Shown: in pieces, positions 1-64,000 of the stretch
How the letters are laid out: each line of letters opens with the position of its first letter
Numbering within the stretch: position 1 is the stretch's first letter
DNA from: Waterburya sp.
Lineage (GTDB): Bacteria; Cyanobacteriota; Cyanobacteriia; Cyanobacteriales; Xenococcaceae
DNA length: 64,000 nucleotides
NCBI GenBank assembly: GCA_965217895.1
Contig: CBDCJV010000002.1
Coordinates: 992,001 to 1,056,000 of the forward strand
Direction: 5' to 3'
The notes under the pieces: generated by a model
What the model was told of the DNA's origin: nothing
Databases searched by the model: none
What the model saw: only the letters and a program-made list of their open reading frames with translations
Program-made: the position numbers and the translations under genes

Positions 1-888
1 AAAAAACATGGTTTTCCAGCAGAACAAGTATCCGTTGCCACCCAGGATCGAGAACAAGCTGATATCAATGATTTAGATGATCGAAGAACCGAATATGTTT
101 ATGAAGCTCCAGTAGGTGCTGCAACAACTGGTAGTCTAACTGGCGGTACTTTAGGCGGATTAACTGGATTACTCATTGGTTTAGGGACTATTGCTATTCC
201 TGGAATTGGACCAATAATATTAGCAGGAGCAACTGCTACCGCGATCGCCACTGCTATCGCTGGCGGGGCAATTGGTGCAGCTACAGGGACTTTAGTAGGT
301 GGATTAGTTGGCTTGGGCATTCCCCAGTCAAGAGCCAAAACCTATCGTGCCAAGGTAGCCGAGGGCGGTTATCTAATCATCCTCGAAGGTACGCTAGATG
401 AAATTCAATTAGCAGAAGAAATCTTAAGCCAGCACAGTATCAATGAATGGGAAGTTTATGATGCCTTTGAAACAGAGGCAATTAAAAAACCAAACGAAAA
501 TCACTACCTGCACATCATGGGAACTTTTCCCCATCTAAGTGAAGCAAAAACTGCCGTGATTGAACTAATCGATCTAGGTTATCCCTTAAATCAAGTAACT
601 CTATTTATCAATGATGACGATCGCCATGACTGGTTTCCTAATTTAAAAGTTGGTGATAGTCTCGATCGCATCTTTGCTCTATTACCAAAAGATAGAAGAC
701 TATACTTCCAAGATAGTTTCGCTCTCGGTCAATACATCATGATGGTTACAGGGAATGAATCGGAACTACATCGTGCCGAAATTGTTTTAAGACTCAAAGG
801 AATGCAGGGATTATATACTTACGATTCTCACAATCAAAGCATCTATACAGATAATACTGTCTCTACTGCATCCCGCTTATTGGTCTAA
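1..888 (+). CDS. General stress protein (YflT/17M-like, Gly-rich hydrophobic hairpin), 5'-truncated by the window edge
   Basis: Frame 1 is open from base 1 (KKHGFPAEQVSV...GGTLGGLTGLLIGLGTIAIPGIGPIILAG...GLGIPQSRAKTY). The listed ORF 313..888 is only its 3' part. Confidence 0.75.
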   Translation, partial: KKHGFPAEQVSVATQDREQADINDLDDRRTEYVYEAPVGAATTGSLTGGTLGGLTGLLIGLGTIAIPGIGPIILAGATATAIATAIAGGAIGAATGTLVGGLVGLGIPQSRAKTYRAKVAEGGYLIILEGTLDEIQLAEEILSQHSINEWEVYDAFETEAIKKPNENHYLHIMGTFPHLSEAKTAVIELIDLGYPLNQVTLFINDDDRHDWFPNLKVGDSLDRIFALLPKDRRLYFQDSFALGQYIMMVTGNESELHRAEIVLRLKGMQGLYTYDSHNQSIYTDNTVSTASRLLV

Positions 889-972
889 ATTAGCGATTAG
901 GCTTGGCAAGCGCGATCGCCATATTTAATAAGGTAATATTGTTGCCATTTATTTTCTTGAAAATTTCTTACC

Positions 973-1500
973 ATGAAAAAACTAACTACTGTATTATTAA
1001 CTAGCTTTTTGGTATTCGGTACAGCAGCCTGTTCTAATGTTGACAAAACCAGTGCCAATGCACCCAACAAGCAAACAGGAGTGAATACTAATGCTCCTAC
1101 TAAACCTGAAGCACAGAAAGATTAAAGAGACGCTCAACAGCGGAGTGGAATAAGCTGGGGAAACCCCAGCATTTCCTCCGCTCAAAGCCAAATTTGCCGT
1201 AAACAGCTTGACGAAGATATCCAAGCGCGAGAACAACGTAACGACTTTTTCAACAACGGCAGTGCAAAAAATAGAGCCGATGGCGATATCGTTAGTTAGG
1301 TAAGCGACACATTAGAAGCTAATCTTCCTAATAGCGAGCTTAATGTTAACGCTCAAAACGGAATTGTTACCGTTGCAGGAACTGTTCCTACTCAAAAACA
1401 GTTTGCCAGAATTAAATCTTTAGCCCAACAGGTCAAAGGTGTTCGTAGCGTTGATGTAAAAGCAAACATTGCCAGCGCAGGTTCTAATAGTAAAGGTTAA
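973..1500 (+). pseudogene. BON-domain lipoprotein pseudogene
   Basis: ATG at 973 with a lipoprotein signal (MKKLTTVLLTSFLVFGTAAC), then DIQAREQRN and the BON-like ELNVNAQNGIVTVAGTVPT...VKGVRSV. In-frame stops at 1123 (TAA) and 1297 (TAG), and a 48-nt insertion at 1138-1185. Confidence 0.8.
1138..1185 (+). mobile_element. 48-nt hairpin insertion element, copy 1
   Basis: CA-GCGGAG-TGGAATAA-GCTGGGG-AAA-CCCCAGC-ATTTC-CTCCGC-T-CAA inserted at TCAA^AG. Removing it restores DAQ-SQI. Confidence 0.75.
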
Positions 1501-1566
1501 ATCCTGCTTGAAAATTTTCTGATTCCCTCTTCTTACTGTTATAGCAATACGAAGCTGTGTTAGGAC

Positions 1567-1597
1567 ACTCCCTGCGGTGGGTACACCTTGGCTACTT
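1567..1597 (+). repeat. 31-nt dispersed repeat (second copy at 25612-25642)
   Basis: ACTCCCTGCGGTGGGTACACCTTGGCTACTT is 29/31 identical to the 25612 copy. Confidence 0.85.
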
Positions 1598-1620
1598 ACG
1601 AGCAATTAAATTTTCTGTCC

Positions 1621-1658
1621 TGTCTTGGTATGCGTACATGCGGCTAAAGCCTTTGTCT
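1621..1658 (-). repeat. 38-nt dispersed repeat (second copy at 35674-35711, + strand)
   Basis: AGACAAAGGCTTTAGCCGCATGTACGCATACCAAGACA versus AGACAAAGGCGTGAGCCGCATATACGTCCTCCAAGACA, 31/38 identical. Confidence 0.7.
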
Positions 1659-1949
1659 TGCGCCTGTGGTTTCCCAGGCGTTTATGTCGCCCGTCAAACT
1701 GTCGAACCCTTTAGGGGGTCGCACCGCTAACCGATTAATGTACTGCGATATAAAGAAGACGAAGTTTTTATTTTTTATCTGTAGAATTTGTCGCGGTAAA
1801 AACTTGTCGCACAGATTGAAAACCGTATTTTCAATAGTTTTTCAAATAGCGAAAGTTAGTTTATAAATAAATAATCAGTCTAAAGATAGAAGATATTTGA
1901 GAGCAAAAATAATATTTTTAGATATGTAACTAAGATTTGGAGAATATGT

Positions 1950-2129
1950 ATGGGTATTCAAGACAAAGCAGAAGAACTAAAGCTTAAAGCAGAAGCTAGA
2001 AGCGAAGATATTGAAGGTACAATTAGAGAAAAGTTGGGAGATTTTTCTGACGATCAGCAAGCAGTCGAACATGGTCAAGAGAAGCAAGAAAAAGCAGATA
2101 GTTTAAGAGAAGAAGCAGAAGAGAAATAA
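1950..2129 (+). CDS. CsbD-like small stress protein (59 aa, not in the ORF track)
   Basis: MGIQDKAEELKLKAEARSEDIEGTIREKLGDFSDDQQAVEHGQEKQEKADSLREEAEEK with a GGAG RBS upstream. Matches the CsbD pattern EG.++E.+G.+.DD....G..KQ. Confidence 0.7.
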   Translation: MGIQDKAEELKLKAEARSEDIEGTIREKLGDFSDDQQAVEHGQEKQEKADSLREEAEEK

Positions 2130-2240
2130 TTAATCTATGGCTATATGTATGTAGTAGGTATAGCCAGATTGCAAATAAATAATTAATATATAAACATATT
2201 AGTAGGCATAAATTAACTATCGCACCTACTAATTTTTTTG

Positions 2241-2357
2241 TATAGTCATTTTAATTAATTGACCTATGGTGGTTTTGTATTGACAACAAGGTAAAACCCT
2301 ACTTGTTGCTCGTTGCTTTTTTCATAAACTACCTGATTGCTATTTAAAATGACTATA
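2241..2357. mobile_element. MITE-like element (117 bp) with TA-ended terminal inverted repeats
   Basis: Perfect 14-bp TIR: TATAGTCATTTTAA (2241-2254) and TTAAAATGACTATA (2344-2357). No ORF inside. Confidence 0.7.
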
Positions 2358-2493
2358 TATTCAACATTAAAACCTCTAATTTATTACCTTATTTAATTAA
2401 ACTTATTAGGTTCAGAATTAGTTTATAACTACAGATATAAAAAAGGTAGCAAATCCCTCACTCATGACCACTCTAAATTGTGAGTTCGGTTTC

Positions 2494-2528
2494 AAAAAAC
2501 AGCATCCCAGAATTTCTGGGATGCTGTT
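2494..2528 (-). terminator. Intrinsic terminator of the beta-barrel remnant
   Basis: AACAGCATCCCAGAA/TTCTGGGATGCTGTT stem, followed by a U-tract on the minus strand. Confidence 0.7.
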
Positions 2529-2539
2529 CCAGTTTCAAA

Positions 2540-2728
2540 TTATCCGTTAAAATTTGCAGCTACACCGATAACACCGTTAACATTATTATTGCCAAAGGCA
2601 TCGTAGTTAACGTTAGCATTGGCAGTTAGGCTTTTGTTAATTGGGTAATCAGCACCAGCAGTAAACATTTCACCAAGATCGCTGTTATCGCTAGCAGTGA
2701 CTCCTAAACCTCCACCAGCATAGGAAAG
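2540..2728 (-). pseudogene. C-terminal remnant of an outer-membrane beta-barrel protein
   Basis: Minus frame reads YAGGGLGVTASDNSDLGEMFTAGADYPINKSLTANANVNYDAFGNNNVNGVIGVAANFNG*. It is preceded by a stop and has no start codon or signal peptide. Confidence 0.6.
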
Positions 2729-3004
2729 CTAATTTAAAAGTTCTAAATGACATGAATAATACGCTCCTATAAAAAAATAGGTAATAATCCACTTATTGGA
2801 AATTGGAGGCTTTAAATGCTGTTAAAATAAGTATTTGCAACTTGAATTTAGTTTTTTCCTTATTTAACTTCCAACAATAAATAGTGTAGGCAAGGCTTAT
2901 GTCGAACTAGTGTCAATCAGATTTTGATTTGATGACAGAGTACAAACTAACTAAAATGAAATAAACAACAACAGTTATTAATTAATAAGCTGGAGCAATA
3001 AGGA

Positions 3005-3898
3005 GTGACGTTAAAACCAGACTGGTTAAGAGTTAAAGCCCCACAGTTGGAACGAGTAGGCAATGTTAAAGAGATTTTGCGCGATCTGTCGCTAAATACT
3101 GTCTGTGAAGAGGCATCTTGTCCCAATATTGGGGAATGCTTTAGCGTTGGTACAGCTACCTTCCTAATTATGGGCTCTGCCTGTACCCGTGCCTGCCCTT
3201 ATTGTGATATTGATTTTGAGAAAAAACCTCAGGCTTTAGATTCCAATGAACCGTCGCAGTTAGCAGAAGCAGTACGCCGTCTTAAGCTCAATCATGTAGT
3301 GATTACTTCCGTAAACCGCGATGATTTGCCTGATGAAGGTGCTTCTCAGTTTGTCCGCTGTATTGAAGAGGTACGTAATGTTTCCCCTCAAACAACTATT
3401 GAGCTACTTATACCCGATTTATGTGGCAACTGGGAGGCTTTAGAAACTATCCTAGTTGCGCAACCCGATGTCTTAAATCACAACACCGAAACTATTCCCC
3501 GACTATATAAAAGAGTACGTCCTCAAGGAGAATATTTGCGATCGCTCGAACTTTTGACTCAAACTCGTAAAATTGCCCCCTGGGTATACACCAAGTCTGG
3601 CATCATGGTTGGCTTGGGGGAAACTGACGCAGAAGTTAGAGAGGTAATTCAGAGCTTACGAGATGTGGACTGCGATATTTTAACTATTGGGCAGTATCTT
3701 CAGCCCTCCCAAAAGCATTTGGGAGTTAAAGATTTTGTTGACCCTGAACAGTTTAAAGCTTGGCAAGAATTTGGAGAATCGATTGGTTTTTTGCAGGTTG
3801 TTTCTAGCCCTCTAACTCGTAGTTCTTATCATGCAGAACAGGTTAGAGCTTTGATGCAGCTTTATCCTCGACAGAAGCCTACTATATCTCCCGTGTAA
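3005..3898 (+). CDS. lipA: Lipoyl synthase (radical SAM)
   Basis: [20 protein letters not shown] and RSSYHA motifs. Confidence 0.97.
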
Positions 3899-4339
3899 TT
3901 ACTTACTCAATCATAACTTTACTCCACTTAGATAACCGTTAATCAAAGGCGGTTCTTTTTTTTGCGTATTTTTAGCTAATTTTGCTCAAAAAATACTGTA
4001 TTCCATAAATAACAAGGCTCATAAGTTTAATTGAGCAGCCGTGATTAAGATATAATTTGACTTTTTTTGTAAAGAAATATAAACCTTGTTTTCTTTAGGG
4101 AACTTTTAATGACGCAAATCCTTCCACTCATCAGAAAGCAATATTTGTTGGCTTTTCCTGAATCACTGTAATTCTAATAACCATCAGCCAACCGCGTTAT
4201 TACTGAGAATAGACCCGAAAACCAATAAATAACGAAAAGAATTTCAATTATGTTGCTTTTTGTTATGAATTGGGCAATCTATTCACAGAGGAGGAGTCAC
4301 ATCCAAAACCTTCACTGGAGTCGTCATTAAGAAATCGCC

Positions 4340-5593
4340 ATGCTTGCTAGTTCTTCACACCTTGAAACCGAAGGAGATAATCCTTCAACTAATTCTGACA
4401 TCGATCTAGATTTGGAACTCAAAGATAGTTCTAATAAGTTGCCCAATGAACTTGTAGAACTTGATTTGGAGAGTTCAGATCCAGAACATATTGCTCGAAG
4501 AGGTAGTCGTACTACTACTGATTTAGTCCGACTATATTTACAAGAAATCGGTAGAGTTCCTCTATTAGAAAGAGATGAAGAGGTTTCAGAGGCGCAAAAA
4601 GTTCAGCGTCATATTAATGTCTTAGAGCAACGCGCTCAAGCTGCTGAGGCAGGGGATACGACTCTGCAAGAATTTGTTCAACTGGTTGATGTATACGATC
4701 GCCTTGTAACTCAACTTAGTCATCGCCCCTCCCTGAAACGATGGTCTATAGCTTTGGGTATGGAAATCTCTTTATTAAAAGAAAAAATAGCCGTAGGCAA
4801 ACAAGCCTGGGCAGAAGTTGTGGGCTGCGATACTAAAGAGCTAGATAAAATTCAAAAAAATGGCATCCGCGCCAAGGAACACATGATCAAGGCAAATTTA
4901 CGTCTTGTGGTTTCTGTTGCCAAAAAATATCAAAATCGCGGTTTAGAACTGCTTGATTTAATCCAAGAAGGAACTTTGGGTTTAGAAAGAGCCGTAGAAA
5001 AGTTTGACCCCACCAAAGGCTATCGCTTTAGTACCTACGCTTACTGGTGGATTCGTCAGGGGATCACCAGAGCGATCGCCACTCAAAGCCGAACGATCCG
5101 CCTTCCCGTTCATATTACTGAAAAACTGAATAAAATTAAAAAAGCCCAGCGCAAAATTTCTCAAGAAATGGGACGCACGCCCAAAATTGAGGATATTGCC
5201 CAAGAGCTAGACATGACAGCAGCGCAAATTCGCGAAGTTTTATTGCGCGTACCTCGTTCTGTATCTTTGGAAATCAAGGTAGGAAAAGAAAAAGATACAG
5301 AATTAGGCGATTTGTTAGAAACCGAAAGTGCTTCTCCTGAAGAAACTTTAATGCGGGAGTCTCTACAAAAAGACCTCCACTATCTTCTTTCTGAATTAAC
5401 TACTCGCGAAAGAGAAGTTATTCAGATGCGCTTTGGTTTTGGCGGAGAGAAACCTTTTTCTCTAGCGGAAATTGGTCGTTGTTTGGAGTTATCTCGCGAA
5501 CGAGTACGCCAAATAGAAGCTAAAGCCTTGCAGAAGCTGCGTCAACCCCGAAGAAGAAATTTAATCAGAGATTATTTAGAGTCTCTAAGTTAA
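4340..5593 (+). CDS. sigC: Group 2 RNA polymerase sigma factor SigC
   Basis: DLVRLYLQEIGRVPLLERDEEVSEAQKVQ, NLRLVVSVAKKY, YAYWWIRQGITRA and a region 4 HTH. Confidence 0.9.
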   Translation: MLASSSHLETEGDNPSTNSDIDLDLELKDSSNKLPNELVELDLESSDPEHIARRGSRTTTDLVRLYLQEIGRVPLLERDEEVSEAQKVQRHINVLEQRAQAAEAGDTTLQEFVQLVDVYDRLVTQLSHRPSLKRWSIALGMEISLLKEKIAVGKQAWAEVVGCDTKELDKIQKNGIRAKEHMIKANLRLVVSVAKKYQNRGLELLDLIQEGTLGLERAVEKFDPTKGYRFSTYAYWWIRQGITRAIATQSRTIRLPVHITEKLNKIKKAQRKISQEMGRTPKIEDIAQELDMTAAQIREVLLRVPRSVSLEIKVGKEKDTELGDLLETESASPEETLMRESLQKDLHYLLSELTTREREVIQMRFGFGGEKPFSLAEIGRCLELSRERVRQIEAKALQKLRQPRRRNLIRDYLESLS

Positions 5594-5683
5594 TCTCTAA
5601 GTTAAATAATCTTGATTAAAAGCTTTTAAAAAAGAAAGATTAAGTTCTTTCTTTTTTTTTGAGAGTAATCTGTGACTTAATCT

Positions 5684-6613
5684 TTATTCCTGCAATATTT
5701 GTTGATTAAGTAATTGCTGAAAATTATCTTTGCTTGGCAGAGAAGATTGCGCACCGTTTCTAGTGACGGCTAAAGCACCTCCTACTGTTCCCCACTGGAC
5801 GGCTTCTTTCAAAGACTTGCCTGAAGCTAAGGCAACGGCTAGTGCGCCATTAAAAGCGTCTCCTGCTGCCACTGTATCCACTACAGATACGGGGATAGAC
5901 TTAATCCAAAAATTCTCTGACTCGTTGCTGTATAAACAGCCTTGGCTGCCTAAAGTTATAATGACGTTCTTGACTCCCATTTGATGCAGAAAAGATGCTG
6001 CTTGTCTGGCGGTAGTCACTCCATCTACAGTAAAACCAACCAACTGACTCGCTTCTACTTCATTAGGAGTAATGATATCGATCAGGCTATATAGTTCTTC
6101 TGGTAATTCAGACGTTATGGGAGCAGGATCGAGAATTAGGCAGCAATCGTTAGCTTTTGCCTCCCTAGCTGCTACTAAAATCGTAGCAATGGGAATTCCT
6201 AGTTCTAAAAGCACTATTTTTGCTTGGGAAAGTAAGAGTTTGAACTGCCTTAACTCTTTTTCTCTAACTAGGTTATTTGCTCCCCCTGCACAAGCAATGG
6301 TGTTAGCTCCTGTAGAATCGACTATGATTGAGGCAATTCCCGAATAGGTATGGGGATTGATCGTAATACCGCTAGTGTTTACTCCTTCGGCTTGCAAACC
6401 TGAAATGAGAGTTTGACCAAAGCTATCTTCACCAACTTGACCAATAAGGCTAACTGGTATGCCTAATTTAGCTATAGCCACTGCCTGATTAGCTCCTTTA
6501 CCTCCCGCAACGGCAAAAAAGCGATCGCCTATGACTGTCTCTCCCTTCACGGGTAGACGAGGAACTTCTATAACTAAGTCTAAATTGATACTGCCTAAGA
6601 CAACTACGGTCAT
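5684..6613 (-). CDS. rbsK: Ribokinase (PfkB family)
   Basis: GSINLDLV, GGKGANQA, PNEVEA and DTVAAGDAF motifs. Confidence 0.9.
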   Translation of the reverse strand: MTVVVLGSINLDLVIEVPRLPVKGETVIGDRFFAVAGGKGANQAVAIAKLGIPVSLIGQVGEDSFGQTLISGLQAEGVNTSGITINPHTYSGIASIIVDSTGANTIACAGGANNLVREKELRQFKLLLSQAKIVLLELGIPIATILVAAREAKANDCCLILDPAPITSELPEELYSLIDIITPNEVEASQLVGFTVDGVTTARQAASFLHQMGVKNVIITLGSQGCLYSNESENFWIKSIPVSVVDTVAAGDAFNGALAVALASGKSLKEAVQWGTVGGALAVTRNGAQSSLPSKDNFQQLLNQQILQE

Positions 6614-6746
6614 TCTGTTTAATTTTTTGATTCTCTCACTGATTACTGATTATAGAGCCTCCCTAGCTTACTCATATATTAAATGCTGGTAAATCTACCT
6701 TTACGAACTCCTGTTTTTAAGACAAATATAACCAATTTGAGGCAAC

Positions 6747-6780
6747 AGCACTTAATCCCAACCATTTGGAATTAAGTGCT
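6747..6780 (-). terminator. Hairpin downstream of the HtrA gene
   Basis: AGCACTTAAT...ATTAAGTGCT inverted repeat. Confidence 0.55.
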
Positions 6781-6810
6781 ATTTAGTTTCGCGTCTTAAT
6801 CTCACTATTT

Positions 6811-8103
6811 TTATGGCGTTTGATCTTCTGTATCAGCTTGAGCGGTTGGATATGCCCCTGCTTTAACTGCTACATTCATCTGTTGCCCGTTACGTTTTAA
6901 ATCGAGCTGTAGGTTTTTACCCACTTGGCTGCTTTCCACTGATTGTTGCAAAGCGTCAGCATCCTTAACTGCTTGTCCGTTAACTTGTTGGATGACATCT
7001 CCAGCCCTCAAGCCAGCTTTAGCCGCAGGAGAGTCTGGTACTACTTTCATGACCAAAACGCCGCTATCGTCATAAACACTTAAACCACTATTGGGATTAG
7101 AGTTTATTTCTTGTTTAACTTCTGGGGTTAGAGTGACCATTTGGATACCTAAGAAAGGATGTTCTACTTTTCCAGAAGCAATTAACTGGTCGGAAATTTT
7201 TTGAGCAGTATCGATGGGAATAGCAAAACCAAGTCCCTGAGCTCCTTGAATAATAGCGGTATTAATGCCTACCACTTCGCCATTTTGATTTAGCAAAGGA
7301 CCGCCAGAATTGCCAGGATTGATCGCAGCATCGGTTTGAATAAAATTGACCCGTTTATCGGGAATACCTACTTGTCCTGAAGAGCGACCTGTCGCACTGA
7401 TGATGCCTTCAGTGACGGTATTATCTAATCCTAAAGGATTACCAATGGCGATCGCCGTTTCTCCTGGCTGTAGAGTCTTACTGTTACCAATTTTTACTAC
7501 AGGTAGATTTTGGGCATCAACTTTTACTACTGCTACATCGGTAACGGGATCTCTGCCCATTACCTTCCCTGGAAAAGTACGACCATCTTTTAAAGTGACG
7601 GTGACTTTTTCTGACCCATCGACAACATGAGCATTAGTCAAAATCGTGCCGTCTTTATTAATAATAAAACCAGATCCTAATCCCCTCTGAACTTCTTTAT
7701 CGGGCATTTGGGGCATTTGCGAACCAAAAAAGTTACGGAAGAAAGGGTCGTTAAACATTTGGGCATTAGGATTCTTGACCGTACGAGAAGAATCAATTCG
7801 CACTACAGCCGGTCCTACTTGTTGGGCGATCCTCGCAATCGGATTGTATACTGAACCATTAACTGCTGGCGAGGGAGTAGTAATCTGATTATTAGCTTGG
7901 GTAGATGGATTAGATTCAGCCGCTGCGGTCGTCCCTGAAACCACACTATTGTGGGCAAATAAATAGTCTCCTCCCACACCAAGTCCTGCACCCAACAAAA
8001 CCAAAGCAAAGGCAGCGACAGATTTTTGGGGTACACGGCGATGATGAGATGAAGAACCAATGACTACATTATTATTAGAATCATATTTAGGATAGGTTGG
8101 CAT
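6811..8103 (-). CDS. HhoA/HhoB/HtrA-family serine protease with PDZ domain
   Basis: GSGFII, TNAHVV, IQTDAAINPGNSGGPL and a C-terminal PDZ domain. Confidence 0.95.
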   Translation of the reverse strand: MPTYPKYDSNNNVVIGSSSHHRRVPQKSVAAFALVLLGAGLGVGGDYLFAHNSVVSGTTAAAESNPSTQANNQITTPSPAVNGSVYNPIARIAQQVGPAVVRIDSSRTVKNPNAQMFNDPFFRNFFGSQMPQMPDKEVQRGLGSGFIINKDGTILTNAHVVDGSEKVTVTLKDGRTFPGKVMGRDPVTDVAVVKVDAQNLPVVKIGNSKTLQPGETAIAIGNPLGLDNTVTEGIISATGRSSGQVGIPDKRVNFIQTDAAINPGNSGGPLLNQNGEVVGINTAIIQGAQGLGFAIPIDTAQKISDQLIASGKVEHPFLGIQMVTLTPEVKQEINSNPNSGLSVYDDSGVLVMKVVPDSPAAKAGLRAGDVIQQVNGQAVKDADALQQSVESSQVGKNLQLDLKRNGQQMNVAVKAGAYPTAQADTEDQTP

Positions 8104-8153
8104 AGTTTTAAGCTTGAATTTATTTGTATATTAATATTTTTAAAATTTCCGTT

Positions 8154-8169
8154 TGTCTTTTGTGTGTCA
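8154..8169 (-). promoter_or_regulatory. TGACA-N6-AGACA tandem box upstream of the HtrA gene
   Basis: Same 11-bp period as the boxes at 8240 and 8728. Confidence 0.4.
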
Positions 8170-8239
8170 AAAAGATAGCAGTTTGACGACGCTCAGATAA
8201 TACTTTTGTTGATTGATGTTCAAAATACCTTCACGACAA

Positions 8240-8272
8240 TGACAAGGCTTTGACACACCCTGGTCATAAACT
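8240..8272 (+). promoter_or_regulatory. TGACA-N6-TGACA box plus TAAACT (-10-like)
   Basis: TGACA at 8240 and 8251; TAAACT at 8267-8272. Confidence 0.5.
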
Positions 8273-8349
8273 TTTTCTAGATTGAAACTGTGGCGATTCG
8301 CGTTATAGATAAATTTAATTACCCTTAAAGCAGTTGAACAATAGTCAAA

Positions 8350-8574
8350 ATGAATACTTCAACTTATCAACACACACCTATTGCTGTTAATCATCAAATT
8401 CCTCAACCTGCTGCAAATGAACGTGGAAAAGAAAAGTTTGACCGTCAGAATTTAGAATTAGCCACAAAAAATGTGCAGTTAAGCGATCGCGAAATAATTA
8501 TAGCTACTGAGCCAGAAATTGTAGTAATTATAGGTTATGCAGAATTTGGCGCTCGCACCAAAACTAATAGCTAA
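8350..8574 (+). CDS. Small hypothetical protein
   Basis: 74-aa ATG ORF downstream of a putative promoter box. Confidence 0.45.
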   Translation: MNTSTYQHTPIAVNHQIPQPAANERGKEKFDRQNLELATKNVQLSDREIIIATEPEIVVIIGYAEFGARTKTNS

Positions 8575-8727
8575 AACCCAAATTATAGGCAATTCTAGTT
8601 GAATAAATATTATCGCTCTACATTTGGCGATTGCCAAAAGTGGATCTTTAAATAGCCTAATCGTAATTAGAACAGCTATAGAAATATTGTTGATTATTCT
8701 TACCTTGCCACGAAATTATTATCAAAT

Positions 8728-8759
8728 TGACATTACAGTGACAATGTTATGCCTAAACT
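8728..8759 (+). promoter_or_regulatory. TGACA-N6-TGACA box plus TAAACT upstream of lepB
   Basis: TGACA at 8728 and 8739; TAAACT at 8754-8759. Confidence 0.5.
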
Positions 8760-8786
8760 AAAAAATAGAATTGTATAGTTTCTTAT

Positions 8787-9383
8787 ATGTCCACAACTAA
8801 AAAACAGCCATCTCGCCAAGCACAACCAGAAAACTTTTGGCTTGAAAGTATTAAAACTCTTGGTCTTAGCCTATTTCTGGCATTTGGGATTCGGACTTTT
8901 ATAGCCGAAGCTCGTTATATTCCTTCAGGCTCGATGTTACCGACATTGCAAATAAATGACCGCCTGATCATTGATAAGATCAGCTATGACTTTAGCAATC
9001 CTAAAAGAGGAGATATTGTAGTTTTTAATCCCACCAAAACTTTAGAACAAGAAAATTTTCATGAGGCTTTTATAAAAAGAGTCATCGGTTTACCTGGAGA
9101 CAAAGTTGAGGTCAAAAACGGCAAGGTGTATGTCAATAATCTTCCTATCAAAGAAAATTACCTTGAAGCACGACCTGATTATCAATGGGGACCAGTAGTC
9201 GTTCCTGCTAACTCCTATTTGGTTCTGGGGGATAATCGCAACGATAGCTATGACAGTCATTACTGGGGTTTTGTCCCCCGTCAAAACATTATCGGTAAGG
9301 CGATGTTTCGTTTTTGGCCTTTTAATCGTATTGGCGATATTGAGCGTCCTGTTTATGTTTTGAAAAACACAGATAACAAATAA
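8787..9383 (+). CDS. lepB: Signal peptidase I
   Basis: [21 protein letters not shown] and [15 protein letters not shown] motifs. Confidence 0.95.
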
Positions 9384-9399
9384 CAAATAGTTTTATCAA

Positions 9400-9575
9400 A
9401 AAGCTTTTGGCTTTTAGCTCGCTTGCCTTTTAGTTGGCAAATGGCGAGTAGCTTCGCTCCTTCTTGTGGGTTCAAGACCCTCACCAAACTATGTTCGGTC
9501 GTCTACAATCAGACAAGGTGTTAAACCTCGCCTGATTGCAGCTTACAGCTACGGCAAAGCCCCTTTATCGTTAAT
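9400..9575. repeat. Cluster of short palindromic (REP/SDR-like) units
   Basis: CTCGCTTGCC/GGCAAATGGCGAG, GTGGGTTCAAGACCCTCAC and CAATCAGACAAGGT-GTTAA-ACCTCGCCTGATTG hairpins. Confidence 0.55.
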
Positions 9576-10094
9576 TATTTCAGCCGAGAGTACAGCTCAA
9601 ATACTGGTTTTAGTTAGTTTGTACTTTGTCATCAAATCAAAATCTGATTGACAGACCGTAAATTGACACTGATTTTGGTCTTTGAGCTTCAAAAAGCACA
9701 TTATTGTTTACTGTTTCTAAAGCTTTAGTTAAATTATTCTCTGCGATCGCTATAAAAAACTGTTCGACAGGATTATACATAACTAAATTTATATTTTATA
9801 GCCAAATTAGCAGGTCATGTAATGTCAGGAAAAACTAGTCTAAGTAAGAGCGATCGCATCCCTTCTTTTGACTCAGCCTCAATTTACCTCTAACCAAATA
9901 TTTACAAGTGAGGTTTCTGCTTCAAACTTTGTGTAGGAGTACAGAGAATTTAGCTAGGTATTAATTCTGTTTAAGCACTTACCGATCTGAGATTAAATAA
10001 AATTTGAATATTGAAGCCTCAATGTCAAAACTAAGTTGGCTGAATTTTGTACGTTTTTACTTGGTCATTTGCTTTCGCACTCAAGTAAGCTGCC

Positions 10095-10607
10095 TTAATT
10101 CTTTTCATTGACTCTATCTTGGCAGCTTTGGCTTTTGTATCTTGGTGTTGTGATTTCATAACCTAGATTTTCCTCACCTAAGTTTTCTGTAATACTAAAT
10201 TGTAACTCAGTAAGATACATTTTGGCTAGCCTACCGTAGAATTTTTTCAATTTGAAGTTTTCGGCAGTAAATAAATAGGCTTCGGCATTGCTGTTTAAGT
10301 AGTGAAACTCTACCACATCTCTAACAATCTTACCCAAAAATCTCATTTCGACAATTGAAAGGAATTTCTTGGGTGGCTTATAATAATCTCCTGATTCAAA
10401 ATTAGCTTGCAAATCAAACTTAACAATAAAACTATTTGGTTTATAAGTTATTCCCAAATCGCTAGACTTTTCTTCTATCGTTAAGGAATCGTACAGATCG
10501 TTAACAGGGTTGAATAACATCAAGTATTCTACCTTAAACACCTCAAATCTAATGATTTGACCGCTTATATTTTCATAATTAAAGTCTTCTAGTTGCCAAC
10601 TGCTCAA
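10095..10607 (-). CDS. Hypothetical protein in the RiPP operon, possibly with a GNAT-like fold
   Basis: 170-aa ORF 46 bp downstream of the ATP-grasp gene, with an AAGGAG RBS. C-terminal part reads AYLFTAENFKLKKFYGRL. Confidence 0.7.
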   Translation of the reverse strand: MSSWQLEDFNYENISGQIIRFEVFKVEYLMLFNPVNDLYDSLTIEEKSSDLGITYKPNSFIVKFDLQANFESGDYYKPPKKFLSIVEMRFLGKIVRDVVEFHYLNSNAEAYLFTAENFKLKKFYGRLAKMYLTELQFSITENLGEENLGYEITTPRYKSQSCQDRVNEKN

Positions 10608-10653
10608 TTAATCAATTCTCCTTTTTATTGATTAGTGGGCAACGTAGCTCTGC

Positions 10654-11568
10654 TTATGTTGTTAAAAAATTTATAACAGCTTCAAATAAACCATTATTTC
10701 CTGATAAATCAAGCCATGCCCATTGTCCATTGGGATTTACTTCAAGAAACGTGGTATTTTGACAGTTTTTATCTTTTGTCATTAAATCAAGTCTTCCAAA
10801 TCTTAAACCTAAATCACGCATGAAATAATCGATATTTGTTGAAAGCTCAACGGGAAGTTCTACTTTTTCCCAACTACTATCCACAAGCGGAGTTCCAATT
10901 GCCTGTCTCCAATCCAAACCATTTAAAAGATTACGGTCAAGTACAAACCCATATTGTTGCCCATCTAAATAAACAACAGTTAAGTCGTAATCATTATCAA
11001 CCTTCTCCTGAATAAACCATGTCCAACCATCGTCAAGTTCTTCAGGGTTAACTGCACTTGTATAAATAACCTTTGCAGGTGTGCCAGTACCAGTAATAGG
11101 TTTCCCAGTAACACTTTTAATAATCCAGTTTTTACTTTTCCAATTTTTGCTACTAGGTTGTGATGTAAATGCCCAGGGTGAAACCTGCAAATACCTACTC
11201 GCTACTCGAAGTTGATAGAACTTATCAATCGTAGTATTGTAGTGTGGATCTATGGGTATCTTGCAAGGGTTTTCTCTGCGAACCCATGAGATAATTGATT
11301 GAACAGCGTTCTTAAATTCCTGGAAGCAATACCAAACTTCACCTGGTTCAGTAGGAACTTCAAAAACAGGTTTTCTCCAAATTATATTGTCTAGTGTTGT
11401 GTCGCTAATTTCTCGACCAAATTTATCTGCAATCCAGAAGCCAGAGTCGTGAATTTCAATATCGTATTCTTGCCAACGTTCCCAATTTACACGAAGAACA
11501 TTATTGGAAAGCCTTTCACAAATTAAATCACTTGTTACATCTCCACTAGAGGTAATAAGCAGGTGCAT
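10654..11568 (-). CDS. RiPP-modifying ATP-grasp ligase (MvdC/MvdD-like graspetide synthetase)
   Basis: LLITSSGDVTSD start, then IIWRKP, DKFYQL, IIKSV, FIQEKV, DWRQ, FGRLDLM and FLEVNPNGQWAWL. Confidence 0.9.
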   Translation of the reverse strand: MHLLITSSGDVTSDLICERLSNNVLRVNWERWQEYDIEIHDSGFWIADKFGREISDTTLDNIIWRKPVFEVPTEPGEVWYCFQEFKNAVQSIISWVRRENPCKIPIDPHYNTTIDKFYQLRVASRYLQVSPWAFTSQPSSKNWKSKNWIIKSVTGKPITGTGTPAKVIYTSAVNPEELDDGWTWFIQEKVDNDYDLTVVYLDGQQYGFVLDRNLLNGLDWRQAIGTPLVDSSWEKVELPVELSTNIDYFMRDLGLRFGRLDLMTKDKNCQNTTFLEVNPNGQWAWLDLSGNNGLFEAVINFLTT

Positions 11569-11586
11569 AAGAACTTTTTAGTAATA

Positions 11587-11635
11587 GTGAGACGACACTC
11601 AATAATAGTCAAAAGTATAAAAGGTGTCATCTCAC
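11587..11635 (-). promoter_or_regulatory. Intergenic stem-loop between the precursor and ligase genes
   Basis: On the mRNA strand GUGAGAUGACAC pairs with GUGUCGUCUCAC (12 bp, one U-G wobble). Confidence 0.6.
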
Positions 11636-11681
11636 AAACGTCTTGATTTTTTAAATTGAGTAATAAGAATTACTCTTCACA

Positions 11682-11879
11682 TTAATCAGCATCGCTATCA
11701 TATGGCTTACCGCTGCCATCGAAAGTCTGAGTGCTTCTTGACATTTCCAATCCATGAGTATTGGCATAGTCTTTGCTGACACCATACTGTAATTTAGAGT
11801 CGTACTTTGGTAATGCCGAGATATCGAATGAAGGAGGAGTCTTAGCAAATACAATTGGGGATTGTTTTTGTTGGTTCAT
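11682..11879 (-). CDS. Putative graspetide precursor peptide (65 aa)
   Basis: Directly upstream of the ligase. Leader carries PIVFA...PKYDSKLQ; the C-terminal core SRSTQTFDGSGKPYDSDAD has S/T/K donors and terminal DxDxD acceptors. Confidence 0.85.
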   Translation of the reverse strand: MNQQKQSPIVFAKTPPSFDISALPKYDSKLQYGVSKDYANTHGLEMSRSTQTFDGSGKPYDSDAD

Positions 11880-12020
11880 TTGAGTTTTTACTTAAAAATT
11901 AACCACTTCATAATATATTTAAAACTATGAATAGTCCTCTGAGTTTCCACGGATTCTTGAAGGGAAAATTTTAGAACCTAATTTTAAAATAAGTAAATAA
12001 GTATTTACTGCCAAACAAAA

Positions 12021-12275
12021 TTATTTACAGTTTTGTAGTTCTAAATGCCCTCTATTAGTTAGTTGGCATCCACAGTAAAACGTCCTTGGTTCAATACCAT
12101 CAGGATAAGGAGTAGCTTGTATATAGTCCTCATTTTTAAGTTGTTCAATACTATCTCTAACAACATATTCATTTAAACCAGTGCTTTCTATTATGCTATG
12201 GCAATCAGATTGTTCATTACCAATAGCTTTAAGTATTTGACACTGTTGATTTGTTATCTGCATATTCAACTCCAA
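12021..12275 (-). CDS. Small winged-helix-like protein
   Basis: QILKAI...IIESTGLNEYVVRDSIEQLKNEDYI...LTNRG pattern. Confidence 0.55.
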   Translation of the reverse strand: MELNMQITNQQCQILKAIGNEQSDCHSIIESTGLNEYVVRDSIEQLKNEDYIQATPYPDGIEPRTFYCGCQLTNRGHLELQNCK

Positions 12276-12392
12276 ACTTTTAGTTTTCTATCTTAGTGTT
12301 CCCCCTATGATTATTTTTCTTACTAATCTTTAGAATTGTGGCGATCGCCTTATCTCAATTAGAATACTTATATTCCTCCTCCTTGCAAATAA

Positions 12393-13751
12393 ATGTCTAC
12401 CCTACTTGTCAAAAATATTCATACTCTCGTCACCATGGACGATGAACGTCGCGAGATTCGTCGAGGTGCATTATTAGTAAGAGATAATATAATCGAACAA
12501 GTGGGGACAACGGAGGAATTACACGATACTGCCGATGAAATATTAGATCTAAAAGATAAGCATATAGTCTTACCTGGTTTAGTTAATACCCATCATCATT
12601 TCTTTCAAAACCTAACTCGCGTAACTCCCGCAGGACAAAATGGCGATCTGTTTCAATGGCTGACGGCGCACTATCCTCTGTGGGCTAATCTTACTGGAGA
12701 AGGAATGTATTATAGTTCCCAGTTAGCAGCAGCAGAACTAATTCTCTCAGGTTGTACTACAGCTAGCGATCATCATTATTTATTTCCTAATGATTGCACT
12801 CTTGACGAACAAATCCGCGCTGTAGAAGATATTGGCTTGAGATTTCATGCTAGTCGAGGCAGTATGAGCGTAGGAGAAAGTAACGGCGGTTTGCCTCCAG
12901 ATTTTTTGGTGGAAAAAGAAGCAAATATTTTAAAAGATTCTCAAAGATTAATCGAAGAATATCATAATTGCGATCGCTATTCTATGTTAAGAATAGTCCT
13001 TGCTCCCTGTTCGCCTTTCTCTGTATCTCAAGATTTAATGAAGGAGTCGGCTGCAATGGCGCGGAGTTATCCAGGAGTAAGGCTACATACCCATCTAGCA
13101 GAAACTAAAGGGGATGTGGAGTATAGCCTGTCTAAATTTAATTTAATTCCTGGAGACTATGCCGAGTCCGTTGGCTGGCTGGGAAATGATGTCTGGCACG
13201 CTCATTGTGTAAAATTAAGCGATCGCGCGATCGATAAGTTTGGTCAAACTGGAACTGGAGTGGCACATTGTCCCTGTAGTAATATGCGTTTGGCTAGCGG
13301 TATTGCACCTATCCGTAAAATGCTCAATGCGAATGTTCCCGTGGGCTTGGGCGTAGACGGTGCAGCTTCTAACGATACCACAAACTTGTTTCATGAAGCC
13401 CGTCAAGCGTTTCTACTCGCCCGCGTCAGAGATGAAGATGCTTCAGTAATGACCGCCCGTGATGCTTTGGAGATTGCCACTAGAAGCGGTGCGAGGGTTT
13501 TAGGCAGAGATGATGTTGGCTATCTCGCACCAGGGATGGCAGCCGATTTTATTGCGGTGGATTTGGATAAGCCTGGTTTTGTGGGGACGCAACAAGACTC
13601 TGTTGCTGCATTAATTTACTGTCAAACTGATTATGTAGACTATAGCTTTATTAATGGTAAAAAAATTGTGGATCGAGGTAATTTAACTACTATTGAGCTT
13701 GAGCAAATAATCGAAAAGAGCAATCAAATTGCCGTAAAATTAGCCGAATAA
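12393..13751 (+). CDS. 8-oxoguanine deaminase-like amidohydrolase
   Basis: PGLVNTHHHFFQ, GCTTASDHHY, RFHASRGSMS, HTHLAE, HCPCSNMRLASG and GVDG motifs. Confidence 0.85.
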   Translation: MSTLLVKNIHTLVTMDDERREIRRGALLVRDNIIEQVGTTEELHDTADEILDLKDKHIVLPGLVNTHHHFFQNLTRVTPAGQNGDLFQWLTAHYPLWANLTGEGMYYSSQLAAAELILSGCTTASDHHYLFPNDCTLDEQIRAVEDIGLRFHASRGSMSVGESNGGLPPDFLVEKEANILKDSQRLIEEYHNCDRYSMLRIVLAPCSPFSVSQDLMKESAAMARSYPGVRLHTHLAETKGDVEYSLSKFNLIPGDYAESVGWLGNDVWHAHCVKLSDRAIDKFGQTGTGVAHCPCSNMRLASGIAPIRKMLNANVPVGLGVDGAASNDTTNLFHEARQAFLLARVRDEDASVMTARDALEIATRSGARVLGRDDVGYLAPGMAADFIAVDLDKPGFVGTQQDSVAALIYCQTDYVDYSFINGKKIVDRGNLTTIELEQIIEKSNQIAVKLAE

Positions 13752-13818
13752 TTGCTTTTTTCAGCTTTACCTCCACTGTATTGCAGAGACTACCAACATA
13801 ATTCCAATTAATTTCTTT

Positions 13819-15303
13819 TCAGTTAAGCAAAATTTCTCCATAAACATCAACATTATCCATAAAAGAGTTATCAGTATCAGTAGCAAAATTATTACTAAAT
13901 TTAGGTAATGATTTTAAAGAAGCAACTACAGCAATGCGATCGCTATTTGCCTGTTGTGCTAAAGCTGGAGTAATCATAAAAATAGCACCGCCTTTTCCTT
14001 GACCTGGATTTATCCCGTTGCCAGCGATCGCCTTATTATTTATAAAGGTAGTCCGAGATAAAATTAATTGACCAGAACGAATAAAAATAGCACCACCTAA
14101 ACCAGCACCACTACCGCTATAACCAACTCCACCATTGCTACCACCAAAGAGACTTTTTCCTCCTTGACCTGAGTTGCCAGCTATTTTTCCAAAACCGCCG
14201 TTACCGCCACTTCCTCCTCCTGCGCCAAAACCGCCGTTTCCACCGTTGCCACCATCACCGCCATTTCCTTCTGAGATAAAACTGCCTCCGTTACCGCCAT
14301 TGCCTGCATTGCCAAAACCGCCAAAACCTCCCCCTCCACCAAAGATTACTGTCCCGATGCCACCTCGATCATCAATTAAGCCAAAACTACCAAATATTCC
14401 TGTTCCACCGTTACCGCCATCACCGCCATTACCGCCGTTTCCGCCTTCGCTACCACCGTTACCGCCATTGCCACCATTACCCGCGTTACCAAAGCCGCCA
14501 AAGCCGCCACCACCACCAAAAACAATACTGCCAATGCCATTTACTCCAATCCCGTTAACTCCTGCTACAGCACCTCGATTAATGTCATATCTATTACTGT
14601 TGCTATCTATTTCAATCTCTCTGGCTTTTAAATCAATATTGGCTAAATTGTTAAGGCTAATACCATTAATTTCGGATGTAGCTCCACGATTAACCTTAAA
14701 ATGGTGGTTATTTTCAATAATGCGACTGTTTACAGGGTATTGCTTGAGTTGTTGCTCAATTAATCTTTTTCCATCTCCCCCAATTGCCCGATTACCATTG
14801 AATGTCACCTCACTAAGAATTACCATTCCCTTATCGATAAATAATCCGCCTCCCATTCCTGCGGATGCACCAGCACCATTATGACCAGCTTCTCCTTGAG
14901 CTAGACCATTACTAATAGTCAGCTTGCTGATACTTATTTCTCCTTGTTCGATATAAAAAATTCGATGAAGATTGTTACCGTTAATCACATCGTTACCATC
15001 ACCGATGATTGCTAAATTGCCGCGAATTTTGGGTAAAGGAGAATTTAGAATAATCTTGCCGCTAACTTGACTTAAATCGATCGCATTATCATCGGGATAC
15101 TGATTGGCTAAAGCGATCGCCGATCTCAACGAACCCGAACCTCGATCGTCAGTAGTAGTAACCATAATTCGAGTTGGAATTAAGTCTATCTCTACCTCTG
15201 CTGCTATTGCTGGAGTAATACCTAATCCAATCCAGAGCAAAATTGATAACCAAAATAGTCTTAATATATTTACCGAACTCAATAAATTAGTTACAATATT
15301 CAT
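13819..15303 (-). CDS. Secreted glycine-rich protein
   Basis: Signal peptide, VTTTDDRGSGSLRSAI motif, GNGG repeats and GGAIF motifs. Confidence 0.8.
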   Translation of the reverse strand: MNIVTNLLSSVNILRLFWLSILLWIGLGITPAIAAEVEIDLIPTRIMVTTTDDRGSGSLRSAIALANQYPDDNAIDLSQVSGKIILNSPLPKIRGNLAIIGDGNDVINGNNLHRIFYIEQGEISISKLTISNGLAQGEAGHNGAGASAGMGGGLFIDKGMVILSEVTFNGNRAIGGDGKRLIEQQLKQYPVNSRIIENNHHFKVNRGATSEINGISLNNLANIDLKAREIEIDSNSNRYDINRGAVAGVNGIGVNGIGSIVFGGGGGFGGFGNAGNGGNGGNGGSEGGNGGNGGDGGNGGTGIFGSFGLIDDRGGIGTVIFGGGGGFGGFGNAGNGGNGGSFISEGNGGDGGNGGNGGFGAGGGSGGNGGFGKIAGNSGQGGKSLFGGSNGGVGYSGSGAGLGGAIFIRSGQLILSRTTFINNKAIAGNGINPGQGKGGAIFMITPALAQQANSDRIAVVASLKSLPKFSNNFATDTDNSFMDNVDVYGEILLN

Positions 15304-15348
15304 AAATCAAATAAACTTTCAGTAGCTTTCGCTACATTTTTATAAAAT

Positions 15349-15636
15349 ATGTCTAACTATTGGGGAAATTATTGGCAACCAAAACAATCACCGAAAGATC
15401 TAGCTGTATCTCAACCTGATAAATGGTTATCTAGATTGTTTGCTAAGGGACAGTCTTCCTTAGCTAATACATTGGTTAGAGAATTATCTTTGTCGAGGCA
15501 AGTCGAACATCTGCAAAGATGTAATAATTTGGATTCAACGCAGCCAGCAAAGCGTACTCAAATTAGTGAATTTACTTTAGCAGAACCTTTAGGCACAGCC
15601 AAGCGATCGCTGATCGAAATGCTCTACGGTAAGTAA
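15349..15636 (+). CDS. Hypothetical protein
   Basis: 95-aa ATG ORF that fills the gap between two genes without overlap. Confidence 0.45.
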   Translation: MSNYWGNYWQPKQSPKDLAVSQPDKWLSRLFAKGQSSLANTLVRELSLSRQVEHLQRCNNLDSTQPAKRTQISEFTLAEPLGTAKRSLIEMLYGK

Positions 15637-15639
15637 TTT

Positions 15640-16962
15640 TTAGGCAAATTGAACAGCCTTACCCGCAACATAAGTAGCTGTTACCGCACGTTCATCCCCT
15701 AAAATCATCATGGCAAAGGCTTTTTCAGTTAATTCGGCTAGATTTTTTGATTTAGAGTCAGGGTTACGCAGTTTCATTAAAGGTGTAGCTTGTAAATCCC
15801 AAACTACGAAATCAGCCTCTTTTCCTGGTTCAAAGCTACCAATTCGATCTTCTAAAGAAAGAGCTTTAGCTGCACCAAGAGTTGCTAAATAAAAAGCCTG
15901 AAATACCGATAAGCTTTCGTTTTGCAACTGCATAACTTTATAAGCCTCACTCATGGTTTTTAGCTGAGAAAGACTGATTCCGCCTCCTACATCAGTAGCT
16001 AAACCGACTTTGATTGGGGTTTGAGTTGATTTTGCCTGGTTGAGCTTAAATAATCCACTGCCTAAAAATAGATTAGAAGTTGGGCAAAAAGCGATCGCCG
16101 CACCTGCATCTGATAACCTGACAAAAGCCGAATCATCTAATTGAATACAGTGAGCTAGAATAGTGCGATCGCTTACTAAGCCAAACTGTTCGTATACATT
16201 TAAATAGTCTTTGCTTTCAGGAAAAAGTTCGGCAGTAAACTGCACTTCTTGAACATTCTCTGCTAAATGAGTATGGACATAGACATCGGGAAATTCAGCT
16301 TTTAACTTACCTGCTAGAGATAATTCTTCTGGAGTTGAAGTGATTGCAAAACGGGGGGTAATCGCATAAAGCAATCGGTCTAACCCATGCCACTGTTGAA
16401 TTTGTTCGCGAGTCTGGGCATAAGCAGTTTGAGCATCGTTGAGCAAAAAATCTGGTGCATTGCGCGTCATCAACATTTGCCCTGCAATAATTCGCATCTG
16501 ACGACTTTGTGCCTCAGTAAATATAGCTTCCACTGACTGAGGAAAAATCGTAGTCAAAATTACGGCTGTTGTTGTACCGTTGCGTAATAGTTCGTCAAGA
16601 AAAAAAGAAGCGATTTGACGGGCATACTCTGCATCTTTGAACTTAGCTTCAGTAGGAAAAGTATACTGATCGAGCCATTCCATCAACTGTTCCCCATAGG
16701 CAGCAATCATCTCCGTTTGGGGATAGTGAACGTGAAGATCGATTAAGCCTGGAGTAATTAATTTATCTCGATAGCTAGTAATTTCATCATTGGCATATTG
16801 TTCTTTTAAGCTTTCATAAGTCCCAAAAGCCTTGATTTTGCCAGACTCTACTACCAATAGCCCATCTGGCAGATAACGAACGCTATCAGCTTCTGATTGA
16901 TAAAAAGGATCGTTAACAAAATCTAAAAATGAACCGCGAATTATTTTAGTAGATGATGACAT
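15640..16962 (-). CDS. guaD: Guanine deaminase
   Basis: DLHVHYPQ, YAITPRFA, HTHLAEN, FCPTSNLFLGSG and TDVGGG motifs. Confidence 0.95.
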   Translation of the reverse strand: MSSSTKIIRGSFLDFVNDPFYQSEADSVRYLPDGLLVVESGKIKAFGTYESLKEQYANDEITSYRDKLITPGLIDLHVHYPQTEMIAAYGEQLMEWLDQYTFPTEAKFKDAEYARQIASFFLDELLRNGTTTAVILTTIFPQSVEAIFTEAQSRQMRIIAGQMLMTRNAPDFLLNDAQTAYAQTREQIQQWHGLDRLLYAITPRFAITSTPEELSLAGKLKAEFPDVYVHTHLAENVQEVQFTAELFPESKDYLNVYEQFGLVSDRTILAHCIQLDDSAFVRLSDAGAAIAFCPTSNLFLGSGLFKLNQAKSTQTPIKVGLATDVGGGISLSQLKTMSEAYKVMQLQNESLSVFQAFYLATLGAAKALSLEDRIGSFEPGKEADFVVWDLQATPLMKLRNPDSKSKNLAELTEKAFAMMILGDERAVTATYVAGKAVQFA

Positions 16963-17196
16963 GGTAAAAGATATCTTTTGAATAATTAATACTTAAACTC
17001 AAGTTTTAATTTACTGATTTCCTTTATCGAAAAGTTTTTAGTTTTTAGTAGCATTTCTTGCTTCTACCCTAAAGAGTTAGCTTTGCGTCAAAACTTAATT
17101 GAGTTTAAGAATCCATCGCCCTACGGTGTCTACAATTCACTTAGGGTTCAAAACTCTATTCGATTGACTAATTACTAATTACTAACAACTAATTAC

Positions 17197-17727
17197 TTAC
17201 TTGTAGCTTTGGGCTTTCTGATGATTTTGTTTAGTTTGAGAATAGGTTTGCTGCTGGTTATCTTTGTATTTGCTCGATTGTTGGGTGTCTGGATAATCTG
17301 CTTGCTGAGAATAACTAGAAGTTGATTGGCTTTGGCTTTGTTGAGCGGGTTTTTGCTCACTTTGATCAGACTGTTGAGTTTGAACAGCTACATAATCTTG
17401 CTGTATCCAACCTTCTCCTCGATCTTTCTGCTCAAATTTAACGTAATCCCATTGTTTACCCCGATTCCCTTCTATCTGTTGCAATATAGTAACGCGATCG
17501 CCTTTTTGGGCTTTACCCAAAGGCGACTTTTTGAAATCTGGTTGAGCATAAATCTTGATCGGGAGATCGCTGCTGGGGGCAGTTAAGGTAGCAGGTTGGT
17601 TTAGTTCTTGATTAGCTTGATAATTATTATAAGTATCAGCAGCTAATGAGCTGGAAATACCGCTAAAGAAGAGAGTGACTGTAATAATAACAACTATAAA
17701 TTTGTGGCGCATTTGCTGGAAATTCAT
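17197..17727 (-). CDS. Secreted SH3b-domain protein with Q/S-rich tail
   Basis: Signal peptide, then GDRVTIL...WDYVKF...EGWI. Confidence 0.75.
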   Translation of the reverse strand: MNFQQMRHKFIVVIITVTLFFSGISSSLAADTYNNYQANQELNQPATLTAPSSDLPIKIYAQPDFKKSPLGKAQKGDRVTILQQIEGNRGKQWDYVKFEQKDRGEGWIQQDYVAVQTQQSDQSEQKPAQQSQSQSTSSYSQQADYPDTQQSSKYKDNQQQTYSQTKQNHQKAQSYK

Positions 17728-17843
17728 TATTTTTTATACTCCAAAATAAATTACTAAGTAAATCAAAACTATTTAGGCAAACACATCATCAAAAATCATC
17801 AACTATTAGTTAATTTTTGAGTCGGGTTTTAAAATAATTGGCT

Positions 17844-19274
17844 CTAACCAAAACGAATAGTCATAAAGACAAATCTAATTACAAAAATAGCTGCCAAAAT
17901 CCAGGTGACTAGAGGTACTTCTCTAGCTTGTCCTTTAAAAGTTTTCAGTACAGGATAGGTAATCAAACCGACAGATAAACCTGCTGCGATCGAAAATCCC
18001 ATCGGAATAAAGAAAATAGTCAAAAAAGCAGGTATTGCTTCGGTTAAATCGTCCCATTTAATATTGACAATGCTCATCATCATCAACACCCCAACAATAG
18101 TTAATGCTGGTGCAGTGGCAAAAGCAGGAATTGCTTCAAAAATCGGCGTAAAAATCAACGAGATAAAGAATAATGCCGCTACAATTACTGAGGTAAATCC
18201 CGTTCTTCCTCCTTCAGCTACCCCTGAAGCAGATTCAACAAAGGTAGTGACACTAGATGTCCCCATAACCGCTCCTGCCGTAGTGGCGATCGCATCAGCA
18301 GAAAGAGCTTTATTGGCTCTGGGTAATTCGCCGTTTTCATCAATGTAACCTGCTTGTGTACCCACTCCCGCTAGAGTTCCAATCGTATCAAACATATCGA
18401 CGAAGAGAAATACCAGCAGTACAGCCACAAAATCAATAATATTACTTCCATTAAGCCCACCTAAACCAGTAATGGCTACCCCAAAAAGATTTTCGGGAAA
18501 AGCAGGAATCGAAGCAATACCTTTAGGTGCAGCAGCTATACCAAATACCCAACCCAAAATTGCTGTGCCTAAAATACCCCAAAGCAATGCGCCTTTGATG
18601 CGCCGAATCATAAAGAATGCCGTGAGAAAAATACCGAATACCGCCATAATTGTCTGAGGTTGGCGAAAACTACCAAAAGCAGTTTTGGTTACTTCATTGG
18701 CAACTACTAATCCTGCACCGCCTGTTTCTGTCGCTCCCCCCAAGCCAATATATGCCAGAAACAAACCAATCCCCACAGTAGTAGCTACTTTAATCGTATT
18801 GGGTACGGCAGTAATTAGATGACGACGAATATCGGTAACTGTCATAGCAATAAACACCAATCCTTCGACAAAGACGCAGGATAGAGCCAATCGCCAGTCA
18901 ATCCCCAATCCTAAAACGACGGAATAGGCAAAAAAAGCATTAATTCCCATGCCAGGAGCTAGAGCAAAAGGATATTTAGCTAGTAACGCCATGATCAGCG
19001 TACCAATGCCTGCTGAAACTGCTGTGGCAACAACTAATTCCGTAAATAAATCCTTTGGTTCGTTTAAGAAAATCGCATCAGATAAAATTAACGGATTAAC
19101 TACTAAGACATACGCCATAGTCATAAAGGTAGTCACCCCCGCTAATATCTCGGTGCGAAAGTTAGTTTGATAATAATCAAACTGAAAATAATTGGCGATC
19201 GCACCTTGCCATCCACTTCTAACTGGTGCAGACCTTGCCTCCTTTCTCTCTAACACATCCTTTTCTGTACTCAT
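17844..19274 (-). CDS. NCS2/AzgA-family purine permease
   Basis: TEILAGVTTFMTMAY, APGMGINAFF, DMFDTIGT and ESASGVAEGGRTG motifs. Confidence 0.93.
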   Translation of the reverse strand: MSTEKDVLERKEARSAPVRSGWQGAIANYFQFDYYQTNFRTEILAGVTTFMTMAYVLVVNPLILSDAIFLNEPKDLFTELVVATAVSAGIGTLIMALLAKYPFALAPGMGINAFFAYSVVLGLGIDWRLALSCVFVEGLVFIAMTVTDIRRHLITAVPNTIKVATTVGIGLFLAYIGLGGATETGGAGLVVANEVTKTAFGSFRQPQTIMAVFGIFLTAFFMIRRIKGALLWGILGTAILGWVFGIAAAPKGIASIPAFPENLFGVAITGLGGLNGSNIIDFVAVLLVFLFVDMFDTIGTLAGVGTQAGYIDENGELPRANKALSADAIATTAGAVMGTSSVTTFVESASGVAEGGRTGFTSVIVAALFFISLIFTPIFEAIPAFATAPALTIVGVLMMMSIVNIKWDDLTEAIPAFLTIFFIPMGFSIAAGLSVGLITYPVLKTFKGQAREVPLVTWILAAIFVIRFVFMTIRFG

Positions 19275-19302
19275 CTTTTCATTTTTGTTTCAGCCTCATT
19301 CT

Positions 19303-19317
19303 TGCATACTGTATACC
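19303..19317. promoter_or_regulatory. Palindromic operator-like site TGCATACTGTATACC
   Basis: Matches sites at 19373 and 21015 (consensus TGyATACwGTATrCA). Confidence 0.6.
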
Positions 19318-19414
19318 TTACTGATTTGCTCAAAATATTTTGTGATTTTAAATACATTTTTTCCGAAAAAAATCTATACAGTATCGAGTAGTGATGCTTA
19401 CCAATCAATGAGCA

Positions 19415-20425
19415 ATGACCTTAGAAAACAATTCACCAAATAATTGGGCGCGATCGCCCGTAGTTTTGATTGCACCCTTCTTTTTTCTTGGTACAGCAAT
19501 GGTGGCAATGAAGGCTATCATTAACGATACTACGCCTTTATTCATGGCTGGTTTTCGTTTAGTTCCTGCAGGAATCATTATTCTGCTATTAGCAGTTTGG
19601 TGGAAATTACCCCAACCCAAAACTTGGCAAGCTTGGTCATGGATCATCTTATTTTCTCTGGTTGATGGAGCAATGTTTCAAGGTTTCCTGACAGAAGGAT
19701 TAGTTAATACTGGAGCAGGCATTGGTGCAGTACTAATTGATGCCCAACCTTTGGTAGTGGCAGTTCTCTCCAGATTTCTATTCGCAGAATTAATTGGCTT
19801 ATGGGGTTGGTTAGGTTTGACTTTAGGATTGATTGGAATTTGTTGTTGTGGATTGCCAAATCAATGGATTACTAGCTTAGCTTCAGGAAATTTCAACTTT
19901 TTACAAAGTCAATTCACTTCTCTTAGCTGGCAAGGCGTACTTCAGAGTGGTGAATTGTTGATGCTTTTAGCTGCTCTTTCTATGTCTTTTGGCACAATTA
20001 TGATTCGTTATGTGCGCCAGCACGTAGATGTAATTGTAGCAACAGGCTGGCATATGCTCTTGGGTGGAATTCCTTTATTAATTGCCTCTGCATGGACTGA
20101 ATCTAATCAATGGAGTAATTTAGACAGTACAGGTTGGTCAGCTTTGGCTTATGCAACCTTGTTCGGCACTGCATTAACCTACGGACTCTTCTTTTATTTA
20201 GCTTCTGTTGGCAACCTTACTAGCGTCAGCGCACTTATATTTCTAACACCCGTTTTTGCCATGTTGTTTAGTTACATATTTTTGTCAGAAACGCTCACTT
20301 TTATTCAATGGATAGGTGTTGTTTTGGCTTTAATTGGTGTCATGTTAGTTATTCAACGAGAAAAAATTACTAACAAATTAAATTCTTTGGTAGATAAGTC
20401 TGATAGCCTGACTAATCCAAATTAA
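19415..20425 (+). CDS. DMT/EamA-family transporter
   Basis: About 10 TM segments; PFFFLGTAMVAMK, GFRLVPAG and FLTPVFA motifs. Confidence 0.9.
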   Translation: MTLENNSPNNWARSPVVLIAPFFFLGTAMVAMKAIINDTTPLFMAGFRLVPAGIIILLLAVWWKLPQPKTWQAWSWIILFSLVDGAMFQGFLTEGLVNTGAGIGAVLIDAQPLVVAVLSRFLFAELIGLWGWLGLTLGLIGICCCGLPNQWITSLASGNFNFLQSQFTSLSWQGVLQSGELLMLLAALSMSFGTIMIRYVRQHVDVIVATGWHMLLGGIPLLIASAWTESNQWSNLDSTGWSALAYATLFGTALTYGLFFYLASVGNLTSVSALIFLTPVFAMLFSYIFLSETLTFIQWIGVVLALIGVMLVIQREKITNKLNSLVDKSDSLTNPN

Positions 20426-20443
20426 CTTGTACAATCAGCAAGT

Positions 20444-20926
20444 CTAAGAAAAAAATGAAATCGCCCCTATTTTTCCTTTAACTACCTGCAAATAATCTTG
20501 GGGAGTTAACATAATCAAAGTACCTCGCACCCCAGCCGAGACAGTAATGCGATCAAAAGCTTCGATTATTTCATCTACATAAACGGGATAGTCTTTTTTA
20601 CTAGCTATAGCTGTTACTCCTCCGCGAACATATCCTGTAAGCGATTTCAACTCTTTCAATGCAATCATTTCTAATTTACGTTCTCTAGTTAACTTAGCCA
20701 TTGCTTTCAAGTCTAGCTGGGCATTACCAGGAATTACAGCAAAATAAATATTGTTGGCATTACTGCAAACTACCAAGGTTTTAAAAACTTGTTCAGGCGC
20801 AAGGTTTAGTTTATTAGCCGTACTTTCTGCGGTTAAATCTTCTATATCTACTTCATAATCGAGCAATTCATATGCTATGTCCGAAGAATCGAGCAGACGT
20901 ACCGCATTGGTTTTTGATATCGGCAT
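20444..20926 (-). CDS. ybaK: Cys-tRNA(Pro) deacylase
   Basis: KTNAVRLLD, QVFKTLV, TGYVRGGVT and VSAGVRG motifs. Confidence 0.9.
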   Translation of the reverse strand: MPISKTNAVRLLDSSDIAYELLDYEVDIEDLTAESTANKLNLAPEQVFKTLVVCSNANNIYFAVIPGNAQLDLKAMAKLTRERKLEMIALKELKSLTGYVRGGVTAIASKKDYPVYVDEIIEAFDRITVSAGVRGTLIMLTPQDYLQVVKGKIGAISFFS

Positions 20927-21014
20927 TATATTACTATTTTCTGACTTTGTACGGGCAAGCCCTTTGTGACTCGTTACAGTTGACTTTATTTTGCCTACCT
21001 ATTTAAAACTCAAT

Positions 21015-21029
21015 TGTATACTGTATGCA
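21015..21029. promoter_or_regulatory. Palindromic operator-like site TGTATACTGTATGCA upstream of the porin
   Basis: Near-perfect 7-1-7 palindrome, with the same motif as 19303. Confidence 0.6.
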
Positions 21030-21082
21030 GTTATACTTTTGTTCTCAGCCAATAATGATAATTTTGCCTATTATCAACAGGT

Positions 21083-22957
21083 GTGAGAGTCAAAATGAAT
21101 ATTCAAAAAACAAAACAATGGCATTTAGAATCTAGCAGCAAATTTAATTTAATTAACACTTCAATTCTATTATTTTTACCTTTTGCTATATTATCGGCTT
21201 CGGCGCTAGAAGCCACTGCATCAGAAGAAGTGAATAGCTTCGACGACACTGGCGGGATGTCGCAGGTTAATAATGTTAGACAGTTAGAATCAAAGAAAGG
21301 TTTAGAAAGCCATGACGATAATAGCGAGATGTCTCAGGTTACAAACGTTCAGCAGCTAAGAGATGTTTTGCCCACAGATTGGGCTTATGAAGCATTACGT
21401 TCATTGGTAGATCGTTATGGTTGCATTGCTGGTTTTCCCAATCAAACTTATCGCGGTAATCAACCCCTGTCTCGCTACGAATTTGCTGCGGGTTTAAACT
21501 CCTGTTTAAGTCAAATCGAGCGATTAATTGCCTCGTCAGGAAGTGTCTCTCCATCTGACGTAGAAACTATTCAACGCTTAAACCAAGAATTCGCAGCAGA
21601 ATTAGCAACCCTTGGTGGCAGAGTCGATGAATTGGAAAGTCGGACTGCTGTAGTAGAAGATAATCAGTTTTCTACTACAGCTAAATTTACAGGCAATGTC
21701 TTTTTAAACGCTACAGGTGCAACTGCAAGTGGTGATGTTTTAGCAGAAGCAGCTAGTCTTGATACACCCTTAAATCTTCGCCGTGGAGGAAGAGATGCAA
21801 ATAATAATCCTCTAATCAGCAATATTACAAACGATCCTGAAATTACCTTTAGTTATTACACCTGGTTAAACTTTGACTCTTCATTTACAGGAGAAGATAA
21901 CTTAACCCTTCAATTAGTAGCAGGTAACGGTAATTCTCCCGCCAACAATTATGTTTCCGCAGGGCTTTACAATACTTTTGGCGTTCCTTTTACCGATCAA
22001 ACAGGTACAGCTACAGGAACAGGTACTGTCGAGTTACGAGAACTATCATATGATTTTCCCATTGGCGATAAGCTTAGGGTGATAGTCGGCCCTAGAATTA
22101 ACTGGTATCGCTATTTTGACAACAATAACTATACCTTCTTCCTTACTGGCGCAAGTAGCTATAACTCTAGTGGTGGGACTTTAGTAAATCCAGTTGACCG
22201 TGGTTCGGGTGCAGTAATAACCTATGACCTTATTGATTCACTAAGCTTTAAAATCGGTTATTTGGGAGAAAACACCGAGTTTTTACCCGCAGAGTTCTTT
22301 AATACTTCTTCTGATCCTAATAAAGGGTTATTTAGTGCTACTCAAAGCCTCACTGCCGAATTAGATTTTGCGATCGCTGAAAAGGCAAATATTCGCTTAT
22401 TATACACCAGGGCTACCATAGACAATAATCAACCTATCTTAGATGCAAATGGCAACGTCACAGGCTTTGGTGTCGGTGGAGCAACAGGGGAACCCATCTA
22501 TGGTGTAGCTGATGATGGTTTTGGTGGCACAATTGGAGATGCTCCTTCTGATACTTTTTTAGTTAACTTTGACTGGACAATTTTTGATAAGCTGGGAGTA
22601 TTTGGACGCTATGAATATGGCAGTACCAGCATCAGACCGACAAATCCCGCTTTAGACAATGGTAAAGTTAATGCTCAGTCTTTCCAAGCTGGATTAGCTT
22701 TCCCTGACTTGGGCAAAGAAGGTGCATTAGGGACTTTATCTTTTGTAGTTCCTTTTGACGTGCTTGATGGAGAAGAGTTTTTAGTATCTGGTTCGGGTGA
22801 TGGAGGTACTCAATACGACTTTGAAGCTACCTATAATTTCCCTGTCAATGACAACCTCTCTATTCTTCCTGCTTTTTACCTAACAATTAACCCCAATAAC
22901 TTTCAAGATAACCCCGATATTTATGTAGGTAATTTGCGGATGCAGTTTAAGCTGTAG
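21083..22957 (+). CDS. Cyanobacterial SLH-domain outer-membrane porin (SomA/OprB-like)
   Basis: MSQVTNVQQLRDVLPTDWAYEAL, RYEFAAGL and QFSTTAK, followed by a beta-barrel. The start may be the ATG at 21095. Confidence 0.92.
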   Translation: MRVKMNIQKTKQWHLESSSKFNLINTSILLFLPFAILSASALEATASEEVNSFDDTGGMSQVNNVRQLESKKGLESHDDNSEMSQVTNVQQLRDVLPTDWAYEALRSLVDRYGCIAGFPNQTYRGNQPLSRYEFAAGLNSCLSQIERLIASSGSVSPSDVETIQRLNQEFAAELATLGGRVDELESRTAVVEDNQFSTTAKFTGNVFLNATGATASGDVLAEAASLDTPLNLRRGGRDANNNPLISNITNDPEITFSYYTWLNFDSSFTGEDNLTLQLVAGNGNSPANNYVSAGLYNTFGVPFTDQTGTATGTGTVELRELSYDFPIGDKLRVIVGPRINWYRYFDNNNYTFFLTGASSYNSSGGTLVNPVDRGSGAVITYDLIDSLSFKIGYLGENTEFLPAEFFNTSSDPNKGLFSATQSLTAELDFAIAEKANIRLLYTRATIDNNQPILDANGNVTGFGVGGATGEPIYGVADDGFGGTIGDAPSDTFLVNFDWTIFDKLGVFGRYEYGSTSIRPTNPALDNGKVNAQSFQAGLAFPDLGKEGALGTLSFVVPFDVLDGEEFLVSGSGDGGTQYDFEATYNFPVNDNLSILPAFYLTINPNNFQDNPDIYVGNLRMQFKL

Positions 22958-23059
22958 CCAATACTAAGCAAAAATGAAAGAATTTAAGCAACCAAAATAG
23001 TCCTGATGAATGATTGCTAAAATCTTCGGCTTTGCTGCATGATTATAGATAATTTGCAA

Positions 23060-23098
23060 AAACCTCTTGATAGTTAATGATTAACTATCAAGAGGTTT
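23060..23098. terminator. Perfect 19-bp-arm palindrome after the porin gene
   Basis: AAACCTCTTGATAGTTAAT-G-ATTAACTATCAAGAGGTTT. Confidence 0.7.
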
Positions 23099-23174
23099 AG
23101 TAATATTTAGTTACATTTAACTAAGAAAGTTAGACTGCGCTGTGATTGTTAAGTTCTCACAACTATCTATAGCT

Positions 23175-23472
23175 ATGTTGATTGATGACCAATTACCAAT
23201 AAGAAAAGAACATCTTTAAAAGCAGGATCGCACCCTCAGCTTTTCAGGTATGACTCGGGATGATTAAGAAAAGTTTAATGCCGTTGAATATTTAGCCTAT
23301 CGTACATCTTTTTTAAATGGAGTAATTACTATTATGTCTCCAAGTCAAAACCATGAGACAATTAAAGACTTCATCTTTTTACTAATTATTACTTATGGTG
23401 ATGCCTTTGATTTAGATTACTATTCTACAGGTTCAAACACTTTCAAAGACCAAAATAAGCAGGTAGGAATCA
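23175..23472 (+). pseudogene. Uma2-family endonuclease pseudogene
   Basis: MLIDDQLPIRKEHL*KQDRTLSFSGMTRDD*EKF...SFLNGVITIMSPSQNHETIK...YYSTGSNTFK. Two stops, and truncated before the EPD motif. Confidence 0.75.
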
Positions 23473-23632
23473 ACTGTAATTATAGTTTTATGATCGACTG
23501 ATGTTAAGGATTCATTATTTTTTCTTAATAAGCATAAACTTAAAGTATTTATTGTCAAGCATAAAAAGCATTTTTTAATTATCGTTAAAAAAATAAAAAA
23601 TAGTGGTTTAAGAAAAATAGATAAGAAAGATT

Positions 23633-24112
23633 ATGAAACCTTTTTTTTCATTTTTATTCCTACCTATAACCGTCCTGAGAGACTTGAAAGTTGTTTAAAA
23701 GCGATCGCTTTGAGGTGATTGTGGTGGATGACGGTAGCAAAACGCCTTTAGATTCAGTAGTTACACCTTTAAAGAACAAAATAAACATTAACTTATTGCG
23801 TCAAGAAAATGCTGGACTTGCTGCTGCCATAAATAAGGGCGCAGAGATGGCAACAAAAGAGTTTTTTGCTTTTACTGATGATGATTGCCAACCTACTGCT
23901 GATGGGTTAAATTGCTTTGCTGCTGGTTTTAACGATGATCCAGAAGCCATGATTGGCGGTAAGACGATTAATGCTTAGATAGTAACCCTTGTTCTACTGC
24001 ATCCCAGAAGCTAATTGACTATCTCTACGAGTATTAAAATCCAGCCAAAGGTAAAAATGCTTTTTTTCCTCTAATAATATTGCCATGCCCGCTGCTAATT
24101 TCAAAGCTTTGA
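23633..24112 (+). pseudogene. Glycosyltransferase family 2 pseudogene
   Basis: Fragments MKPFFS / IPTYNRPERLESCLKAIA / DRFEVIVVDDGS...FTDDDC / STASQKLIDYLY lie in shifting frames. Confidence 0.85.
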
Positions 24113-24270
24113 AGAGAATTTATTCTTTGCTTAAACCCATGTTATAAAAGTTTCATTAACTTAGATTTTGCTCGAACCTGTGTTATCTATATCTATAGAT
24201 TGAAACCAAAATAAACTAACTGTTTGAAAGTTAATTTTAATTAAAATTCTATTGGAGGTAATTAGCTACC

Positions 24271-24981
24271 GTGAACTTTTTAGAGATTATTGATAAAGGT
24301 GGTCCATCAATGTATCCCCTACTTTTATTGTCAGTGCTATCTATTGCGACAATTTTAGAGCGACTTTGGTTTTGGTCTAGGGTAGTTTTTAAAGAGAAAA
24401 AGATATTTAATCGTCTGATGGAAGCTGCCGAGCGCAATTGGGATTTAGTTGGTAAGATTGCTCAGGAATATATTAATCATCCTTTAGGAAGTTTTGTTTA
24501 TTCTCCTTTTCGATTATCTAATCCTGACCCCGATATGTTTCACATTGCCTTAGAATCGGCTGCCGAAGAACAGCTAGCGCGGATGCGTAAGGGAGATAAA
24601 GTTTTAGAAGCAATTATTGCTCTTTCGCCTTTGTTGGGCTTATTTGGTACGGTTTGGGGTCTAATTCAAGCCTTAAGTTCAATTAAAATTAGCGATTTAG
24701 GTACAGCCGATACATCTGGAGTGACTCTAGGTATTGGTGAATCGCTGATTTCTACTGCTGTGGGACTAATGATCGCGATCATTAGCTTAAGTTTTTATCG
24801 TTTGTTTCAGGCTTTTTGGTCAAACCAAATTAGAATATTGCGCCGTACTGGTAGTCGTTTAGAAGTAATGTATCGCGATCGCTGGATGCAGGAAGACGAC
24901 GATGAACCTAAAAATATTGTAGTGGATAATGAAGGATATTCTTTTGTTAATATCAAACCACCTGGAATCAATGACCAATGA
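24271..24981 (+). CDS. MotA/TolQ/ExbB proton channel protein
   Basis: [21 protein letters not shown] and [10 protein letters not shown] motifs. Confidence 0.92.
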
Positions 24982-25000
24982 CCAATGAACAATGAACAAT
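24969..25000 (+). repeat. STRR-type heptamer tandem repeat (CAATGAM)4
   Basis: CAATGAC CAATGAC CAATGAA CAATGAA CAAT, spanning the exbB stop codon. Confidence 0.8.
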
Positions 25001-25017
25001 TATCAGTAATTATATTT

Positions 25018-25575
25018 ATGAGTCGTAAAAGAAAGTATCAGCCCAAGCCTTTACAACCTTTTAAGCTCTGGGAAGACGATAGCGAAACTAGTGATGCAAA
25101 TATTCAAATTCTGCCGTTAATTGACGTTATATTTTGTATTTTGACGTTTTTTATCTTGGCTGCGGTTAGTTTTTCTCGCCAGCAGGCAATTAGCTTAGAT
25201 TTACCCAAAGCCAAAACAGGTGCGCCTCAACTGCAAAATATTTTAATTGTAACCATTGATGATCTTGGTCAGCTATATGTCGATAAAGACCTTGTTAGTC
25301 GTAGTGATTTAGCCTGGGAAATTAAAAAATATAATCAGGCTAATCCTGATGGCTTAATGACTCTCTATGCAGCTAAAAATTCAACCTATAGAGAGGTAGT
25401 AGAAGTATTAGATATACTTCGTGAAGTCGGAGGCGATCGCGTTGCTTTAGCCACACTTCCCGAAGGTTCAGAAGCACCCACAGTCCCACCGACTCCAGGA
25501 GTCAATCCCGCTCTCCCAGGATTACCAGGCAGCGTCGATCCTTTTCTCAATCCCCCAACACCCCCAAATCCCTAA
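25018..25575 (+). CDS. ExbD/TolR-family protein
   Basis: ILPLIDVIFCILTFF and LDLPKA motifs, Pro-rich tail. The upstream ATG at 24985 lies inside the STRR repeat. Confidence 0.88.
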   Translation: MSRKRKYQPKPLQPFKLWEDDSETSDANIQILPLIDVIFCILTFFILAAVSFSRQQAISLDLPKAKTGAPQLQNILIVTIDDLGQLYVDKDLVSRSDLAWEIKKYNQANPDGLMTLYAAKNSTYREVVEVLDILREVGGDRVALATLPEGSEAPTVPPTPGVNPALPGLPGSVDPFLNPPTPPNP

Positions 25576-25611
25576 ATGATAGGGAGTCAGGAAAGCAAAT
25601 TTCTATTTCTT

Positions 25612-25642
25612 ACTCCCTGCGGGGGGTACCCCTTGGCTACTT
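25612..25642 (+). repeat. 31-nt dispersed repeat, copy 2
   Basis: ACTCCCTGCGGGGGGTACCCCTTGGCTACTT. Confidence 0.85.
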
Positions 25643-25654
25643 GTTACTTCTTAC

Positions 25655-25996
25655 TTATCCAGGCGGCCAGTTCATAGAGCGATCGCCTAAAATATGCAGA
25701 TGCAAATGATCTACACTTTGTCCTGCATCTGCACCATTATTAATAACTACTCGATAGCCATTGCTTAAGTTTGCTTGTTCAGCAACTTTTTTAACCGTCA
25801 TTAATAAATGTCCCATCAGTGCTGCATCTTCTTGACTCGCTGCTGACAGTTGAGAAATTGGCTTTTTGGGAATTACTAAAATATGGGTTGGTGCTTGAGG
25901 ATTAACATCTTTGAAAGCTAAAGCTAAATCATCTTCATAAACAATATCGGCAGGAATCTCACGACGAATAATCTTACTGAAAATAGTCTCTGTCAT
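25655..25996 (-). CDS. Histidine triad (HIT) nucleotide-binding protein
   Basis: [19 protein letters not shown] and HLHLH motifs. Confidence 0.95.
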
Positions 25997-26354
25997 AAGC
26001 TTAATGCTAATTAAAACTGCCTAATTTTTACAATAACCATTATTGTATTATTATCCTAGCGTAACCATGAAAAATTCCCGCGATCGCAACTAGTCCCGTA
26101 ATTAAGCTCAGGTTAGGACGATTTTTGACAGCTATCATTATCCCAAACAGCAGCACAGATGCAGAGATAAACAATTCGGGTTGAGTTGGTAAACAAAGGA
26201 AAGCGCGATCGCCCTCCTTCCATTCCTCATAGTGATACCAATTTGTTAATAGTCTATAAAGATTTAATAATAGGTATTGTTTATGCTGGCAAAAATGTTA
26301 TCTTATATATCCAACCATTTGCATACACTATTTTTTATCAATATAAAGTCCATG

Positions 26355-26513
26355 ATGAACAATAAACGTCAAGACATACTGAAAGATGCCAATCTCAGCC
26401 ACCGCGAGAGCATGAGAAAAAGCTTGAATACACGCCTAGAAGCTGCCAGAGCTAATGGAAACGAAAATTTAGTTAAACAGCTAGAAGCAGAAGCAAAATA
26501 TCTTCATCTCTAG
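26355..26513 (+). CDS. pirA: PirA-like PII-interacting regulator of arginine synthesis (52 aa)
   Basis: MNNKRQ...HRESMRKSLNTRLEAARANGNENLVKQLEAEAKYL resembles Synechocystis Ssr0692 as recalled. Start at ATG 26352 or 26355. Confidence 0.8.
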   Translation: MNNKRQDILKDANLSHRESMRKSLNTRLEAARANGNENLVKQLEAEAKYLHL

Positions 26514-26575
26514 ACAAATGACCGATCGCTGGAGATTCTTAATCTTTAAGCAACTAAAATGATAATTTGAGCATG

Positions 26576-26604
26576 AAAGGGTTTAGCTTGCTAAACCCTT
26601 TTTT
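26576..26604 (+). terminator. Intrinsic terminator after pirA
   Basis: AAAGGGTTTAGC/GCTAAACCCTTT stem plus T-run. Confidence 0.75.
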
Positions 26605-26724
26605 ATTAATTAGCTTTTGACTTTTGCGCTGTTCCACACCCGCGTTGACTTCCAAAGTAGGGTATTTATTAACTTGCCAGATAACAGTAAGCTTGATTAA
26701 GTGGCGTTTGTAGCAAAAAAATCA

Positions 26725-27960
26725 ATGGCAACAATTAACGATAATTACCTTAAACTTAAAGCAGGATATTTATTCCCAGAAATTGCAAGAAGAGTTAGTG
26801 CTTATGCAGCAGATAATCCCGATGCACCAATTATCAAGCTGGGTATCGGCGACGTTACCGAACCTTTGCCCGCAGCCTGTCGCGAGGCAATTATTAAAGC
26901 GACTCATGAAATGGGCGATCGCGCTACTTTCCAAGGTTATGGTCCAGAACAGGGATATCTGTGGTTAAGAGACAAAATCGCTGAACATGACTTTCAATCA
27001 CGCGGTTGTGCTATAGACGCATCCGAAATCTTTATCTCAGACGGTTCTAAATGCGATTGCGGGAATATTCTCGATATTTTTGGCAACGATAACAAAATTG
27101 CCGTCACCGATCCTGTATATCCCGTGTATGTTGACACTAACGTGATGGCAGGACATACAGGAGAAGTCAGCGAAGATGGCAAATACGCAGGCTTAGTTTA
27201 CCTGCCTATCAGTGCAGACAATGACTTTACGGCTGAGATTCCCACAGAGAAAGTAGACTTAATCTATCTCTGCTTTCCTAACAATCCTACTGGCGCAACT
27301 GCTACTAAAGAACACCTCAAAGCTTGGGTAGATTATGCCAACCAGCATGACTCGCTAATTTTATTTGACGCAGCCTACGAGGCATATATTACCGATCCAG
27401 ATTTACCCCACTCCATTTATGAAATAGAAGGAGCAAAAGACTGTGCGATCGAGTTTCGTTCTTTTTCCAAAAATGCTGGTTTTACAGGTACTCGTTGCGC
27501 TTTTACAGTTGTTCCTCAAAACCTAATGGGTAAGGCTGCTGATGGAACTGAGGTTAAACTATGGCAGCTTTGGAATCGTCGTCAGGCAACTAAGTTTAAC
27601 GGTGTTTCCTACATCGTTCAAAGAGGTGCAGAGGCAGTTTATTCTCAAGCTGGACAAGAACAAATCAAAGAATTAATCAGCTTCTATTTAGAAAATGGCA
27701 AAATCATTCGCGAACAGCTAACTGCAGCCCGAATCAAAGTATATGGTGGCATAAATGCCCCCTATGTATGGGTAAAAACTCCTGACGGCTTGTCTAGCTG
27801 GGATTTCTTTGATAAATTACTGTTGAACTGCAACGTAGTCGGTACACCTGGATCTGGTTTTGGTGCAGCAGGTGAAGGCTATTTTCGGATCTCTGCATTC
27901 AACAGCCGAGAAAACGTTAACGAGGCAATGAAAAGAATTACCGAAAAATTTAAAGCTTAG
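26725..27960 (+). CDS. dapL: LL-diaminopimelate aminotransferase
   Basis: [35 protein letters not shown] and [12 protein letters not shown] motifs. Confidence 0.96.
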
Positions 27961-28069
27961 CTATAGCTTGTACAAACTGCTTTAAAACTAGATGAGCTAG
28001 GCGAAAATCCCACCAATAAAGGGTTGACGATTTGTGTTAACCTTCTTTTACTGTTATATTTTGCCCTGC

Positions 28070-29149
28070 ATGAGTGAAGCTACCGTAGTTAATGGAAATG
28101 GAGTCTCGAATGTCTCTAACGAAGAAATCGTTGCTGCATTAGAGATTCCCGCAGATTTTAATTTTGATTTGCCAGATCCTGAAGATGAAGCAATTGGTGA
28201 GTCGGATTTTCAGCATCAATTAGATACGATCTGGAAAATATGCGATCGCTTTGATCTGCAAACAGACATCTGGCGGGGACGTATTTTACGTTCAGTCAGA
28301 GACAGAGAAAAGAAAGGAGGTGAAGGCAGAGGGGTAGGATTTCTTAACTGGCTCAAAGATCGCGAAATTACTAAATCTCAGGCTTACGCTTTGATTCAAT
28401 TGGCAAATAGTGCAGATACGCTATTAGCAGATGGACAGCTAGATCCAGAAAGCATTAACAATTTTAGTAAGCGAGCATTTGTGGAAACCGCTAAATCTGC
28501 CCCTGAAGTTCAGCAGTTGGTTAGTGAGGCTGCTCAAAAAGGCGATCGCATTACCCGCCGTGAAGTTAAGCAGCTTTCTGATGAGTGGACTGCCATGAGT
28601 TCGGAATTACTCCCCGATGAAGTCAAAGAAAAAGCAGCAGAAGGTATTTTACCTGCTCGTCATCTTGCTCCCTTGGTGCGGGAAATGGAAAAGTTACCCG
28701 ACTCTCATTTAATAGAAATTAAAAAAGAAATTGCCGAAAGTCCTGATATTGATACGGTTAAGCTGATGACCACTGAGGCAAAAAACTTGGCAAAATATCT
28801 TGATGCTGCTGCCCAGGTGCAAACTTTACGAGACAAGGCGGTAGATATGGAAATGGCTTTAGAAGAAGCGTTGAGACTAGACTGTATTAATACTGCTGCG
28901 GACTTGGTTAAACAAGCCACCACTTTAGAGCAAACTGTAGGCAAACTCTATACTACCTGGAAACGTATGGGTAACGTTGCCGATCGCCTGTATGTAGAAA
29001 CGGGTGCATCTAATCCTCACTTGCGATCGCTGATAACCTGCTTAGAGTCATTGACCAATGACATTATAGAAGTGCCTTTGGATGAAGAAGGCGAGCAGAT
29101 TGTACGTTTAAAGGTAATCACCGAAGATTCTGCTTCAACAGATAATTAG
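28070..29149 (+). CDS. Conserved cyanobacterial hypothetical protein
   Basis: Long ORF with CDRFDLQTDIWRGRIL and NFSKRAFVETA. Start probably at ATG 28070. Confidence 0.8.
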   Translation: MSEATVVNGNGVSNVSNEEIVAALEIPADFNFDLPDPEDEAIGESDFQHQLDTIWKICDRFDLQTDIWRGRILRSVRDREKKGGEGRGVGFLNWLKDREITKSQAYALIQLANSADTLLADGQLDPESINNFSKRAFVETAKSAPEVQQLVSEAAQKGDRITRREVKQLSDEWTAMSSELLPDEVKEKAAEGILPARHLAPLVREMEKLPDSHLIEIKKEIAESPDIDTVKLMTTEAKNLAKYLDAAAQVQTLRDKAVDMEMALEEALRLDCINTAADLVKQATTLEQTVGKLYTTWKRMGNVADRLYVETGASNPHLRSLITCLESLTNDIIEVPLDEEGEQIVRLKVITEDSASTDN

Positions 29150-29177
29150 AGGGATTCTAACCAGGAGAAGATACAAA

Positions 29178-29978
29178 ATGCCCAGAACCAAGATTGGTAA
29201 TATTGAGATATACTATGAGGTTCACGGCAGCGGTGAACCTATAGTTTTGATTCACGGCTTGAGCATGGATAGCAGCACATGGTTCAACCAAGTTCCTGTA
29301 CTCTCTCAGAAATATCAGGTCATCGTGTTTGATAATCGTGGTGTTGGACAAACTGATGCTCCTCAAGAAGATTACTCAACCGAGATGATGGCGGATGATG
29401 TTGTCGCCTTATTAAAATTTTTGAATGTGGATAAGGCTCATCTTGTAGGCTTTTCAATGGGCGGTATGATTGCCCAGACCATTGCCTTAAAATATCCTAA
29501 GCTGGTAAAAAGCTTACTGCTAAACGCAACAGCCACTCAGTTTCCTGCCAGAGCCAAATATTTAGTTCAGACATGGATCAGAATGCTCAACGAAAATGTG
29601 TCTATAGAAACCTGGATGAGAGACATCTGCTTGTGGGTTTACACAAATGAGTTTTTTGAAGATGATGAAACTGTGACGGCTTTAGTCAATCTTGCACTCA
29701 ATAATCCTCATCCACAATCCACTCAAGGCTTTGCAGGACAGGTTGCTGCGCTGATGCAACATGACACGCGATCGCAAGTCAGCCAAATCTCAGCTCCGAC
29801 TTTGGTGTTGATTGGTAGAGATGAAATCTTGATTCCTGTAAAATATTCAGAAGAACTTGCTGCCAAGATCCCCAAAGCTGAATTAATGATATTAGAGCGA
29901 GGCGGACATAATAGTTTGATAGAATTTCCCGAGCAGTTTAATCAGGCTGTAATGCAATTTTTAGACGGAGTAGCATAG
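29178..29978 (+). CDS. Alpha/beta hydrolase (PcaD-like)
   Basis: LIHG, DNRGVG, GFSMGG nucleophile elbow and GGH. Confidence 0.9.
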   Translation: MPRTKIGNIEIYYEVHGSGEPIVLIHGLSMDSSTWFNQVPVLSQKYQVIVFDNRGVGQTDAPQEDYSTEMMADDVVALLKFLNVDKAHLVGFSMGGMIAQTIALKYPKLVKSLLLNATATQFPARAKYLVQTWIRMLNENVSIETWMRDICLWVYTNEFFEDDETVTALVNLALNNPHPQSTQGFAGQVAALMQHDTRSQVSQISAPTLVLIGRDEILIPVKYSEELAAKIPKAELMILERGGHNSLIEFPEQFNQAVMQFLDGVA

Positions 29979-30282
29979 AGCCTATATTGTGAAAGTAAAA
30001 TAAATTTAATCGGCTTTTCAGCAATTTTTATAAATTCATTGGCAAATATTTCCTGAGAAACGTTAACATAAATTAACAACGTTAAAATTTAAAAGAGCAA
30101 TCAAGGCTGAATTTTTAGATGACCCTTGTAGATAGCAATCTATAACCGTTGGTCAAATCCGATGATGTTAGTGTATTCAGCCTATAATTATCTAAATAAT
30201 CTTTAACAAAGAGCAACAAAGTAGAAATCATTAAAATTAAAGTAAAAAGATTCCTAATCTTCAGCGCAGGGAGGCTGTCAGA

Positions 30283-32133
30283 GTGAGTAAAGATAACAAT
30301 AAAAAATGGCGCAATGCAGGGCTGTATGTTTTGTTAGCCATAGTAGTGGTAGCATTAGGTACGGCATTTTTAGATAAGCAACCTCAAACCCGTGAAACTT
30401 GGGCGTACAGCAAATTAATCGACGAAGTTCAAAATCATAAAATAGAAACAGTCAAAATTAGTGCAGATCGCACTAAAGCGCAGGTTATTGACCGTGAAGG
30501 TACACCTATAACTGTTAACCTACCTAACGATCCTCAATTAATTGATATCTTGAGTGATAACGGTGTTGATATTGCCGTCTTGCCTCAAAGTGATGAAGGA
30601 TGGTTATTTAGAGCTTTGAGCAGTCTTTTATTCCCCATATTATTATTAGTTGGATTATTTTTCCTTCTTAGAAGAGCGCAAAGTGGTCCTGGCTCACAAG
30701 CAATGAACTTTGGCAAATCTAAAGCCAGAGTGCAGATGGAGCCTAAAACTCAAGTAACTTTCGGCGATGTGGCAGGTATTGAACAAGCCAAGCTAGAGCT
30801 TACCGAGGTAGTAGACTTTCTTAAAAATGCCGATCGCTTTACTGCTATTGGCGCAAAAATTCCCAAGGGTGTGTTGCTTGTCGGCCCTCCAGGGACAGGT
30901 AAAACCTTACTAGCTAAAGCGGTAGCTGGTGAAGCTGGCGTACCTTTCTTTAGTATTTCTGGTTCAGAGTTCGTCGAAATGTTTGTAGGTGTGGGTGCTT
31001 CTCGTGTCCGCGATTTGTTTGAACAAGCTAAAGCTAATGCTCCTTGTATCGTCTTTATCGATGAGATTGATGCCGTTGGTCGTCAGCGTGGTGCTGGTTT
31101 AGGCGGTGGTAACGATGAGCGCGAACAGACTCTTAACCAACTGCTAACCGAGATGGATGGTTTTGAAGGCAATACAGGCATTATCTTGATTGCTGCTACC
31201 AACCGTCCTGATGTATTAGACTCTGCTTTAATGCGTCCAGGTCGCTTTGACCGTCAGGTAGTAGTAGATCGTCCTGACTATGCAGGTCGTCAAGAAATTC
31301 TTAATGTTCATGCTCGCGGTAAAACTTTAGCCAAAGACGTAGACCTCAACAAAGTCGCCCGTCGTACCCCTGGCTTTACTGGCGCAGATTTAGCCAACTT
31401 GCTTAACGAAGCAGCAATTCTCGCAGCTCGTCGCAGCTTGACTGAAATTTCAATGGATGAAGTCAACGACGCAATCGATCGCGTCATGGCTGGACCAGAG
31501 AAGAAAAACCGCGTCATGAGCGAAAAACGCAAAGAACTAGTGGCTTATCATGAGGCTGGTCACGCTTTAGTTGGTGCATTGATGCCTGACTACGATCCTG
31601 TACAGAAAATAAGCATTATTCCTCGTGGTCGTGCTGGTGGTTTAACTTGGTTTACCCCTAGTGAAGATCGCATGGAGTCGGGCTTATATTCTCGTTCTTA
31701 TCTTCAAAATCAAATGGCTGTAGCCCTTGGTGGTCGCTTAGCCGAAGAGATTATCTATGGCGAAGAAGAAGTCACAACTGGTGCTTCTAATGACTTGCAG
31801 CAGGTAACTAAAGTAGCGCGTCAGATGGTAACTCGCTTTGGAATGAGCGATCGCCTTGGTCCTGTAGCTTTGGGTCGTTCAAACGGTAATGTCTTTATGG
31901 GTCGCGATATTGCCTCAGACCGCGATTTCTCTAACGAAACCGCAGCAGCGATCGATGAAGAAGTCCGTAACTATGTCGATCAAGCCTATGGTCGCGCTAA
32001 AAAGGTTCTGCAAGAAAATCGTCACATTCTTGATCGCTTAGCTGAAATGCTAATTGAGAAAGAAACAGTAGAAGCAGATGAACTACAGGATGTTTTATCT
32101 AACAATGATGTAAAAATGGCATCTTTAGCTTAA
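30283..32133 (+). CDS. ftsH3: ATP-dependent zinc metalloprotease FtsH3
   Basis: [11 protein letters not shown]-terminus, GPPGTGKT and HEAGH. Confidence 0.92.
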
Positions 32134-32163
32134 GTTCAATAATTCTATAAATTTAATCCAATA

Positions 32164-32195
32164 GGCAGTACTCATTACCTGAGTGCTGCTTTTTT
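32164..32195 (+). terminator. ftsH terminator
   Basis: GGCAGTACTCA/TGAGTGCTGCT stem plus T-run. Confidence 0.75.
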
Positions 32196-32214
32196 GTTTT
32201 CTATTGTGAATCTA

Positions 32215-32430
32215 ATACCATTTTAAATTTATATGAAATACTTAAATGTTTGCTACAGATAAATAAAGTACACACAGCCAATAATTTCTTCTGCCCTCTG
32301 CCTTACAAGACCTATTTGTAGCATTCTTTTTTCTATTTCATATTACAACATGACACATCGTTTTCTGTAGGGGCGAACGGGCCGTTCGCCCTTACAATTA
32401 ATCTGTAGCGGATACAATTTAATTTGGTAT
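32215..32430. mobile_element. MITE-like element containing a REP-like palindrome
   Basis: TIR ATACCATTTTAAATT / AATTTAATTTGGTAT (13/15) and internal IR GCTACAGAT/ATCTGTAGC. Confidence 0.55.
32366..32396. repeat. GTAG-type REP palindrome
   Basis: TGTAGGGGCGAACGG-G-CCGTTCGCCCTTACA. Degenerate relatives lie near 20949 and 46839-46863. Confidence 0.8.
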
Positions 32431-33474
32431 CAATTGGTTGAGTATTTGTAAAAGCTTTTGATTTTGAGCGTCGGTGCCAACGGTAATACGCAGCTTATCG
32501 TCTAATCCAGGCAAGTTGAAATAGCGAACTAGAATGTTTTGTTGCTTTAAAGATTGATAGATTGTTTCGGCTCGATTATTTGGGGGAGTAACTAATAAGA
32601 AGTTGCCTTGAGAATCTCTTACTTCAAAACCAATTTGTTTTAGATCTGTGGCTAATAAAGAACGCGATCGCTTTACTTTGGCTACACAAGCATCTTTATA
32701 CTCCTGATCTTCCATTGCTGCTGCACCGACTAAAATAGCAACAGCATCAACGTTATAGCTATCTTTAACTTTAAATAAGCCTGATAGTAACTTGGGGTTG
32801 GCAATGCCAAAACCCAGGCGTAAACCCGCTAGGGAATAGCCTTTAGAAAGGGTGCGTAGGATAATTACGTTAGCAAATTCTTGAACCAAAGATAGTGCCG
32901 AACGCTCAGCAAAATCTACATAAGCTTCATCTATAGCTAATACACCCGATAGTCTACTAGCCAGTTGGCGTAAATCATCTAACGGGACAAGATGACCAGA
33001 AGGACTATTCGGAGTTGCAATTAGAGTGAGCGCACCAGCAGCAGCAGCTAGTTCTTCAATTGGTAGTTGATAATCTTCGGCATAAGGCACTTCTACTACA
33101 TCTGCGGGCTGGATTGCTGCCAACGTGCGGTAAAGTACATAGGAAGGCATAGGATATACTACCTTGCGTTCTTTCCCCTCAGCACAGGCGCGGATCAGAA
33201 TGTTCAAAAGATCGTCGCTACCATTGGTCACAATAATCCAGTCTTCAGGTACTTCTAAAGCTGTACTAACTGCATGGCAAAAATCTTTAGAGTAAGGATC
33301 GGGGTAACGACGCAACCATTCACTATCTAGATTGCGTAATACTTCTATCGCTTTTGGTGACGGGGGATAGGGATTTTCATTAGTATTCAGCTTAATAACT
33401 GACGTGCCTGGTTTGGGCTGTTCTCCAGGGGTGTAGCCCTGCATCGAGGCGATCGCCCGACGAAAATAGTCCAT
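32419..33474 (-). CDS. hisC: Histidinol-phosphate aminotransferase
   Basis: KLNTNENPYPPSP, DEAY and RTLSKGYSLAGLRLG motifs. Confidence 0.95.
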   Translation of the reverse strand: MDYFRRAIASMQGYTPGEQPKPGTSVIKLNTNENPYPPSPKAIEVLRNLDSEWLRRYPDPYSKDFCHAVSTALEVPEDWIIVTNGSDDLLNILIRACAEGKERKVVYPMPSYVLYRTLAAIQPADVVEVPYAEDYQLPIEELAAAAGALTLIATPNSPSGHLVPLDDLRQLASRLSGVLAIDEAYVDFAERSALSLVQEFANVIILRTLSKGYSLAGLRLGFGIANPKLLSGLFKVKDSYNVDAVAILVGAAAMEDQEYKDACVAKVKRSRSLLATDLKQIGFEVRDSQGNFLLVTPPNNRAETIYQSLKQQNILVRYFNLPGLDDKLRITVGTDAQNQKLLQILNQLIPN

Positions 33475-35123
33475 TACTTAAGCCTTCCTGAACGGATGAT
33501 ACTCGCAATTAACCATAGTCCCAGAAAACTAGCTACTGCAAAAAGAACATTACTCAAAATAGAGACTTGAGTAGTAGATGAGCCTGTAGAGATAATGGCT
33601 GCACCCATAATGAGAGAGCCAACCAAAATACTAAAGGAAAGACGATTAGCCGAATCTTTAATGCTTAAAGATAAAGTGTCTAGCTGACGGAGATTAATAT
33701 TCCATTGCAGCGTTTCTGAAGTGATGCGATCTAACAATAATTCTACCATTCGCGGCGATCGCAATGAAAGGCTCTTAAAATCTAAGCCAATCCGTAATAA
33801 TGTCTCAACGGGTCTTTCTCCTAATAGTTGGCGACGAAACACATCTGCCACTAAAGGTCTAATTTGATCGAGCAGATTTACTTGGGGATAAAAACCCCTG
33901 GCTACTCCTTCTAAGTTAGCTAGAGTTTTGGCATACAGTCCCATGTTGCTAGGCAGACGAATTTTATTATTGCGAGATACCTGTAAAACCTCATAAATTA
34001 CTTCGCTAAAATTGATCTCGGAAATGCTGCGGTTATAGTATTTACGCAGCATCTTGTCGTAGTCATTAGTTAAATTCTTTAAGTTTACCTGCTGACCACC
34101 TTCGGCTAGTTCTAAGGTTAATTGACTACAGCGACGACCATCGAGATCGACAATTGCCAACAGCATTTCTGTCAAAATCTGCTGGGTTCGCGGATCTAAG
34201 CGACCAACCATGCCACAGTCAAGAATCGCCAAGCGACCATCCTGAAGATAAAATAAATTGCCTGGATGAGGATCGGCATGAAAAAATCCGTCTACATATA
34301 CCTGTTTAAAAAAAGCTCGAAACAAAAGAGTGGTTATTTCACTGCGCTGGCTATCTTCATCTTTGCCATCTTTTATTTGAGGTAAACGAGCTTCTAAAAT
34401 TGGCACGCCATCTAACCATTCGATAGTCAATAACCTAGTGCTGGTCAAATCGTCATATACCTGGGGAATAACTAACTGGCTCGAATCAAACCATTTGCTG
34501 TCAGTCAGATTTTTGCGTAACTGATCGGTATATTTAGCCTCGGTGGTGAAGTCTAATTCAGCCGTTATAGCATTACTAAATTCTTCTGCTAAACCAACAA
34601 TATCAAAATTTTTACCAAATTCCGTTAGGGAAGCCAATTCCGCCAGGCTTTTGATTAGAGAAATATCTCTAGCAACTACTGCCTCAATGCCAGGACGCTG
34701 CACCTTAAGAGCTACCTGTTGACCAGTAACTAATACGGCGCGATATACCTGACCAATTGAACCTGCGGCGATCGCATTACGGTCAATATCATTAAATACA
34801 GTTTCTAATGGTTGAGAGAGTTCTTTTCTAATTAAAGCTTCTACCTGTGACCAAGGCACGGGAGGAACGTTAGTTTGCAGGTCGGTCAAAGTGTCTACGT
34901 AGCGTCCAGGCAAAAGATCTGGGCGAGTCGAAAGCAACTGACCAAGCTTGACGTATACAGGTCCTAATTCAATCAGAATGTTGCGCAGAACCTCTGGAGA
35001 AGGCAGACGAGGTTCATCTGACTTATTACCAGTTAATAAACCCCGCGCATAATCCCAACCGTTACGCAAGACTACTTCAGCAATTTCTCTTTGGCGAGAG
35101 GTGTTTTTGGTTAAAGCAAACAT
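33474..35123 (-). CDS. ABC1/AarF/UbiB-family atypical kinase
   Basis: LGPVYVKLGQLLSTRPD, AAGSIGQV, KVQRP, HADPHPGN and DCGMVG motifs. Confidence 0.93.
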   Translation of the reverse strand: MFALTKNTSRQREIAEVVLRNGWDYARGLLTGNKSDEPRLPSPEVLRNILIELGPVYVKLGQLLSTRPDLLPGRYVDTLTDLQTNVPPVPWSQVEALIRKELSQPLETVFNDIDRNAIAAGSIGQVYRAVLVTGQQVALKVQRPGIEAVVARDISLIKSLAELASLTEFGKNFDIVGLAEEFSNAITAELDFTTEAKYTDQLRKNLTDSKWFDSSQLVIPQVYDDLTSTRLLTIEWLDGVPILEARLPQIKDGKDEDSQRSEITTLLFRAFFKQVYVDGFFHADPHPGNLFYLQDGRLAILDCGMVGRLDPRTQQILTEMLLAIVDLDGRRCSQLTLELAEGGQQVNLKNLTNDYDKMLRKYYNRSISEINFSEVIYEVLQVSRNNKIRLPSNMGLYAKTLANLEGVARGFYPQVNLLDQIRPLVADVFRRQLLGERPVETLLRIGLDFKSLSLRSPRMVELLLDRITSETLQWNINLRQLDTLSLSIKDSANRLSFSILVGSLIMGAAIISTGSSTTQVSILSNVLFAVASFLGLWLIASIIRSGRLK

Positions 35124-35673
35124 TTTTTATTATACGCTCAATGTAAATTTCGACTAGATGTGGCGACGGTCATCACACCATGATTAACGAGACCTCGCGC
35201 ATTCGTGACCTTAACTATGCGCCCTTGGAAAATAAATAACTCACCGATATAAACAGAATTAGTATGATACTGATTAAAGTCAATATAGCCTAAATCTCTG
35301 GCAATCATAAGCTAGCATCTTAGCTCAAACCAGCCTCTATGCACTGACTGGTGCTGCTTATTAAGCTTTGAAAATCGTCTTAAGCCTCTCCTTGTTAAGA
35401 CAATTTTAAGGGCGATTTTAAGGAATAGTATTTTCAGCCAACGAAATAAAAACTTTTGATGAAGTTTTTCTCTAGTTTTTTAAAGGGTCTATGAATATAT
35501 ACCTACGTAAGTAGTATAGATATTAGTATTAATATTACTTGTTTGGGAATTTTATCCCTGTGGGACGAGACTCTAGGCTTAAGGCTTAAGGACTAAACCG
35601 AGTCCTGTTTTCTGGGTTCGGTGACTCTTCCTTTGAAGGAGTAAATTTTTATTTGAGGTTCAACAAGGTAATT

Positions 35674-35711
35674 AGACAAAGGCGTGAGCCGCATATACGT
35701 CCTCCAAGACA
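35674..35711 (+). repeat. 38-nt dispersed repeat, copy 2, within a palindrome cluster (35550-35770)
   Basis: 31/38 identical to 1621-1658 (minus strand). Neighbouring hairpins are AGGACT/AGTCCT and ACTCTTC/GAAGGAGT. Confidence 0.7.
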
Positions 35712-37349
35712 ACTTCGCCCTCTCTCTACCTTCAATCCTCTTTTAAAAACTAGAGCAAGCGAGCCTCAAGCCTATTAATCGGTAAATACCTCATGTTATG
35801 AAACTCAAATATACCTATGTTTAATATACCTAAAACATAAGTATATTTGCTTAATTTCATAGTCGAAAATCGTTTAGTTTTCTGCTTTGCTTTATAGCTA
35901 TCTCATACCTTATATAGATTAAGAACCAAAATTTTATTTATATATCAACTATAAAAACAGCTTAAAAGATAGTTTTAATTTAAGGAATAAAAAATGAGGC
36001 TCAAAAAGCTAAATAACCAACTGCTAAATCTAGATAAGGGACTGCTTAGTCTTAATAATCGTCACTTTTTGCTCTTTGATGCAATTATTTTTTCTTTAAC
36101 TCCATTATTAGGAATAAGCCTAAGACTAGATAATTTAATGCGACTGCATGAGTATAGAAGTGGTTTAATCATTGCAACTTTCATTTTTTCTTTAATTAAG
36201 CTGATAGTCTTTACACTTGGTAGTTTTTACAAACGATATTGGAAGTATGCCAGTATCGATGAGCTAACTCAGATGACAGCTTTAACTGCATCTGCGGTCA
36301 TAATAGAGATTATTATCCTCAGTCTTTTAGAATATGTATTTGGTTTATCCAACTCTATAGCCAGGGTCAAATTTTTATGCTTAATATGGGTCAACCAGTT
36401 AAGATTGTTGACTTGGCTAAAGACTTAATTCGTCTTTCAGGATATGAAGTGGGCAAAGATATTGAAATTATCTTTACAGGATTGAGACCAGGAGAAAAAT
36501 TATTTGAAGAATTGCTGGTTGAGGGAGAAGAATATGAATCTACTAACCACGAAAAAGTGTTAGTAGTTAAAAATGCTAGTCGCATTATTCCCGAAAATCT
36601 TGAGATCAGCATTGAGGCAATGTGTAACGCAGCCAAAAACAACGATATTAATCTGATTATCTTTTTGTTGGATCGATTAGTAGTTGGCTATAACTCCAAG
36701 TATCAACGAATCAACGTCGATCTCGCTCAGGAAAACCTAGCCAAAATAATTAGTGAAGCCTGTAATCTTAATTCACTTAACCTGAGTTTACAGACAAAGT
36801 TAAACCCTCGTCTAAGTTTACCCAGTTCTGGCTCTTCAAGCCGTTTGACCGAAAAAGAGCTAGAACGAGGTCTAAAACGAGCATTAGAAAATGAAGAATT
36901 TTGTCTTTGCTACCAACCAGTTATCAATTTGCAAACTGGTGAGGTGAAAGAGTTTGAGGCTTTGTTGCGCTGGAATCATCCTCAATTAGGATTGATTCCA
37001 CCCCAAAAATTTATTGCCATAGCAGCAGAATATGGAATTTTAATGCCGATACAACACTGGATTATCGAAACGGTTTGTCAAAAGTTAAAGCAATGGCAGC
37101 AAGATAGTAGTCTAAATCCCCAAGTTGCCATTAGTATTAATCTGCCCAATCAACAGCTATTCCAAGCAAGCTTGGTTAAAAATTTACAGTACAACCTGGA
37201 AAAATATTGGGTCGATTCTAAATTGATTGCGTTGGAAATATCAGAACACTTACTAAGAGAAAGTCCCCAAATTGCGATCGCAATTTTGCCTCAGCTAAAG
37301 CATTTAGGTATTCAACTGCAAATTGATAACTTTGGTCGCGTAGCTTCTA

Positions 37350-38439
37350 AGTGGTCAAGCAAAATTAATTACACTGGTAAATAGAAAGTCAAAACGAGAG
37401 TGAAAAGAGTGCATTTAGAGGGAAAACTGAGTTCAGAAACAGTCAAAATATTATGGCGATTGTATCGTCAACACCGCGATTAGAGATGCTTTCTGACCGA
37501 AAGCCTCTCTCGCGGCCAAAGTAAAAACTATCAAGTAAGAGCTAGAGCGCACTGTATATTGCTGATCGACTCAAGATACGAGCTGGAAGAACTAATTGAA
37601 ATCTTTGGAGTTAGCCGAAAAACAATATACAACTGGAAAAATAACTGGTCAAAGTACAAATTAGTAGGTTTGTATAATCGGCTTGGAAGAGGAAGAAAAG
37701 AAATTTTTAGTACGCCACAAAAACAGCAGATTAAAAAGTGGGTTACACAAAATCCGAAAAACCTTAAGCAGGTAATTGAAAAAATCAGAGAAGAATGGGG
37801 AATAGTTGCTAGCAAAGACACAGTTAAAAGAATTCTAAAATGTCTGGCAATGAAATGGAAGAGAGTGAGAAAAGTAACCAATGGGCAACCAGACAAAAAG
37901 ATGTACGAAGTCAAAAAGCAAATTCTCAAAGCTTTACAAAGGTTATCACAGCAGGGAAGTATAGATTTAAGCTATTTGGACGAAACAGGATTCTGTCTCA
38001 CTCCTTATGTTCCCTACGCTTGGCAAGAAACAAAACAGCAAGTGGGAATAGATAGCAAACAAAGTAAACGACTAAATATTCTAGGTCTTTTAAATAGAGA
38101 AAACGAGTTATATTCTTACATTAGTGAAGTAGTAATTAAATTTTTGGATTTATATGTTCAACAAATCAACAAATCCACGGTAGTAGTTTTAGACAATGCC
38201 CCCATTCATCGCTCACTAGCATTTCGGAAAAAGATAGCACAATGGCGTAAGCAGAAAATGGAAATCTTTTGGTTGCCAACCTATTCTCCTCAACTGAACT
38301 TAATAGAAATTTTGTGGCGATTTATGAAATATGAATGGATCGAAGCTCAAGCTTACACAAGCTGGAAGCATTTAACTCATCACGTCGAACATATTTTGCG
38401 AGATTTCGGCGATCGCTATGTAATTAATTTTATTGACCA
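37350..38439 (+). mobile_element. Defective IS630-family insertion sequence
   Basis: TA then left end AGTGGTCAAGCAAAATTAATTACA; degenerate right end TGTAATTAATTTTATTGACCA. Transposase from GTG 37400 with YLDETG, VLDNAPIH and LPTYSPQLNLIE. Confidence 0.9.
37472..37519 (+). mobile_element. 48-nt hairpin insertion element, copy 2
   Basis: CA-CCGCGA-TTAGAGAT-GCTTTC-TGACC-GAAAGC-CTCTC-TCGCGG-C-CAA at TCAA^AG. It introduces a TAG; removal restores LYRQ-SKNYQVRARAHCILL. Confidence 0.8.
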
Positions 38440-38811
38440 AGATCAATTGGCTTGGGAATTTTTTCAAGACTTAGTAGCCGATCTCGAAAACTATGGGCTA
38501 GATATTACAGTTGCGGGAATTGAAAATATACCGCAGTTAAATAAGGTCAAAAAAATTGCCTGTGACTATGGTCAAGGATATTTTTTGACACAACCTTTAA
38601 GTAGCAAAGATCTTAATAAACTTATGGAAAATGACAGTAAAGCTTTGTTTAAAAACAGCAATTAAAAATCAGCTTGTTCTGATAGAATACTCACTACGTA
38701 TTTATACTTATTCTTTTAAAATTGAAGCAATAAAAAAAATCTGAAAATCAAATAGCTATGGCTATCTTTTTTTGCCAAAAATAACTAGATGAAACATACA
38801 GAACTATCAAC

Positions 38812-39927
38812 ATGAAAATAACTTTAGTCATCTCATCTCTTGGTTGTGGAGGTGCAGAACGTGTTTTAGTTTTACTTGCCAAAGGATTTATAGATAAGGG
38901 TCATGATGTTGCTGTAGTTACTTTTTCAGATAAAACTACAGATTTTTATCAATTACCGCCAGGATGTTCCCGTGTGGCTTTGGGAGTTATGGGTATTTCT
39001 TCTGGATTAAACGAGGCGATTAAGAACAATATTAACCGAATTAAAATCTTAAGAGAAGCTATTCAATTGACTAAACCAAATGTAGTAATTTCTTTTTTAA
39101 GAATTACCAACATTATCACCATTCTTGCTCTTGGAGGCAAAAAAATTCCTCTTATTGTTACCGAACATAATGACACAAAAGTTTTTTCCTACGGAATATT
39201 ACGGGAAACTCTACGACGTTTGACTTATCCTTATTGTTCTCTAGTTGTAAGCGTTAGTAAGGGAGTCGATCACAGTTTTGACTTGTTACCAAAAAATAAA
39301 AGAGCAGTAATTTACAATCCCATAGTTGTTAATGATAATGGGTACATTGATCGACTACCTAAAGAAGTCGATCCAGATAAAAATTGGCTTGTTGGTATGG
39401 GTAGATTAACAAACCAAAAAGGACACGATCTTTTATTGCAGGCTTTTCAGAAAGTTGCTTCCAAATATCCCCATTGGCAACTACTCATTTTGGGAAAAGG
39501 AGAGCTAAGAGATCGGCTAGAACAAATGAAGGACGATTTGGGCTTGTCGGGTCGAGTTGTTTTCACTGGCGCACTGAAAAATCCTTTCGCAGTACTCAAA
39601 AAAGCCAAACTATTTGTGATGGCTTCTCGTAATGAAGGTTTCCCGATGGCCCATGGAGAAGCATTAGCCTGCGGTTTACCTGTAATTGCGACTGATTGCC
39701 CTAGTGGACCAAGGGAAATGGTTCGTCATGAGGTAGATGGTGTTTTGGTAGATAATCATGATGTAGCAGGATTAGCTATGGCAATGGATAGTTTAATGTC
39801 TAATGAACAAAAGCGATCGCAGCTTGCCTCTAGAGCCTCAGAAGTCACTGAAAGATTTGGTCAAGACAAAATAATAGCCGAATGGGAAACTTTGATTGAA
39901 AAATTAGTTAAGGAAAAAGTGGCATGA
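38812..39927 (+). CDS. Glycosyltransferase family 4 (PglJ/PglH-like)
   Basis: GGAERV, GRLTNQKG and EGFPMAHGEALACG motifs. Confidence 0.93.
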   Translation: MKITLVISSLGCGGAERVLVLLAKGFIDKGHDVAVVTFSDKTTDFYQLPPGCSRVALGVMGISSGLNEAIKNNINRIKILREAIQLTKPNVVISFLRITNIITILALGGKKIPLIVTEHNDTKVFSYGILRETLRRLTYPYCSLVVSVSKGVDHSFDLLPKNKRAVIYNPIVVNDNGYIDRLPKEVDPDKNWLVGMGRLTNQKGHDLLLQAFQKVASKYPHWQLLILGKGELRDRLEQMKDDLGLSGRVVFTGALKNPFAVLKKAKLFVMASRNEGFPMAHGEALACGLPVIATDCPSGPREMVRHEVDGVLVDNHDVAGLAMAMDSLMSNEQKRSQLASRASEVTERFGQDKIIAEWETLIEKLVKEKVA

Positions 39928-41027
39928 TCGCTAGAAAACGGATCGCCTTTTTTCTCGATGCCCTACATGGTGGTGGTGCTGAAAAAGTCGTAGTTAATCT
40001 ACTCAAAGGTTTAGCAAAACGAGACGAGTTCGATCTAGATTTAGTTTTAGCCACGCTAGAAGGTCCTTATTTAGATCAAGTACCGAAGGAAGTACGAATT
40101 GTCAATTTAAATACTGGAAGAGTAATAACCGCTATTTTACCCCTAGTGAATTACTTAAAGCAAAATCGTCCCTGGGCTTTAATTGGCAATATGGGTCATG
40201 TCAATGTAATAGCGTCAATTGCTAAAGAACTATCTCGAATCCAGACTCGATTAATTTTAGTTGAACATAATACTTTATCCGCCAACAAAAGTGATTTGAT
40301 CCGCGCTAAATTAGTGCCACCCTTAATGAGATTTCTTTTTCCTCGTGCTGATGCTGTTGTCGGAGTTTCTGTTGGTGTTGCTAGAGATTTAGAACGTCAA
40401 TTAGGACTTGGTTTGGAAACAGTCAAAGTACTCAATAATCCAGTAGTGAATGAAGATTTATTTGCTCAAAGTGAAGCTGAATTAGATCATCTTTGGTTTG
40501 TTGAAAATTCTCCTCCTGTATTTCTAGCGGTGGGCAGACTAAACCCGCAGAAAGACTTTCCCAATTTATTGAATGCTTTTGCCCAGGTAAGGAAACGAAA
40601 AACTGCTCGTCTGATTATTTTAGGGGAAGGTCAAGAGAGAAAAAAATTAGAGAAAATCATTGATGAATTATCTATTGGTGAAGATGTGCTAATGCCTGGT
40701 TTTGTCAAAAATCCTTATGCCTATATGAAACGAGCTAGTTGTTTTGTTTTATCTTCTAGGGACGAAGGACTACCTACAGTCTTGATTGAATCAATGGCTT
40801 GTGGTTGTCCTGTTGTTGCCACTGATTGTCCTAGTGGGCCAAATGAAATTCTTGATAATGGAGCTTATGGTTCTTTAGTGCATATAGAAAACTCTCAAGA
40901 GTTATCTGAAGCAATGCTTAAAACATTGGAAAACTTACTTCCAAAAGATACTCTAATAGAAAGAGCTAAAGAGTATTCAACAGACAATATAGTTGATAAG
41001 TATTTATCTTTACTTTATGCTCTTTAG
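39924..41027 (+). CDS. Glycosyltransferase family 4
   Basis: GGGAEKV, GRLNPQKD and EGLPTVLIESMACG motifs; ATGA overlap with the upstream gene. Confidence 0.93.
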   Translation: MIARKRIAFFLDALHGGGAEKVVVNLLKGLAKRDEFDLDLVLATLEGPYLDQVPKEVRIVNLNTGRVITAILPLVNYLKQNRPWALIGNMGHVNVIASIAKELSRIQTRLILVEHNTLSANKSDLIRAKLVPPLMRFLFPRADAVVGVSVGVARDLERQLGLGLETVKVLNNPVVNEDLFAQSEAELDHLWFVENSPPVFLAVGRLNPQKDFPNLLNAFAQVRKRKTARLIILGEGQERKKLEKIIDELSIGEDVLMPGFVKNPYAYMKRASCFVLSSRDEGLPTVLIESMACGCPVVATDCPSGPNEILDNGAYGSLVHIENSQELSEAMLKTLENLLPKDTLIERAKEYSTDNIVDKYLSLLYAL

Positions 41028-41179
41028 ATTTAACCAATTATTAGTTAGCTGATAGCCTAATAATTAGGAGAGGGCGATTATTTTTAATTTTATGATGTGA
41101 ATATTTATTTTTCAGATACTTCCAATAACCATTATAAATACAATTTTTAATACATTTATAAAAAAGAGCAATTATTATA

Positions 41180-42094
41180 ATGAAATTACCTAATTTGGTC
41201 ATTGCAGGTGCGCCTAAAGCAGGGAGTAGTTCTTTATTTTACTGGCTAGCATCTCATCCAGAAGTTTATGGCGCACCATGTAAAGAGACATTTTTTTTTA
41301 TCGATCGCGATAGCTCGTTATTACGACCAAAAGCTAATTATCATCTTCATGGTTTAGATTTATACGAATCTTTTTTTCCAGACTGTCCTGATGATGCCAA
41401 GGTTATTCTTGAGGCTACTCCTCACTATATTTACCAAAAAACGGCATTAGAATTTTTTGCCAACTGCGATCCTCAACCTCACGTAGTTTTTCTTTTGCGT
41501 AATCCAGCTAAAAGAGTTTTTTCCTCGTTTAGCTTTGCGCAAAATTATCTAAATCGCCTAGATAGCAATTTGACCTTTGAAAAAGTTACAGATTTACTGC
41601 TTGATACAACAGGGAAATTAGCAAGAGATATAGATTATGAGCCTGATAGTTTTTTCTGGGAATGGCTTAATACACAATTACCAAACAATCGCTATTACGA
41701 TTTTATTGTCCCCTGGACAGAACATTTTCCACCAGAAAAAATACACATTATTCTATTCGAGGAAATGGTCGCTAATCCCAGAGACACCCTCATGAATCTC
41801 GCCAATAGTATGGGCATTGACGCTAATTTCTATCAAGGTTTTTATTTTGAAAAAAGGACTCAAACTGTAGCAGTCAAAAATAAGTTTGCTCACGCACTGT
41901 TGCTAAAACTTGCTCCTTATTATGCGTCTGCTGGTAAGCTTAGAAGCGTTTTAAAATCTTTGTACTTCATGCTCAATAGCACCAAGCCAAAACCTGCCTC
42001 ATTAAACTCAATACAGAGATTAGATAAATATTTTCAACCGTACAATCAAAAGTTAGCCGACAAATTTAATCTCAATTTAGATTTTTGGAGATAA
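41180..42094 (+). CDS. Sulfotransferase
   Basis: PAPS-binding IAGAPKAGSSSL, KE, EATPHY and LRNPAKRVFS. Confidence 0.9.
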   Translation: MKLPNLVIAGAPKAGSSSLFYWLASHPEVYGAPCKETFFFIDRDSSLLRPKANYHLHGLDLYESFFPDCPDDAKVILEATPHYIYQKTALEFFANCDPQPHVVFLLRNPAKRVFSSFSFAQNYLNRLDSNLTFEKVTDLLLDTTGKLARDIDYEPDSFFWEWLNTQLPNNRYYDFIVPWTEHFPPEKIHIILFEEMVANPRDTLMNLANSMGIDANFYQGFYFEKRTQTVAVKNKFAHALLLKLAPYYASAGKLRSVLKSLYFMLNSTKPKPASLNSIQRLDKYFQPYNQKLADKFNLNLDFWR

Positions 42095-42098
42095 CCTT

Positions 42099-43463
42099 AT
42101 GTCGCTGTATCAAAAAACTCGACATATTTGGTTATCCATGACCAAAAACCGCAGTGATTTTGCCAAAAACTTTATTAAAGCTGCAACAGGAAGCTTCGGC
42201 ATAAAAGTTTCCAGTATTAGTCTAGCATTTGTTACTAGTTTAATTTTAGCTCGGTTATTGCAAACCAAAGATTTTGGGATTTATACTTATGCCTTAGCAT
42301 GGGCAAATCTGTTAAGCATTCCTGCCACATTGGGCTTTGACAAGCTGCTGATCCGCGAAGCTTCCGTTTATAAAGCCCGCGCAGAATGGACGCTAATGCG
42401 AGGAATTTTGGGCTGGACAAACTCCATTGTTCTAATTGCCTCAACTGGACTCGCAATCTTGGCAGGGATAGCCGCCTGGATCATCTACGGTAGCTCTAAT
42501 CCTCTAACTATGTGGGCAATTTTGGTTGGTCTGTTTGCTTTACCAATTAATTCCTTACGCAACGTCAGACTCGGTGCAATGCAAGGATTGAGTAAGGTTG
42601 TGCTGGCAATGGTACCCGAACTTCTAGTATCGCCAATTATGATTTTAGGGGCTTTGAGCGGTTGGCAACTACTCTATGATAATCAGGAAAGAGTGCTGTG
42701 GATTTTGGGGGTTAGAATAATGGCGATCGCTGTTTCATTTGCATTAGGAGCAAGATGGCTATATCAATCTATCCCAGCACAGGTAAAACAAGCATCGGCG
42801 CAATACAACGCCCGAACCTGGCTAACTAGTTCTCTTCCTTTTATGTTCTTAGGAGTTACAGAAATAATCAATTCTCAAGGAGATATCTTGATGTTGGGGG
42901 TAATGAAAGACGTTAGCGTCGTGGGAATTTATGGAGTTGTTAGCAGAATAAGTATTTTAGTTATTTTTATTCAAGCAGCAGTTAATAATGTTTTGGGTCC
43001 AATAATAGCTAGTTTTTATGCTGATAATAAACTGGCCGATCTCCATAAAATAATTGTCAAAAGTGCGCGTATTGTATTATTGATTTCTTTAGTTGTTTCT
43101 AGTATTTTATTTTTGTTTGGTCGTTCAATTCTCTCGTCTTTTGGCTCTGATTTTGTTATTGGCTATAGTGCTTTATTAATTCTTACTATTGGTCAATTAT
43201 TTAACTCTGCTTTAGGGCCTGTGGGACTATTACTTAATATGACTGGTTATGAAAAATTGACCGCTATCAGCATTTTTTCTAGCGCAATAATCAACATTAT
43301 TTTGAATCTTTTATTGATTCCTAAATTAGGGATTAACGGTGCTGCGATCGCCACAGCTAGCAGTATCACCGCCGTCAATTTTTTTAATATGTTTTTGGTA
43401 AGTCAAAAGTTAAAAATGACCCCATTTATTTTAGATATAATCAAACTTAAATCAGCTAAATAA
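42099..43463 (+). CDS. Wzx-type polysaccharide flippase
   Basis: LARLL..DFGIY, DILMLG, VGIY and LLIPKLGINGAAIAT motifs. Confidence 0.9.
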   Translation: MSLYQKTRHIWLSMTKNRSDFAKNFIKAATGSFGIKVSSISLAFVTSLILARLLQTKDFGIYTYALAWANLLSIPATLGFDKLLIREASVYKARAEWTLMRGILGWTNSIVLIASTGLAILAGIAAWIIYGSSNPLTMWAILVGLFALPINSLRNVRLGAMQGLSKVVLAMVPELLVSPIMILGALSGWQLLYDNQERVLWILGVRIMAIAVSFALGARWLYQSIPAQVKQASAQYNARTWLTSSLPFMFLGVTEIINSQGDILMLGVMKDVSVVGIYGVVSRISILVIFIQAAVNNVLGPIIASFYADNKLADLHKIIVKSARIVLLISLVVSSILFLFGRSILSSFGSDFVIGYSALLILTIGQLFNSALGPVGLLLNMTGYEKLTAISIFSSAIINIILNLLLIPKLGINGAAIATASSITAVNFFNMFLVSQKLKMTPFILDIIKLKSAK

Positions 43464-43503
43464 AAACATATTAATAAACTATATAAATAACTTAACAAAA
43501 AAC

Positions 43504-44433
43504 ATGACCAAACCAAACTTTTTTATTGCTGGCGCGCCTAAATGTGGCACAACCGCCCTAAGCGAATACTTAAAAGATCACCCGAATATTTACTTCAGCC
43601 AACCAAAAGAACCCCATTACTTCGCTTTTGATTTTGAACAATATCGTGTGGCCAAAACTTTAGAAGAATATCTCAGCTTATTTGCCGATAGCATGACAAA
43701 ACATACGGTAATTGGAGAAGGGTCAATATTTTACCTTTATTCTTCGGTGGCGTTAAGCAAGATATATGAGTTTAATCCCAAAGCCAAAATTATTGTCATG
43801 TTGCGTAATCCTATTGACATGATTTATTCGTTTCATTCTCAGCTACTATATTCGGCAGATGAAGAGGAAAGTAATTTTGAAAAGGCATGGCGACTACAAA
43901 GTATACGCCAACAAGGGCAACAGATTCCCCGTCAATGTCGAGAAGTTGCCTTTTTACATTATGCTGCCATAGGTCGATTAGGAGAGCAGATAGAACGCTT
44001 ATTTACAATTTTTCCCAGTGAGCAGATTGAAATAATCTGGTTTGAAGATTTTATCCAGTCTACTAAGCAAGTATACGATCGCGTTCTCAATTTTCTAGAA
44101 GTAGATAATGACAATCGCCTAGATTTTGCCAGAATTAATGAAAACAAAAGCCATAAATTAGGTGCATTAGGCAGTTTCTCCGAAAAGCCTCCCGTGCTGC
44201 TTTCTACCATTGCGCTCAAAGCCAGAGACATACTAGGAATTGAAAGGCTAAATATACTTGACACTATTCGTTTTTTGAACACCAAAATTGCTTCGCGCAA
44301 ACCTCTTAACGATCCTTTACGAGTCGAGATGATATCAGAATTTGCCCCAGATATTAAAAAATTATCTCAACTGTTAAACAAAGATTTAAGCCACTGGATT
44401 TCTTTATCAGCTAATACGCCCATCTTTAAATAA
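43504..44433 (+). CDS. Sulfotransferase
   Basis: PNFFIAGAPKCGTTAL, KEPHYF and LRNPIDMIYS motifs. Confidence 0.92.
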   Translation: MTKPNFFIAGAPKCGTTALSEYLKDHPNIYFSQPKEPHYFAFDFEQYRVAKTLEEYLSLFADSMTKHTVIGEGSIFYLYSSVALSKIYEFNPKAKIIVMLRNPIDMIYSFHSQLLYSADEEESNFEKAWRLQSIRQQGQQIPRQCREVAFLHYAAIGRLGEQIERLFTIFPSEQIEIIWFEDFIQSTKQVYDRVLNFLEVDNDNRLDFARINENKSHKLGALGSFSEKPPVLLSTIALKARDILGIERLNILDTIRFLNTKIASRKPLNDPLRVEMISEFAPDIKKLSQLLNKDLSHWISLSANTPIFK

Positions 44434-44519
44434 CTATTGGGGAATTTCTGGAAAAAGCTAGCTTATTCTACAAATATATCGTTGATCGACTAAAACAAAA
44501 CAGTTTATCAATAGTTTTT

Positions 44520-44774
44520 TTGCTTGGTTCACTATCAGATAAAAATATTCAAGCTAGTGATTCAGTAGAATTTACGAAGACGATAATTACGGTAGACAGT
44601 AGCGATCGCATTTCTCTGATTAGCTGGCTGTTTTTAATTGGCTCATTAATTTTTCTGGTTAATAGATTTTCAAAACTAACAGAAGGTATTTCTATTCATG
44701 CACTGCTTCATCTTGGTGCTAGTTTTCTCTTTACTATTGGTTCAGCTTTATTTATTCCCAGCGATAACGATTAA
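44520..44774 (+). CDS. Small membrane protein (YrhK-like)
   Basis: Two hydrophobic segments, WLFLIGSLIF and FLFTIGSALF. Confidence 0.5.
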   Translation: MLGSLSDKNIQASDSVEFTKTIITVDSSDRISLISWLFLIGSLIFLVNRFSKLTEGISIHALLHLGASFLFTIGSALFIPSDND

Positions 44775-44827
44775 TGGTTGCTGCGAGTATCCGACTCCAA
44801 CATATTATCAATTAAGCAATATAGTTC

Positions 44828-46237
44828 GTGACTTTAATGACGCTAAACTCTTCAACTCGTACTGAAATCAAGAATTTTTTACAGTTAGCTATTCCTTTAG
44901 CCAGCGCGCAAGTAGCTCAATCTCTGACAGGATTTTTTGACACGATTATGATGGGCAGACTAGGGGTAGAAACTTTAGCAGGTGGGGGATTAGCTGCGTT
45001 AACCTTTTTCGCCATTGTCAATGTTGCTGCGGGAATAGTTATGGCAGTAAGTCCTCTAATTGCCCAGGCTAACGGCGCAGGAAACCAAAGAAGGATTGAG
45101 GATCTAGCACGACAAGGATTTTGGTTGTCTTTACTGCTATCAATACCAATTATGATCGCGATCGCTCATTTCGACTCAATCATGCTGCAATTGGGGCAAC
45201 CAGAAACAACCGTAACTCTAGCCAATACCTATTTAGATATCATTCTCTGGGGCGTATTTCCAGCCATCGGTTTTGCTATGCTGCGGGGCGTGGTGTCTGG
45301 ACTATCTTATGCTCGTCCCGTAATGTATATCGTAGCCATAGGAACATTATTTAATATTATTGGTAATTATGTCTTGAGTTTCGGAAAATTCGACTTTCCT
45401 CGTCTAGAATTGGCAGGATTAGCTCTATCTAGTACTGTAACGTTTTGGGGGATGTTTTTTGCTCTACTAATCTATATTCTCAAACATCTGCAGCTGAGAA
45501 ATTATCAGATTCTCAAGCAGCTACATTGCCTAAAACCAAGAATTATCTGGGAATTAAGTAAGATTGGTCTGCCGATTGGCATATTTCTCGCCTTAGAAAT
45601 CGGCTTGTTTACGGTTGTAAGTTTTCTCATGGGGACATTAGGCGCAGAAGTGCTGGCTGCACATCAAATCGTCTTCCAAACTATTATCATAATCTTTATG
45701 ATTCCTCTAGGAATGTCTTATGCAGCTACAGTTAGAGTCGGACAATGGCTGGGACAAAAAAACTTAGCGGGAATTAAGCGAGCGGGATATCTGAGTATTG
45801 GCGCGGGAGCGATATTTACGATCGCCATTACCATCGTCATGCTTTTGTTTCCCAAGGCGATCCTTAGCCTATATATCAATGTTGACGATCCTGCTAATGC
45901 AGAAATTGTACGTTTGGCTTTGCCAATGCTAGCGATCGCTACATTGTCTCAGATATTAGACGCGGTGCAAAAAATTACCTATGGTGCGCTGCAAGGACTG
46001 CAAGATACTCGGATTCCAGTACTGCTAAACATTCCCGCTTTTTGGGTTGTTGGATTAACGTCAGGTTATCTGCTGGGCTTTTCTTTTGATTTGGGTGGTG
46101 TCGGTCTGTGGTTGGGACAGTCGGTCGGCGTGGCGGTTGCTGCATTCTTGTTCTTGATTCGTTGGCAACAAAAATTATGGCAGATTTCTCAAGTAATTAG
46201 CGTAACTGATAGCAAGAAGAAATTTACAGTTTTTTAA
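44828..46237 (+). CDS. MATE-family efflux transporter (NorM-like)
   Basis: DTIMMGRLG, LAAHQI, VRVGQ and GALQGLQDTRIP motifs. Confidence 0.93.
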   Translation: MTLMTLNSSTRTEIKNFLQLAIPLASAQVAQSLTGFFDTIMMGRLGVETLAGGGLAALTFFAIVNVAAGIVMAVSPLIAQANGAGNQRRIEDLARQGFWLSLLLSIPIMIAIAHFDSIMLQLGQPETTVTLANTYLDIILWGVFPAIGFAMLRGVVSGLSYARPVMYIVAIGTLFNIIGNYVLSFGKFDFPRLELAGLALSSTVTFWGMFFALLIYILKHLQLRNYQILKQLHCLKPRIIWELSKIGLPIGIFLALEIGLFTVVSFLMGTLGAEVLAAHQIVFQTIIIIFMIPLGMSYAATVRVGQWLGQKNLAGIKRAGYLSIGAGAIFTIAITIVMLLFPKAILSLYINVDDPANAEIVRLALPMLAIATLSQILDAVQKITYGALQGLQDTRIPVLLNIPAFWVVGLTSGYLLGFSFDLGGVGLWLGQSVGVAVAAFLFLIRWQQKLWQISQVISVTDSKKKFTVF

Positions 46238-46471
46238 AGCGATCGCATTTCAGTACTACGAAATAGACTGCTGGGTAAAAGCAATCAAAAAGTATGATCT
46301 TTTGAGAGCTTTAGAATGGAACAGACAATATGTAATAATGCGGTAATTGCAGATAAAACCTTTATTAATATTGCTAAAGTTTAATATGGTGCTAACTTTA
46401 GTTTAAGTCCCAGTCGAAAAATATTAAAATATGCTCTACTGAGTAAACAGTAAAATTAAATTAATATTTCA

Positions 46472-46687
46472 GTGTTAGAGAAGGCAAGAAAATTAGGTTT
46501 TCTGACTCAACTTAGTCAAGGAAATCGCTGGCAAATTACATCGTCCCAACAACATGATACTTGGAAGTTAATTCAAGAAGATTCAAGATGGATTCTTTGC
46601 GTTAAGGATGTTCCTCAACTTTATTTAAATTCAGAAGAAGCGATCGCTTTTTTATCAGCTCATCAAAGAAAATGCCCACAAACTTAG
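46472..46687 (+). CDS. Small hypothetical protein
   Basis: 71-aa ORF (WKL...RWIL.VKDVPQ) followed by a strong hairpin. Confidence 0.55.
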   Translation: MLEKARKLGFLTQLSQGNRWQITSSQQHDTWKLIQEDSRWILCVKDVPQLYLNSEEAIAFLSAHQRKCPQT

Positions 46688-46703
46688 TTTGTGGGCATTT
46701 TCT
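46667..46703. terminator. Perfect 18-bp-arm palindrome overlapping the stop codon
   Basis: AGAAAATGCCCACAAACT-T-AGTTTGTGGGCATTTTCT. Confidence 0.65.
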
Positions 46704-46936
46704 GACGTTGCCTAATTCCTTAGTTAAATAAGTAAAATTTAAGTATGCTCCGATCGAAAGCGTCGGGTCGCCATGCCGTTAGGCTTATCGCCTGATTGAA
46801 ATTACGAGATAAGTTATTAAGAATAAGTAATCAGTTAAGGACAAATGGTTGTTCGCCCGTACAGAAGTAATAAGGTAATCAGTTAGTTATTGGCTGCTTT
46901 AGGGGAACACTAGTAATAATCATCGTCTTACAATTT

Positions 46937-47893
46937 ATGAAAGCAAACTCATTTTTCTTTTATCTGCGCTCTTATAAGCTTATAATTGTTGTTTCGACTG
47001 CGATCGCCCTTTTTATAGTGGTATTAAATCAATGGCTGCAACACCAAGATAAAACTGTTAATGTTTCTTGTGATGTCAAATATGCTCACCAAAGCTTGAA
47101 TCAATGTCTGAGCCAAAATATAAATATAGCCCCCAAAAGCATTGTCCCAGAAAACCAACATCCTCTTCAAGCACCAGAAATAGCCAAGCCAGCTCCCCCA
47201 GCCAAGGAGAAGGTTCAGCCTCAGTCTCCCCCCAAAGCCAACCCCAAGGTGTCTTCTGTAGTCCCAGCTACGTTTAAGACTACTCAAGCCTTTAAAGAAT
47301 ATAAGCCTAAGTATACAATCGCCATTGCCGATTCTAGTAATTACGGCGATCGCTTTAGTGCTGACATTTATGGTCATCCTGTACATAATTCAGCGATCGC
47401 TGTGCTGCATGAAACCGTTGGTTCGGCTATGAGTGCTATCAATACTTTTAGAACACCTCATAACGATCTTAGGAAGCAAGTTAGTTACCATGCTTTAATT
47501 ACCCTTGATGGCATTATTATTTATCTTGTCCCATCTGATAAACGGGCTTTTGGGGCAGGAAACTCGGTATTTGAGAGTAGTCAAGGAATTGAAACAGTTA
47601 AGACTAATATTGATTTACCGCCATCAGTAAATAATTTTGCCTATCATATATCTTTAGAAACACCACTAGATGGACGCAAAAATCAGCCTAGCCACAGTGG
47701 TTATACAGATGCACAATATAAGGCTTTGGCTTGGCTGTTATCCCTGAGCAATATTCCAGATAACCGCATTACTACCCATAAAAATGTAGATCGATCTGGT
47801 CAGAGATTTGACCCTAGAAGCTTTGATTTTGATAAATTTTTTCAGATTTTACATATTTATCGTCAACCAAGCCAAAGCAAAGTCTCTACCTAA
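46937..47893 (+). CDS. N-acetylmuramoyl-L-alanine amidase (Amidase_2)
   Basis: VLHETVG, SYHALI, RAFGAG, HISLE and HKNVD..DP motifs; N-terminal TM segment. Confidence 0.88.
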   Translation: MKANSFFFYLRSYKLIIVVSTAIALFIVVLNQWLQHQDKTVNVSCDVKYAHQSLNQCLSQNINIAPKSIVPENQHPLQAPEIAKPAPPAKEKVQPQSPPKANPKVSSVVPATFKTTQAFKEYKPKYTIAIADSSNYGDRFSADIYGHPVHNSAIAVLHETVGSAMSAINTFRTPHNDLRKQVSYHALITLDGIIIYLVPSDKRAFGAGNSVFESSQGIETVKTNIDLPPSVNNFAYHISLETPLDGRKNQPSHSGYTDAQYKALAWLLSLSNIPDNRITTHKNVDRSGQRFDPRSFDFDKFFQILHIYRQPSQSKVST

Positions 47894-48053
47894 ATTAATT
47901 GATACCATAGTAAAGTAATAAAACCAAAAAGCGGCAAGTTTAGTAGTAAGAGATCGCTCATTGTTTAGCTATCCTAGAGATGATGCTTTTGAGGGAACAA
48001 TAAATTGGCTAGCATAGATCATAACTTATCAAAATAAATACAGAATTAGAACA

Positions 48054-49343
48054 GTGACTCAAACAAATTTAGATTTTCTGGCTCAAACAGACCCAGCTAT
48101 TGCGGAAATTATCGATTTAGAATTAAAGCGTCAGCGATCGCACCTGGAGCTAATTGCCAGCGAAAACTTTACCTCGCCCGCAGTTTTGGCGGCACAGGGT
48201 TCAGTATTAACCAATAAGTACGCCGAAGGCTTACCAGGCAAACGCTACTATGGCGGTTGCGAATTTATTGACCGTGCCGAACAGCTAGCCATCGACCGTG
48301 CCAAGCAGCTTTTTGGTGCAGCTATGGCAAACGTACAACCTCACTCTGGCGCACAGGCGAACTTTGCCGTGTTCCTGACTTTGCTAGAGCCTGGAGACAC
48401 TATTATGGGTATGGACTTGTCCCACGGTGGACATCTAACCCACGGCTCACCTGTAAACTTCTCAGGAAAGTGGTTTAACGTCGTTCAGTATGGCGTAAAC
48501 AAAGAGACAGAACAGCTAGACTTTGAGCAAATAAGAGAATTAGCTCTGGCTGAACGTCCTAAACTGATTATTTGTGGTTATTCGGCATATTCTCGCACTA
48601 TAGATTTTGCTAAATTTAGAGAAATTGCTGATGAGATTAACGCATACTTACTAGCTGATATTGCTCATATTGCTGGTCTGGTGGCTACAGGTCATCACCC
48701 TAATCCTGTTCCCCATTGCGACGTAGTTACCACCACTACCCATAAAACTCTTCGAGGGCCTAGAGGCGGTTTGATTTTGACTCGCGATCCTGAGTTAGGG
48801 AAAAAATTAAATAAATCAGTATTCCCTGGTACTCAAGGAGGCCCCCTTGAACACGCGATCGCTGCTAAAGCAGTGGCGTTTGGCGAAGCACTCAAGCCAG
48901 AATTTAAAGAATATTCGGCACAGGTAATTGCCAACGCTCAAGCAATGGGAGAAGCTTTTAGAGCCAGAAACATCAAGCTTGTGTCTGACGGTACAGACAA
49001 TCATTTACTTTTACTTGACCTACGTAGTATCGGTATGACAGGTAAAAAAGCAGATGCTTTAGTTAGTCAAATTAATATTACTGCCAACAAAAACACTGTT
49101 CCCTTCGATCCTGAGTCTCCTTTTGTGACTAGTGGGCTACGTTTAGGTTCTCCTGCGATGACAACAAGAGGAATGGGGGCGACAGAATTCCAAGAGATTG
49201 CTAATATTGTCGCAGACAAATTACTTAGCCCCGAAGATGAGGCTATTCAAAGTGATTGTCTAAATCGGGTAGCAGTATTATGCGATCGCTTTCCTCTTTA
49301 TCCTTATTTGGAGATTCCTGTACCTACCAAAATTAAAGGTTAA
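48054..49343 (+). CDS. glyA: Serine hydroxymethyltransferase
   Basis: LIASEN, NKYAEG, GGHLTHG and [14 protein letters not shown] motifs. Confidence 0.98.
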
Positions 49344-49436
49344 GAAAACAAAAGCGTTATCTTGTTAAAGATTACTTGGTCTATATAGCATCGAGTAATC
49401 TTTGACGGTTGGTCTACTTTGTACTTTTATTTTTAG

Positions 49437-50516
49437 GTGTTCGAGAACTCCTATCAGATGTCTATGGAACTATATCATCTGATTGCTTTTCTGATTTCTG
49501 TAACTTTTGTGTTATGGACTATACCCGACGTTAAAACCTTGGGTTTGAAGTTGGGTATAGTAGATCGACCAAACGCTAGAAAAATTCATAAAGACCCCGT
49601 TGTACGTGTTGGCGGGGTTTCGATTTTTGCTGGAACAATGACTGCCTTACTAATTGTTTGGCTTTTGGGAGGATTTTCTGCCTTAGCTCCCCACAAGTTG
49701 ACTGAAATTAAGGTCGTTATTGTTGGCAGCATTCTTTTCTTTGGGATTGGTTTTGCCGATGACCTATTTAATCTCACTCCTATTTCGCGGCTGTTGATGC
49801 AAATTGCTGTGGCAACTGGCTGTTGGTATCTGGGGGTTCGCATCGAATTTCTGTCTTTCCCCGTATACTCTTTAATCAAGATTTACTGGCTTAGTCTGCC
49901 TATTACCGTAGTTTGGTTAGTAGGTATGGCTAACGCGATCAACTGGATTGATGGCGTTGACGGTCTAGCCGCAGGAGTTTCTGGGATTGCTGCCTTTGTG
50001 ATGCTGGTAGTAACCCTATTTATGAATCAGCCTGCTGCTGCTTTGATTGCTGCTGCTTTGGCGGGCGGAGCTTTAGGTTTTTTGCGCTATAACTTCAATC
50101 CTGCTCAAATTTTTATGGGGGATGGGGGAGCATATTTTATGGGCTTTACCCTGGCAGCAGTGGGCATAATTGGTCTGGTTAAGACCACTTTTATCACCGC
50201 TGTTGTTTTACCTTATCTAATTTTGGCAGTGCCTATTTTAGATGCGTCAGCGGTAATTCTTTCGCGAATTAGCAAAGGTAAGTCCCCTTTTGTTGCCGAT
50301 AAAAGCCATTTTCATCACTGGTTGCTCAAATCAGGCATCTCTCAACGTCAAACTGTTTTATTGATTTACACCCTGACTTTTTGGGTCGGCAGTTTGGCTT
50401 TAGGTTTTTCTAATATTCCTAGTGGCTGGGGCTACGCTATTGGTGCAACAATGTTACTAGTCTGGCAGGTTTGGCAAGTTTGGCAAGTTTGGCGATCGCG
50501 TCATAGCCATAAATAA
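49437..50516 (+). CDS. MraY/WecA-family undecaprenyl-phosphate GlcNAc-1-P transferase
   Basis: DRPNARKIH, GFADD, NAINWIDGVDGLA, FMGDGG and HFHH motifs. Start is probably slightly downstream. Confidence 0.9.
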   Translation: MFENSYQMSMELYHLIAFLISVTFVLWTIPDVKTLGLKLGIVDRPNARKIHKDPVVRVGGVSIFAGTMTALLIVWLLGGFSALAPHKLTEIKVVIVGSILFFGIGFADDLFNLTPISRLLMQIAVATGCWYLGVRIEFLSFPVYSLIKIYWLSLPITVVWLVGMANAINWIDGVDGLAAGVSGIAAFVMLVVTLFMNQPAAALIAAALAGGALGFLRYNFNPAQIFMGDGGAYFMGFTLAAVGIIGLVKTTFITAVVLPYLILAVPILDASAVILSRISKGKSPFVADKSHFHHWLLKSGISQRQTVLLIYTLTFWVGSLALGFSNIPSGWGYAIGATMLLVWQVWQVWQVWRSRHSHK

Positions 50517-50645
50517 TACACAAATATTAAATGTAGGGTGGGCAAAAATATTTTTCAAGTGTGTTTTTGAATCACAATTAAATATTTACCCACCTTCTCA
50601 ACTACTCTCTTTTTTGACAGATATAGTTTTTTATAAATAAAATCA

Positions 50646-51896
50646 ATGAGCGCGGAAATTATTTGCATTGGTACAGAATTACTTTTAGGCGATATCCTTA
50701 ATACCAACTGTCAGTATTTAGCTCAGGAGCTAGCCAGTTTAGGTATTCCCCATTACTATCAAACAGCAGTTGGTGATAATGTAGAACGTATCCATCAAAT
50801 ATTAAATATTGCGTGCGATCGCTCATCGATCTTAATTTTTACTGGTGGTTTAGGCCCAACGCCAGATGATTTAACCAACGAGACAATTGCTAGCTTTTTT
50901 AATACTCCCCTTGTCGAAGATCAGGCGATAATTCAAGACATTGCCAGCAAGTTTGCTTTAGTGGGGCGAGAGATGACCCCCAGCAACCGCAAACAGGCAT
51001 TAGTACCCCAAGGGGCAAAGACTTTACCTAACCCTACAGGAACAGCCCCAGGTATTATCTGGCAGCCAAAAGATGGCATTACCATTATGACTTTTCCTGG
51101 AGTTCCTTCAGAAATGCACCGAATGTGGCATGAAACCGCCGTTCCCTTCTTGAAAAGTCAAGGTTGGGGCAGAGATATCATTTATAGCGAAATGATGCGG
51201 TTTCGCGGTATTGGCGAGTCGGCTTTAGCAGAACAGGTCAATCATCTATTTGAATCTAATAACCCTACGGTTGCTCCCTATGCAGGTAAGGGAGAAGTTC
51301 GTCTGCGAGTTGCTGCCAAAGCTGCTTCTCAAGCAGAAGCTTTAGCCTTAATTAAGCCTGTAGCTACAGAAATAAAAAATATTGCGGGACTTAATTATTT
51401 TGGCAGTAATGAAGAAACTTTAGCTTCTGTAGTCGGAAAGCTATTGCAAGCTGCCCAGCAAACTTTAAGCGTGGCTGAATCTTGTACAGGTGGAGGCTTA
51501 GGATCTATGCTGACCGAAACTCCTGGAAGCTCCAGCTATTTTTTAGGGGGAATAATTGCCTATGCCAACCAGATCAAGGAAGGTTTATTAAACGTCAATT
51601 CTCAAGACTTAGTCAAGTATGGGGCAGTTAGTGAAACTGTTGCCGAGCAGATGGCTTTGGGAGTTAAGCAACAGCTACATACCGATTGGGGTATTAGTAT
51701 CACTGGTATAGCAGGCCCAGGGGACGATACAACCAATAAACCTGTGGGTTTAGTTTATATAGGTCTTGCCACTCCAGAAAATAAGACTATTATTCAAGAG
51801 TATAAGTTTGGTCATCAAAGAGGGCGCGAATTGACTCGTTACTTGAGTTCTTGTTCTGCCCTCGATTTGTTGCGTAGAACTATGATGAAAAATTAA
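50646..51896 (+). CDS. cinA: Competence/damage-inducible protein CinA
   Basis: GTELLLG, GGLGPTPDD, PGVPSEM and AESCTGG motifs. Confidence 0.95.
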   Translation: MSAEIICIGTELLLGDILNTNCQYLAQELASLGIPHYYQTAVGDNVERIHQILNIACDRSSILIFTGGLGPTPDDLTNETIASFFNTPLVEDQAIIQDIASKFALVGREMTPSNRKQALVPQGAKTLPNPTGTAPGIIWQPKDGITIMTFPGVPSEMHRMWHETAVPFLKSQGWGRDIIYSEMMRFRGIGESALAEQVNHLFESNNPTVAPYAGKGEVRLRVAAKAASQAEALALIKPVATEIKNIAGLNYFGSNEETLASVVGKLLQAAQQTLSVAESCTGGGLGSMLTETPGSSSYFLGGIIAYANQIKEGLLNVNSQDLVKYGAVSETVAEQMALGVKQQLHTDWGISITGIAGPGDDTTNKPVGLVYIGLATPENKTIIQEYKFGHQRGRELTRYLSSCSALDLLRRTMMKN

Positions 51897-52004
51897 AAGA
51901 TTAAACACTAAAGCGCAGCAAACCAAGTTAAATAAGCCTAGCCATGTAAAGGGTTAATTTTTGCTTGCCAAATACTAGCTTATCGTCTCAATCATTTATT
52001 ATCT

Positions 52005-52214
52005 TTAGCTGATGTCAAATTTGGTTTTGCTGTATAGCCAATCATAAATACGGTCTAGCTCTTCTAAAGTAACTAAACCATACTGCCACAAAATCATGGG
52101 AATAGGCGCGGGCTGATCTTCCACAGCGCGTTGGACAATATTAATGGAATCGTTGGAAAGAGATAATTCTTCTTTCAAAAACTTAACAAAATTCTTATAC
52201 ATGGCTGGTTTCAT
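52005..52214 (-). CDS. DUF2949-like small protein
   Basis: PMILWQYGLVTLEELDRIYDWL. Confidence 0.85.
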   Translation of the reverse strand: MKPAMYKNFVKFLKEELSLSNDSINIVQRAVEDQPAPIPMILWQYGLVTLEELDRIYDWLYSKTKFDIS

Positions 52215-52581
52215 GACTATTAACCTTTTATTTTAATTTCTCAGATTGATTCGTAGATATGACGTATTGCTCAAATAGCAAAAATTAAGCTTATGCTGCA
52301 CTAAGTTTGAATTCTTACTATTGTTGAAAATAAATAAAACTTTGCCTGTGTTTCAAATCACACTCGCCTAAAACTTCAATTTTCTTAGCAATTAATTCTT
52401 CGCGGTTCAACAAATTAAGAATTTCTATAATGACATATATTGGTCGGTAATATCACTTAATTTCAGCAAGTATAAAAAAGATAATATTTAATCCTCTTCT
52501 TTGCACTCTACCTATTGATAGAAATCTGGTCTGGAGTGATAAACGTGCCAGCAAAATTAATCGTTACTAAACAATATCTCC

Positions 52582-52625
52582 TCGCCAACAATTAAGTTGC
52601 TCAATATTAGCTTAATTGTTGGCGA
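52582..52625. terminator. 15-bp-arm hairpin after the DUF192 gene
   Basis: TCGCCAACAATTAAG/CTTAATTGTTGGCGA. Confidence 0.6.
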
Positions 52626-52661
52626 TCGCCCTATAATGCTAGATTTACTTTAGATTTCGAT

Positions 52662-53156
52662 TCAAGAATCTGATTGGCGAATCGTTATTTTATCCCCTGC
52701 CTTGATTCCTAGCTCCTTAGCTCTTCCGCCTCTTAATTCAATTACTTTATTCACCAAAGCATCAGGCCCATATATAGGACATGGTTCAGCTTTGCAAGGA
52801 GGTACATCAGCAGCAATGCTGACAATCTGGTTGCTATTTAGAAAAATCATATCTAAAGATATAGATACATTTTTCATCCAAAAGCTGGCTAGTCGCTCTT
52901 GGGCAAAGGGAAATAACATTCCTCGATCAGCTGCTAAAGACTCGCGATACATTAAGCCTATAGCCTGTTGTTCGGAAGTTTGAGCGACCTCTAGTTGAAT
53001 AGTTTTTCCTGCCATCTCAGCAGCAGCAGTAATAGGTAACATCTGTCCTTGTTGAATCTCTTCTGAAGCATTGGCTATAGTTTTTTGGGTATTCGCCAAG
53101 GAAGAACAGCTAGATAATAAAATCAAGAATATAAGGCTAATTTTTAGTTTAATCAT
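52662..53156 (-). CDS. DUF192-family lipoprotein
   Basis: GLMYR, GMLFPF, FWMKN and VIELRGG motifs. Confidence 0.9.
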   Translation of the reverse strand: MIKLKISLIFLILLSSCSSLANTQKTIANASEEIQQGQMLPITAAAEMAGKTIQLEVAQTSEQQAIGLMYRESLAADRGMLFPFAQERLASFWMKNVSISLDMIFLNSNQIVSIAADVPPCKAEPCPIYGPDALVNKVIELRGGRAKELGIKAGDKITIRQSDS

Positions 53157-53840
53157 TTAAGGCTCTCGTAAAACATAACCAATCCCTCTAACCGTTTGGA
53201 TCAATCTTTTATGGTTTTGGCTTTCTATTTTAAGTCGTAAATAACGAATATACACTTCGATGACGTTAGATTCGCCACGATAATTGTATCCCCAAACGTT
53301 TTCAATTATTTCTTCTCTGGTCATCACCTGTTGAGGATTAGACATTAAGTATTTGAGCAGTTCAAACTCTTTCATGGTTAAATCGATGAGCCGATCGCTT
53401 CTAACTACCTGACGAGTACTCAAATCTAAGACTAATTCTCCAAACCTCAACTGTTGGGAGCTACTAACTTCTGGCTGGAGATAAAGATTAATTTGCTCTA
53501 ACAGCTTGTCCCGTTGATAGGGTTTGAGCAAGTAATCATCTGCCCCAGCCTCCAAACAAGCTACTCTTTCGGCAACTGTTTCTTGTTCGACTAACATCAA
53601 GACAGGTATTCGCTCTTGAGCATTTCTCAATTGACGACACAAATCAAGTCCTAGTTGTCCTGTAAAAACCTGGTCAAAGATGACCATAGCTGGTTTGTAC
53701 TGACTTAGCCTTGACCATCCTTTGGTAACTTTTTCGACAACGACAGAATAACCAACAGCTTGAATATCCTGACTAGCTGCGTGAGCAAAAGTACTGTCGG
53801 TAAGTAGGAGAACTAACGATGGATCTGTATTAGCGATCAT
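53157..53840 (-). CDS. nblR: OmpR-family response regulator, NblR-like
   Basis: Atypical receiver (no N-terminal acidic pair, no Thr/Ser); ACLEAGADDY and ESNVIEVYIRYLR; nadK-RR-DUF192 gene context. Confidence 0.75.
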   Translation of the reverse strand: MIANTDPSLVLLLTDSTFAHAASQDIQAVGYSVVVEKVTKGWSRLSQYKPAMVIFDQVFTGQLGLDLCRQLRNAQERIPVLMLVEQETVAERVACLEAGADDYLLKPYQRDKLLEQINLYLQPEVSSSQQLRFGELVLDLSTRQVVRSDRLIDLTMKEFELLKYLMSNPQQVMTREEIIENVWGYNYRGESNVIEVYIRYLRLKIESQNHKRLIQTVRGIGYVLREP

Positions 53841-53925
53841 AAGTTTACCATTCTAGGTTGAGAGAATCATCGGTAATCATTCAACAGCTAGCAATAAATA
53901 TATTTTTGTCGCTGTTTGTTTAAGT

Positions 53926-54849
53926 TTAAGGAAGCTCAACCGAAGTTGGTTTGGCAATATGCGGCAGTCCCCAACCTAGCTTTTCTCTTAGGACACGGAA
54001 AAACTCAGGGGATTGGAGACGGATAAAACGAGCAGGATAGACTGATTTTTTGATTTGAATATGATCGTCAGGCAAAATATAGCATCCACCGTTGCCATCT
54101 ACCACCATTACCATGCGATTAGCAGTGGCGGGAAATATTTTAACAGGTTCGCGATCGCTAAATACCAATGCTCTAGAAGCCAGGGAATGAGGGCAAATTG
54201 GCGCAAGCTGCAATACAGGAACTTCAGGAGTGACTACAGGCCCTCCTGCACTTAAGGAATAGGCGGTAGAGCCTGTAGGAGTAGAAATTATAATGCCGTC
54301 TGCTGCTACATCTACTGGCGCGTGTTCACCAATTTGGATTTCAAAATGACACATACTAGTAAGTGGTTCTCGATGCAAAACCATCTCGTTAAGGCTCAAT
54401 GCTTCCCATAATAAAGCCTGATTGCGAAATACTCTGACCGCGAGCATAGAACGCTCCTCTATCTTGTAGTCTTGAGCTAAAAGCTTTTCTATGGCTTCGT
54501 CTAAATGACTAAGGAAGGTTTCGGTCAGAAAACCCATGTGACCTGTATTTACAGTTAGCAAAGGTATTCCACAGGGGGCGAGTTGCCTACAGGCAGACAA
54601 GACTGTGCCATCTCCACCTAAGACCACGGCAAATTTGACATCTCGATCAAAGTTGGATGGGGTCAATTGTTCAATTTTGGTATGACAGACTGGGCTTCCT
54701 GGAGTTGAATATTCCAGAATACCTCCTACTCCTGTGGTCATACGCACATCCCAGCCAGCAGCAGTGAGTTTTTCTTCTATTTCCGAGGCAATTTTGCAAG
54801 CTACTGGCTTGATATCGTTATAAACAACGCCGGCTTTTGGCTTTGGCAC
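53926..54849 (-). CDS. nadK: NAD(+) kinase
   Basis: LGGDGT, GHMGFL, LNE and [21 protein letters not shown] motifs. Confidence 0.95.
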
Positions 54850-54989
54850 AACTAACTATCCTGTGTAATAATCTGGTCGCAATTAAACAAAGCTATGGGC
54901 TAAAAATTAATGGTCAATAGCAAATTTACAATCACCATAATCTGAAATTTAGATAACTTTTTAACAAAGCTTTTAGCTATTAGCTAAAC

Positions 54990-55110
54990 GGGTCTAAGCC
55001 CCCTTTTCTATCTCGAAGAGATAAAAAGTCGCACAACGCGAAGCGTTGAGTCGCGTCTGCGACGCTCTGGGCGGGAATCGCCCTGCATTAAAAGTAGTTC
55101 GGGCGGTCAA
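54990..55110. repeat. Nested short palindromic repeats
   Basis: CTTTTCTATCTC-GAA-GAGATAAAAAG; AGTCGC-ACAACGC-GAA-GCGTTG-AGTCGC; GGGCG/CGCCC. Confidence 0.6.
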
Positions 55111-55240
55111 CTCTTAAATTACTATTATCTAGCCTATCGTGGAGCAGCTAAAAATCATAGTCTAGTTTGCTGATTTTAAAAAGATATTTAGACAGATATT
55201 TAGACAGTAAGCAAGCAGTCTTATTTTTTACCGAAAATTA

Positions 55241-55475
55241 AGCGTTGCTGAATGTGTAATGCTAAAACATTATTTACTCTAGCCGTTTGCAAACAAGAAC
55301 TTCTCAAATGCTAATAGCTTAAAGCTTAAAGTTACGGACAGTGTTCTTTTATGTGTCATTACTGTCTTGAACGAGTTGCTCATTGAGGGAAAGCCAAGGC
55401 GCGTTTTGAGTGAGAAGTTTCCCACTCAAAAGCCGCCGTCCCAAGACCGCACTCGTTCGCTAAATCAGCAACGCC
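55241..55475. mobile_element. MITE-like element flanked by TA
   Basis: TA|AGCGTTGCTGAAT ... AATCAGCAACGCC|TA. Contains the nested hairpin TTTTGAGTG/CACTCAAAA. Confidence 0.65.
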
Positions 55476-55855
55476 TAAAATAGTATCCGATTAAGCGATC
55501 GCCATTTTTTTTGCCTGATGAGATAGCTTGCCAGCCTTGTTGTTTGAGTCTTACTAGCTCTTAGATTTTGGTTAATCCTGATTATGTGTCACTGTCGATA
55601 AACCAGGATCTAATTTCATTACTTCTCTTATTTTATAACTGGCAACTTGAGTTAGATATAAATAAATTAAATTTTTACCTAGAATTAAGATTTTGTTTGT
55701 AAAATTAAGCTAATTGAGTATTGTGTCAAATATAAAGGTGTCATACTACGAAACTTTGGCGATATTTAAGAGCTTTATTATCGTTTCACTAAACTAACTT
55801 GGCAGTATGACACTTTTGAAACATTAACATTAGTAAAGTTAGGAAATTATCTCAG

Positions 55856-57109
55856 ATGGCAAACACGGAACATTTGGCATTAATCAAAGAAGATGTATCA
55901 GTATGGAATAACTGGTATAAGAAAAATAAAAAGGTAGTTCCGGACTTATCTAATGCCAATCTTAGTAATATTAACTTGAGCGGTATCAACCTTCACAAGG
56001 CAGATTTAAGATCTGCCAATCTTAGTAATACAGATCTGAGTAAGGCTCAACTAGACAATGCTAACTTGGAAGGAGCAAATCTTTTAAAAGCAAATTTACA
56101 AGATGCTAATTTAAAAGGGGCAAGTCTTGACTTTGTAATTTTTTCTCAAGCTAAAATAAATTCTAAAACGATAATTGCCGATAAAAACCGTTGTGTTTAC
56201 AATATTATCAACAATACAGCAGAGAATAAAAACTTTACAGGTGCTGATTTAAGCAATTCTAATTTATTTCGTGCTGATTTAAACAATGCCGATCTTAGCA
56301 ATGCCAAATTAGTTAACGCTAATTTAAATAGTGCAAATCTTAGTAATGCTTATCTTTATCGAGCAGATTTGACTAAAGCCAATTTGCAAAATGCAGACTT
56401 AAAAAATGCTTATTTAAGTCAAGCCAATTTAACTAATGCCAATCTAGCTAAAGCATCATGTAATGGCACATATTTAAAAGATGCAGAGCTAAAGTTTGCT
56501 AATTTAAAGACAACCAAACTTAGTCACAAAACTATGATCGATTCCAAATGGTACTCAGTTTGGGAAATAGTGAATCGGGGTGCAGTTGGCAAGAATTTGA
56601 GCGGTATGGATTTTAGTCAGGCAAATCTGCAAGGAGTCAACTTCGAGAAAGCTAATTTAAGCAACGCTAAGTTAACTGAGGCGATTTTAAGTCATAGCAA
56701 CTTAACCGATGCTAATCTGACTAATACCGATCTTACAGGGGCAGATATTCGTAACGTTGACCTAGATAAGACTAATCTGCAAAAGACAAAATCAAAGTCA
56801 GCAGTTGGTAGTCATGATAATCATTTACCTGCTACTAAAAGTTTCGATCAGTCTAATGTAATGATTAAGGAAAAACCTATAGCTGAAACCAGAACTCTAA
56901 ATCGGTCTACAGCTACGTCTAAGACAACTGAACAAGTTTTAACTAAAAACAATCAGAAACAAAGCAAAAATAGAAGCATCATCAGTATATTGTCATTAGG
57001 AATTATTGTTACTTTTGGGGCTGCCAGCTACTTATTTTTACAGCAAAGCCCCAATTTTTCTGGTCAATCTTGGCAACAAAAGCTAGAACAATTAATTCCA
57101 GCAAAATAA
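55856..57109 (+). CDS. Pentapeptide-repeat protein with C-terminal TM anchor
   Basis: A(N/D)LxxA repeats in three blocks and a hydrophobic C-terminal helix. Confidence 0.92.
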   Translation: MANTEHLALIKEDVSVWNNWYKKNKKVVPDLSNANLSNINLSGINLHKADLRSANLSNTDLSKAQLDNANLEGANLLKANLQDANLKGASLDFVIFSQAKINSKTIIADKNRCVYNIINNTAENKNFTGADLSNSNLFRADLNNADLSNAKLVNANLNSANLSNAYLYRADLTKANLQNADLKNAYLSQANLTNANLAKASCNGTYLKDAELKFANLKTTKLSHKTMIDSKWYSVWEIVNRGAVGKNLSGMDFSQANLQGVNFEKANLSNAKLTEAILSHSNLTDANLTNTDLTGADIRNVDLDKTNLQKTKSKSAVGSHDNHLPATKSFDQSNVMIKEKPIAETRTLNRSTATSKTTEQVLTKNNQKQSKNRSIISILSLGIIVTFGAASYLFLQQSPNFSGQSWQQKLEQLIPAK

Positions 57110-57238
57110 GTTGCCAATTTTGGACATGAGATTAATAGTAATAAATCAATAGTAAGACTGTTGGCGAGTCCAAGCTTTTGAACTACCGGCACAAATTACT
57201 ATATAGAAAAATATTAAATTAGTTCTCGCCTATAGAAA

Positions 57239-57880
57239 TTAGCGAGGAAACTTCAAGCCAACATAGCCCATAATGCTATCTCTGCCAGGATTAGCTCCAA
57301 ATAAGTCTGCATGGGAAATATGATACCAGCGCAACCCTAACATCAGCCTTCTTTCATGCTTGAGCTTAAAACTTATCCCGCCTCCAGCTTGGGGGGTAAA
57401 GTTAAAGCTCGCTCCTTTACTGGGAACATCGCTAGTTGTACCCAGGACTCCCGCACCCCCATCAACATAAAGCGACCAATTGGGTTTACGAATAAAGTGC
57501 CATCGCATCAAAAGGGCTAGATTAAGTCCAAGAGCATCGTTATCTGATTGATTGAAATAAATAGTGTTTAACTCTAGATTGATGCTATGACCATTAAATA
57601 AAAATTTAGATATTCCTGCACCAACTAAGGCAAAGCGAGCAGGATCGGGTTCTTTATTATCCAAGGTAGTTGCTACTGCACCCTGAATATACCAGTATTT
57701 TTGTCCTTTAGTACCAAAAGTAACAGGGGAATCAGCTTGAAGCTGTTTAATTGGAGTCGAATCTGCCTGGGGCGATTGCAAAATTAACAACAGCACCGAT
57801 AATAGAAGCACTGTGCCATGATAGATGTTGTTTTTATTCCTTGGAACTGCGGTTTTATGCTTCAAAATTAATGATGGCAT
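57239..57880 (-). CDS. PagL-like acyloxyacyl hydrolase / lipid A deacylase beta-barrel
   Basis: FNFTPQAGGG and RWYHISHA..NPG (His-x-Ser) motifs. Confidence 0.75.
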   Translation of the reverse strand: MPSLILKHKTAVPRNKNNIYHGTVLLLSVLLLILQSPQADSTPIKQLQADSPVTFGTKGQKYWYIQGAVATTLDNKEPDPARFALVGAGISKFLFNGHSINLELNTIYFNQSDNDALGLNLALLMRWHFIRKPNWSLYVDGGAGVLGTTSDVPSKGASFNFTPQAGGGISFKLKHERRLMLGLRWYHISHADLFGANPGRDSIMGYVGLKFPR

Positions 57881-57928
57881 TAGATAACTTTTTAAATCAC
57901 AGTTTATATTAGCTTTTTTTGATGATAA

Positions 57929-59683
57929 ATGTCTTTTGAAAAGTATCGAAAAATTTTTGCTCCGTCTCCAGTAATTTTATTAGTAATTATATTATTACTA
58001 GGATTTTTTTTTCGCTTTACTAATTTAGAAAGTAAAGTATTTTGGGTAGATGAGGTTTCTACTGCAGTTAGAGCTTCTGGCTACACTATTCCAGAGGTTA
58101 CTAATGATTTAATACAGCAGGAAATCGTCGATCGCGAGGCTTTGTTTTCTTATCAGAGATTAAGTCCTGATAAAACTTTTAGAGATAGTTTTAATGCTTT
58201 GACTAAAAGCCCAGAACACGCTCCGCTTTATTTTTTATTAATTAGAGTATGGATGCAGCTATGGGGAGATTCAATATCTATTATACGGAGTTTTTCCGCT
58301 TGCATAAGCTTATTAGTTTTTCCCAGCTTGTATTGGCTATGTCAGGAATTGTTTAACAGACGGTTAGTTAGCTGGTTAGCTGTCATGTTGATGAGCGTTT
58401 CACCTTTTTATGTGGCTTATGCTCAAGAAGCCCGCCCCTATAGCTTGTGGACGGTGGCTATATTATTAATGAGTGCGAGTTTTTTAAGGGCAATTAAATT
58501 TAACAATAAGCAGTCTTGGATACTATACAGCTTTAGTTTGATAATAGGTTTTTATACTTCCCTATTTTCTTTATATGTAGCTTTTTTCCAAGGTATTTAT
58601 TTATTGCTTACATTATCTAAAAAGCGTTTAAAGGTATGCAAAAACTATCTATTGTTTTCTATTGTTTCTCTCATAGCTTTCATTCCTTGGATAATAGTAA
58701 TTATTAATAATATAAATTTATTACATAAGAATACTAGCTGGATGAGAGGCAATTTTAATCTACCTGATATTATTGCTGTCTATTTTGGTACAAATTTATT
58801 AATATTTGGCGATTTACCCATATCCCAAAACTCTAATTCGATCCACACAGCCATAGCCTTAATTACAATTACTATTTCTAGTTTAGCTGCAATAAAAGTA
58901 TCTTCAAGCTGGAAAAAAAAGCTGGCTAAATTTGCCTTATGGTTAACTGTTATTGGCAGTATATTACTATTATCTAACTACATATATTTAGATTGGACAA
59001 CTATAATTGGTGCATTAGTTGCCTTATGTATCTTTAGTTTATCTATTTATTCTATATATTATTTGATAGTAAATACCAAACGAGATCGCTGGCTTTTTAT
59101 TATTACTTTGATGCTTTCTCTACCAGTGCCGTTACTGCTAACCGATATTATTAATCAAGGGCAAAGTTCAACTGCACCCAGATATTTAATTCCCTTACAG
59201 TTGGGAATTTTAATTGCAGTGGCATATACATTAAGCAGTAAAATTATAGCTATTCAAAGACAAAATTTTTGGCAGTTTGTGATTGTATTTTTTTTAACAT
59301 TAGGCGTTTTTTCTTGCGTACGTAACTTAAACCTGTCACCATTTTATCAGAAGGGAAGAAATATTAATAATCCTGCGATCGCCAAAATAATTAATCAAAA
59401 CAATTCAGCTTTGTTAATTGCAGAATATAATAGTACTATGGATTCTTTTTCTTTAGCCTATTCCTTATCTCCACAGGTAAAGTATAAAGTAATTAGTCAG
59501 GGAGAAAACTTAGATAAATACACGAACAACTTTGAAAATGTATATGTCTTAAAGCCATCTCTACAGTTAAAACAAAAATTAAAATATAATAGGCAAATTA
59601 ATTTAAACCAGGTATATAAAGCTCATGTATTTAGTGCTGATGAATTTCCTTTAGATCTTTGGAAGGTTAATTCTACGAGATAA
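57929..59683 (+). CDS. GT-C (family 39-like) membrane glycosyltransferase
   Basis: FWVDEV, PEHAPLYF, YAQEARPYSL and PRYLIP motifs. Confidence 0.88.
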   Translation: MSFEKYRKIFAPSPVILLVIILLLGFFFRFTNLESKVFWVDEVSTAVRASGYTIPEVTNDLIQQEIVDREALFSYQRLSPDKTFRDSFNALTKSPEHAPLYFLLIRVWMQLWGDSISIIRSFSACISLLVFPSLYWLCQELFNRRLVSWLAVMLMSVSPFYVAYAQEARPYSLWTVAILLMSASFLRAIKFNNKQSWILYSFSLIIGFYTSLFSLYVAFFQGIYLLLTLSKKRLKVCKNYLLFSIVSLIAFIPWIIVIINNINLLHKNTSWMRGNFNLPDIIAVYFGTNLLIFGDLPISQNSNSIHTAIALITITISSLAAIKVSSSWKKKLAKFALWLTVIGSILLLSNYIYLDWTTIIGALVALCIFSLSIYSIYYLIVNTKRDRWLFIITLMLSLPVPLLLTDIINQGQSSTAPRYLIPLQLGILIAVAYTLSSKIIAIQRQNFWQFVIVFFLTLGVFSCVRNLNLSPFYQKGRNINNPAIAKIINQNNSALLIAEYNSTMDSFSLAYSLSPQVKYKVISQGENLDKYTNNFENVYVLKPSLQLKQKLKYNRQINLNQVYKAHVFSADEFPLDLWKVNSTR

Positions 59684-59806
59684 AAGTTTTTGGGCTGACA
59701 GAAATTTCCGCGCCCAATCTAGTTATATCAACCCCTCTCTGTCAACTCCCCAATTCTCTTATTTTTCAACGCCTCGATACTTTAATCTCACTTTTTTGCC
59801 AGTCAA

Positions 59807-61132
59807 TTAGGGTAAATATTTAGCATATTTTTGATAAACATTTATTCCTGGTATATCTGCTTCAAATTCTTGCGGTATTTGATATTGTTCTGATGTATAT
59901 TCTTGACGTACCATAGCAATATTTTTGTAAGTTTTCTCCCACCTTTTTAGCAGTTCAACTAATTGCTCAAACTGAATATACGATTTTCCATGTCGATTCA
60001 TTAGACCTAATATTTGTAAAACTCGTGCATAAGCTTTAGCAGTGTTTTCTGCTTCAGAAATACCAAGAATAGGAGCAAGTTTTTCAAAAGCCTCGTAATG
60101 TTCTAAAACTGAAGAAATTAGATCTTGAGGGGACAACAGTTCTTTTGCCTGAAGACTTTCTACTACGTCAGATACTTTTTTTAAGATAGAAAAATCTTGT
60201 AATTCATATTTTTTGAATAGAGCTAAAAGTTTTAAACCTAAACTATACTGACTCAAAACATTAATTTCTTTAACATAAGCATCAATTGCTTCTTTTCCTT
60301 CTTCGGTATTAATCAAAGGCAAAACTTCTGCTTGTTTCTTTTTAACTTGTTCCGCAAAAGCTTCTTTATCAATGTCTTCTACTAAATTGTCAGCAACGTA
60401 ATTATAAAATTCTTGTTGCTTGCGACTACGATATCGTAATTCTGTTGATTCTAGCTTTAAAAAACTTTTTTGAGCAATAATCGCTGCTTTTAATAGTTCA
60501 ACGCTGCTATTAAGCTCTGGATAACCTTCAGTTTCTTTGACAACATTAATATTAAACATAATTAATTGTTTAAACTCTTCATTACCAAATTTTTCATCAT
60601 TAATTTTTTCGGCATTATTACCAATAACAGTAATTTCTTTAAAGGCGCGATTGTGCAATATAACTGAACCTCCAGGAACTTTTGGCTTACCAAATTTTTC
60701 TTCTATATTACTTTTAAATACTCCTCCCAATCCTTTGACAAAAGGAATGCTTATTAGTATGACTAAAAGAGTTGCTGGTAAACCAATCGTCAGCATTTTA
60801 AACGCTAAAGACTGTGGTAATTTAGATGATTCATCCCTAGATAAATTTCCAGAATTATCTTTTTGCTGTAAGTCCTGAAGTTTATTAAAGTTTTCAAGTT
60901 TTTCCTGTCTCTTTTGTAAGGCATCAACCATCTCATCTTCCGTTTGAGGAGAATTTTCATTAGTTGAAGTTGCTGGTTTTTGTGCCAACTCTACCGTATT
61001 TTTGGCACTTTGTACCGAAGATAAAAGCTTGAGCTTATTATTAGAAGTTAAGGCATCAGCATTAGGAATTTCCATAGTGCTTAAACCTAAAATTGAAACG
61101 GCAACCAAGCTGATATTTTGCAAATTCCCCAT
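59807..61132 (-). CDS. Hypothetical membrane-anchored helical protein
   Basis: 441-aa ORF with a signal peptide, one TM segment and a helical cytoplasmic part. Confidence 0.75.
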   Translation of the reverse strand: MGNLQNISLVAVSILGLSTMEIPNADALTSNNKLKLLSSVQSAKNTVELAQKPATSTNENSPQTEDEMVDALQKRQEKLENFNKLQDLQQKDNSGNLSRDESSKLPQSLAFKMLTIGLPATLLVILISIPFVKGLGGVFKSNIEEKFGKPKVPGGSVILHNRAFKEITVIGNNAEKINDEKFGNEEFKQLIMFNINVVKETEGYPELNSSVELLKAAIIAQKSFLKLESTELRYRSRKQQEFYNYVADNLVEDIDKEAFAEQVKKKQAEVLPLINTEEGKEAIDAYVKEINVLSQYSLGLKLLALFKKYELQDFSILKKVSDVVESLQAKELLSPQDLISSVLEHYEAFEKLAPILGISEAENTAKAYARVLQILGLMNRHGKSYIQFEQLVELLKRWEKTYKNIAMVRQEYTSEQYQIPQEFEADIPGINVYQKYAKYLP

Positions 61133-61204
61133 AATAATTTATCTAAAAACTTAAAAACTACAGTCTCAAGTTATTGTTCCCATTTACCATTAGGGATTTA
61201 CTGT

Positions 61205-63646
61205 TTATTCTTCAGTTTCTAATATTGTGTTGGTTAGATTGGCGTTGTCTAACTGGGTATTGTTGAGATTGGTATTAAATAAATTAGCACCAATTAGCTT
61301 GGCGTTGGTTAAGTTGGCGTTGCTTAAATCGGCTGCAATTAATTTGGCATTAGTTAAGTTTGTCCCTGCTAAGTTGGCGTAGCTTAAGTCTGCTTCGATT
61401 AGATTGACGTTAACTAAACTGAGGTGAGATAAATCTGCCTTATGTAAATTGGCATAGCGAAAATTAGTTCTACCCAAAGCGTATCCCTGGATTAAATTGG
61501 AGCGATCGCTTATTCTTAATTCTCTTTGAGGTAAACTTTTTACAGTGAAGGTTATTTTGTTTTCGCTCTTAATTAATTGCCATAACTCTTGATAAAGAGC
61601 ATAATCGCCGATACCGCTAATATTTACCCAGGCTCTAGTACGAGTCAAGGCGACAAATAACTGGTTACGTAGAAATATATTACCTTCATCTTGAGCAATC
61701 CGATCCAAGCCAATCAAATAAACAAAATCCGCTTCTTGTCCTTTTGCACGGTAGATAGTAGAAATAGTAACTGCCCCTGAATGCCAAAATTGATTTGCAT
61801 TACGTTGTTCGGCGGGAGTATTTAAACAGTTAACTGTGCTTTGGGTAGGTAGATAAATATTTATTCCCTGGTTAATTAAAAAGATTGCAGTTTGTTTTAC
61901 CAAGGAAGAAAGATCATAAGAATTACCCAAAACTATAATTAGAATTTCTCGATCTGGCTGTAAATTATCTTGAGTTATATTGTGTTTAATTTTAGAAGCT
62001 AAGGTAGTTAATTCTTGTTGGCGAGAAGAAAAGCTATCAAAGCCAATCATTTCTCCTTGCCATAGCTCATTAATAATATTAGGTGAATTATGTCTTTGCA
62101 GAGTAATGGTGTTTCCTAATTGCCAATTACCAGTTAGCCGATATCCTAATGCTTGCCATTCCTCAGTACAGCTAGAGCCTGTTAGTATACCTTTATTTCT
62201 TAATAATCCCATAGCGATCGCATGAGCGATAATTATGATCTGTTGGGGTGTACGATAACAGCGGGAGATTATTTCCGTTTTACTTATTTGCTGATTATAT
62301 TGCCCCGTCACTAAATGCCCTAATTTCTCACCAAACAATTCTACGGGTTCAGGAATATTCAGACTATCCAAGCTTTGTAGTTCATCATAAGCCCAAATCA
62401 GTCGTCGTTGCTGAGGAGAAATTGGATTGACGGGACGCAAAGATTGATAGGCTAACCAGTAAAAAGGTTGTTTATTTTGATATTTCCAATTGTTAATAAT
62501 TAAATCTTGTCCTTCGTCTATTAAAACCGCATCAAATAGCTGAGGAATTGTTTTATTTTCTAGTAACTGTACACAAGCTTCTGCCAATGCCTCATTCGGT
62601 TTTTTACTACTAGTGAAAGGCACAGCTAGAGGTAAAGTACCCGTAGCTTTACAGACGGTGCTATAAAAACCAGGCTGTTGTTTACTTCCCCAGGCATGAA
62701 ATATTTTTAAATTAGATTTTTCTGGATTATAGCTTAATTGCTCTTGTGTAAAATGCCGTATCCATTTATTGACCTGTTGAGTAATAGACTCATATAAACT
62801 TCGCGAAAAAAAGACTAAGGCAATCTGCCATTCTGGATATTTGACGGTCATCAAAGCTGCTTTTTGACAGAGTAAAATAGTCTTTCCCGAACCAGCAATT
62901 CCTCTAATTCTTTGCATTCCTGGCGGAATTTGTTTAGCAATCTTTTCCTGTTGCAAATCTAACTGATTTAGACGCGATCGCACCTGTTGCAAAATTTGCC
63001 TACGGCTATAGGGTGAACAAGACAAACGCTCACACGCTGGGGTATAAATAGGAGTGCCACCCAAAACTGCTAACAGTAATTCCCATTGAGTAGAGGTTAA
63101 ACTATCGCCTGCAATAACAGGATTTGTATTGCTAATTAGTTCTATAATTAATTGTGATGAGGCAAGATGTTCTGAAAATAATATTGGAGGAGAATAAGGT
63201 AGTTTATTAAAACCTTTCTCTTGCCATTGCATTTTAGTAATATAGGGTAAGGCGACAATTGCTCTAGCAGTAACTTTCTGCCTTAATAAAGGTTCGCGAT
63301 CGCTATACTCTAACAAAGCAAGTAATTGATTTTCTGCCTGTTGATATGGATTGCCAAATTTAGTATAAAAATCTTTATATTCCCAGCGATGTCCTTGAAT
63401 ATTAACGAACTGTTCAATCCTAACTGCTTTAACTTCAATTACAATTAATCCTAGTTTATAATCAGCAATCAAAATATCAGGTTCTTTGCGAAACTTGCCA
63501 GCCCGAGAGAAAATGGGATAACGCCAATATGCAATACAAATACGGGATTCAAAGGCTCTTTTAACGCTATCCCAAACTAGTCTCTCCCCTACTTCTCCTT
63601 TATTTTCTAATGCTTCTGTTTGAATAAACTTATTTAGATTATTCAT
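61205..63646 (-). CDS. NERD nuclease-SF1 (UvrD-like) helicase-pentapeptide repeat protein
   Basis: EPDILI..IEVK..NPYQQ, GIAGSGKT, IDEGQD, YDELQ, YRTP, TIYRAKGQE and FVALTR, with C-terminal pentapeptides. Start at ATG 63646. Confidence 0.88.
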   Translation of the reverse strand: MNNLNKFIQTEALENKGEVGERLVWDSVKRAFESRICIAYWRYPIFSRAGKFRKEPDILIADYKLGLIVIEVKAVRIEQFVNIQGHRWEYKDFYTKFGNPYQQAENQLLALLEYSDREPLLRQKVTARAIVALPYITKMQWQEKGFNKLPYSPPILFSEHLASSQLIIELISNTNPVIAGDSLTSTQWELLLAVLGGTPIYTPACERLSCSPYSRRQILQQVRSRLNQLDLQQEKIAKQIPPGMQRIRGIAGSGKTILLCQKAALMTVKYPEWQIALVFFSRSLYESITQQVNKWIRHFTQEQLSYNPEKSNLKIFHAWGSKQQPGFYSTVCKATGTLPLAVPFTSSKKPNEALAEACVQLLENKTIPQLFDAVLIDEGQDLIINNWKYQNKQPFYWLAYQSLRPVNPISPQQRRLIWAYDELQSLDSLNIPEPVELFGEKLGHLVTGQYNQQISKTEIISRCYRTPQQIIIIAHAIAMGLLRNKGILTGSSCTEEWQALGYRLTGNWQLGNTITLQRHNSPNIINELWQGEMIGFDSFSSRQQELTTLASKIKHNITQDNLQPDREILIIVLGNSYDLSSLVKQTAIFLINQGINIYLPTQSTVNCLNTPAEQRNANQFWHSGAVTISTIYRAKGQEADFVYLIGLDRIAQDEGNIFLRNQLFVALTRTRAWVNISGIGDYALYQELWQLIKSENKITFTVKSLPQRELRISDRSNLIQGYALGRTNFRYANLHKADLSHLSLVNVNLIEADLSYANLAGTNLTNAKLIAADLSNANLTNAKLIGANLFNTNLNNTQLDNANLTNTILETEE

Positions 63647-63776
63647 TTGAAAATATATTGCTAAAATCAATTTTCAACAAAATTAGAAATATAAAAATAT
63701 TTGAAATAGACTACGCTTTAACAATATATTAACTTTTATTGTCATATAGTAAACGAAAGCTGCATTAGAAGAATTA

Positions 63777-64000
63777 ATGAACACCCCAAAACAGATTGTT
63801 GAACAGTGTGTAGAAAAATCTGACTCTAGATTCGATCTATGGATTCGTCTGGTAGACTCCTACAAGGTCAAAAGTATGGCAGAAGTGGGAGTCTATAAAG
63901 GTGATTTCGCTTATCAACTGCTCCAAAAGTGCGATTCAATCGAAAAATACTTTATGATCGATCCTTGGCGACACCTAAGGGACTGGAGTAAACCAGCAAA
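63777..64000 (+). CDS. Class I SAM-dependent methyltransferase (Methyltransf_24-like), 3'-truncated by the window edge
   Basis: MNTPKQ...MAEVGVYKGDFA...YFMIDPW; frame is open to the end of the window. Confidence 0.75.
   Translation, partial: MNTPKQIVEQCVEKSDSRFDLWIRLVDSYKVKSMAEVGVYKGDFAYQLLQKCDSIEKYFMIDPWRHLRDWSKPA

Follow-up and report, generated by a model that had tools for sequence, protein, structure and literature searches.

Two 48-nt sequences in the window, by which we mean the whole 64-kb stretch of DNA analysed here, are members of one gene-less, non-autonomous hairpin family. Its copies are inserted precisely after NYCAA without target duplication, and it appears to choose its landing sites partly by pairing with its own nt 2-3, a guide role that we infer. 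The family is new and has an unusually clear base-pairing target code; we found no description of it in the literature, most subscription papers and supplements lying outside the scope of that search, and an earlier mention is possible. Our preferred reading, to which we give a probability of roughly 0.45, is that the hairpin may be moved by an HUH/Y1-like one-strand peel-and-paste reaction. The features in the window are as follows.

973..1500, + strand: host of copy 1, a BON-domain pseudogene (PF04972, E 8e-12)
1133..1137, + strand: target pentamer of copy 1, CTCAA; -5 C can pair with element nt 3 (G) and -4 T with nt 2 (A), and the cut presumably falls after 1137
1138..1185, + strand: element copy 1; A2-T45 class, nt 3 = G; 70.1 bits, copy in the model seed
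1139..1140, + strand: nt 2-3 of copy 1, putative guide bases; pair with own nt 45-44 or with target -4/-5
1181..1185, + strand: 3' end of copy 1, NTCAA (nt 44-48); element-derived, no target duplication; putative right cleavage site
37348..38431, + strand: host of copy 2, an IS630-type element (DDE_3 and HTH)
37467..37471, + strand: target pentamer of copy 2, GTCAA; -5 G is complementary to nt 3 (C)
37472..37519, + strand: element copy 2; nt 3 = C, rare A2/C45 end; 60.9 bits, copy in the model seed

An earlier note on this DNA had proposed coordinates, ends and an outer and inner stem for the two copies, and these are confirmed in both: each is 48 nt long, starts with CA, ends with YCAA and is preceded by TCAA, nt 3-8 pair with nt 39-44, and an inner stem runs from nt 17 to nt 33. 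The copies have 23 of 48 bases in common. Their folds have z scores of -5.6 and -6.1 (none of 200 shuffles as stable), the range over either strand being -5.6 to -6.6, and a search of window positions 1000-1900 against Rfam gave no match at E up to 1. The complete hairpin consists of pairs 2-8/39-45, 11-14/34-37 and 17-23/27-33 with T9, A15-W16 and C38 unpaired, so that the structure claimed earlier stands but had missed the 11-14/34-37 stem, the A2-T45 pair and the unpaired bases. In an alignment of 71 distinct sequences, non-redundant picks from the loci available, 95% of cells are paired and 16 of 18 pairs show compensatory changes, the structure having been derived from the same sequences. 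The covariation score is 0.807 (0.205 when shuffled, at most 0.163 when slid), values that are inflated because the sequences are related. Near-invariant positions are C1, T9, A13, A15, G17, C18, G32, C33, T35, C38 and C46-A47-A48, some of them required by the search pattern. Across the family an outer stem may be combined with different inner hairpins, and the inner loop is also found inverted.

Further copies exist. A length-free descriptor, in which only the ends and outer stem are fixed and 36-69 nt are allowed, gives 49 matches in the 5.29-Mb genome to which the window belongs (hereafter the own genome), 35 of them exactly 48 nt long; two order-5 Markov genomes gave 1 and 5 matches, none at 48 nt. 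As this length spike is absent from the controls, the 48-mers are not due to chance. The genome scan that the earlier note had suggested, carried out with a fuller descriptor, yields 43 copies (25 sequences) at 23 independent sites, many copies having multiplied passively inside larger repeats; in the window a model search finds these two and no others. In all DNA fetched there are 146 independent sites and 202 distinct sequences, almost all from Xenococcaceae-type cyanobacteria. The earlier view of a non-autonomous family with conserved structure and diverse sequence is supported. Matches in four records with non-cyanobacterial titles (L044, L105, L111 and L119), in L143 and in L041 (one of two viral contigs) fail in stem pairing and were dropped as chance; the pairing filter removed 14 rows, several of which are decayed true copies.

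The strict pattern occurs in 34 of 39 genomes of the genus and in 2 of 401 of the phylum, both of the same genus, and the model search finds matches in 20 of 22 genomes of the family and 13 of 141 of the order, some of those outside the family having other ends or lying inside a larger repeat. Among the best 80 of 102 titled records most are Xenococcaceae, Pleurocapsa, Hyella, Waterburya and Xenococcus, with a few Spirulina and Prochloraceae bins.

The 48-mers have company. Sister elements with the same hairpin core and other ends and targets lie in the own genome at C2:521639, 669327, 3865080, 3850710, 2170690, 1664592, 2683583 and 3748244, including TCTAG-bounded and approximately 51-nt CCCT-bounded types and one inside a repeat ending in AAGACC, and others occur in families f8 and f21 (L312, L322, L323). 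Versions of 63, 66 and 153 nt (C2:5104749, 2682470, 4501384, 700982 and 1290452) are 48-mers with extra short elements inside, their lengths being multiples of three. Intergenic stacks of several hundred bases (L411-L412 in G045, and L418) consist almost wholly of nested GC-rich mini-hairpins. In the window itself, a cluster of other short dispersed repeats directly follows the BON gene (1540-1740), parts of it having matches at as many as some 34 genomic places, while the stretch 1567-1597 is found again at 25612-25642 (94%); these are probably further tiny insertion families, nested in one another. The window's main direct repeats stem from a glycine-rich repeat protein without Pfam match (13819-15303, - strand) and a pentapeptide-repeat protein (55856-57109, + strand).

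The target is NYCAA^W. NYCAA precedes the element at 143 of 146 sites, a count biased by the search patterns, into which CAA at -3 to -1 was partly built, and at 20 of 23 sites in a pattern-free test in the own genome; the base at +1 is A or T at 135 of 146 sites as against a background of 65%. The fixed TCAA^AG target proposed earlier must therefore be replaced, N and Y following element nt 3 and nt 2 respectively, and the AG is a coincidence, seen at 2 of 23 own-genome sites (both window copies) and 10 of 146 overall. Complementarity of target -5 to element nt 3 was found at 56 of 95 sites (24.4 when shuffled) and again in metagenome-only sites fetched afterwards (47 of 66; 20.9 when shuffled); in the final set, de-duplicated separately, it stands at 97 of 146 (39.8 expected; 0 of 5000 shuffles). 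Target -4 is complementary to nt 2 at 116 of 146 sites (98.9 expected), and positions -6 to -8 show no pairing signal with the element at the same 146 sites. That -4 would shift with nt 2 had been predicted before sites of the G2-C45 type were counted. Among 61 family genomes there are 26 matches without A2, every one of them G2-C45, and their 14 independent targets have at -4 C 10 times, G 3 times, A once and T never, whereas A2 elements have T at 115 and C at 21 of 146 sites (Fisher p 1e-5, overstated, as are the other target p values, because related subtypes do not give wholly independent sites).

The two ends of the element behave differently. Of the cases in which they disagree at -5/44, 52 have the element's base retained on the right and 1 shows the reverse, an asymmetry that fits one-strand transfer with a fixed cut after CAA and no staggered heteroduplex. 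The downstream TCAA is constant where the upstream word reads ACAA, CCAA or GCAA and is thus the element's own; with a variable upstream tetramer this rules out a target-site duplication. The A2/C45 end of copy 2 occurs at 2 of 146 sites, including copy 2, and may be a later mutation.

We propose that a trans-acting enzyme would bind the folded strand by its shape and cut after CAA at both ends, HUH/Y1-like, leaving a 5'-phosphotyrosine on C1. The donor site would be resealed and the element closed into a dumbbell, joining of nt 48 to nt 1 being predicted to close the stem with a second loop, CAA|C. At integration the target NYCAA would pair with nt 2-3, so displacing element nt 44-48, and be joined to C1, whereupon replication would fix the insert; on paper, the left junction N-Y-CAA|C-R-N' would rebuild the same mini-hairpin from target bases. 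Through dumbbell closure and target displacement one hairpin could do duty for the left end and the right. We presume the active strand and the chemistry of transfer, and favour the scheme on the logic of IS608 and the precedent of a possibly mobile PATE (a palindromic element of the kind discussed below). The computed circular fold of the 48-mer keeps the stem. Contigs from two runs of one sample, which cannot show absence, contain neither a joint that skips the 48-mer nor a circle or excised form.

The same two-base complementarity and the 52:1 asymmetry would also be explained by a tyrosine-recombinase-like exchange of the folded opposite strand (N|TTGRN), in the manner of an integron integrase on attC, with a short homology check 3' of the cut and resolution by replication. 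The base of an attC hairpin is formed by RYYYAAC and GTTRRRY, with the crossover at G|TT; the AA|C junction of the 48-mer resembles it, and the extrahelical bases lie on one arm. We keep this opposite-strand route, unlikely as we judge it to be, because C is tolerated opposite A2 and A3, as bottom-strand wobble would allow, T never faces G2, and stem mismatches are more often A.C (33) than G.T (18). However, G3.T exceeds C3.A, which favours the top strand (p 0.012). Nt 33-48 contain no GTT that could pair with AAC at the hairpin base, and the A/T preference after the cut differs from the C of integrons, so that an attC site or integron cassette in the strict sense is rejected. The own genome has no skew by which replichores could be defined, and the strands look mixed in three other genomes (G032, G045 and G050).

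No known enzyme class accompanies the element. The own genome lacks a canonical TnpA and contains only genes of RAYT type, accompanied by GTAG REPs; its PF01797 match is a frameshifted RAYT, and an intact RAYT frame of 187 aa lies at C2:3520774-3521217. G050, with 62 strict copies, mostly IS-borne, has no PF01797 match, and G442, with 28 such matches, has no element. Y1 TnpA is rejected as mobiliser on this distribution and for want of shared ends; RAYTs are rejected too, those checked carrying unrelated GTAG-type REPs. The element model has no match at 36 Y1, RT, IS110 and TnpB loci (including 29 TnpA out of 311 PF01797 matches, 1 RAYT, 1 TnpB and 3 RT) and nothing better than E 0.67 at 13 RAYT loci. 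The own genome also encodes one TnpB, eight RT matches and two divergent IS110-like genes. These last (C2:2845696-2846925, + strand, and C2:3922316-3923641, - strand) have weak PF01548/PF02371 matches and are preceded by the same upstream sequence and by a non-coding leader of about 250 nt that may be a bridge-RNA-like element. As mobilisers they are rejected: the IS110-like query is absent from five genomes with 26-77 element copies each (G032, G036, G044, G444, G453) and present in two with none (G442, G443). The co-occurrence with candidate transposases that the earlier note had hoped to use is thus lacking for Y1 and IS110-like enzymes alike. IS91 Y2 was found in 0 of 5 genomes, in a search without a responding control, and an Ssn/GIY-YIG protein of about 100 aa was not found in the own genome, whose lone GIY-YIG match lies in a 632-aa frame, presumably UvrC to judge by its size. 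Nor do the surroundings point to an enzyme: no neighbour gene is enriched at the 146 sites (at most 5), genes between paired copies are of no common type, and no autonomous parent with the same ends was found up to 4 kb in the own genome. Nine copies lie near tnpA, tnpB or RT genes, and the four inspected are insertions inside coding sequence.

The host genes attest to insertion. At copy 2, IS630 homologues in three relatives (G041, G050 and G046) lack exactly the 48 nt at the DNA level, their empty sites reading GCCAA, and a paralogue 68% identical in the own genome has a 16-residue gap at the insert. The empty sites inferred in the earlier note are to that extent real; for the BON gene the evidence comes from two paralogues 40-43% identical, in which the gap is imprecise (15 and 12 residues), an orthologous empty site not having been found in 30 relatives. 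Elsewhere in the own genome three repeats have empty counterparts, and a porin-like gene at C2:202067 has 16 extra residues relative to its paralogues. The earlier note had also supposed that the insert can add 16 residues to a protein; this is so for copies elsewhere, but not for the window copies. Copy 1 brings no stop into its host frame but lies in a pseudogene with two in-frame stops outside the insert (1123-1125 and 1297-1299), the N-terminus of which looks lipoprotein-like by eye, and copy 2 brings a TAG (37481-37483) into the IS630 frame. Of the 92 scorable sites, 26 are within long frames, 18 copies being in sense and 8 in antisense orientation; the frame stays open in 24 of them, including 7 of the 8 antisense. 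The length of 48 nt is probably favoured because reading frames stay open, and the element remodels proteins in 16-residue steps and can mislead annotation.

Some spread is passive. All copies of the IS630 in the own genome, five full-length and one 3'-truncated, bear the insert, and these IS-borne elements are passive amplification. The six are 99.9-100% identical despite the internal TAG in the transposase, the sole relative being 68% identical, and the copy in the window truncates an EAL-domain gene (36377-37384). The 48-mer of copy 1 recurs identically at other sites (L173, L215, G038, G039), and within the own genome three pairs of identical 48-mers lie at unrelated sites. In G050 (L390, L391 and L402; L315 compared with L388) IS variants that have clearly diverged carry an identical or nearly identical element at the homologous site, which suggests gene conversion or repeated hot-spot insertion. 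Separately, an IS remnant of 1.4-1.5 kb, presumably ISAs1-like by its motifs, is present at C2:191883-193355 and in six more copies, all seven similar and full of mini-insertions and frameshifts.

An RNA route of the kind proposed for SDRs, in which a hairpin in a transcript would be cut out or circularised and then reverse-spliced or captured, a host RT making the copy, seems rather improbable to us. In its favour, the structure would fold equally well as RNA, the own genome has its eight RT matches, and removal at the RNA level would explain how stop-bearing IS630 copies still multiplied. However, in-gene copies occur in both orientations, Rfam holds no match, wobbles are few and the invariant stem pairs Watson-Crick, and no element lies at the three RT loci. 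As an observation apart, the own genome contains a 549-aa frame (C2:1232465-1234111, - strand) with a weak RT match (E 4e-13) that differs from the group II-type RT frames of 516-603 aa and is possibly, by eye, a defence-type RT.

We give similarly little weight to a route without a dedicated transposase, in which a type IA topoisomerase, relaxase, ligase or template switching releases and captures the hairpin and spread is largely by gene conversion, transformation and IS carriage. It would accommodate the failure of all candidate transposases to co-distribute or link, the fact that most identical copies are IS-borne, and the shared elements in diverged IS variants of G050. Yet a cut at one fixed place, a preference for A/T at +1, the sharpness of the two-base rule and the near restriction to one family suggest a lineage-specific factor, and the identical 48-mers at unrelated sites also speak against it.

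That the 48-mers are not mobile, being ancestral regulatory hairpins or chance, is hardly credible: the 66 of 92 scorable sites outside long open frames would suit it, but the empty sites refute it, and the length spike and gene-breaking insertions oppose it. The earlier note had allowed for the 48 nt being ancestral in orthologues and for there being no further copies; neither was the case. A ribosomal bypassing element (T4 gene 60/byps) is rejected on the occurrence in both orientations, in all frames and mostly at non-coding sites.

Returning to the one-strand peel-and-paste reading, we raise more tentatively the possibility of a minimal self-guided ssDNA transposon, a 48-nt dumbbell in which one hairpin is both ends and the target is set in part by the element's own variable stem bases. 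Its enzyme would belong to none of the recognised Y1, RAYT, IS91 and IS110 classes, and possibly to a class that moves other tiny nested cyanobacterial hairpins. How elements of under 50 nt move has been a question since the Nostoc SDRs, and the family supplies an immediately testable rule that specifies the cut (CAA|C), the circular intermediate to be expected and a pairing code of two bases, with which a synthetic-oligonucleotide pull-down or extract assay could find the enzyme. If new, that enzyme would be a small, partly reprogrammable and scarless ssDNA insertion activity.

On the features tested the element is not a REP, MITE, attC or IS110 derivative. It shares with REP/REPIN-RAYT systems short bulged hairpins, non-autonomy and in-frame gene insertions (PMC3116915 and PMC6006769), but lacks a GT[AG]G foot on the 5' side of the stem, does not form doublets and does not flank RAYT genes, its foot reading YCAA-C rather than GTAG/GTGG (or CGTC). 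A classical MITE is rejected on the variable upstream tetramer and constant downstream TCAA, and an IS110/IS1111-derived mini element on the lack of recombinase co-occurrence and of model matches at IS110 loci. Ssn nucleases with NTS/SRM hairpins likewise read an ssDNA hairpin together with flanking bases (PMC11893778).

IS608, as described in PMC5934647 and PMC6006769, has its right-end TCAA inside the element and its target outside on the left, makes no duplication and goes through a circular form; guide bases lying 5' of the foot of its hairpin recognise the target. The 48-mer resembles IS608/ISDra2 in its TCAA end, in inserting without duplication on the 3' side of a short target, in its imperfect hairpin and in target pairing at the hairpin foot. 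However, it has a single hairpin where they have two, cleavage words that are alike on left and right, and no linked TnpA, and shows two pairing bases where the four-base guide of IS608 reads the cleavage site.

PMC3119063 describes 52-bp terminal-only PATEs in Haloquadratum, core deletions of HqIRS46 and ISHwa23, and says that a 52-bp single-palindrome PATE may be mobile. The 48-mer resembles these in its length of about 50 nt, single palindrome, lack of target duplication and of coding capacity, and strain-specific sites. It has no proper terminal inverted repeat, its palindrome lies near the ends (hairpin nt 2-45), and insertion 3' of a 4-5 nt target read by pairing holds statistically, for two bases. 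PATE ends, however, match a parent IS605 element, whereas the ends of the 48-mer match no tnpA- or tnpB-carrying element (29 TnpA, 1 RAYT and 1 TnpB loci; up to 4 kb in the own genome), its sequence has freely covaried, and its target choice tracks two variable stem bases. It thus works like an IS200/IS605 end or a PATE and fails on shared ends with a parent.

SDR1-8 of the Nostocaceae (Elhai et al. 2008), known to us through citing descriptions (PMC5861425, PMC4390886 and PMC2884548), are likewise tiny structured cyanobacterial insertions with a precise site, nesting and an enzyme that is not known. They are given as 'some 20 bp' in PMC2884548, and according to PMC5861425 the original scan found no SDR-like repeat outside Nostocaceae. 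Compared by description rather than consensus, the 48-mer is about twice as long (48 nt against roughly 20-27 nt), lies outside Nostocaceae and targets NYCAA, not HIP1 as SDR5 does, an SDR5-type insertion being rejected on the target counts given above. Notwithstanding these differences, the closest kinds are the terminal-only PATEs and the SDRs of Nostoc.

Follow-up and report, generated by a model that had tools for sequence, protein, structure and literature searches.

The solved enzymes closest in fold to the ligase described here are the microviridin ligases MdnB, MdnC, AMdnB, and CdnC (group 1; PDB 5ig8, 5ig9, 7m4s, and 7mgv), which it resembles with TM scores of ∼0.7 to 0.77 at 18 to 23% identity. 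It shares with them the Lys/Lys/Gln/Asp/Glu-x-Asn site and the DWR loop, and in the microviridin ligases the leader docks on the grasp domain, as it does in our complex model. In contrast to the microviridin systems, however, the window (the whole 64,000-nucleotide stretch of Waterburya sp. DNA analyzed here) has one ligase rather than two and neither PFFARFL nor TxKxPSD. Its enzyme is also shorter, with Thr in place of the ELR arginine and Arg in place of the GAxD alanine, and scores far below the cutoffs of the microviridin models TIGR04184 (52.5 versus 475) and TIGR04185 (77.5 versus 425).

One ligase preceded by a short precursor gene, the arrangement found in the window, is known from PruB (prunipeptin type) and from the actinobacterial ligases of TIGR04187 (GRASP_SAV_5884), although PruB carries DIR and YGALD and its core differs from that of the window peptide. 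The graspimiditides (group 13: fuscimiditide, amycolimiditide, and albusimiditide) have a Thr-Asp stem-loop with nested esters, as we predict for the window product, and the fuscimiditide loop PDGQKP resembles FDGSGKP of the window. Unlike in the graspimiditides, no PIMT-like methyltransferase was found in the window ORF list or among the ligase neighbors scanned (66 of 108 nonredundant ones), Asp54-Gly occurs in only 2 of 23 cores, the loop has eight residues, and the host is not actinobacterial; an aspartimide/PIMT route was rejected on the first two of these grounds.

When precursors alone are compared, the closest look-alike in the accessible part of the Carter 2026 table is the group 8 Legionella core TTKQTFDTHGNWD...D...D, which has QTFDxxG ahead of three spaced Asp residues; its leader, however, is of the double-glycine type, its loop is one residue shorter, and it lacks the Pro. 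Cyanobacterial group 43 precursors, with YDPETQ leaders, are also among the nearest look-alikes there, and YD..Q-like leader text occurs in both group 13 and group 43 rows. No member of the four precursor subfamilies described below appeared in the accessible supplementary tables of PMC13097080, which cover groups 1 to 43 and part of the ungrouped rows, or of PMC8939145; in the PMC8939145 supplement, the PFFARFL precursor was found 80 times as a search control. The core was not found in the accessible portions of two large published tables, in line with the original suggestion of a possibly uncharacterized group, but T/R subclades with other cores, or an ungrouped entry, could lie inside published graspetide sets. 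A literature text search on the clade motifs gave no relevant paper among the 20 of 314 matches listed. Accessible parts of bioRxiv 2021.05.19.444834, bioRxiv 2023.06.21.545981, and PMC11626197 were included in the comparison.

The window ligase falls in the MdnB/C-PsnB-PruB lineage and lies beside a conserved precursor, while the defining features of microviridins, TIGR04187, and graspimiditides are lacking. We class the system with the graspetides on lineage and gene pairing; the side-chain ester or amide crosslinks that define the class are predicted for its product. Judged from its sequence, it would behave as a hairpin graspetide system with one enzyme. With 43 groups described, novel cores are nothing unusual among graspetides, and the most distinctive feature here is an arginine swap in the ligase. 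Understanding of how graspetide synthetases choose and phosphorylate the acceptor carboxylate is still incomplete, and a single Arg, reported to be conserved across 12 groups, is the basis of the current model. The clade described here, which naturally has Thr for that Arg, and Arg elsewhere, challenges the stated invariant in a directly testable way.

Gene layout and the ligase clade

The locus contains three minus-strand ORFs of 65, 304, and 170 aa, all present and co-oriented as originally predicted. The 65-aa ORF (11682..11879) encodes the precursor peptide, with a leader of residues ∼1 to 46 and a core of residues ∼47 to 65, and its homologues lie upstream of homologous ligases. The 304-aa ORF (10654..11568) encodes an ATP-grasp ligase with a graspetide-synthetase fold, as judged by fold, profile, and residue comparisons; FLEVNPNGQWAWL, which had been given as its C terminus, in fact stops at residue 286 of 304. 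Upstream of the precursor lies an 84-aa HTH-like ORF (12021..12275, minus strand) with weak HTH-type matches. This gene, a 42-aa ORF overlapping the 170-aa gene, a stem-loop in the precursor-ligase spacer, and the arginine relocation were not part of the original prediction. The flanking genes are consistent with a cyanobacterial host, as is the presence of 5,798 HIP1 octamers on the main contig. A promoter and terminator scan of the locus gave 14 promoter-like sites, compared with 10 ± 3 expected, and 0 terminators, an uninformative result.

The AlphaFold2 model of the ligase reached a pLDDT of 94.9. Foldseek placed RimK (5e-9) behind AMdnB, MdnC, PruB, CdnC, MdnB, and PsnB (E = 1e-17 to 1e-12), and a profile of the ligase clade searched against the PDB gave only five matches at E ≤ 0.001, all of them graspetide ligases. 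A housekeeping ligase of the RimK/GshB type was rejected on this ranking and on the lack of any RimK/GSH-S Pfam match, in agreement with the earlier assignment of the enzyme as graspetide-type; Pfam searches of the ligase and its aligned homologues gave no match of any kind (0 of 75). Scoring against TIGR ATP-grasp models returned graspetide models, all far below their curated cutoffs, with TIGR04187 as the best match (89.8 versus 350) and TIGR04192 at 58.9 versus 230. The absence of a Pfam match would explain why the clade is apparently missing from surveys of >20,000 graspetides.

Homologue searches yielded 110 matches, of which 87 lay above a clear score gap and carried no precomputed Pfam domains, and a representative library contained 72 matches at E ≤ 1e-30 and 222 at 1e-10. 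A metagenome scan confirmed 307 stretches; the best 80 of these 307 were analyzed, and they had been fetched by the pattern NGQWAW[LM]D, so that positions 197 and 259 (see below) played no part in their selection. The clade is of considerable size, with an unnamed Atlas cluster of 583 members in which Verrucomicrobiota is the commonest phylum. It is rare in the host phylum: in 400 sampled genomes, the best other match reached 1.6e-45 (1e-129 for the window ligase), and all 51 ligases from 29 of the loci in these genomes were canonical. The window ligase is the sole clade member in its own genome, and no other intact clade-level match was found in 38 congeners; a contig scan with a single ligase protein recovered only a remnant (L001), and plasmid and phage searches returned only distant canonical-type ligases.

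Ligases with Thr or Ser at position 197 and Arg at position 259 (T/R rows) made up 134 of 143 newly listed 50%-identity representatives. In a tree of 93 rows, rooted on an MdnB-type row, they were monophyletic on a long stem (53/53, support of 0.93) and branched among graspetide-type ligases; this tree omits RimK and Ddl rows and those with <230 matched columns, and representatives and loci were subsampled for it. The ligase belongs to an apparently undescribed, Pfam-invisible clade of graspetide-type ligases.

Active site and the position of an arginine

The ligase retains K116, K151, Q187, D219-W-R221, D261, E276, and N278. Both D219 and R221 are kept in 75 of 75 aligned clade members and R65 in 74 of 75; by its position, R65 would be the Arg72 equivalent conserved in graspetides. 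Two further sites depart from the solved enzymes. Where the five aligned solved ligases have Arg in an E/D-[LIV]-R motif (R217 in MdnC), the clade has Thr197 (codon at 10978-10980, minus strand; Thr in 74 and Ser in 1 of 75 members), and their G-A-x-D is replaced by G-R-L-D, with R259 (codon at 10792-10794) in the motif FGRLD. Of 87 close homologues examined, 86 could be scored, and every one of them combined T/S197 with R259; the same was true of all 79 scored metagenome ligases (from 80 examined) and of 134 among the 138 representatives scored (from 143 examined). All 85 other rows (23 + 4 + 7 + 51) combined R197 with Ala, Cys, or Ser at 259, the ligases of all 7 viral loci were of the R type, and not a single scored row had Arg at both positions or at neither. 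Because the T/R rows are monophyletic, however, the swap arose only once in evolution, and this perfect pattern does not amount to many independent observations.

In PsnB, Arg213 binds the acceptor, its mutation abolishes activity, and it is conserved across groups 1 to 12, according to the accessible portion of the report (bioRxiv 10.1101/2021.03.09.434688). It lies 20 residues before the DFR loop, and T197 lies 22 residues before DWR; from this similar distance we infer that T197 occupies the equivalent site, so that the Arg conserved across 12 groups would be replaced by Thr or Ser in 75 of 75 clade members. This Arg is a conserved feature of the mechanism and does not define the graspetide class.

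A similar motif layout is found in E. coli DdlB, with T189 in EFTVA, R255-x-D257, and E270-x-N272 corresponding to T197, R259-x-D261, and E276-x-N278. Arg255 of DdlB binds the γ-phosphate and forms or lines the oxyanion pocket (PMC5717164, accessible part). The likeness is limited to this layout: there is no significant overall similarity, hhalign of the clade against DdlB gave no alignment (probability of 0.05), and the substrates of DdlB are small molecules. The host's own Ddl carries EVEC and ARVD. The strands bearing the two Arg positions would be neighbors in the ATP-grasp sheet. The likeliest reading of these sequence comparisons is a functional relocation of the Arg from the 197 site to 259, in which Arg259 of FGRLD most likely takes the acceptor-Arg role by analogy to Arg255 of GRID in D-Ala-D-Ala ligase. 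On balance, we favor the joint reading of an undescribed clade with a relocated Arg and ordinary ester chemistry.

Precursor pairing, leader, and core

The leader text PIVFA and PKYDSKLQ and the core SRSTQTFDGSGKPYDSDAD (11685..11741, minus strand) are present as had been predicted, and neither PFFARFL nor TxKYPSD occurs in the peptide; a motif scan of all six genome frames returned neither. With a profile of homologous precursors built without the window peptide, the window ORF was the sole match among 73,822 six-frame genome segments (E = 1.7e-13).

The conserved peptide expected beside homologous ligases was indeed found. An ORF with ≥2 Asp among its 14 C-terminal residues and ≥2 Ser/Thr before them, ending 10 to 320 nt before the ligase, was present at 66 of 68 evaluable metagenome loci, compared with 13 of 123 other long-ORF starts, and such peptides were seen on inspection at the two failing loci as well. 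The 68 loci are those remaining from 80 after 12 with <200 nt upstream were left out, and they are partly redundant, so that the counts overstate independence. Four precursor subfamilies could be distinguished: QTFDxxGxPxD...D (the window type), QTSSR...DDNN, MTPNDIAT...DD.N.W, and ...VDDWR. In all four, hydroxyl residues precede the Asp residues.

Two motifs stand out in the leader. The first, SPIVFA (11844..11861, minus strand; family pattern [TS][PA]xx-hydrophobic), matched as a loose pattern in 66 of 67 collected precursors, a count without a background control. The second, PKYDSKLQY (11784..11810, minus strand; PxY[DN]xxxQ), recurs in the majority of 23 distinct precursors of the QTFD type and contacts the ligase in a modeled complex, which supports YDxxxQ as a real leader element. 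The precursor-ligase complex model scored 0.76, whereas the highest of three controls reached 0.01; the mark for this score is reached by 116 of 157 solved pairs and 2 of 215 mismatched pairs, and the pass may reflect likeness to solved leader-ligase complexes. Model runs shared ≥59% of contacts, with a partner pLDDT of ≥63. In the model, leader residues 5 to 17 contact ligase residues 150 to 184, and residues 28 to 36 contact the N-domain, including the conserved D14 and the invariant R26, while the core has no confident placement.

The core was analyzed in 23 distinct QTFD-type sequences (28 rows before deduplication), in which Q51, T52, G57, P59, and D61 were fixed by the selection pattern and are not evidence. 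Among the unselected columns, S/T49 was present in 21 cores, D65 in 20, S/T46 in 17, T50 in 13, D63 in 11, K58 in 8, and S/T47 in 6. Of the alternating hydroxyl donors originally proposed, positions 49, 50, and 52 (and 46 in the long forms) are conserved, whereas an alternation of S47 with S49 is not supported. Lys58 was rejected as a conserved amide donor on its low count. T50 was present in 11 of 11 cores with D63 but in only 2 of 12 without it, a correlation confounded by kinship, since the 12 cores without D63 form one branch in which S/T46 and D68 occur in 12 of 12.

These column counts, together with the kinship-confounded co-occurrence of T50 and D63, suggest a nested hairpin, in which T52-D61 and S/T49-D65 would be common, with T50-D63 added in short cores such as that of the window and T46-D68 in long ones. 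For the window peptide, with S49, T50, and T52 as predicted donors and D65, D63, and D61 as predicted acceptors, the product is likely a nested Thr/Ser-Asp ester hairpin with the linkages T52-D61, T50-D63, and S49-D65, and up to three nested esters are plausible. The S49-D65 linkage departs from the equal-spacing rule seen in graspimiditides, which would predict only T52-D61 and T50-D63. A compact single enzyme acting on cores of 15 to 20 residues is attractive for making multicyclic peptides.

Several related loci show variations on this theme. In the branch with L006, L009, and L010, a Cys is conserved in the cores (as HC.TT) and four Asp residues stand at their ends, with which a thioester or a fourth ring is possible. 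In a sister subfamily (L011-L013 and L015-L023), the 91- to 98-aa precursors upstream of the ligase have a signal-peptide-like hydrophobic stretch ending in AxA, followed by YD/N..Q and the QTSSR...DDNN core; the general secretory pathway is a possible means of export for these precursors, which is unusual for graspetides. Rumen-type (L043, L047, and L055-L080) and gut-type (L033-L040 and L049) loci encode 41- to 50-aa precursors (MTPNDIAT...DD.N.W[DG] and ...VDDWR) with hypervariable cores beside near-identical ligases. ABC exporters without a peptidase domain match flank both of these subfamilies, and Ser/Thr kinase genes often follow the rumen-type loci on the opposite strand.

Proposed pathway, competing explanations, and locus history

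We propose, with a probability of about 0.78, that the locus is a minimal two-gene graspetide (omega-ester RiPP) system of an undescribed clade, with a nested hairpin product and Arg259 as the relocated Arg. A stem-loop (11587..11635, minus strand) lies between precursor and ligase, with a smaller one at 11658-11675 (minus strand) in the same spacer. The spacer folds at −25.7 kcal/mol (z = −3.1), and z was ≤ −2 in 43 of 57 distinct homologous spacers; owing to the stem-loop, the precursor would probably be overproduced relative to the ligase. In the model, the precursor docks via SPIVFA on the grasp domain and via YDxxxQY on the N-terminal domain. Following established graspetide chemistry, the ligase would phosphorylate the Asp side chains of the core at the expense of ATP, and the resulting acyl phosphates would be attacked by Thr and Ser hydroxyls of the core, with Thr197 in place of the canonical acceptor-binding Arg and Arg259 most likely assuming its role. 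Closure of T52-D61 as the inner ring, T50-D63, and probably S49-D65 would release two to three molecules of water.

Host enzymes would have to remove the leader and export the product. No dedicated protease or exporter was found beside the QTFD-type loci scanned. The original prediction of no adjacent protease, exporter, or PIMT holds for PIMTs and dedicated proteases among the scanned neighbors. For proteases in general it needs qualifying, since a signal peptidase I gene (8787-9383) and an HtrA-like ORF identified from its motifs (6811-8103) lie within 1 to 4 kb; both types are absent from the 66 scanned neighbors of homologous ligases. Purely by analogy, the likeliest biological role would be that of a protease inhibitor or conflict peptide.

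The same peptide and enzyme might instead perform a different reaction, in which an external amine or amino acid, or else a backbone nitrogen, intercepts the acyl phosphate of the core Asp in place of a Thr/Ser hydroxyl. The T/R layout does match that of amide-forming D-Ala-D-Ala ligases, and the Arg needed for PsnB macrocyclization is missing from the clade, but the overall fold, the DWR loop, and R65 are of the graspetide type, the precursors keep hydroxyl donors N-terminal to Asp, with T50/D63 co-occurrence, and no amine-supplying gene recurs among the 66 scanned neighbors, which makes this reading improbable. A rather improbable extension is that the clade as a whole forms a mechanistically separate peptide-modifying ATP-grasp branch, which has exchanged the graspetide Arg for one of the D-Ala-D-Ala-ligase type and thereby carries out a reaction unknown for the class, such as amine capture of the core aspartyl phosphate. 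Its substrates would be four or more unrelated families of cores, invisible to genome mining that starts from Pfam. That the 170-aa protein completes a three-gene pathway, either by acylating the released core like MdnD or as an obligatory partner protein, is suggested by its co-oriented gene 46 nt downstream of the ligase, by its modeled GNAT-like fold, by the acetyltransferase encoded in microviridin clusters, and by the existence of partner-dependent graspetides (accessible part of PMC13097080). We consider it very improbable: the gene has no homologue at any other ligase locus, homology with the relative's remnant ends at the ligase stop codon, and its plasmid homologues, on the three plasmids examined, come with their own overlapping small ORF, while no gene within 3 kb is annotated as ATP-grasp. 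The 170-aa gene, originally predicted to be the third cluster member, was rejected on this evidence, and the graspetide cluster comprises two genes, precursor and ligase, rather than three.

It is also conceivable that the family is real but that this copy is a recently acquired, silent, or decaying cassette without a product in this host. In the close relative L001, the precursor and half of the ligase are gone, ligase GC3 is low (0.26 versus 0.33 in flanking genes), and the whole block falls into a single 2.5-kb interval without HIP1 sites, whereas ∼94% of the gaps between such sites in the genome are shorter. Against this, both ORFs are intact, every clade-invariant residue checked is present, the spacer retains its stem-loop, and the leader shows the conserved motifs; we hold this reading to be unlikely. 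The QTFD-type locus may nevertheless be dispensable or silent in this host, since a close relative retains only a remnant, 400 phylum genomes held no other clade-level match, and none of the 38 congeners has an intact copy.

In that remnant (L001:1280-1972), at a different chromosomal site from the window locus, a deletion of ∼0.95 kb at a 7-nt microhomology joined the HTH gene to the 3′ half of the ligase, and the precursor was lost; homology covers just these two segments, up to the ligase stop codon. It is possible that the 84-aa HTH-like protein is a regulator traveling with the pair in this genus. The block at 9850-12348 lies between two consecutive HIP1 sites (GCGATCGC), and in all three cases examined the homology with congeners picks up again no more than 7 nt from the right-hand site. 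A HIP1-associated insertion of the block is possible; a repeat search at the locus revealed no convincing IS ends.

The 170-aa gene (10095..10607, minus strand; TTG start, with an AAGGAG site upstream) and the basic 42-aa ORF overlapping it (10031..10159, minus strand) are a separate mobile two-gene module, an island neighbor of the graspetide pair. Across 119 loci, the 170-aa protein matched only the window's own copies; it was not found in 400 order genomes or in viral contigs, and 60 family genomes gave nothing beyond two weak, stop-interrupted matches. Six close homologues share 70 to 79% identity with it, five of them ending 11 residues earlier, and distant ones occur on 10 gammaproteobacterial plasmids. 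On the three plasmids examined (Vibrio, Serratia, and Alteromonas; L134, L135, and L136), a small basic ORF overlaps the large gene: the annotated 42-aa ORF of the Vibrio plasmid is 63% identical to that of the window (E = 1e-12), and those of Alteromonas and Serratia are similarly placed. The model of the 170-aa protein (pLDDT of 69.5, one good model of five) resembles GNAT folds, with a best Z of 8.6 (rmsd of 4.2, 124 residues aligned) that barely exceeds the common range, as many GNATs score at Z of 6 to 8. Pfam, NCBIfam, and PADLOC gave no match for the window proteins of this module that were tested; the module looks like an unnamed toxin-antitoxin or defense pair. The large Alteromonas gene has an extra N-terminal domain starting with a GAGLS motif, which we take to be Sir2-like.

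Elsewhere in the window, a 494-aa Gly-rich protein with a signal-like N terminus is encoded at 13819-15303 (minus strand), flanked by two amidohydrolase genes in what looks like a purine-salvage region.
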